A stretch of DNA of 32,952 nucleotides. Origin: Catajapyx aquilonaris (taxonomy: Eukaryota). Of this stretch, positions 1 through 32,952 are shown in pieces; positions within the stretch are counted from its first letter, which is position 1, and every line of letters begins with the position of its first letter. The translations under genes and the position numbers were made by a program. Below the pieces are notes generated by a model. That model had not been told where the DNA came from and searched no databases. It was given only the letters and a program-made list of their open reading frames with translations. Location: assembly GCA_000934665.2 (NCBI GenBank), contig KZ538233.1:62001-94952 (forward strand), written 5' to 3'.

Positions 1-2672
1 CTGACGTTTTATCAATTTATGGCTAAACCATGTAAGAAGTCGCATCCGCTCGAATTATGGCCCACTCAGTACCCATTTCCTACCGTTTGATATCCAGTTA
101 CGGTATCTCTCTCGTGACATCAGTGTGCTGTGGCATTTTCCATTTGCTTGCACAGTGAAGGTTAATCAATCAAAAGGTCAGGTAGCATACAGTCTCATCG
201 ATTCAGACGTGTCCGTGGGAATTGGGCTGTATCCTAAAGCCTCAGGTGGAATGTCAATTGGGTGGGATCAACTGAACTTGGGAACCACACTACTTTAAAA
301 CCTAAACAAAAGCGGCTCTATTGATCGCGGATACAAATATGGTAACATTTTCAACGAACTGAACATAGAGTTGTAACCAGCTTCTTATGAGTTAGCTCAA
401 AATGTATAATAACTAATGCATCACCATGCCGTCAAATTTTCACAAATGGCAGAGGTCGCCCAATCAAAACGTCAATAAAAATGCGGGAACAAGTTCCAAT
501 CGGCAGTAATAAGCCTGAACAATAAACGTGGACGCGTTTAATTTAAAGGATCATATTATGTCGAAGAACAATAGGTCCCTGGTCTTCTGCATACAATATT
601 TCCATTAGCGGGCTGGAATTCATTAGCTTTCATTACTCTCACGCGGTGACAAAAAATTAAGCCTTTTTAAAAGCTCATTTGCTTGAACACAATGATTTCA
701 ATAGTTTGGAATACATAATTATATAGCGTCATGGACGATGGGACGTGACGCTTTGTGCTGATGTACAAAAGATTCTAGTCCTACTATATCTGTCACAAAG
801 GCCTAATAACTACATCATGTCCGATTTTATATCGCCATTCTAATTACATCCAGATATATGCCCTGAAGAAACACGTGAAAAGCTCATCAGAATGCAGCAC
901 CGTCTCCGAAGGTGATTTCAAGCCCAGCCGGGTTCTCATTAAGCTCTGTCAGACGTTTCTTTTTAATTCTGCTCTCTTCTGTGCAAAAAACGAATGGCAT
1001 AAAAAAACGTGACATTCGTTTTTGCCATTTCCTGGTGAGAGACTTTGACGAATGCTTCGGAAAGCCCCACTTTCACACCTCATTCCCCAAAGGTTCATGA
1101 CATCATGCGTTGTCTTCGGGTCCGGATTTTTGTGACTGGAGCGGACGATGCCCCCCCCCCCCCCNCCCCCCATAATGGCGGATGCTGCTCGGGTTGGCAA
1201 TGTGTTCTGGAAGCCCCTGCTGTCGAAAAAAGGATTGTGTTTTTTCAAATTCCCCGCGGGGTTTCGACAACTGTGGCATTTCCGGATACAAATGACATAT
1301 ACGGTGCCTCGTTCCAGCGTGCACAGCACAGTATGCAAGCAGCTAATCAGACTTCTCCTTAATGGGGTCATATTGTCTACCACTAGAGTTTGAAATTAGA
1401 GTTAATGGGCTACAGTGCATCATTACCATTCGCTACCAGGGACAGACATTATTATTAGCAAGGTTTGTACATAATTAGTATTTCCATGTCATTATGAATG
1501 CTACATGCGGTTGGTCCCCCAAACTTTCAGTCAGATTTTCTATTATCAAATCATATGGTGTATGTCACAACTATAACCCATCACACACAGTATACATTCC
1601 ATATGAATTCATTGGTGCATTGTGCTATTATTACAAGCTAGCGCTGTAAATATGTGACATGGTCTGTCATTCTTCAACACCACTGACCTTTGATAAATAA
1701 ATTTTCAACGAGTAATTACCACAAGTAGGTCTACTGTAAATGTGTCCACAAGCTGCGACATCCCCGATTTAATTCAGCAATTAACGAGTAATCACTGGGT
1801 TCACGACAATGATAAGATTATACATTAATATGCCTGCAGTGATCTAAAACTGTCGCGAGTAACTGGCAAGAAAATAACGTGCCGCAGCCTGCAACGCATC
1901 AAAATACGACTATGTTGTGGCCAACATCCCTCTCGAAGGCCGGTCAAGATCAAAATTAGACTCACCGCATGTTTACAGTACATAGGTGGCCAATGTCATC
2001 GGTGTAGCTGCAGTGCAGCAGTTAATGTTAAACAAGCCTCAAACTGTTGGTACAAGTACGACCTTTAAAAAAACCCCGACTGGAAGCAACAGCGATGCCA
2101 CATTTCAAATGTTTACCACGGAAACAAGTTACATCACCTGTGAGTTAATCTCTCAACGCAAAATAGCCCGTTTCCTTCAAACCTCGCCAAAAATCCTAAG
2201 AATATAATAATGCATGTGAGGATGGAAACGACCCTCAGATTTACTCGCACGTCTTTGTCCTTGCAAATACTTGGGACCCTGGCCAGAAATTCTCGACGGA
2301 CTGAGCCACCCTCCCAAATCACGCTCGGGTTCACATTTGGCAACGCCGACTCTCACCCCTCGCCATTGAAATAATTACCACCATGTGTGCGAATGGCGAA
2401 AAGTGCAATTTCCTACCTCCTCCACAGCATCCAAATATGCCCGGGTCACACACCACTCTTTTTCACCCATTTCATCCAATCAGGATAATGCAAAAGGGGC
2501 CGGATGTGGGCCTGCTGGCTACATCGATGCATCCACATATATCTCCCACATCGTTCCGTTAAGTAAATATCTTTAATTAATTCCAGATAACCCTTTCATC
2601 AACCACCAACCTCCATTATACAGCACATTGATTGAGCATATATGGCTAATAAATTATAAGAAAGCACAAGTA

Positions 2673-2921
2673 CAGTGTTGGACATTAATCGCGTCATACT
2701 GCTTGCGACATTTGCTAATGCGGCAGAAGTGTAAATGGAAGTGTGAGCCGTGCGAGTATAAGAAGAGGTAGGCCTTGAGTGATGTCACCGGCTGGTGGTC
2801 CCAGCCAGTGACGTCACCCAAGGGCTACCATTTCTTACTCGCACGGCTCGCACTCCATCACTTCGATTTGCACGTCTGCCGCATCGGAATATGTCGCTAG
2901 CAATATGACGGAATTAATGTC
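2673..2921. mobile_element. Second copy of the same MITE, opposite orientation, right end degraded
   Basis: Starts TA|CAGTGTTGGACATTAATCGCGTCATACTGCTTGCGACATTT and matches the reverse complement of 6300-6527 along its length. Has extra central sequence; the terminal ~7 bp of the right TIR are missing. Confidence 0.85.
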
Positions 2922-5900
2922 ACGAGCAGGAAAATTCGCCAACAACTGCAGGGTGGAAAATGGAAAAGTTGCCCTTACCAAAAGCCATACATGATAGGTT
3001 GTCCTTTAGTATCAGGAAGCAGCAAGTTCCAAAACATGTCTACACCGTAAAATTGCAATCTCCAGAAGATTCGTACCCTCAAACTTTTCCATCACCCCTT
3101 TTCACGCCATTCCAACTTCACATCGCCAGCTGCCTCCTCATATTCTCTTCAAAAAAAAAAAAAAAAGGCAAAAAACCTTCTTAATTTTTTCTCTCTCTTC
3201 TCCCAACAAATTAGACGCCCGCATTTGCCACTCGAGCCGCCGTCGCCAATTACACACTTCTAGACTCACCCTATAACATATCGCTCCCGAAACTTCTCCA
3301 AACGAAACTTGGTCCGGAATTCGGTAAGACATGGCAGCTGCGAGTTTTCCCTCGACTCACAGCAAGAGACATGTTCCCCCCTCTGCAAGTCGAGCTCTCC
3401 AAGAAAGCAAGAAAAAAAAAAAGGAGACAGAAGAAGGTAGAAAAAGCAAGAAATTCTCCGAGTAGAAAGTCGCGGGATCCAAGTCGTTTCTGGCTATGTG
3501 CATCGCAGCTGACGTGTGCGATTTGCTTGTTGGCATTTCCGGATAACAAAAAATCCGGGGGCAGTGAAAAGAGAGGCGACGACAACGCTTGCAAAACAAC
3601 CATACCCACTTCAGTTGTAAAACCGACACCATTTCCATTCATGACCCAGCCCATGTCAACTAGGGGACGGCTAACGTTCTGCTACGGTGCAATTTGGCAG
3701 TAGGGACCTAGCATTTTGGCACCCCCTGCACTCCCAACCAACACTCAAAAGGCCGCAGAGTAAACAGAGTTATTTAATGTGGGAGCTCTAAAAGTAGTTC
3801 TGATCGTCGTAAAGAGGTTCTACTTCTAGTAAACGGTCAGATCAGATGCAAAGAGGGAAAGGAATTATATATGGAGGCGTTCAATTTTGAAAATGGACCA
3901 CTGAATGGCAAGAATCGGTTGGGAGATGAGGTAATTTTATTACGGTGGTTCTGATTTATATTCAAGTAGGATGAAAAGATGTCGGTGTACTTTGTTCTTT
4001 TACAATGGCGGAGTTTGTCATCCTCAACACGTGCTGGAGCTCCATGGCAACCAAGTTTTAAACATGCAAATGAGATTCAAATGTGCAACACTTGTTTTGG
4101 AAACTTCACAGATCACGTATCTACCTTACCCATAACTTCTCCTTTGTCAAGAAAAAAAAGGTATAATATTTTGCAAAGACTCCTCCCTTTTCCGTGATTT
4201 GTGTACTGTGCTACGGCCAAAAAGCCATTTCATGACGTCACATGTGGCACTGTACAATGACCAAATATAAAGTATTCAAAAAGATTAACAATTTACATTA
4301 CTGAACACATCCTGCCCACAACTCTACAAGCACCTTACTGTATGCTATATAAAAGATGCAAACTTCACGTACTACTTCGGTTTTAACATGTCGGTTTATA
4401 CGCTCCATTTATAAAAACCAACGCAGTCGCAATCCATCCCCCCACACTCATAATTACACCCCCATTCATTTACCAGATCATGCGTACAATTATTCTCAAA
4501 GCAACAAACTCGAAATTGCTAATAACGCTAATTGCGAACCTACACGAATAAAAATTAATATCCAACGGATCGAAAGGCACTGTGCACTCTCCCATCATAC
4601 CCCTCTCCACCATTCCAGGATACATCTGGCCAGCTGGCACGCACAGCTACTACCGCATTCATCCCAGTCCCGGTATCCAGGCAACCAAAAGACGATATAC
4701 ACCCATCCAGCCCTAGCTTCACCTTTACCCTGGCCTTCTCCCACTCACCAGATCTCATCTGTCTTCATAGACAGCATCCACCTGCGGTTCGATTCAATGA
4801 TGAAGTCAAAAAGCCCTTTTATTTTCCAATCAACCTTTCTATGCACTGCGCCTTACTAACAAGGAGCCGATCCATTATAGTCCAAATTGACGTACCTGCA
4901 CTAACATCAAAGATGATTCCCCAGTTTCCGGGCTCAAATAAAATCATATGCATGGGGGATGGGAGATATAAAGGGTGGGGGGCTGATATTGATTGGGCAG
5001 CAACCCAGCAAGAGCTTGAAAATGTTGATCGACTAGTGTGAGTCCAAAGTGCACAACCCAACGCGAAGCTTGTTTGGGCATGGGTGCAGCTGCTGCAATT
5101 CACCCCTCCCTATACCCCCAGCCTCGCCTCGTCATGAACCTTTTCCGTCACACCCATCAATGTACAGTTGTACACCTACAACTGAGCATCATACTGGGAA
5201 AGCAACAGTGTGCACACATTAACTGTATTATGTGTGATTATCATTGTAGTATGATGTGAACCAACCTTAAGATATGCTATGGATCAAGTGCAAATTTGAC
5301 TGCTAAATTACATTGGTCATATATACCTCAGCCTCATTTCAAATATGCCCTCATAACTATAAATCGAAACTCAATAACCCGAAAAGGCAAGCTCGGTTCA
5401 TATATAGCACACAAGAATGCATGGAATGACGGGATTGTTCATTATCTTCAATTTGCCTTTCAGCAAATGTCTGTCATTCTTCTGTGAAACCATCTATTAC
5501 TTCACGTCCTGGACATAGTGACTGCACAGTATTTCCAAGCAGGATTCGACTTCCACCCTAGAGAACTGTGCACCAATTAGAATCCATCTCTATATTAAAA
5601 AATGAAGCTACTTCCTCCCATCCCGCCACTTCCGCTTCAAAATGAGTAATAACCCTACCGAGCACAATGGCCAGTGGTGGGAGACTGCTTAGCTTAACTA
5701 AAATGCGACCGAAGCATCTGACCCCGCAAGTCCCCGCCCTCCCACCCCGCTCGCCCCGTGGCGGCCACCCACAGATAAATGAGTCCTGGGTCACTAATCA
5801 AACAAGCAAGGTCCATGCACTTCCACGTCTCTTGCCCACGGGCTGTCCGCAAGTACTTGCCTAGCACATGGAAGAGGGTTGGTGGGGACGAGGGGAGGTG

Positions 5901-6299
5901 GGATCAATATGGGATCTGGCAGCCACCTCCCCGGTAAATCTACCCAAATCCTAGATAGAGTAAGAAGGTGAGAAATGCCTCTCGCCATCCCAGGCTCATA
6001 TATTTCCATCCGAGGTGGGAGAGGTGAGGGCCACAGGTTAAGAGTCAGCGCCGGTTATGATAAGAGGGAATAGCATTTGGAATTTGTTTTCATACTTTCC
6101 GCTATAGTTTGTACCAAAAGAATTTTAAACAGAGTCTGATGGATCGCCTTCCAGCTGATCCTATCTGACCCCATCATTCAGGAAAGACGTTGTTCATTCC
6201 AGCTGGCTTCAACCACAGGACAAATTACAAACCGTGTAGCCTCATCACCTCACAGTCCACCTACCGGATTCGACCGGTGTCACATTAAAGCGGTAGGTA

Positions 6300-6527
6300 C
6301 AGTGTTGGACATTAATCGCGTCATACTGCTAGCGACATTTGCCGATGCGGCATACGTGCAAATCGAAGTGATAGAGTGCGAGCCGTGCGAGTAAGAAATG
6401 GTATAGCCCTTGGGTGACGTCACTCAAGGCCTACCTCTTCTTACTCGCACGGCTCACACTTCGATTGACACTTCTGCCGCAACAGTAAATGTCGCAAGCA
6501 GTATGACGCGATTAATGTCCAACACTG
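6300..6527. mobile_element. Non-autonomous Tc1/mariner-type MITE, complete copy (228 bp)
   Basis: Perfect 31-bp terminal inverted repeats CAGTGTTGGACATTAATCGCGTCATACTGCT / AGCAGTATGACGCGATTAATGTCCAACACTG, flanked by TA on both sides (6298-6299, 6528-6529). Imperfect symmetry continues to the centre. CAGTG ends and TA duplication are typical of Tc1/mariner. Confidence 0.88.
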
Positions 6528-8037
6528 TACATTATCTGTAAGCTGACAGGAAATGGTCAGTAGCCTGCTGGTAAAGAAAGCTGGATATCATGATCATACA
6601 AAATAACTCTCCCGTCTGCCCTCATAAAAACCCAAGTATTTCCTCCACTATCGAGCAAGGTGAGACATGCCTAACCGCCCACTTCTCATAAATTCTGGTA
6701 GGGCCAGCGGTGGGCACCGGTTATAATAAGAGAGGCCCCTCAGAGCAATTTGTAGCAGCGGGTCAGCCATGGGCGGCCATCAAGTGCAGGCTGGTCCTCG
6801 GAGTATGAAAAGCCCTTCGTCTTCATTAGTACCAGGGGTTTCTACCTCTCCCGCGGCACACTCCTCCGATATTTTACGTACATATACCAGGAGTTTTGTG
6901 AGGCTGATCCCCGATGTTCATTACTCGGCTGCCATTCTATGGGAGTGGCGGAGAGGAGCGGGCACAAAAGAGTTCCGGTTGCAACGACTGCGGATCGAAA
7001 TGGTGACGGTTCAAGAGGAGCTTTCAGTCCAACCTGTGCTGAGGTATGGTAGCCTTAAACTATTCAAATCATTTCCAAATAAATATACAAACATGCTCTA
7101 ATTTTCCACAGATTAATTCCTGGAGAGGCCCAATTTTTCTCTAACACCAACGCATTTCCTCCCCTTATTATGGACTTTTGTTTCGTCTCGTGTCCGAGTG
7201 TCATGTCACAAATTGCATCGGACAGGAAGTGAGGCTTGTATAATCCGAAGAGACTTTCCGTGTCAAACACTGTTTTGGGCTAGCCAGTTTCATATAGTTG
7301 AGAGTGACGAGATTGTTCAGCTGCAGCTTGTGAAAGCTGGTCGAATCATTATCAACTCGCAAAACCTCAGCCTATTTGCGGGTACGTAATACAAGGTGGT
7401 TGAAACCTGTTTCCATTAGTTAAGCCTCTTTAATACAGGTAAGCCGCAGAGTGTGCTGCAGTATTGCTCGTACAAGGTGAACTTGTTTCACATTAAGCCT
7501 ACAATACGCTCTCCATCCATAATTTACTGGAATAAATGACATTTTTATCGATTAAATAATGTACAGTACGTATACCAACCGAATACGCCATATCAATTAT
7601 CAACATCAAGGCCTGACTTAACTTGGGTTTAGCCCACTGAATTCCTCTTGACAATTGATAGCGGATACAGGTCTTAACCCAGGATCACTACAAAGTATTG
7701 TAAAATGATTTGTAATTTCGATAATACGCCGATTTTCATCATCAGAAGGCAATGTACCAACTAACACCATCACAATCCAACATGAATTGATCAGTAATGC
7801 TCATTAAGTATAGCTTCACTGTACTGTTCTTACACACACGCAGCAATGCACTCGGTTACATAACTTATACAAGCCCCACCACCCCGAGCACTTAGCGGTA
7901 ATTCAGCACTCATTCATAACACGGAGCCTATTCAAGCTCCATACAGGTATGTGCTAACTTAAGACTATTCACGGTAGACGCCACCGTCACCACCACACCT
8001 TTAGTGGCGCCCAACCATCCGATAAGAGCACCCCCCC

Positions 8038-8092
8038 NNNNNNNNNNNNNNNNNNNNNNNNNNNNNNNNNNNNNNNNNNNNNNNNNNNNNNN
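8038..8092. other. Assembly gap (run of N) after a poly-C tract
   Basis: Directly visible; a further single N lies inside a poly-C tract at 1165. Confidence 0.98.
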
Positions 8093-9404
8093 CGCCCGAA
8101 GCTATCTAAAGAAAATCGTTGCAGCAGCCAATGATCGTCTCTCGTCACAACCTACCTCCTCTTCGTCTTGCATCCGCCTAATTACACGGCATTATCGGCA
8201 AAACATTCGGCTAATTACTTAATTATCGCACTCGCAACAAGATACACAATGGAAGCCCCCCCCCCCCCACTTCATTTCCCAGGTTTTCTTCCCTTGCCAC
8301 TAATCATTCACTGAAAGTTGGGCCAACTTCTTGCTGAAACTATCCCTATAGTCGATAACGAATTTGTATTGGGTACCAGTCCGATTTGCGAAAGTTAACT
8401 TTGGAGACGTCTGCAGTGATTCTATGCAAATCGCTTCTTTTTGTCGGTGTAGGGCTGAAAGGAATATCAGTGGTAGTGTTACAGGGAAAGAAAGAAGGGA
8501 AAAAGAACAAAGACATTGTGAAGCGAATGGAAAAGAGAAGATGGAAAAAAAATTTGGAAAAAAACTGCAGCACAAGCCTAACTGTTACACCTGTGAAGTA
8601 CGGAGTTGGTCTGTTCTCACTTCAAGAAATTGCGCCCAAAGTTGGAATAATTGAGAAGTGGAAGTTTGCCGCATAAAAAAAAAGTTGGGGGCCATAAACT
8701 TCTCGTACGCGTGAGTAGATGCAGATTACCTACCTTCTAAAAATTCCTTCATGATTTCCCCCCTATCACCAAAGAGCTATTAAAACTTCGAAGACGCAAA
8801 CCAGTAATGTTAACGAGAAAATATTCTGCCATTCTTACAATAATAAAAAAACTGCCATATGCCATAACAAAGCCATTAAGGACACAAAATGGGCCTGCAA
8901 TTTTGATAAAGCCAGGCTCAAAAAACACTGCGACACAAACGTTGTTAAGTGCAGTTTACAAATGCCATAAATAAATTGGCAACAAAAAGGACCAAGGTCA
9001 CAGTAGGTGGTTCATCCTGCAAGTTAGATGACCAATGCACTTCTATTGCCCTGCGTGCAGTACGACTTACAGGGATAGGATAAGTACAAAATTCCTACAT
9101 ATAATCGTGCTCATCAAACCTAATCTGGCGTTCCGTTAATGAGACAATACTGCATTCGTTTCCACCCTAATCTCTGCCACATGCATGTCCATTTCCAGGC
9201 TTTTCAAGGCGAAACTTCAAAGGAGCTTCTACCACCACTCTACAGTCCAATATATGCGGTATTGCACAAAGCCCAGTAAATCACATTATCAAGTAACTTC
9301 ATCTCTCGAAGGCTATAACCAAAAAAAAAATGCATCGCATCCAGAATTCTAACGCTTCACTTCTCACACATCAGCCTAATCCCAGCAGAATATGAATTTC
9401 CCTA

Positions 9405-9445
9405 CTAATCACTGTAATACTATAGTGTAGTATTACAGTGATTAG
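9405..9445. repeat. Perfect 18-bp inverted repeat with 5-nt spacer
   Basis: CTAATCACTGTAATACTA-tagtg-TAGTATTACAGTGATTAG. Confidence 0.95.
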
Positions 9446-11219
9446 CATAATCCCGTATTAAACCCCGCTTTCTATTATGGGTTATAACGCTATCAACAGC
9501 TATCCTGACAAGCGAAGAACAGCCACTGGTATTTCCTTTTTCTGCCTGCTGTCCCTGTCAGCTCGAGTTAATTTGAGTAAATCCTTACACTGTACATGCG
9601 TACTCATATATCAACCGAGTCTAATTACACCAACTAAATCGACCTCTACTCTGGCTTCGGAGGCCTGCTTTCTCATTAGTTACTCGGCAGATGATACAGC
9701 TACATCTGACAAAATGACCCACTCTGTACGCTTACAGTATCAAATGAATTGTCCGGCTTGTCCACACGCCCTGCAGTTTCGGCCGCAATGCTGCAAGCTG
9801 TTCCAGGCAGTGAGTTCTATCGGGGACAAAGTTTTGGACACTTGGGAATTCTCAACTTCATTTCATGGCTGATAGATTGCGATGAAACGGGCCAGCAGCT
9901 ACGCCCCTGCTTCTATCCAGGAATAAAGAAACGTCAGCCAGAGAGATAGAGAGAGAGATGAGTTTTCATTTAGCGAATGCATTATTTCACGAAAATGAAA
10001 ACTCATCTATCCTTGGACATCGCATCGCTACGCCAGACTCTAGCGTTTCCAATAAAGATGTCAGAAACATACTCCCTAAATCGCAGTTTCCAACTTTTTC
10101 GATGGTCCAGGCACAGTTCCAGTTTATTTTTGAAAATTCAATGCGAACCTACTTACAGCAAGCAAGTTATTCTGTGTGGGCGCAGTTCTAAAACAATAGT
10201 AAGCATATAACATTTCAAACTACTGTTTTGCGCGGCTTAAATAACCAGCCAGAGCCTCGAGCGAGATGGTCAGTGATTCGCAGCATATCTCTGAAAAATC
10301 GGAAACCCACAAGAAGCATACTATTTTACTCTAGTAAATTCCCTCTAGGGCGTGTTACAACGGGGCCGGTTGTCAAACGCTAAAAACTACATTACCGGCT
10401 AATTTATGGTTCTCCCTTTATCACTATTGAAAATAAACTCTCACACTCTGCAGTGGTGTCAAAAAAAAAAAGGCCCGTTCTCCGCAGGGCATAAAAATTG
10501 CCCAGCATGAACCAGCTCCGGAGCGTTTTATGACTGGAAATGACCCAGCACTAGAACAACGTCCTTGCACGAAACCCCTGCCCAATTCCTCTTAGCCCAC
10601 TGCATTAAGACAAGTAACCAAGTTGGAATGGTGCATAAAACCGCTCCCCAAAACGCCAATAAAATATCGCGCAAATTCCATTTTTCCCTCCGTTGGGGTC
10701 AATTTCCAAATGGTTAGACGGCGACTCCAAATCGCTTTCCCCTCAGACACATTCGGCTTTGCAATGGCCATCACTCCAGGCAGTTTCTCACGCATGGTGG
10801 TAACATACAAGAAGGGCTACCAACCTCATAGAACCAAGAGCCCTCCCGATTATCATTCCCCCCATCTGCCCCGCCCTACCCTCTATTTTGCGGTGGTTAA
10901 ATATGACAAAGCACCAAGGAAGGAAAACGGAGCCCATCACGTCTCTTTCAAAATGAGGGAAAGCCTCTTTTTCTTATCGCTGGGAGAAAGGGAGGGCGGA
11001 TAAGATTTCTTAAAATATATGGCAAATTTCTCCCCGATGGGTTCATGAAAAATGGTGGACCTGGTAAGATGTGACGTATAGGGTTGCCTGGGGTTGTAGG
11101 CTCTTTTCAAATGCCCGTTCCTTTGATCTTAAAAGTTGGAAAAGTTGCATAGGGAATGATATGATTTTTTATTTGAATTGAATGTCAATAGTGGACTATT
11201 TTCAGATGCCTTTAAAATT

Positions 11220-11503
11220 ACTAGCATTTCTACTTCATAGGAGTATAAACAGAGTAACTCATTGATGTAACAGCGACAACAATGACTGCATTTCCATAGA
11301 GTAACAATAAAGGGTAGGCTTTTCTGCATTTTCGCCTCCTGCGTCCAAGGATGACCTCGGAGGTCAATTCCAATGTGCTAAAACCTTCCCCGTTAAAAAC
11401 TACCCCTAATGATCACCCTGTGGCATATGTCGAGGCCTCCGTATTGATTTGCACCGGGAACGTACAGACATACGTCTTGAAATATGTATAAGATGATGAT
11501 GAT
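11220..11503 (+). mobile_element. Possible non-autonomous Helitron/DINE-like interspersed repeat remnant
   Basis: Begins ACTAG and ends ...ACAGACATAC...TATGTATAAGAT(GAT)3, which resembles the ends of arthropod DINE-1/Lep1-like elements. Single copy in the window; resemblance only. Confidence 0.22.
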
Positions 11504-14500
11504 AAAGTTTACCTCATGTTGGCCAATGCTACTCTCATCATTCCAAGTTTTATTAATATACTAATGGGCTGCGACACCCTATGGAGGTGACCACCACGCT
11601 CTGTGAATATTTATCACACAACCAGCCAGTTCCAACTGTAGCAATCTCTATACCCATATCAACACCGAAATGTGGCAATACCCCCTGCGGAACCTCGCCA
11701 CATTATACAACGTGTGAATGAAAATATCCCCGAATTAGCATGTTTAAATAATACTACCTTGTTGGAATCCAGTAAAAAAACTGGTGCTCCCAGCGGTAGG
11801 ACCGTATGCATTTTTCCCCTCCCTCCCCCGCCCACTCCATGACAAATAGCGACGGTGTTGCACTAAAACATTAGCATTCCCGATTGGGCACGCATGTCGC
11901 CCTTTGATGTTTTAATTAAGCAAGCCGTCGCTGAGTTGCGAGCGCCACCCTTTTCGTCTGCAAACTTGATGAAAAGAAGGGTTGGAACTGGAAGGGTTCT
12001 TTTTTTTTCTCCACCACTCGTAATTATTCCTTGTGAAAAGCGGTCTCCGTTTTCTATATGTTCCTAGAAAATTCCGGGGGAAGATCATTATCGAGTCATA
12101 TGAAAATCGGTGGAGGGAATGCCCTGGAATTTCGGAGCTACGTTGCCAATGCCCTATTCGCTCCAACCTCTTTCTTCTTGCAAGGTACACGATCGCTGGA
12201 AGGAAACGTGCTCTGCAATAGTGGCTGGGATATTGGGCCTCCAAGTCCTGCTCCTCGGATTTATATGGGGACCTGCTCTTTCCAAAAGGCACTGAATGTG
12301 TCGCGAATTGCATTTCTCCAGCTGCATTACGCACCACATGCACATCTTGACTTGCTGGGATGCGACCGAGAAATTTATTCATTGCAAGAGATTGCGACGT
12401 TTGCAACATAGCAAGTTGGTCAGCATTTTCTCCATAAGCAATAAATCATGAGAATCCACAAATGGCCAGTATGTGACAGCCACAGAGTGCAAAAATAAAT
12501 TATTCAAAATGTGGACGCAACAATAGTTTTCCTGGACAGCCACTCGCGCGTAATTCTGTCCAAACAAAGTTACATTTTCGAGTCCCGCAGGACGACTCGG
12601 GCATCACGAAGTCTGAAATACACAGTTGATCTCTATAAAATCCGACTTCCAGAGGCTGTTCTTATTGAAACGGGGGGAAAGCTCGAAGCAGGATCCACGA
12701 AAATGCATGCTGAATGGATATGTCTGCAGTCTAGTTGGAAAATATGGACAGTTTCCAAGAGTATCCCCGAGAGAACACTGCAGATCTCATCACTGTCCAA
12801 CTTGTTATCCTTGTCAAAAGGGCACTTCAGTTCGAACGATCCGTGCAGGGTACTCCTGCACGGATTTCAGTTAAATTCAACGTAACATATGTTACAACAG
12901 TATCTCCCTGTACAGGTTATTCATCAATAATGTTATTCGAAAGCAGCAAACTACATACAGGGTATATATACCAGTGCAAATCAATGGCTACACTATACCC
13001 CTGATCATGTCGATCCTCAATATTACAATCACCAACATTACAAAATAACTTGTTCCACCCAATACGCCCAGACATTTTAACACGGCCGATTTAATTTCAA
13101 CTTCTTTCGAACCACATGAACAGCAATTTCCAGCCAAATTATGATGGACAACGCTACATCTATGTAAGTGGCATCCGGTCACCCTGGATTTGCACTAAAA
13201 TTTTTACATTCGTATTACCTTTGTTTCGCATCCAGCCCCAAACTTCATAGGAATGAAAAACCATTACCATGCTTTTCCATTAGCTTCACTCCACATCACC
13301 TGTCCTCTATTCGAGTTATTTTTGTGCATAATATTGTTCACCACAGTACAATTATCCTGGATAACTACAACACGCCCAATCCCCAGATTTTGTTATCCAT
13401 ATACGGTACGTTATGTATAGTATGCAGTTCCGGATGCGTCACTAATTTTATTGCACTTATTATCACACTAAGAACCCCACATGCAGCAGGCAGTGGTCAA
13501 TAAGAGTGGAAAGTTCGGAGAACTCCCCAGTAGTAACATCCTTCAAATTTTCGACACCTAACCTTTGACATTTCCTCTCCAACGGCAACACAGAGGTACT
13601 GTACATGAATCCTTTTGACTTACACTCCGCAACCAAGCTGCTTATTTGCCCTTACTCAAATACGCACCACCGGTTTGGAAAGGTTCACCGAACCGCCTCT
13701 TGTGTAGCCGATGGCGGATTGTGCGGGTGCGGTGGCTCCTGAGGTAATTGTCTAAAGCACGGTTCGGCCTGCTGGAGGGGGAGGCGAAGAAGCCAATTAC
13801 GGCGAATCTAAGCCGGACGATATACAAAGTGAGTAAGAAGCGTGAGGACCGAAAGAGAGGCTGCAGACTCCCAACTATATCATGACGCGCCTTCATTACG
13901 CCTACCCTGTTAATTTGCTAAGGGCAATTAAAGTCTGGATGAACGAAGGGGAAATTATGACTAACTTCTCAACTCCTGTTAGCAAATCCTGAGAGGATCC
14001 TAACCAGCACTTTTTTCATGTGGTGAGTCTTACGTCATCTATGCTCAATTTTTCATGTGCGGGATATGTAAATAAGGGGACATCAAGTAGCTCTTGGGCT
14101 CTCTGGGAGTGTATACTTAATAGTTTAAAGTGCAGCGAATTGAAATATGCATTACAGCTGTGTTGGATTATTCACGGGAACACTGATTTAAAATGTCCGA
14201 GGTTGTTCTCCCGCTTCTCTTTAGCTGCTAAAATAATACGTGCTGGTTTGAAACAAGATCAACTATGTGTTCAAATACTATACCACATGGGGGTACAGCA
14301 GTAAATTTATACATCTAGGTTAATAATATCCCCAGGTTACTATCGATTCCACACACATCAGTTACGTATACCCGTCAGGAATGTTTCAAAATAACATTCT
14401 AGGAACTTGCCTAGAATGATATTAACATCACCATTCAGTTTAATCTCAATTAGAGAGCTGCTGCCATTATATGGCGTAAGAAGTTTCATCAGTAATCTGG

Positions 14501-17500
14501 ATGCGTAATTGCGTTTCTGTAACCAGCACGTTAGAGGCAAAAATTTCCTAAAAATTATTAAAGTAGAACCAGATTACATAACTCAATGTCTATATACGAA
14601 AACGTTTTATTCGTTTTCAAAAAATTAAAAAATCAAGAACTAAAGCACCAAGGCCGTTGCCAGGGGCCTGAAAGCTGGCATTGTGATAAGTAAGCCTACA
14701 TTCCAGAAGTCATTTCGTGCTTGATGAATCCTCCATAACTCAAACTTCCACATCTTGAAAGTTTCCCCCGCCGTACCTCAAACTTCCTGAGGACCCGATG
14801 AAGCCTCGAATTAGGCAACTTCGACTCTAGTACCTGCCCGGTACACCCCCATTGCATCCTCCTCCTAAAAGCCAATGCGCAATAGCACTGAAGGTTAAAG
14901 ACGAGACTTGACCCAGTGGCCAACCCTGCACTCACCGCAATATTGAAACAACCATCAACTTATCGATCCCCTCCTCCCTTCCCCGCCTTCCCCCATTGCC
15001 TCACCTGCTGCCACAAAGCCGGACTCAACCCGATACATTCTCCGCTAGTTCAACGGCAATTACCATCTCCATCAGGGTCCATCACTCCCTCCCCAAACAT
15101 GCGATTTTGCCCAAACGCCAGTCCTGTCCATTGCCTTATGTTTACAATACTATCTCCGCCGTAACTCCCACCTCCCAGCCTCCCCTCCTCCTCTTTCTTC
15201 CATTCATTGCAAAGAGCAATTTGGTTCGCACGGAGCACCACAGCACTGGAATGAGCTCTTTCCCGATATGCAAATAACCGCTGCCACATTAAGGGCGGGC
15301 AGAATGGGTCTGCAGCTCTGAAGCTCCCTCTCTACCCCCCGCATCCCCCCCCCCTCCTACTCTTCATTTTATTGACCTTATCGCAAACGGAAACGACTCT
15401 GGAAAGCAAGTTAAGGGAGGCTCCTTGCCTGCACAGGTTGCAGCCTAACCTCCAAGCCTTGAAAAACGTGCAATTTGTATACAACATTTTGTACAAGGCT
15501 GCTCTGATACCAGTTATACCTCTAAGCTACAGCATGAACTATAGTGTTCAACAATGGGAAGCTGGTCCTGTACCAAAAATGACTACAGTCGCAACATGGA
15601 GTCAGTAACCTATCGATGAACAGGACACTGTATTGAGATAATATCTTGCTGAAAAAGCTGCGAAGTGGGTTGAACAAGAGTACAGTGACAATGAAGTAAA
15701 ACCACTCGGATGAAAATTATTGTACTGCATACCTGACTGTAATGCATTTCCGTCTCTGTGTGATTTGGTTGAATAGTAGTCAGTAATTTGCTAAAATCTT
15801 CCCAATGGACTATCACGTTGGGAGCTTATTAAAGGCTTTTTCTCCTACACGTATCAACCGTCACAGTACTTCAAAGATTAACACCTCCAGGACGGTGGGA
15901 AATCCTAACCAAAGTCACGTATTGTGGTCTGAAAAGAACCAGGAACACGTTACCAATACCACATAATTTAATAACGCTCTGTAAGTTTTAAAAAAATCCA
16001 AAGCTTCAAAACTTTCAAATGGTATTTTATTAGGTGCAATTCAGGAACTCTTGCTCCAGGCGAAAATCTAGAATTACCACAGACAAAGTTTTCCTTAGAA
16101 CCCATAAGCTCTGCGTTCGAAATACGCTCGCAACAAAATTAAAGCGACCACAATTTCTCTCTTACAGTTAGTAGTACGTCAGAGTCGATTTTTTTTTTTT
16201 TTCTAGCTTCGCTAACACTACCTGCCAGCAAAAATTTTACGTAGATTATCTAGCCTGACTATAGACATGATGAACGACGATGGCATCCAGGCTCTCTAAA
16301 ACTCCTTTCAGTATGGCGATACGTGACTTTGACGCCACCTCTTTAGCCAGTTGGTTAGGCCAGACGTATATGTACTACAAGTATATCGCTCAAAAATATA
16401 CTGACACAAATACTGATGTCACCTATATCGAACAGTATGGATATTATTGGCGTAATATTTCCGTGCACCTGACCCATGCGGTTTTTCACAACAAAATGTA
16501 TTTCACAATATTGCGTGGCAAATAGTGACGAAAATACATCAACTTTGGGTGTACTACGTCAATAAAGAGTCTGTGGCACTAGAAAATTAATATCCCCGAC
16601 GTGAAACTATATGTCGCAAAATTACAGATAATCACCGGTCCAGTCCGCATGCAGCTGGGCTAATACTCATTGGCTGAAAGAAAATCTACCGCCGATGCAT
16701 GTGTATGCCAAGCGAAAATAACACGCCCTTGCGCTTTTCCGGCCACGCAACTTTGTCAACAGTCATGCTCCAGCCCAAAACGACGATCTGTTTGACGCAG
16801 TGTGCGGTCATCGTCAAGTTCATTAGGATTCCCGCTATACCAGCTGAAGTTGCCTTCGTGCTTTGTAGTCGTTGAGGCAGGATAAAGAGCGTACTTTACC
16901 CTGTAGTATGTGCCGATCCAGCCAAACACACAGCAAAAATTATCCCCCTCCATTTAACAGCTGAGCAACTAAATCAGCCACGGATATGCCCGGAATCATA
17001 ACATGTCACACTTTTTTTTTTAAACATGCATATGGGAGCTTCTCTGGGGAAATATTTCGGCACAACTCGCGACTAAAACCTCCCCTACGCTCGTTCATGC
17101 AGGAGGTTTTGCAGTAATAGCTGCTGGAACCTGATTACACGGCCTGGTTGCTGAGTGAAGGTTAATTATTTCCGAATTGATTCCTTCTCACTGCCACTGA
17201 AGAGCATATGAATAGTGCAATAGTTCTGAAATTATTCAATGGAAAATATTCCGTCGGTTCAACACATGTAAAACATCAATACTATATACCTGGGCAGTGC
17301 CATGCATGTCATGATCGTGCAGTGAAAGTGATGAATCCGTCAAACCAAACGCGGCACCGAAATTGACAGCTCCGCACAGTAATCACAGGTGGTTTAGGCT
17401 AATTCTGGCACCAGTGTAGCTTCTGAATTAAATATCCGCACATGGGCTATGTCTATGATTACACAGCATAAATTTGTGGTCCAGTATCAAAAGGCCACAT

Positions 17501-18639
17501 GTCCAAAAATATTTACATTCGATGCACATGCCACTTTGCTACTGGGAGTATGCTGAGTACTATTATTTGTAACATCCACAGGGTACATAAGCAGAAAGAA
17601 TAATGTCCAATGGTGGGTTTATTTTCAAAATTAGGGGCCGTCAAATCCTGGGTTCACTGCACTCATCCTAGGATGACTTTCATTCCACTACCATTATATC
17701 AGATGATCAAAATTCAGGTGACATACAAGTAATATTGACTGAAATGCCTGTGTCATTAATGTTCATTACATTATCAGCCCCTGCCTCATATGCATCCTGA
17801 ATTAGACTGGGAAGAATTTTGACTCTGCACAATATTAATTTTTAACTGAGGTGTGTCATATTTCAACCCTATTTTTATTGTGACTTCGGTCTCCTACATC
17901 ACTAATTATCCTTTTAAAGGGAAATGTTGCGATTTGTTTACTTTCTTAATTTTTAACATGAATTACAGCATGTATGCTTGTGAATCATTGAAAAATAGTG
18001 TAAAGTTTGTGGCGTAGGATTTTTATGATGCTTCATAAATATTCCCAAATGTTATTTTAAATTTCAAATTCAATCAGAGCCCTTTCAACTTTTACAAAAG
18101 AATTCAATGTTCCCACTTCTATTTGAGGTAATTTAACAAGGGGAGTGGTGACCTGAACTCCCACCTGTTTCTTCTCCAATGAATGAATAAGAACAGATAT
18201 AACTTAGAATTCCAGAAGCTCATTTTGTTCAATGATAATAAAAAGTTTGAATGTAACTTAGAGTCATATTTATAGCTGCCATTTATTCAATAAGTATTTT
18301 GCATTCGCACAATTCAAAAACGTTTCTGCCATACTTTGGCCTATTACCAGACCAGGCATAGTTTTACAAATTAGTGCCTGGCACAGCATGCCAAAAATCC
18401 TTGCTAAGCAGATACCAGAATGAAAAATAATATACCTAAACACATTTTCCCTGAAGTAATAAAAATGTCAGTAGCAAATTCCTCACATTTTATGAATGCC
18501 TAGTTCTCACCTCCATATATCCATGACTGCCATAGCTTTAATATCTAAATCACTGCTGTTTTTCCCCTGGAGTAAGTGTTCTCTTAATTGGCACAAACTA
18601 CTCCTTTTCACGGAAATAGCATATGTATTATGATCATTA

Positions 18640-18951
18640 GGGAGGCGGATGTTAAGGTCCTAGGTTCGATCCCAACCCGGGGACACCCCCTTCATCTTGT
18701 GCAGAGTTCAGGGTCACCTCTGGCTTCGTCTCGGGTGGTATTTCCACAGACTAAACCACCCGGGGGAGTTCACTAAAAATGGCCACGGATAAGACATTGC
18801 ATTGCACCTTGCACATCCCCTCCTGTCATCCTGCCCGGGGGCACGGGCGCTACGTAAAAAGGCTCAAATGTACTTGATATAATAAACAAAGATCCATGCT
18901 GCATACCCAGATGAGGTCAAGCACTACCCCGGATTATTATTATTATTATTA

Positions 18952-19009
<58 letters not shown>
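18640..19009 (+). mobile_element. tRNA-derived SINE-like element with (ATT)n tail; 5' end uncertain
   Basis: Pol III B-box-like GGTTCGATCCC at 18663-18673, ~260 bp GC-richer body within AT-rich flanks, ending in an (ATT)n tail. No clear A box or target-site duplication seen. Confidence 0.6.
18933..19009 (+). repeat. (ATT)n microsatellite, ~25 units with one ATC interruption
   Basis: Directly visible. Confidence 0.97.
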
Positions 19010-19809
19010 GTATTATGATAATTATGCACTGTACTGTAATACTGATTCAATGGTCAAGCTCTCCAAATTCTGAATTCTGACTGATACTAAAAGTCGGAAA
19101 GTCAGATATAATGGACTGATTCAAATTCAAGGACATATCTCTGTGCACGTCTGCACGGACGGGCATGAAACTTTGGCAGTTGAATATTGTCCTTACTACC
19201 ATGAGAGTCTGGCGCCTACTCTTTAAGGAGTAAAGAAAAATTTGACAGCAGCTAACCTCAGCAAGATGAGGCCAAAAAACCAATACACCATGTTCTCAAG
19301 AGTTAACAAAATAAATTATTGGGGTCATCTGAGTCCAAGCACTGAGACTCTTTATCTATATAGGAGAGTGAACTCAACTACATATTTCCTAGAGTAATGA
19401 GTGACTGTACAGTAGTATGTTAAATACAGAGGTCAAACTCATCAGGCTCTAAATCACTTGCAAACCAGTCTCAGTTATCAAATTCTATTTTGTGTTAAAT
19501 GTGACAGTGCATGTAAAATTTTCAAAATAACTTTCTGTCAATGACTCCAAATTACAGTTTACAGGCGCTCCGCTGCAACAGACTAACAGACTTTTAAAAA
19601 CGCCTTCAATACTGCAGAATTTACAGAAAAAAAGGCACTGCAGTTTCTCCATCATCTAAACTTTTTCCTCATTCTAGTAGATTTAAAATACCAGCAGTCC
19701 TCTTTATTTATGATGCACACCAGCACACGTATATCATGAAGCTAGTCTCCCCTTGCGTCTCCCAGAATTAATTTTTACAAAATATGGCCAAGATGGTTGC
19801 TGGGACTCA

Positions 19810-19911
<102 letters not shown>

Positions 19912-20447
19912 TCACACATTCTTGTGGTATAGTCTGAGGACGTAGAGAGAACAATGTGAGTACTTCAGCCAAGAACAAATGTTGGTCTTAGCTTTTAACT
20001 TTGCAAGGAAACTGACACTTTAAAAGCAAGCACACAATGCCAAGCAACAGTTTCTTGCAAGGCAACATGTTTCATATTGTTTCAGATAACATTATGCGAG
20101 AGTTACAAGGTTCTCTCTGTATATTTAGCATGATGAATGCGGATTCTTAGTTTCTAACCCTTTATCAACATTAATTTTGCCAGTGCAACTTGGCCGAGTG
20201 GAGTTTTTAAAAAGCAATTTATTACATTCCTGGATCTCTCACAGGAAGACTGCTGAGCATCATAGGCATTAATTTCAGAGCTAATTATTTTTGATATCCC
20301 ATTAATATACTGATATCATTGTTATTTCTCACGAAGCAATTAATCAGCAACATTACATTAATTAAATTTTTATTTTGCTTTTTTATCACATCAACGTACT
20401 GCGACCTTGTGATTCTCACATAAGATAAAGTCATGCCCCTACCTTAC

Positions 20448-20766
20448 CTATCATTGGGTATGAGATGGGACTAGATGCAACCTTTTTTTCCCCACTGACT
20501 GTGTAGTCCTCAGGGCACCATCATCCACCCAACTCACAAGACACAAGCACTGAGCAGCCAAAAAAAAAATCACTGGAGAGGGAAATGGAGCACTACACTC
20601 AGAACACTGCACTGCACGGAAAAAAACACTTGTAAACAGTCCTCCAAGTGAGAGCCACTTGCAAGTTAGCACACAGCACTTTGTACTCTTTTTTTTTTTT
20701 GCGTGTTGTATTATTAAGACACACCAACAGAGTCCGGGTCGGTAGACAGAGATGGGTCAGTTAGTC
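20448..20766 (-). other. Inferred non-coding 5' leader exon of the FAM135-family gene
   Basis: Acceptor taatactgtctcattctcctccag|G at 20766 and donor ATAG|gtaagg at 20448. No long ORF; lies between the CpG-rich region and the first coding exon. No transcript evidence. Confidence 0.55.
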
Positions 20767-21699
20767 CTGGAGGAGAATGAGACAGTATTAGACACTAGAA
20801 ACACAGGGAAATGTGCACACAGCCGTGACTAATAGTGGAATAGTCCCAGTGTTCATCAGACTCTTCAGGAAGGCAAGTGCAGCTAGAGAGAGAGTCAAGG
20901 CCTGGCAGCACTTTTGCTGGGCACTTGCCAGAAATCACTACAACTGTGTGTACAATCCATCATTTCCTGGTGATGTCAGTAATTTTGTGACGAAGTCAGT
21001 GCACTGTTGTGAGAATGTTTGCATCCAGCTATAAACTTGCACATAAAGTATTCAGCCACTGGGGATGTTTCGCTACCAAAAGGGAAAAAAACAAGCGCTG
21101 CAAAATTTATTTCAAGCACTTTCCCTGCAACATCTGATTAAACATGTCACGAATTTTGATTGATCCATACTGATATGATTCCGAGATATCCATAATGCTG
21201 TTACTAACTGGTTCTACCACTGTACGACAGTCACATAACCACTGTACTGTACATGACCACTGTGATTAAATAAAAATTTCTGCAAGCTTATTATACGTAT
21301 AGTATTTTACAAAATTGTATAGATAGCCTAATTTATTCTAAGAAGTTTGCAACTTATAAATGCAAAATTGGCTCCAATTCCTCCCACCCTGTGCACTTCC
21401 AGGAAAGTTGACAGGTTAAAAATGCAACCAAATATCTGTTCAAAAAAGGTAACAATCAAGTTTCTGTATTATTTTTTGGAGATTTAACTTTCCTAAGGTG
21501 TAGACTGCAAGGTGCACTGCAATGAACCACATTTTCAAATGTTTCCACCTGTACCTCAACCTGCTGTATGTCCATACCACACCTCCACCTGTAATATACC
21601 GCCTGTGGAGCTGTAGTACACACCCGGAGTAATGAGACCCCTTCCCCCATGCATGCCCCTTTTCCGTGGTAGTCCTGCACCTGTTCGATCCACCCTTCC

Positions 21700-22030
21700 A
21701 CTTGTGTCAAAAAATCACACCCTCCTGTCCGTCCTTCTCCATCCGCACTCACCAGCACAACAGCTGCTCGTGGTGGTGCTTCTGCTGCAGCAGTGCAAGT
21801 GCAGCTCCCCGGCGAGAGTCCTTCTGCAGCATCGGGGTGCTGCACCGACCTGGCCGGAGCGGGACCCGATCCCGCCCTCGTCCCCTCCGTCCCCGCCATC
21901 GCGCTCTGCCCCTCTCCCTCCCCCCGACGGACCCCCACCCCCCCACCAGACTTCGAACCGACGACTATCCCGACATCTGCAGGCCTCGACGGAAGGGCAA
22001 ACTGCGCGCCACATTTCAACCCATGTGTAG
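21700..22030 (-). promoter_or_regulatory. GC/CpG-rich island; probable promoter or first leader exon of the FAM135-family gene (donor CTG|gtgagt at 21753)
   Basis: Abrupt GC- and CpG-rich patch within CpG-poor flanks, ~2 kb upstream of the FAM135 ATG, with a consensus donor on the same strand. Confidence 0.55.
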
Positions 22031-22909
22031 TACCAGTGTTGGCCCAGGTGTATGCCAGGCAATGTTGCATGCATGTCCTGAAATATATTTTTTGGCACCA
22101 TCTCCCTTTGACACGATTTTAGCTCGATTCTTGTTGAACCCAACATGGATGGCACATGGATTTGAAAGAGTTGGACCAGTTGGACATACGGTAGCACAAT
22201 GTTATGGTTCCATCAGGTGTCCAATTTGTCACTTCTTCAGCCTGACAAGTTGCACAACGCCTATGGTAGTGATGCAGAAATTATTCTCTGTTCAAGTGTA
22301 CCATGAACTTGCAAACGATAAATCTTCGCCCACACTTGACGAGATCTGATAGTGAACTATACCATTTCAATCATTTCCTGTCAAACGGTTGGCTCACACA
22401 TAGTAACAACAGAAATGGCATTACACAAATACTGGTATATTTGGCAATAATACATTCTACGAAACAAGCACAATTTACTGAATCTTAACCATACTCAATT
22501 CACACAACATCAATCCATTCAAACTTGCATTTTATACCTGGTTATTGTAGTAATAGTCAGTTGCTGCTCTCACAAGCTCAATATTCCAACCTACATACCC
22601 TCCTTCATTACATTTTTCTCATTCTCTTTATACATATACTGTACTCATGGTTGTGTACATATCTATACAACACATTCATTAGAAAAAATTACATGTTACA
22701 ACCATAAAGTGGGAAGGAGATTCCTACTTTTTAAACACAGGAAAGCAGAAACTATATTCCCATAAAAAATTAATTGGTGAAAAAGGGGATACAAACTAGC
22801 AGCTCAAGTTGATATCTATTGCTTTTAACTTTCCTTACAATATTATGATCTGATGTGGAGGTTTAAGCATCACCAACAATTCTCTATAGTTGCCCTGTAC
22901 TTCCTTGTT

Positions 22910-23565
22910 TTTATTCCTGAGTGCCCATTGCTTTTCATTCATTAGCTGCAAAACTTGCAAAAAAAAATATTTTTTTTAGGAACAGTCCTGACTTGGACAC
23001 ATATCAAAACCAGCTGTTCTCACAGTAGAGTGGTCCTCCAACTTGACAAAATCCATTTAAAAAAGGTTAAAGAAATATTACAAACTAAGCACAAAATGTA
23101 ATGAGTAAATAAATGCACTATTGTGTGTTAAGTACCATCGAGAAAAAAAAAAATCATATTCCGATCGCTGCAAGTGAGTCAGGTACCACAACATGACCCT
23201 CACATTCCACTGTTACTGTCATTAACTGTCATAAATCATACTCCACATTTAGCTGCTGTACACATCTTCTAAATCCATTCCTGCTGCTTTGAATTACGTA
23301 TAGTAAACCTACAAAGTAAGCCCACACATGTGACACACAGGCGAGTATTGGAATGAGACCAACTACTGCAATCAGGATCCCCACACATGCTGCTCATAAC
23401 GATGATCATCTTTCCTAAAGGCTGTCCACCAATAGTTCGAGGTAGAACACTGACCACTGATCACTTCAAGTCTTGCTTTAAAAAAAATGGGGGGGAACCT
23501 GTCATAACCCACTCTCTCTCTCTCTCTGCCACAACTTCCTGTGGACTTCATGTCATGACTTTATT
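22910..23565 (-). terminator. Candidate polyadenylation signals of the raw-like gene (AATAAA at 23565-23560 and 22915-22910)
   Basis: AATAAA hexamers on the minus strand 1.4 and 2.0 kb after the stop, in AT-rich UTR-like sequence. Which one, if either, is used cannot be seen. Confidence 0.3.
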
Positions 23566-24936
23566 TGTAGTCTTCCCGTTTCCTTACTGGTGTGCTGTCT
23601 TTGTTACACTCATGTCTGCAAATACGTATAAAAAAGACTTGGGACGTAAATTACATTATTATATAATATGAGCACCAAACCTGCTCCCACGGTGGGTATT
23701 TTTTTACATCGCATTTAACCCATGTTAAATATGCGACGCCAGTCTTGGGTAGTCATTGCTATTGTTTGACAAATGCCTCTAACCAACAAGTGCAGTAGAC
23801 ATAGCAGTTACTGCACAACTGTAATCAAAATTGCTACCATGAACAACATATGATTTTTTCTTGATGTCTTGCTATTAAATAATACAAAATTGACATTTAT
23901 CTTCTGGCAGTTGCAAGTGACCTGACCATAACCATCCAAATGGGCATTTAATCATAATTACTATCAAGAAAGTAGAAGACTCCTTTCGCAATCCTGAATT
24001 CCTGATTAGCAGTAGCTTGCAGCAAGTTAAACTTTCAGGCACAATTCCCTGGGAATTTCTACAGCAGTATTAAACTATCCTGTCCCTGCCAGGTGATGGG
24101 ATTTGTTAAACAGAATGTTCCAGTGCAAGTCTGACCATCAGCACTGTGTAACGAATGAAACTTAGGCCTCCATGCCTTTCCAGTAGATGTAAAATTATGA
24201 TTGGTTTCAGAAAAAAACTACTTATAGAAACTGTTATTGTCAGCTCAACATAATGCATGTTCAAAAAAATATTTGGCTCACAGGCTCACACACAACTTAC
24301 AACACTGTACTCCAATCATATTAGTCAATCATTTAGTACTGCTTGTTAAGAATATTATTAAGGATATGATGATTTAGTGTTGTTTATATGGTTGACTTCA
24401 TTCACTTCCAGCAGTCACTTCAAGACTGGCAGACCATAAATACTGCGTCACTAGCAATTTCTGTACAAGTAATAGCATACTTCACTCCAAAAAAATATTA
24501 ATCCAATTCCTTTTGATTTTTAAAATATATGGGTCCTTATATTTTTAGCATGGCACCATCTCCTACTTTAATACTATTTGGCAACTGCTGCACTAACATC
24601 TAATTCTTCAATGACCAATGAGACTGACCTAGAAAACTGTACTGCAAATGGTAATACCAAGAATGCATTTGTCACTATTAATACAAGTCCCAGAAAAATT
24701 TGTTGTGCGAATGACCCAAGACTGGCAGTTACTCCGACTTCTAAAGAGCAACACCTTCACTAGTAATCTCAATGAGAACTCATCTCCAACCCTCTGCAAA
24801 ACTTTTGTTGTATCTTCACATGAAGAGATTACAACATTTTGGTTTTGACAAAAAACCAGCTGAGCTTGAAAAATATTCCAAACTTCACAAAAAATTGGCT
24901 GATCAAACCCCTTGGTAAGGTGGTCCCTCTTCCCTG

Positions 24937-25074
24937 CTATCGATTCTTGCACTTTTGAACCACACACTCTGCTGCTTCTGCAATGTCATCGAAGACAGGG
25001 ACACCCTCACGATTAGCCAAATCAGACAAATAAACTCGTCCACGGTTGTAATCCTTCAGGGCTTGCTTCGACAA
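24937..25074 (-). CDS. raw: raw-like terminal coding exon: LSKQALKDYNRGRVYLSDLANREGVPVFDDIAEAAECVVQKCKNR*
   Basis: Acceptor ttttctacag|TTG; stop TAG at 24939-24937. Aligns to the C-terminal part of repeat 1 (LQDLVERQGIPVFENI vs LSDLANREGVPVFDDI). Confidence 0.92.
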   Translation of the reverse strand: MSKQALKDYNRGRVYLSDLANREGVPVFDDIAEAAECVVQKCKNR

Positions 25075-28000
25075 CTGTAGAAAATAAAACATGATAAGTA
25101 CGGAAAATTTCTAAAACTAACAATCTGGGCCTCTTACCTTTTCACCATTTATTACACAATCTTCTGTTAGATGCTGCACACAGAGAACAGTGTTGCAGGA
25201 GAGTCCAATATAATGAGCAGCCTAGGGATACCATCAGAGTTAGTTGTGTAATGTTACTAATTAAACATTTTATGAAACTTATTTCATTTAATATCCAATG
25301 AAATCAAAATTAGGCTATGATAACTAGACGTCAATGTCTCTCAAAGCACATACCACATAATTATTCTCTAGGATATTTTCAATGGATTGGATTGAACATG
25401 CCCAGCAGCTTAACTCACCACAGCCATAGAAGACAGAGATCTGGTGCTCCCAGTAATGACAAACATAAGGACCCTACTGTTGTCCATGGCTGCTGCTTCT
25501 AATGGCACAAGACGTTTTGTCCACTGGCTCACTTGTGGGTTGAAGTAGGTATATCCATTTTTCCTATGTACAATTTTAGTGTCATAACATGTTCACTGTA
25601 TGTACTATATCGCCCAAAAAGATAAAGACGATTTTGCATTTGACTCAAGTGCAACTTGCACTTGAATCAAATGCCAATCGTCTCTATCTTTTTGAGCGAT
25701 ATAGTACAGTATATACAGCATATCATTGTGGTTGTTTACTTTAGGATAGGGATGACAATATCTTCTCTCCAAGTAGTAGCACCACATGATCCGCCCAAAT
25801 AAACATCTCTCACTATACTGCTCTGACCATTTGTTGAGCTACTTGGTAAGCGTAGGAGCCTCATTGGTCGAGGAGAGAGTGCCCACTCTGCAAAAAAGTA
25901 CACGGATAAATTAATTTTCACTTGCTAACCATCATGGCATATCTCTTAATGTCATACAAGGGTTTTCCTTTTAAGGATGTCATCAGGTCTCCAGTGGATT
26001 CCTTGGCCTAAAATGAGTTTACAGTGTAACAGTCAGAAAGAGTGAGAAATGTTCAAGAACTAACTGGTAATGAACTAGATGGTGAGCAACATGTAGCAAT
26101 TCACACTGCACATTCAAGAATATTGCTTATTCCATCTTCCACATGATTCAGGCTGTGCCTGGTTGAGCATACCTATTCATACATTTCAGGATAAGGTGCA
26201 GTAAGGGTTGTCGAATATGTCAAAGTGCAGCCAAATGTTTGTCATCTATTATTATCCGTTGGTTCTTGAACATTTTTGTTTTTAGATTTCACACATGCTT
26301 TGGGCAGAAGAACCAACTGATGACCAGTATGACACACTAGCAAGCAATACCATGGAGAGTGCAATGGTAAATAATAGTTGATCTAGACAAGCCTTTACGG
26401 TGGCTAATTCCTACCTAGCATCCTAGCAATAGGGCAGAAAACTGTTTGGAGGAAGTTGCTGGTTTTGGTAGCCACCACGTCCCAAACCCGTCGATTCTCA
26501 CATCTCTGGTTGGTAAATTCGGCCATGATGGTACAAAACTCCTCAAAGTTTACAACTATCTCTTCAGTTTCCTTAAAGCTGCTCCTGACTCCTCTGTGGC
26601 TTGCTATTATGCTCTTCAACTCCTCCAGGGAGAGGTCCTTATTGGTGAGGATTCGAAAGGCCATACACACCTAATAAAGAGTTTCATAATGTGTGAATAG
26701 AGGTAAAATTAGAGTACGAAATATATTTAAAATTAAATACACACATCCGGTAGTGAGAGTTCCCCACTGCTTGACGTGTCCAGAGCATTAAAAGCTTCCC
26801 TTAGTTTCCTGTATGAAATAATGATAACATTAGTCTGATCACTGCCACTACACTGACGAAGCTGAAACAAAGTTGTAGGCTTACAGTAGCCTATCTCCAA
26901 GCTGCACATGGGCCATCTTGACGGGTTGAGCAAAATCTTTCAGTCCCAGTTCCTGCACGTTGAGGTTCTCTCTCAAAACTTTAGCAGTGCAATTCAGTGC
27001 CACTGAAATGTTCTCGAACACAGGGATTCCTTGCCTCTCCACCAGGTCTTGCAGGACCATCTGTCCATTTGTCAAGTCCTCAAATTCCCTGAAAATCACA
27101 AATTTTAGCCACCATGATAATTATCAAGAAATCAATGCCCTACATACTGTTGGGAGATGGGTTCTCCAAGGATCTTCTGGCCAGGACCTTCATAGCCATT
27201 GATAATGAGGACGAGTTTCCTCTGACGCCCCGAAGAGTGAGCTGCTTCGATGATGGAAGCTACTCCTCTTGTTTGGTTGTCGATCACAAAGAACAACACT
27301 GAGGCATTCTGCTTGGCTTGGTTCTCGCGTTCAATCAGTTCAGGACCCCAATGGGACACTTGCTGCAAGACAAAAATTATGTTGAGCTAAGCCCTTACAA
27401 ATGGGCATAAACAACAACTGCAAATGCATCTTACCGGGTTGTAGTACGTTATGCCCAGGCTCTTCAACATTGGGATGGCTATATCTTGCCTCCATGTGGT
27501 TGGATTACAGGATCCACCCAAAAATACTTCATACTTGGACATGCACTCTGAAAACAAAATTAATATAATATTTATACTGTACAGTAAGTAAATAATGTAT
27601 CAGTTAATTTATTACACAACTTGTACAATACTCACTCGGCATCTTCCGGTCGACCCTCTTCTTGTCAACTCCATTCTTATCAGCAAGTTTGGAGAGCTGT
27701 GCTGGCTTGGGAGCTCTGTAGCAAAAAACAACACTGTTGTAAACACTGACACCACCATCAATCGTTACAAACTCACTCTCTCTCGTAGCATTTCTTCAGC
27801 TCGGCTGCAAAAACGCAAAATTCTCCAAAGGTCAGGTAAGCTGCCGTGTTGCGGTTGCTGCATTCTCTGGCACAGTGGAGCATCTCGTAAACTGCACAAT
27901 GAGAGGGAAAAATCCGACATGTAACTCGTGCTGTGGCAGAGTAAGGTGGGAATTACATGACATAAAGCTCATAAATACTATAAAACTGCTACAGCTACAA

Positions 28001-28825
28001 GCATTCTACGGCGGGGAAATGGTGGGATACAACACTACACTTGTAATACATGCAATGTGCGTAAGTCGAATTTGGGTCCTTGAGATTTTCAGTGATCATT
28101 CTTGTTATGATTACGTAACAATATTTTCCCAGCCATCGAGTCAACCCATAATTGGCAAGTAAACGTTTCATGCATAATTACTCCACAGATGAGCTATGAT
28201 GTTTTCTTTGCGGTTCACAAAGTCAGCTGCATTTTATTTGCGTCTGTTATTCCACCTGACAGCTTCCTCGTGTCCTAGCACCGTAAATTGCACCTGTCGT
28301 GAAGGTATCATTAAAAGTACATATAAACAAACTTTATGAAGTGTAGCCACGCCTTCAGGTTGGCCATGATGTCCTACATTTGCCAGAGCTGTACTGTTCA
28401 CTGATATATCGAGCACACCTCATTTCCTTCAACTTATGCATATTGCAAGCCAAGCGGTTCACAAAAATAACAACTGATGCCAAGTAGCAATAAGGACAAT
28501 CAAAGCTATGGGACATGCTCAAGGAAGTTATCACTGTCAATAGATGGCATTCATGGCCATCCTAAAAATGTGGCCTGAGTCACCCATCCTCATATGATTG
28601 GTTCAATTGAGACATTTATCCATAGAGGGGCAATTTCAACATTTGTTTACAACGGCCATGGTTTTGTGAACAATCTATACACATGCTGACACCGAACATG
28701 CATGTGCTCGCTCACCTTGTGATTTGGACGGATACAACTCCATGTCGTGGAAAAGGTGTTGCACGTGCTCCGCCGGAATGTAGTTTGTGGATCCCACTCT
28801 CCCGTACCATGCCGCAAAGAGGTCC
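24937..28825 (-). CDS. raw: Raw-like protein (two EF-hand-like pairs and two NDT-like domains); spliced gene, 11 exons found, 5' end incomplete or starting at ATG of MELYPS
   Basis: Exons 28825-28716, 27891-27777, 27715-27636, 27547-27435, 27362-27148, 27088-26885, 26808-26745, 26670-26415, 25887-25740, 25563-25419, 25221-25138 plus terminal exon 25074-24937 join through GT-AG introns into one open frame of ~556 aa ending TAG (11 internal exons + terminal exon). Two copies of the motif V[FY]LGGSC..TTWR.DI.IP.LK..G.TY[YF]NPQVS.W, which I recognise from Drosophila Raw and its homologues. Confidence 0.88.
25138..25221 (-). CDS. raw: raw-like exon: AAHYIGLSCNTVLCVQHLTEDCVINGEK
   Basis: Acceptor tatccctag|GCT and donor AAG|gtaaga. 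84 nt, phase 0/0. Confidence 0.9.
25419..25563 (-). CDS. raw: raw-like exon: KNGYTYFNPQVSQWTKRLVPLEAAAMDNSRVLMFVITGSTRSLSSMAV
   Basis: Acceptor tacatag|G and donor GTG|gtgagt. 145 nt; aligns without gaps to repeat 1. Confidence 0.92.
25740..25887 (-). CDS. raw: raw-like exon: WALSPRPMRLL...RDVYLGGSCGATTWREDIVIPIL (start of NDT-like repeat 2)
   Basis: Acceptor ttttttgcag|AG and donor AA|gtaaac. 148 nt. Confidence 0.9.
26415..26670 (-). CDS. raw: raw-like exon: VCMAFRILTNKDLSLEELKSII...VNFEEFCTIMAEF...PIARML
   Basis: Matches ORF 26404..26670(-). Acceptor tctttattag|GTG and donor CTAG|gtagga. 256 nt; second EF-hand-like VNFEEF. Confidence 0.88.
26745..26808 (-). CDS. raw: raw-like exon: KLREAFNALDTSSSGELSLPD (EF-hand loop)
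   Basis: Acceptor tttcatacag|G and donor GAT|gtgtgt. 64 nt; calmodulin-like LREAF..LD....G.LS pattern. Confidence 0.9.
26885..27088 (-). CDS. raw: raw-like exon: EFEDLTNGQMVLQDLVERQGIPVFENISVALNC...QLGDRL
   Basis: Matches ORF 26881..27099(-). Acceptor attttcag|G and donor CT|gtaagc. 204 nt. Confidence 0.92.
27148..27362 (-). CDS. raw: raw-like exon: QVSHWGPELIERENQAKQNASVLFFVIDNQTRGVASIIEAAH...GEPISQ
   Basis: Matches ORF 27132..27368(-). Acceptor tcttgcag|CAA and donor CA|gtatgt. 215 nt. Confidence 0.92.
27435..27547 (-). CDS. raw: raw-like exon: CMSKYEVFLGGSCNPTTWRQDIAIPMLKSLGITYYNP (start of NDT-like repeat 1)
   Basis: Acceptor ttgttttcag|AG and donor CCG|gtaaga. 113 nt; family signature VFLGGSCNPTTWR. 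Confidence 0.92.
27636..27715 (-). CDS. raw: raw-like exon: APKPAQLSKLADKNGVDKKRVDRKMP (linker)
   Basis: Acceptor ttttttgctacag|A and donor A|gtgagt. 80 nt; phase-compatible with both neighbours. Confidence 0.85.
27777..27891 (-). CDS. raw: raw-like exon: YEMLHCARECSNRNTAAYLTFGEFCVFAAELKKCYER (EF-hand-like)
   Basis: Acceptor gtgcag|TT and donor GA|gtgagt. 115 nt; contains EF-hand exit helix pattern LTFGEF. Confidence 0.88.
28716..28825 (-). CDS. raw: raw-like exon: DLFAAWYGRVGSTNYIPAEHVQHLFHDMELYPSKSQ
   Basis: Acceptor ccccccctccctgcag|G and donor CAAG|gtgagc. 110 nt; the trailing G joins TT of the next exon (Val). Calmodulin-like 'MELYPSKSQVYEML' linker. Confidence 0.8.
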
Positions 28826-29187
28826 CTGCAGGGAGGGGGGGCATTCCCAATCAAACTTCCCAGCACTGCACTACTTTCTTCGGATGTACAGGGTGGCCAC
28901 AAAATCTGGAACCAGAAGATTACTGTCAAACAATTCAAGCCAAGGAGGTTCCAGAGTTCGTCGAAACCCTGTACATTACTGCAGTTAGATTGTGATGAGT
29001 GTGAAAAAATATATATTCTGACACGACCCTTCCCATCTCTGCCAGTCGCCAATCACGGTTTTATCGCTGATGAAAAGGAGGATACCAATCATTCAAACGA
29101 TCCTTCTAGGATAATGAACAAAACCCTTTCACTGAACCAGCAATTACGAACGATAAACGTACTAGGAATTAGCTCAAAAAAAAACAA

Positions 29188-31423
29188 TGACGTCACCAAT
29201 TGTATGTCACTAAAAAGTCCACAAAAACCGAAAGTTCCCCTATCTGAAAGCATGACATAATCGCTGACTTCACATTATGCAAATTCTTTCCTCACCAGCC
29301 AATTAACTCCTAACCTTTCAGTTGATTTTAAATCAAACTTCAAATTTTTCTACCACGTTTTTAGGTGGTGCCCTGTAAAAATAAAACGCCAGCAGCCCCC
29401 CTCCACGATAACCCCTTACCCTAGTAAGTTCGAATGACATCATCGTTCCAACAAGCCCTGTGCGTTTATAAATGCAGGGTTGAATAGTGGGGGTAAAAGG
29501 AAGGAGGGGCCAAGTGATGGCACAGACTGACAGCACCCAACGCCGCAGAATGGGAAAGCGTTCATTATCTTTTACTCGCGCACTGCCTTTGTAAAGTACA
29601 GTGAATGACGTCGACATGCCCTATGACATCAGCCTGCATGTCATCAACGAAGCAACATAGCAAATCATTACAATAGACGAAAACGGTTGCACTTTCAACA
29701 CGGCCATAACCGGCCATAACAATCGTGATTTATAGCAGCCAGTAAGGGGTGAAAGAACGGAAGCTGCCCTTTAAAATGACATCATGGTCTCGTTCCATTA
29801 TTTTTCAAACCTACCTCTACCACAACTGATGTCATCCCCCGAACTGCCCCTAATTACTTGCGTACATCGTTGGTCAGCCATTGTTGTCTTGCCTCACACA
29901 AGGTGCAAAAACTTTTCGTATCGTACCTGACCCTTGCTTTCACCTTGAAGGTTCAAGGTTTCAAGCAGGACGTGGGAGAAGTGTTCAACAGTTTTTCCTT
30001 CCGAGGACTCGGTAAACGCACTCCAAATGTGGAGATGACCTAGCTGCTTTTCTTGGGAAAAACGGACAATCACGGCTTGGTTACGAAAGACCAGATTTTT
30101 TAAAGCTGGGAGCCGCATTTAGCTCAGATTTTCTTCGTGGCAGAACAAGTGTCGTTAGCAGCTGGTCGTAAAACCGGCAGAAAAAAAAGTTCATGGTTCT
30201 ATGACATCATGCCAACCCAGATACATTCCACGTGCTGCACTGCTGCGCCTATTCGATCAAATAATATGTCCATGGGCACCAACCTTGAAAGCACACGTCA
30301 AATACAACAAACCAGCCTATTCAGCAAGGTGCATAAGTCAACACCAAAATGTCAGACCCAACCTGTCATCTACACCCAAAAACACCATACAAAAAAAACA
30401 AGTATATCCAGTTCTGCGGCACTCGCGACGTAACTGCAAACGACAGAAGTGGGAGAGGCCCCAAGAAACAACAACAAGGTGCCGAAGATTACCATCCTCC
30501 TCCTGCTGGGGGTTAATCTGATAGGGAGTGGCTCTTTACGTAAGATCCCCACAATATCATATCGACACATTGTACCCGGTTCCTATGGCGTGATGTTTTG
30601 GAAAGAAACTGCGCGGTAGGCGGTTCTCAAAGTGGTCTCGGGCACCACTCACCCACACTGGTACCCCCCAACCTCTTTTCTATCCTAACTCTTCTTCCCC
30701 ACTCGACCCCCTAAGCAGAGGCCTGTGACATCATGGCTAAATCGGTGGGTCCATGGCACGGAAGGAGGAGGAGAATACATACAAGCTGCCAGCCGGCGTG
30801 TGTGTGTAACATACACATACCCAAAACTGCTCCTTTCTTTGTCGAAACGACGCTACAAATAATTTAACAAATTAAATGTAATTTGTACAAATTGTGTAAA
30901 ATTAGACTGAATGCAAAAAAAATACTGCCTAATAGTCAGATGTTTGTCCTGCCTGATAGTATCGCTCAGGAACAGGGTGCGCCTGCAGAATAGTACTGCA
31001 TTAAATTACTTGTCACTATCATACTGATAGGTGTGGCCAAATTTTGGCAACGTGTACAAGTATTCATGAAAAAATATCTTTAAAAGGCACTAATCGAGCC
31101 CTTTACAGCACGAGGATATCAAGTTTCCCGCCCAACATTGTTTCATTGAATGCTGATAAAAACGGGTATTAACGAGCCCTGCCGCAGAGTACCTGTTCCC
31201 GGCAACAAAAAGGGTTATGCAGTATTCACAAACCAACCGCAACTGTCAACCTGTCCGTACACCCCGCGGGTTCATCATAAATAAATCGGCGCAAACTGCG
31301 GGAGCCACATAATAGCATTCCTTCCCGCCTTGCCCAATAGATTGTTCATCGTTTTTTAAACGACACAAAATAATTTCCCAACTATTCAGATCACTGGATA
31401 GAGGCACCCTGGGTGTGACGTCA
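29188..31423. promoter_or_regulatory. Cluster of 8 CRE/ATF-like octamers (TGACGTCA, TGACATCA/TGATGTCA) 5' of the raw-like exons
   Basis: Sites start at 29188, 29435, 29624, 29777, 29827, 30202, 30726 and 31416. The motifs are directly visible; regulatory function is inferred. Confidence 0.45.
29701..29720 (+). repeat. 10-bp tandem duplication CGGCCATAAC x2
   Basis: Directly visible. Confidence 0.9.
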
Positions 31424-32952
31424 GTGTTGATCACGTCGAAAATGGGGTTAATAAATACTAAAAGGACAGCTGGGCCAGCCAGCCTATTACGCAAGGGTCT
31501 AAATCGGCCGATGAGAGTACACATTAGTGCATGTGTGTGGCTTCCACATAACCAAACCCCAAGCTATCAGCTGCTCAATGAACGATTCGTTGTATCGCAT
31601 CCGCACACGTGACCGCAAAAACGCTGTTTACAAAACACAAGCTCATTGCCAAGGTGACGTTATATTTTTTTCGGCTTCTGCGCGGTTAGCAAATGCGACA
31701 TTTGCATAGTCAGTGCGCAGTTTTTTTTTCCCCCTGCAAGTCGTTGAAAGTCTTGCCAGGCTCATTGTGTGTTTCCATGGGGGTTCGACTGATTTTTATC
31801 GGAGAACATATACGGCACACATGTCTGCTTCTCGTATGGAGTCAAAGTACAATGTCAAGCCCACGCGTCTGATAGTCCTTCAGGTTTTAATACTTGATAA
31901 GTGCACCGAGTCATTTAAAATGCTACCTTTCCGAATGTCAAAAGTCCTCTACCATAAAGGGCATGGTCTGACATTTTCGCATGAAACTGCCAAAACTTTT
32001 TGAACCTTTTCCGCCATGTGATTTCCTACACTAAAAAACTTCCAGGAGAAAGTTTCCCGCAAGTTGCACCCCGGAACCAGGCCAATGATAAATGACACCG
32101 TGGGCAACCTTCCGAATGGCACGCGGATCAAGAAAAAAAAGGAGAGAGATAACTTCTTCCAGATCCGCCCATCATTCTTCGCCAAAATCAGGTTTCGCGA
32201 CTTAGGGAAGAGGGGCATCTGCATTGAAATCTGGGAATCTGCCAGCACACACAAAGGGCTGGGGGATATTTACAGACAAAAAGTTTAATCAATTGTGACT
32301 TCGACTATAGTCATTAATTCGTAGACAGATTCATCAATCAGTAATACAGGATCGTTCTGCATGTTTTGGCTCTTTAAAAATTGTCAAATATAACCTAGTA
32401 ATTAATTGTGATTTCTTTAAATGCCAATGACGCATTTTCTGGCACAACATACATTTGCCACCGTTTTCCGCCCATCAAATTAGCGCTCTTCATCTACACA
32501 ACGACACCCTTTGCGAACTACGATAAGCACCGCTTTACTCGGCCGGATGAGACGTCATCACCTGTGACACGGCCGCTTTATCTGGGCGCATTCCTCAGCA
32601 TCCAGAAGCATGTTTACGTTACACCCCCCTACCCTACTTATATAAAAAAAATTGCAATGTGGGCGTAGAAGTTGTAGTGCAGCAGCAGCAGCCTACCCGA
32701 TCTACTTTATCTGCAGTGTGGGCGAAAATGGCCGAGCTGGAGAAAATATACACATACTATGTATACACTGTACAGAGGACCTCTGAGCTCACTTCCGCAC
32801 CATGTACTCAATGAGTTACGCGCCGATGCAGGCCTGCTATGGACCTCTCACCCACTAGTCGCCTAGGCAAGCAACATTTTTCATAAGAAAACTGCACTTA
32901 ATGAGGAGAACACCAAACTTGGCATACATCATGCCCACACCTATTGTCAACG

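Follow-up and report, generated by a model that had tools for sequence, protein, structure and literature searches.

Raw/OLRN-1 orthologue of Catajapyx aquilonaris with two fused NDT-like repeats and one composite active site, most likely a cADPR hydrolase

The window (the whole stretch of DNA analyzed, 32,952 nucleotides of C. aquilonaris contig KZ538233.1) carries on its minus strand an ordinary, intact raw orthologue. The encoded Raw/OLRN-1 protein is a fused pseudo-dimer of two NDT-like repeats with one composite active site, which most likely converts cADPR to ADP-ribose; we put the probability of this reading at about 0.9. The composite site and the cADPR-hydrolase activity of Raw are already known, as both were published for the fly in June 2026 (Chen et al., PMC13455253). 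Three points go beyond the accessible text of that paper: the placement of the repeats nearer to NDT than to TIR proteins, the decay of a second site, and the EF-hand identity of the "dimerization domains".

Gene model and transcript evidence

The raw gene was modeled as 12 exons that join into one 556-codon open frame; each of the 11 introns has GT-AG borders. All 11 modeled introns were absent from the spliced contigs of run X1; the library type of this run is unrecorded, and it was used as RNA evidence only because its contigs skip introns. One confirmed intron, skipped in the X1 contigs, interrupts the repeat-2 motif MAV|AAH. An extra exon near 26007-25931 was rejected, as the frame closes without this segment and the X1 contigs skip it. 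Loose ends of spliced contigs were located at 27894, 28829, and 28908. The search for the first exon(s) of raw was unsuccessful because the contig ends where the window ends. A transmembrane segment is unlikely in the window protein, where the highest 19-residue hydropathy was 1.38. The raw locus was the only one in the genome with a PF15891 match. The gene model is as follows:

24937..28824, minus strand: raw coding part within the window (one open frame, spliced contigs)
28824-28716, minus strand: raw model exon
27891-27777, minus strand: raw model exon
27715-27636, minus strand: raw model exon
27547-27435, minus strand: raw model exon
27362-27148, minus strand: raw model exon
27088-26885, minus strand: raw model exon
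26808-26745, minus strand: raw model exon
26670-26415, minus strand: raw model exon
25887-25740, minus strand: raw model exon
25563-25419, minus strand: raw model exon
25221-25138, minus strand: raw model exon
25074-24937, minus strand: raw model exon, with stop

Domains and site residues, with fly Raw numbering, are:

27777..28824, minus strand: N-terminal helical domain (DD1); a degenerate EF-hand pair in which inspection showed no calcium loop
26980..27530, minus strand: repeat 1, NDT-like (PF15891; TIR-1 in PMC13455253), catalytic half (Pfam, domain limits)
27507..27524, minus strand: FLGGSC of repeat 1, with Phe = fly F354 and Cys = fly C359 (alignment)
27324..27326, minus strand: Glu = fly E396, the first of the two catalytic acids; at the NDT Asp position, with a proposed acid/base role
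27246..27248, minus strand: Glu = fly E422, proposed nucleophile, singled out in the preliminary description (alignment to fly Raw)
27046..27078, minus strand: DLTNGQMVLQD of repeat 1, putative remnant of the donor half of the second site
26503..26898, minus strand: linker domain (DD2), an EF-hand pair akin to calcineurin B/centrin with the second hand degenerate
26745..26780, minus strand: single EF-hand-type loop (D1, S3, S5, G6, S9, D12), an imperfect calcium site
26659..26661, minus strand: Ala = fly A532, in the EF-hand exit helix (alignment)
24955..25807, minus strand: repeat 2, NDT-like (TIR-2 in PMC13455253), phosphate/base-binding half (Pfam, domain limits)
25419..25421, minus strand: Val of repeat 2 at the E422 position, where the putative nucleophile of the second site is lost
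25021..25053, minus strand: DYNRGRVYLSD of repeat 2 = fly D946, R949, Y953, D956

The two repeats and the decay of one site

In the window protein, a single chain carries two PF15891-type repeats in tandem. As the preliminary description had presumed in calling the repeats NDT-like, PF15891 matched four exons, two per repeat, with scores above the cut-off for repeat 1 (34.7 and 33.9 bits) and below it for repeat 2 (17.9 and 27.5 bits). The near-gapless alignment described there was reproduced (140 columns, 61 identities, 1 gap), and its score of 299 compares with 28 ± 5 (maximum 62) for 500 shuffles. The Glu codon 27248-27246 of repeat 1 indeed faces the Val codon 25421-25419 of repeat 2, and DYNRGRVYL (25053-25027) of repeat 2 lies opposite DLTNGQMVL (27078-27052) of repeat 1. 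The complementary decay read from these differences held in that Glu is lost from repeat 2 and N/R/R/Y from repeat 1. However, the losses are partial: in repeat 1 the D-x-N-R motif still has its Asp, and repeat 2 retains the first catalytic acid (E457, at the E396 position), with only the second acid gone.

An NDT-type dimer would have two symmetric sites, each pairing the Glu half of one domain with the helix-D half of its partner. In Raw, the chain would be laid out as (EF-hand pair + NDT-like domain) × 2, a fused pseudo-dimer with site A complete (F354/C359/E396/E422 of repeat 1 and D946/N948/R949/Y953 of repeat 2) and both halves of site B decayed. Conservation was counted over 104 representative two-repeat homologues. 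Repeat 1 has Glu at the E396 position in 98 of them (4 gaps) and at the E422 position in 102, and repeat 2 has D, R, and Y at the D946, R949, and Y953 positions in 102, 102, and 101, respectively. The other halves are more variable: repeat 1 has Arg at the R949 position in 39/104 and Tyr at the Y953 position in 19/104, and the E422 position of repeat 2 is occupied by E (47), L (31), M (10), D (6), or V (4). The asymmetric conservation that had been anticipated is therefore evident for the repeat-1 Glu and the repeat-2 D/R/Y, but not for the repeat-2 position, where nearly half of the homologues keep Glu. Site A is complete in 101/104 homologues and site B in 23/104; both are complete in 21/104, which indicates that one of two ancestral sites decayed. 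Ptychodera, Antedon, and Codosiga have such two-site homologues. In a repeat-level IQ-TREE, which is provisional as it carries no support values, holozoan first repeats grouped together, as did second repeats.

Composite site and substrate

Drosophila Raw hydrolyzes cADPR, and both of its repeats are required (PMC13455253). Each of the substitutions E396A and E422A in repeat 1 and R949C and Y953N in repeat 2 abolishes this activity, NAD, cGDPR, and cIDPR are left intact, and worm OLRN-1 also removes cADPR (PMC13455253). These fly mutants bear out the proposal of the preliminary description that repeat 1 supplies the Glu and repeat 2 the D-x-N-R-G-R of a single N-glycosidase site, and the fly activity agrees with its view of Raw as a nucleotide-processing signaling enzyme; its statement that no enzymatic activity was assigned to Raw is outdated, as Raw has been a cADPR hydrolase since 2026. 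All nine residues named in that paper (F354, C359, E396, and E422 in repeat 1, A532 in the linker, and D946, R949, Y953, and D956 in repeat 2) are identical in the window protein when aligned to D. melanogaster Raw (P0392), at an overall identity of 41%. FLGGSC of repeat 1 is invariant in 43/43 arthropod proteins. From the fly enzyme and this residue identity, Catajapyx Raw most likely hydrolyzes cADPR as well.

In the worm, deletions destroy olrn-1 function if they take out the C-terminus or the first part of repeat 1, but not if they take out the first part of repeat 2 (PMC2213652). The C-terminal deletion would remove the DYNRGR helix, and the deletion pattern is consistent with a single site. 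Sarm-like ARM-SAM and TIR exons were found in the C. aquilonaris genome (L007). We take them to be Sarm on the basis of their motifs rather than a named database match. By converting cADPR to ADP-ribose, Raw would remove a messenger made by Sarm.

The preliminary analogy to deoxynucleoside enzymes pointed to the wrong substrate class: the published substrate is cADPR, not NAD (PMC13455253), and Phe replaces the deoxy-specific Tyr in repeat 1. This strand-1 position, matched by topology, is Phe in the window protein and in 43/43 arthropod proteins; Tyr in classical 2'-deoxyribosyltransferases excludes ribosylated substrates (PMC12884076). The range of nucleosides and nucleotides used across the NDT superfamily would leave room for another preferred substrate in this lineage (deoxynucleosides, dNMPs, NMN, or NAD), but this is very improbable, given that the ribose-excluding Tyr is replaced, that all named site residues are those of the fly enzyme, which leaves NAD, cGDPR, and cIDPR untouched, and that the fly and worm enzymes both destroy cADPR although they are far more distant from each other (PMC13455253). 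A different arrangement would be a site formed between two Raw molecules, from repeat 1 of one and repeat 2 of the other, with the EF-hand domains driving dimerization. NDT sites do form between chains, and DD1 and DD2 were named dimerization domains, the deletion of which lowers activity (PMC13455253). We nevertheless consider such a two-chain site unlikely, because the single-chain model of an orthologue already reached a pTM of 0.70 and has pLDDT values near 90 in the two repeats, because the 166-residue inter-repeat linker of the window protein suffices for intrachain packing, and because the pocket lies within one chain in the models of PMC13455253. From these models, we infer packing of the composite site within one chain.

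Fold of the repeats and catalytic mechanism

PF15891 matched 10/10 homologues and PF05014 weakly matched 1/10, and these NDT-like families were the only ones matched. No match to a Pfam TIR family was obtained for 11 window exons or for the 10 homologues, under HMMER filters that discard most matches above E of about 0.1. In both wide fold searches, the putative NDT BDI_0649 (PDB 4mcj) was the top match (Z 12.2 and 12.6), with the best TIR domains following at a small margin (Z 9.8 and 10.7); the rmsd was 2.5 for the best NDT (Z 12.6) compared to 3.0 for the best TIR (Z 10.7). The SARM1 TIR domain matched with Z 8.7. By Foldseek E-value, a plant TIR came first (6.6e-5 vs 9.1e-5), and the whole 580-residue model gave no Foldseek match at E ≤ 0.001. 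The best 60 of 89 matches of the full-length profile contained no NDT or TIR structure, only EF-hand proteins and one proline dehydrogenase; the single-repeat profile likewise gave no NDT or TIR structure among its 9 chance-level matches. Taken together, the Pfam and fold searches suggest that the repeat is nearer to NDT-like proteins than to TIR domains.

This placement suggests E422 as the nucleophile. The first acid and the Glu of Raw repeat 1 are 26 residues apart, as are D62/E88 of CtNDT and N77/E103 of DmtZ, and topology together with this spacing suggests that E422 matches the NDT nucleophile. In the AF3 model of fly Raw, E396 contacts the 2'-OH and E422 the 3'-OH (PMC13455253), which are the contacts that NDT enzymes reportedly make through their Asp and their nucleophile, respectively. 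By analogy with DNPH1/NDT, the reaction would proceed by double displacement, with E422 attacking C1 of the N1-linked ribose and becoming covalently joined to it, E396 both holding the 2'-OH and activating water, and R949 binding the pyrophosphate; we lean towards this joint assignment of the three roles. Of note, CtNDT D62N retains about 50% efficiency, in contrast to the inactive Raw E396A (PMC13455253), and the roles proposed for E396 and E422 in PMC13455253 differ from the NDT-based ones. In the two TIR-type models put forward there, no covalent E422 intermediate is formed: model 1 has E422 hold the ribose hydroxyls and E396 activate water, and model 2 makes E396 the nucleophile. Such chemistry would fit the closeness of the TIR and NDT fold scores and the one-step mechanism proposed for SARM1, which has an equivalent Glu. 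It fits less well with the second-acid position, which reportedly holds no functional residue in classical TIR domains but an essential Glu in Raw, or with the Pfam results, in which all 10 homologues matched NDT-like families but no TIR family. We regard TIR-type chemistry as a serious possibility, albeit a tentative one.

EF-hand domains and calcium

DD1 and DD2, the "dimerization domains" of PMC13455253, are EF-hand pairs. DD1 in the model of orthologue P0002 (residues 77-154) matched centrin (Z 9.7, rmsd 1.8 over 74 residues), and DD2 matched calcineurin B in a profile search (E 7e-6). The DD2 profile matched 11/77 N-terminal regions. Profile-profile comparison of DD1 and DD2 gave a weak match (probability 29.5%, 20 columns), and their common origin therefore rests on the fold matches and on the Diphylleia homologues, which have four canonical loops; those of Pigoraptor have two. 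The EF-hand pairs would serve mainly as a scaffold.

The exon bearing the EF-hand-type loop is present in spliced contigs. The loop (26780-26745) fits the PROSITE pattern, which none of 100 shuffles did, but its Pfam EF-hand score was 19.5 bits compared to a cut-off of 25. Among 43 arthropod proteins, 40 have D1, 41 have G6, and all 43 have D/E12; these positions also play structural roles in EF folds. A PROSITE-type loop was found in 7/104 representatives, 6/43 arthropod proteins, and 0/120 Diptera-led matches, and fly Raw lacks the loop in the alignment. The "EF-hand-gated" site of the preliminary description is not supported beyond the EF-hand fold itself: the calcium loop is imperfect, has a patchy distribution, and is missing from the active fly enzyme.

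The same enzyme could still be calcium-gated if Ca2+ (or Mg2+) at the inter-repeat EF loop shifted repeat 2 relative to repeat 1 and altered cADPR hydrolysis in non-dipteran Raw, with the switch lost in flies. The EF-hand fold of DD2, the PROSITE fit of the window loop, the near-constant D1, G6, and D/E12, and the canonical Diphylleia and Pigoraptor loops would agree with this. So would the raw-dcp-1 allele A532D, which is damaging in the fly (PMC13455253) and sits in the exit helix of the loop-bearing hand. PMC13455253 calls the regulation of Raw unknown, and the assays in its accessible text cover the fly and worm enzymes only. Against such a gate stand Ser at position 3 and Asp at position 12, the Pfam score below cut-off, the degenerate partner hand, the rarity of the loop, and the possibly structural conservation of its key positions. 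Moreover, loop-less fly Raw, eluted in 1 mM EDTA and assayed in PBS, reaches a kcat/Km of about 1.4e8 (PMC13455253); as the assay dilutes the EDTA, trace calcium may be present. The supplement text of PMC13455253 mentions neither CaCl2 nor EGTA. On balance, a calcium gate is doubtful. It is likewise improbable that ancestral Raw was a calmodulin-like, calcium-sensing cADPR hydrolase whose non-dipteran orthologues still sense Ca2+ via the linker EF hand against repeat 2 and form a covalent ADP-ribosyl ester on E422 (NDT/DNPH1-type, not TIR-type). If true, calcium sensing by Raw would link a calcium-mobilizing messenger and its eraser in a closed feedback loop, and the sensing would have been missed because the assayed fly enzyme lost the loop.

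Implications and comparison with known systems

Hydrolysis of cADPR explains how Raw/OLRN-1 opposes or assists Sarm/TIR-1 in JNK signaling, axon degeneration, and neuron asymmetry. This was already demonstrated in the fly, and the window contributes only a compact orthologue. The accessible text of PMC13455253 leaves the regulation and the catalytic mechanism of Raw open; the EF-hand identity of DD1/DD2 bears on the former and the NDT reading of E396/E422 on the latter. As a compact protein free of long loops, the window protein is a more promising candidate for structure determination and for a cADPR-removing reagent than the fly enzyme is.

The window protein shares with fly Raw the nine named residues, the asymmetry at the E422 position, and a presumed Sarm in the genome. 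It differs in being much more compact, without long disordered loops, in keeping the EF-hand-type loop and the repeat-2 Glu at the E396 position, and in having lost the Arg at the R949 position of repeat 1, which is still present in the fly. The four-domain layout, with DD1 and DD2 before each repeat, is that of fly Raw and C. elegans OLRN-1 (PMC13455253).

With the NDT superfamily (PF15891 (Nuc_deoxyri_tr2), BDI_0649 (PDB 4mcj), CtNDT, LlNDT, MilB, DNPH1/Rcl, phage DmtZ, and the retron Ec86 effector), Raw shares the Pfam family, the best fold match, the aromatic/acid/Glu triad with 26-residue spacing, and the completion of the site by a second domain; the retron Ec86 effector is described as an asymmetric dimer with one site occupied. 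In contrast to this superfamily, Raw fuses two domains in one chain, has one dead site and attached EF-hand pairs, carries Phe for Tyr and Glu for Asp, and has a cyclic dinucleotide as its published substrate. TIR NADases (SARM1, plant NLR TIR) resemble Raw in the alpha/beta fold (Z up to 10.7), the NAD-derived substrate and, by topology, the helix Glu, whereas Raw has no Pfam TIR match, its second acid is essential, and the fly enzyme does not cleave NAD. DD1 and DD2 have the helix-loop-helix pair fold of calcineurin B, centrin, and CaBP1, but the window protein has at most one imperfect loop, and four canonical loops were observed only in the Diphylleia homologues.

Structure and splicing of the raw gene

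The raw orthologue lies on the minus strand and is spliced from 12 exons (28824 to 24937), whose 556 codons read through in one open frame. All 11 introns of the model are of the GT-AG type, and the same 11 introns are exactly absent from the contigs of one public run (library type unrecorded). The skipped introns include the one within the repeat-2 motif, on which the Val in repeat 2 depends, and both introns flanking the EF-loop exon. No first exon could be located within the window, at whose end the genomic contig also ends. Loose ends of the spliced contigs at 27894, 28829 and 28908 point outside 23500-32952. They suggest alternative acceptors and at least two distinct upstream exons beyond 23500-32952, and hence several N-terminal isoforms. 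One spliced contig covers 23500-24937 without gaps and continues beyond 23500, so the 3′ UTR may exceed 1.4 kb. The downstream region 21456-22349 is GC-richer and skewed, with several open frames overlapping on both strands.

Matches to PF15891, the NDT-like family, fall in four exons of raw, and no second PF15891 locus was found when the best candidates in the 286 Mb assembly were scored. The closest relatives among the matches listed are cricket and cockroach Raw (identity up to 74%), which makes a non-dipteran insect the probable host. Dipteran orthologues are labeled "NDT-like domain-containing protein raw" by NCBI, and several relatives "EF-hand domain-containing protein" in UniRef.

The two repeats probably contribute to one composite site

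The preliminary description had reported nearly gapless repeats, a Glu in repeat 1 (codon 27248-27246) and a Val at the equivalent position in repeat 2 (codon 25421-25419). Both codons were confirmed. An alignment of the repeats spans 140 columns, 61 of them identical, and needs one gap; its score is 299, compared to 28 ± 5 for 500 shuffles. For comparison, we used Drosophila melanogaster Raw (P0392, 989 aa), in which the nine residues numbered by Chen et al. 2026 (PMC13455253) were verified. All nine are identical in the window. The Glu corresponds to fly E422, and DYNRGRVYLSD contains the equivalents of D946, R949, Y953 and D956.

According to that paper, Drosophila Raw hydrolyzes cADPR to ADPR (Km 20–47 nM, kcat/Km about 1.4e8), leaves NAD, cGDPR and cIDPR uncleaved, and requires both repeats, whose distinct conserved residue sets form one pocket. 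Worm OLRN-1 also removes cADPR. Activity is lost in the mutants E396A, E422A, R949C and Y953N and nearly lost in A532D. Because the Glu is E422, the proposed Glu-to-Ala exchange has already been carried out in the fly, with loss of activity. The observation is real, and the single composite site proposed from it is correct, but already published for fly Raw. Further literature drawn on was PMC10913048, 10.1101/2023.08.16.553469 and 10.64898/2026.09.21.753143.

One of two symmetric sites has decayed

In a set of 150 representatives (50% identity), the key columns were both covered in 104 two-repeat proteins; the other 46 were single-repeat proteins (22), had three or four pieces (7) or were gapped at key columns (17). 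The E422 position holds Glu in 102/104 first repeats and 47/104 second repeats. At the R949 position, 102 second repeats and 39 first repeats have Arg; at the Y953 position, the corresponding counts for Tyr are 101 and 19. Site A, formed by the repeat-1 Glu and the repeat-2 Arg, is complete in 101 of the 104 proteins and the converse site B in 23, with 21 proteins having both; the state of the window is the commonest (40). The two-site proteins include one hemichordate, one crinoid and two choanoflagellates. The asymmetry is reversed in two long proteins, P0150 and P0165 (the latter from Amorphochlora amoebiformis), where repeat 1 lacks both glutamates but has the Arg, and repeat 2 has both glutamates. 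Five stand-alone single-repeat proteins of 148–171 aa (P0258, P0248, P0257, P0253, P0260) all have both glutamates, and two have the Arg. They come from metagenomic or read assemblies and are candidate homodimeric forms. P0063 and P0183 (Cyanophora paradoxa) carry three near-identical complete repeats, or four divergent ones.

In a FastTree tree of 100 proteins (the window and 99 of the 104; midpoint-rooted, built without the state columns), site B seems to have decayed repeatedly, namely in a sponge lineage, in a Peronospora clade and in the clade to which the named arthropods belong; deep supports are weak. From the site counts and this tree, the "complementary degeneration" of the repeats described earlier amounts to decay at one site of a symmetric pair. 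This decay is only partial, as the Asp position of the DxNR motif in repeat 1 retains Asp in 65/104 and Glu in 30/104, and the first-acid position in repeat 2 retains Glu in 57/104 and Asp in 14/104. Older worm deletions are consistent with such decay: according to PMC2213652, function is abolished when the initial portion of repeat 1 or the C-terminus is deleted, whereas it survives deletion of the initial portion of repeat 2.

EF hands and calcium

The "dimerization domains" of PMC13455253, an N-terminal domain before repeat 1 and a linker before repeat 2, are EF-hand pairs. The linker profile matches calcineurin B (E 7e-6), and the N-terminal domain in the model of orthologue P0002 matches centrin (Z 9.7, rmsd 1.8 over 74 residues). 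In Diphylleia homologues each repeat is preceded by two canonical loops, pointing to (EF pair + NDT) × 2 as the ancestral layout. The term "EF-hand" is absent from the main and supplementary text of PMC13455253, whose figures may label these domains or show two-site forms, and from the searched part of PMC2213652; the papers listed in the literature search included none on EF hands of Raw.

The preliminary description had also raised a possible EF-hand-gated active site. Such gating is not supported. The window has a single imperfect loop (Ser at position 3, Asp at 12, Pfam score below cut-off) with a degenerate partner hand. PROSITE-type loops occur in only 7/104 linkers (0.1 expected), in 6/43 arthropod proteins and in 0/120 Diptera-led matches (both sets with isoforms and close species). 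The loop is missing from fly Raw, yet this enzyme, eluted in EDTA and assayed in PBS, is highly active (PMC13455253). An obligatory gate is unlikely. Loop-bearing orthologues may still be gated, though with low probability: the 43 arthropod proteins keep D1 (40), G6 (41) and D/E12 (43), A532 sits in the exit helix of the loop-bearing hand, and PMC13455253 gives the regulation of Raw as unknown. P0144 and P0147 (Diphylleia rotans) have four canonical EF-hand loops and P0068 (Pigoraptor) has two; these three are the most promising candidates for cADPR hydrolysis regulated by calcium.

Sarm and other TIR genes

The same genome contains a gene that we take to be Sarm-like from its motifs:

L007, G000:C362:52500-57500, 1909-4593, minus strand: 614-codon ARM-SAM open frame, then TIR exons

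It is likely the cADPR-making partner of Raw, and its presence together with raw in one genome agrees with the reported Raw/Sarm co-occurrence. Six more TIR_2 matches (L001–L006; open frames of 649–1241 aa, those of L001 and L002 equal in length) are probably Toll-like receptors.

NDT or TIR

The repeats are termed TIR domains in PMC13455253, and "deoxyribosyl" is absent from its main and supplementary text (term search). Pfam assigned 10/10 homologues to PF15891 and none to a TIR family. We modeled two homologues of the window protein, P0002 (pLDDT 71.8, pTM 0.70) and the stand-alone repeat P0258 (pLDDT 90.6). The best fold match of both was the putative NDT 4mcj (Z 12.2 and 12.6), by a small margin over the best TIR (Z 9.8 and 10.7); below the top three, TIR and NDT rows were interleaved. 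Foldseek placed a plant TIR first by E-value, yet with worse rmsd.

E422 is probably the nucleophile (probability about 0.6), although the two models of PMC13455253 both give it other roles. This assignment is favored by spacing and modeled contacts. E396 and E422 lie 26 residues apart, as do D62 and the nucleophile E88 of CtNDT, and N77 and E103 of DmtZ. According to a preprint, the double displacement of DNPH1 employs a second acid of this kind, which classical TIRs lack. In the models of PMC13455253, E396 contacts the 2′-OH and E422 the 3′-OH, as has been reported for the Asp and the nucleophile of NDT, respectively. Against this assignment, CtNDT D62N retains half efficiency, whereas Raw E396A has no activity. 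In repeat 1, Phe stands at the position of the Tyr that excludes ribose in deoxy-specific NDTs (PMC12884076), which fits a ribosyl substrate.
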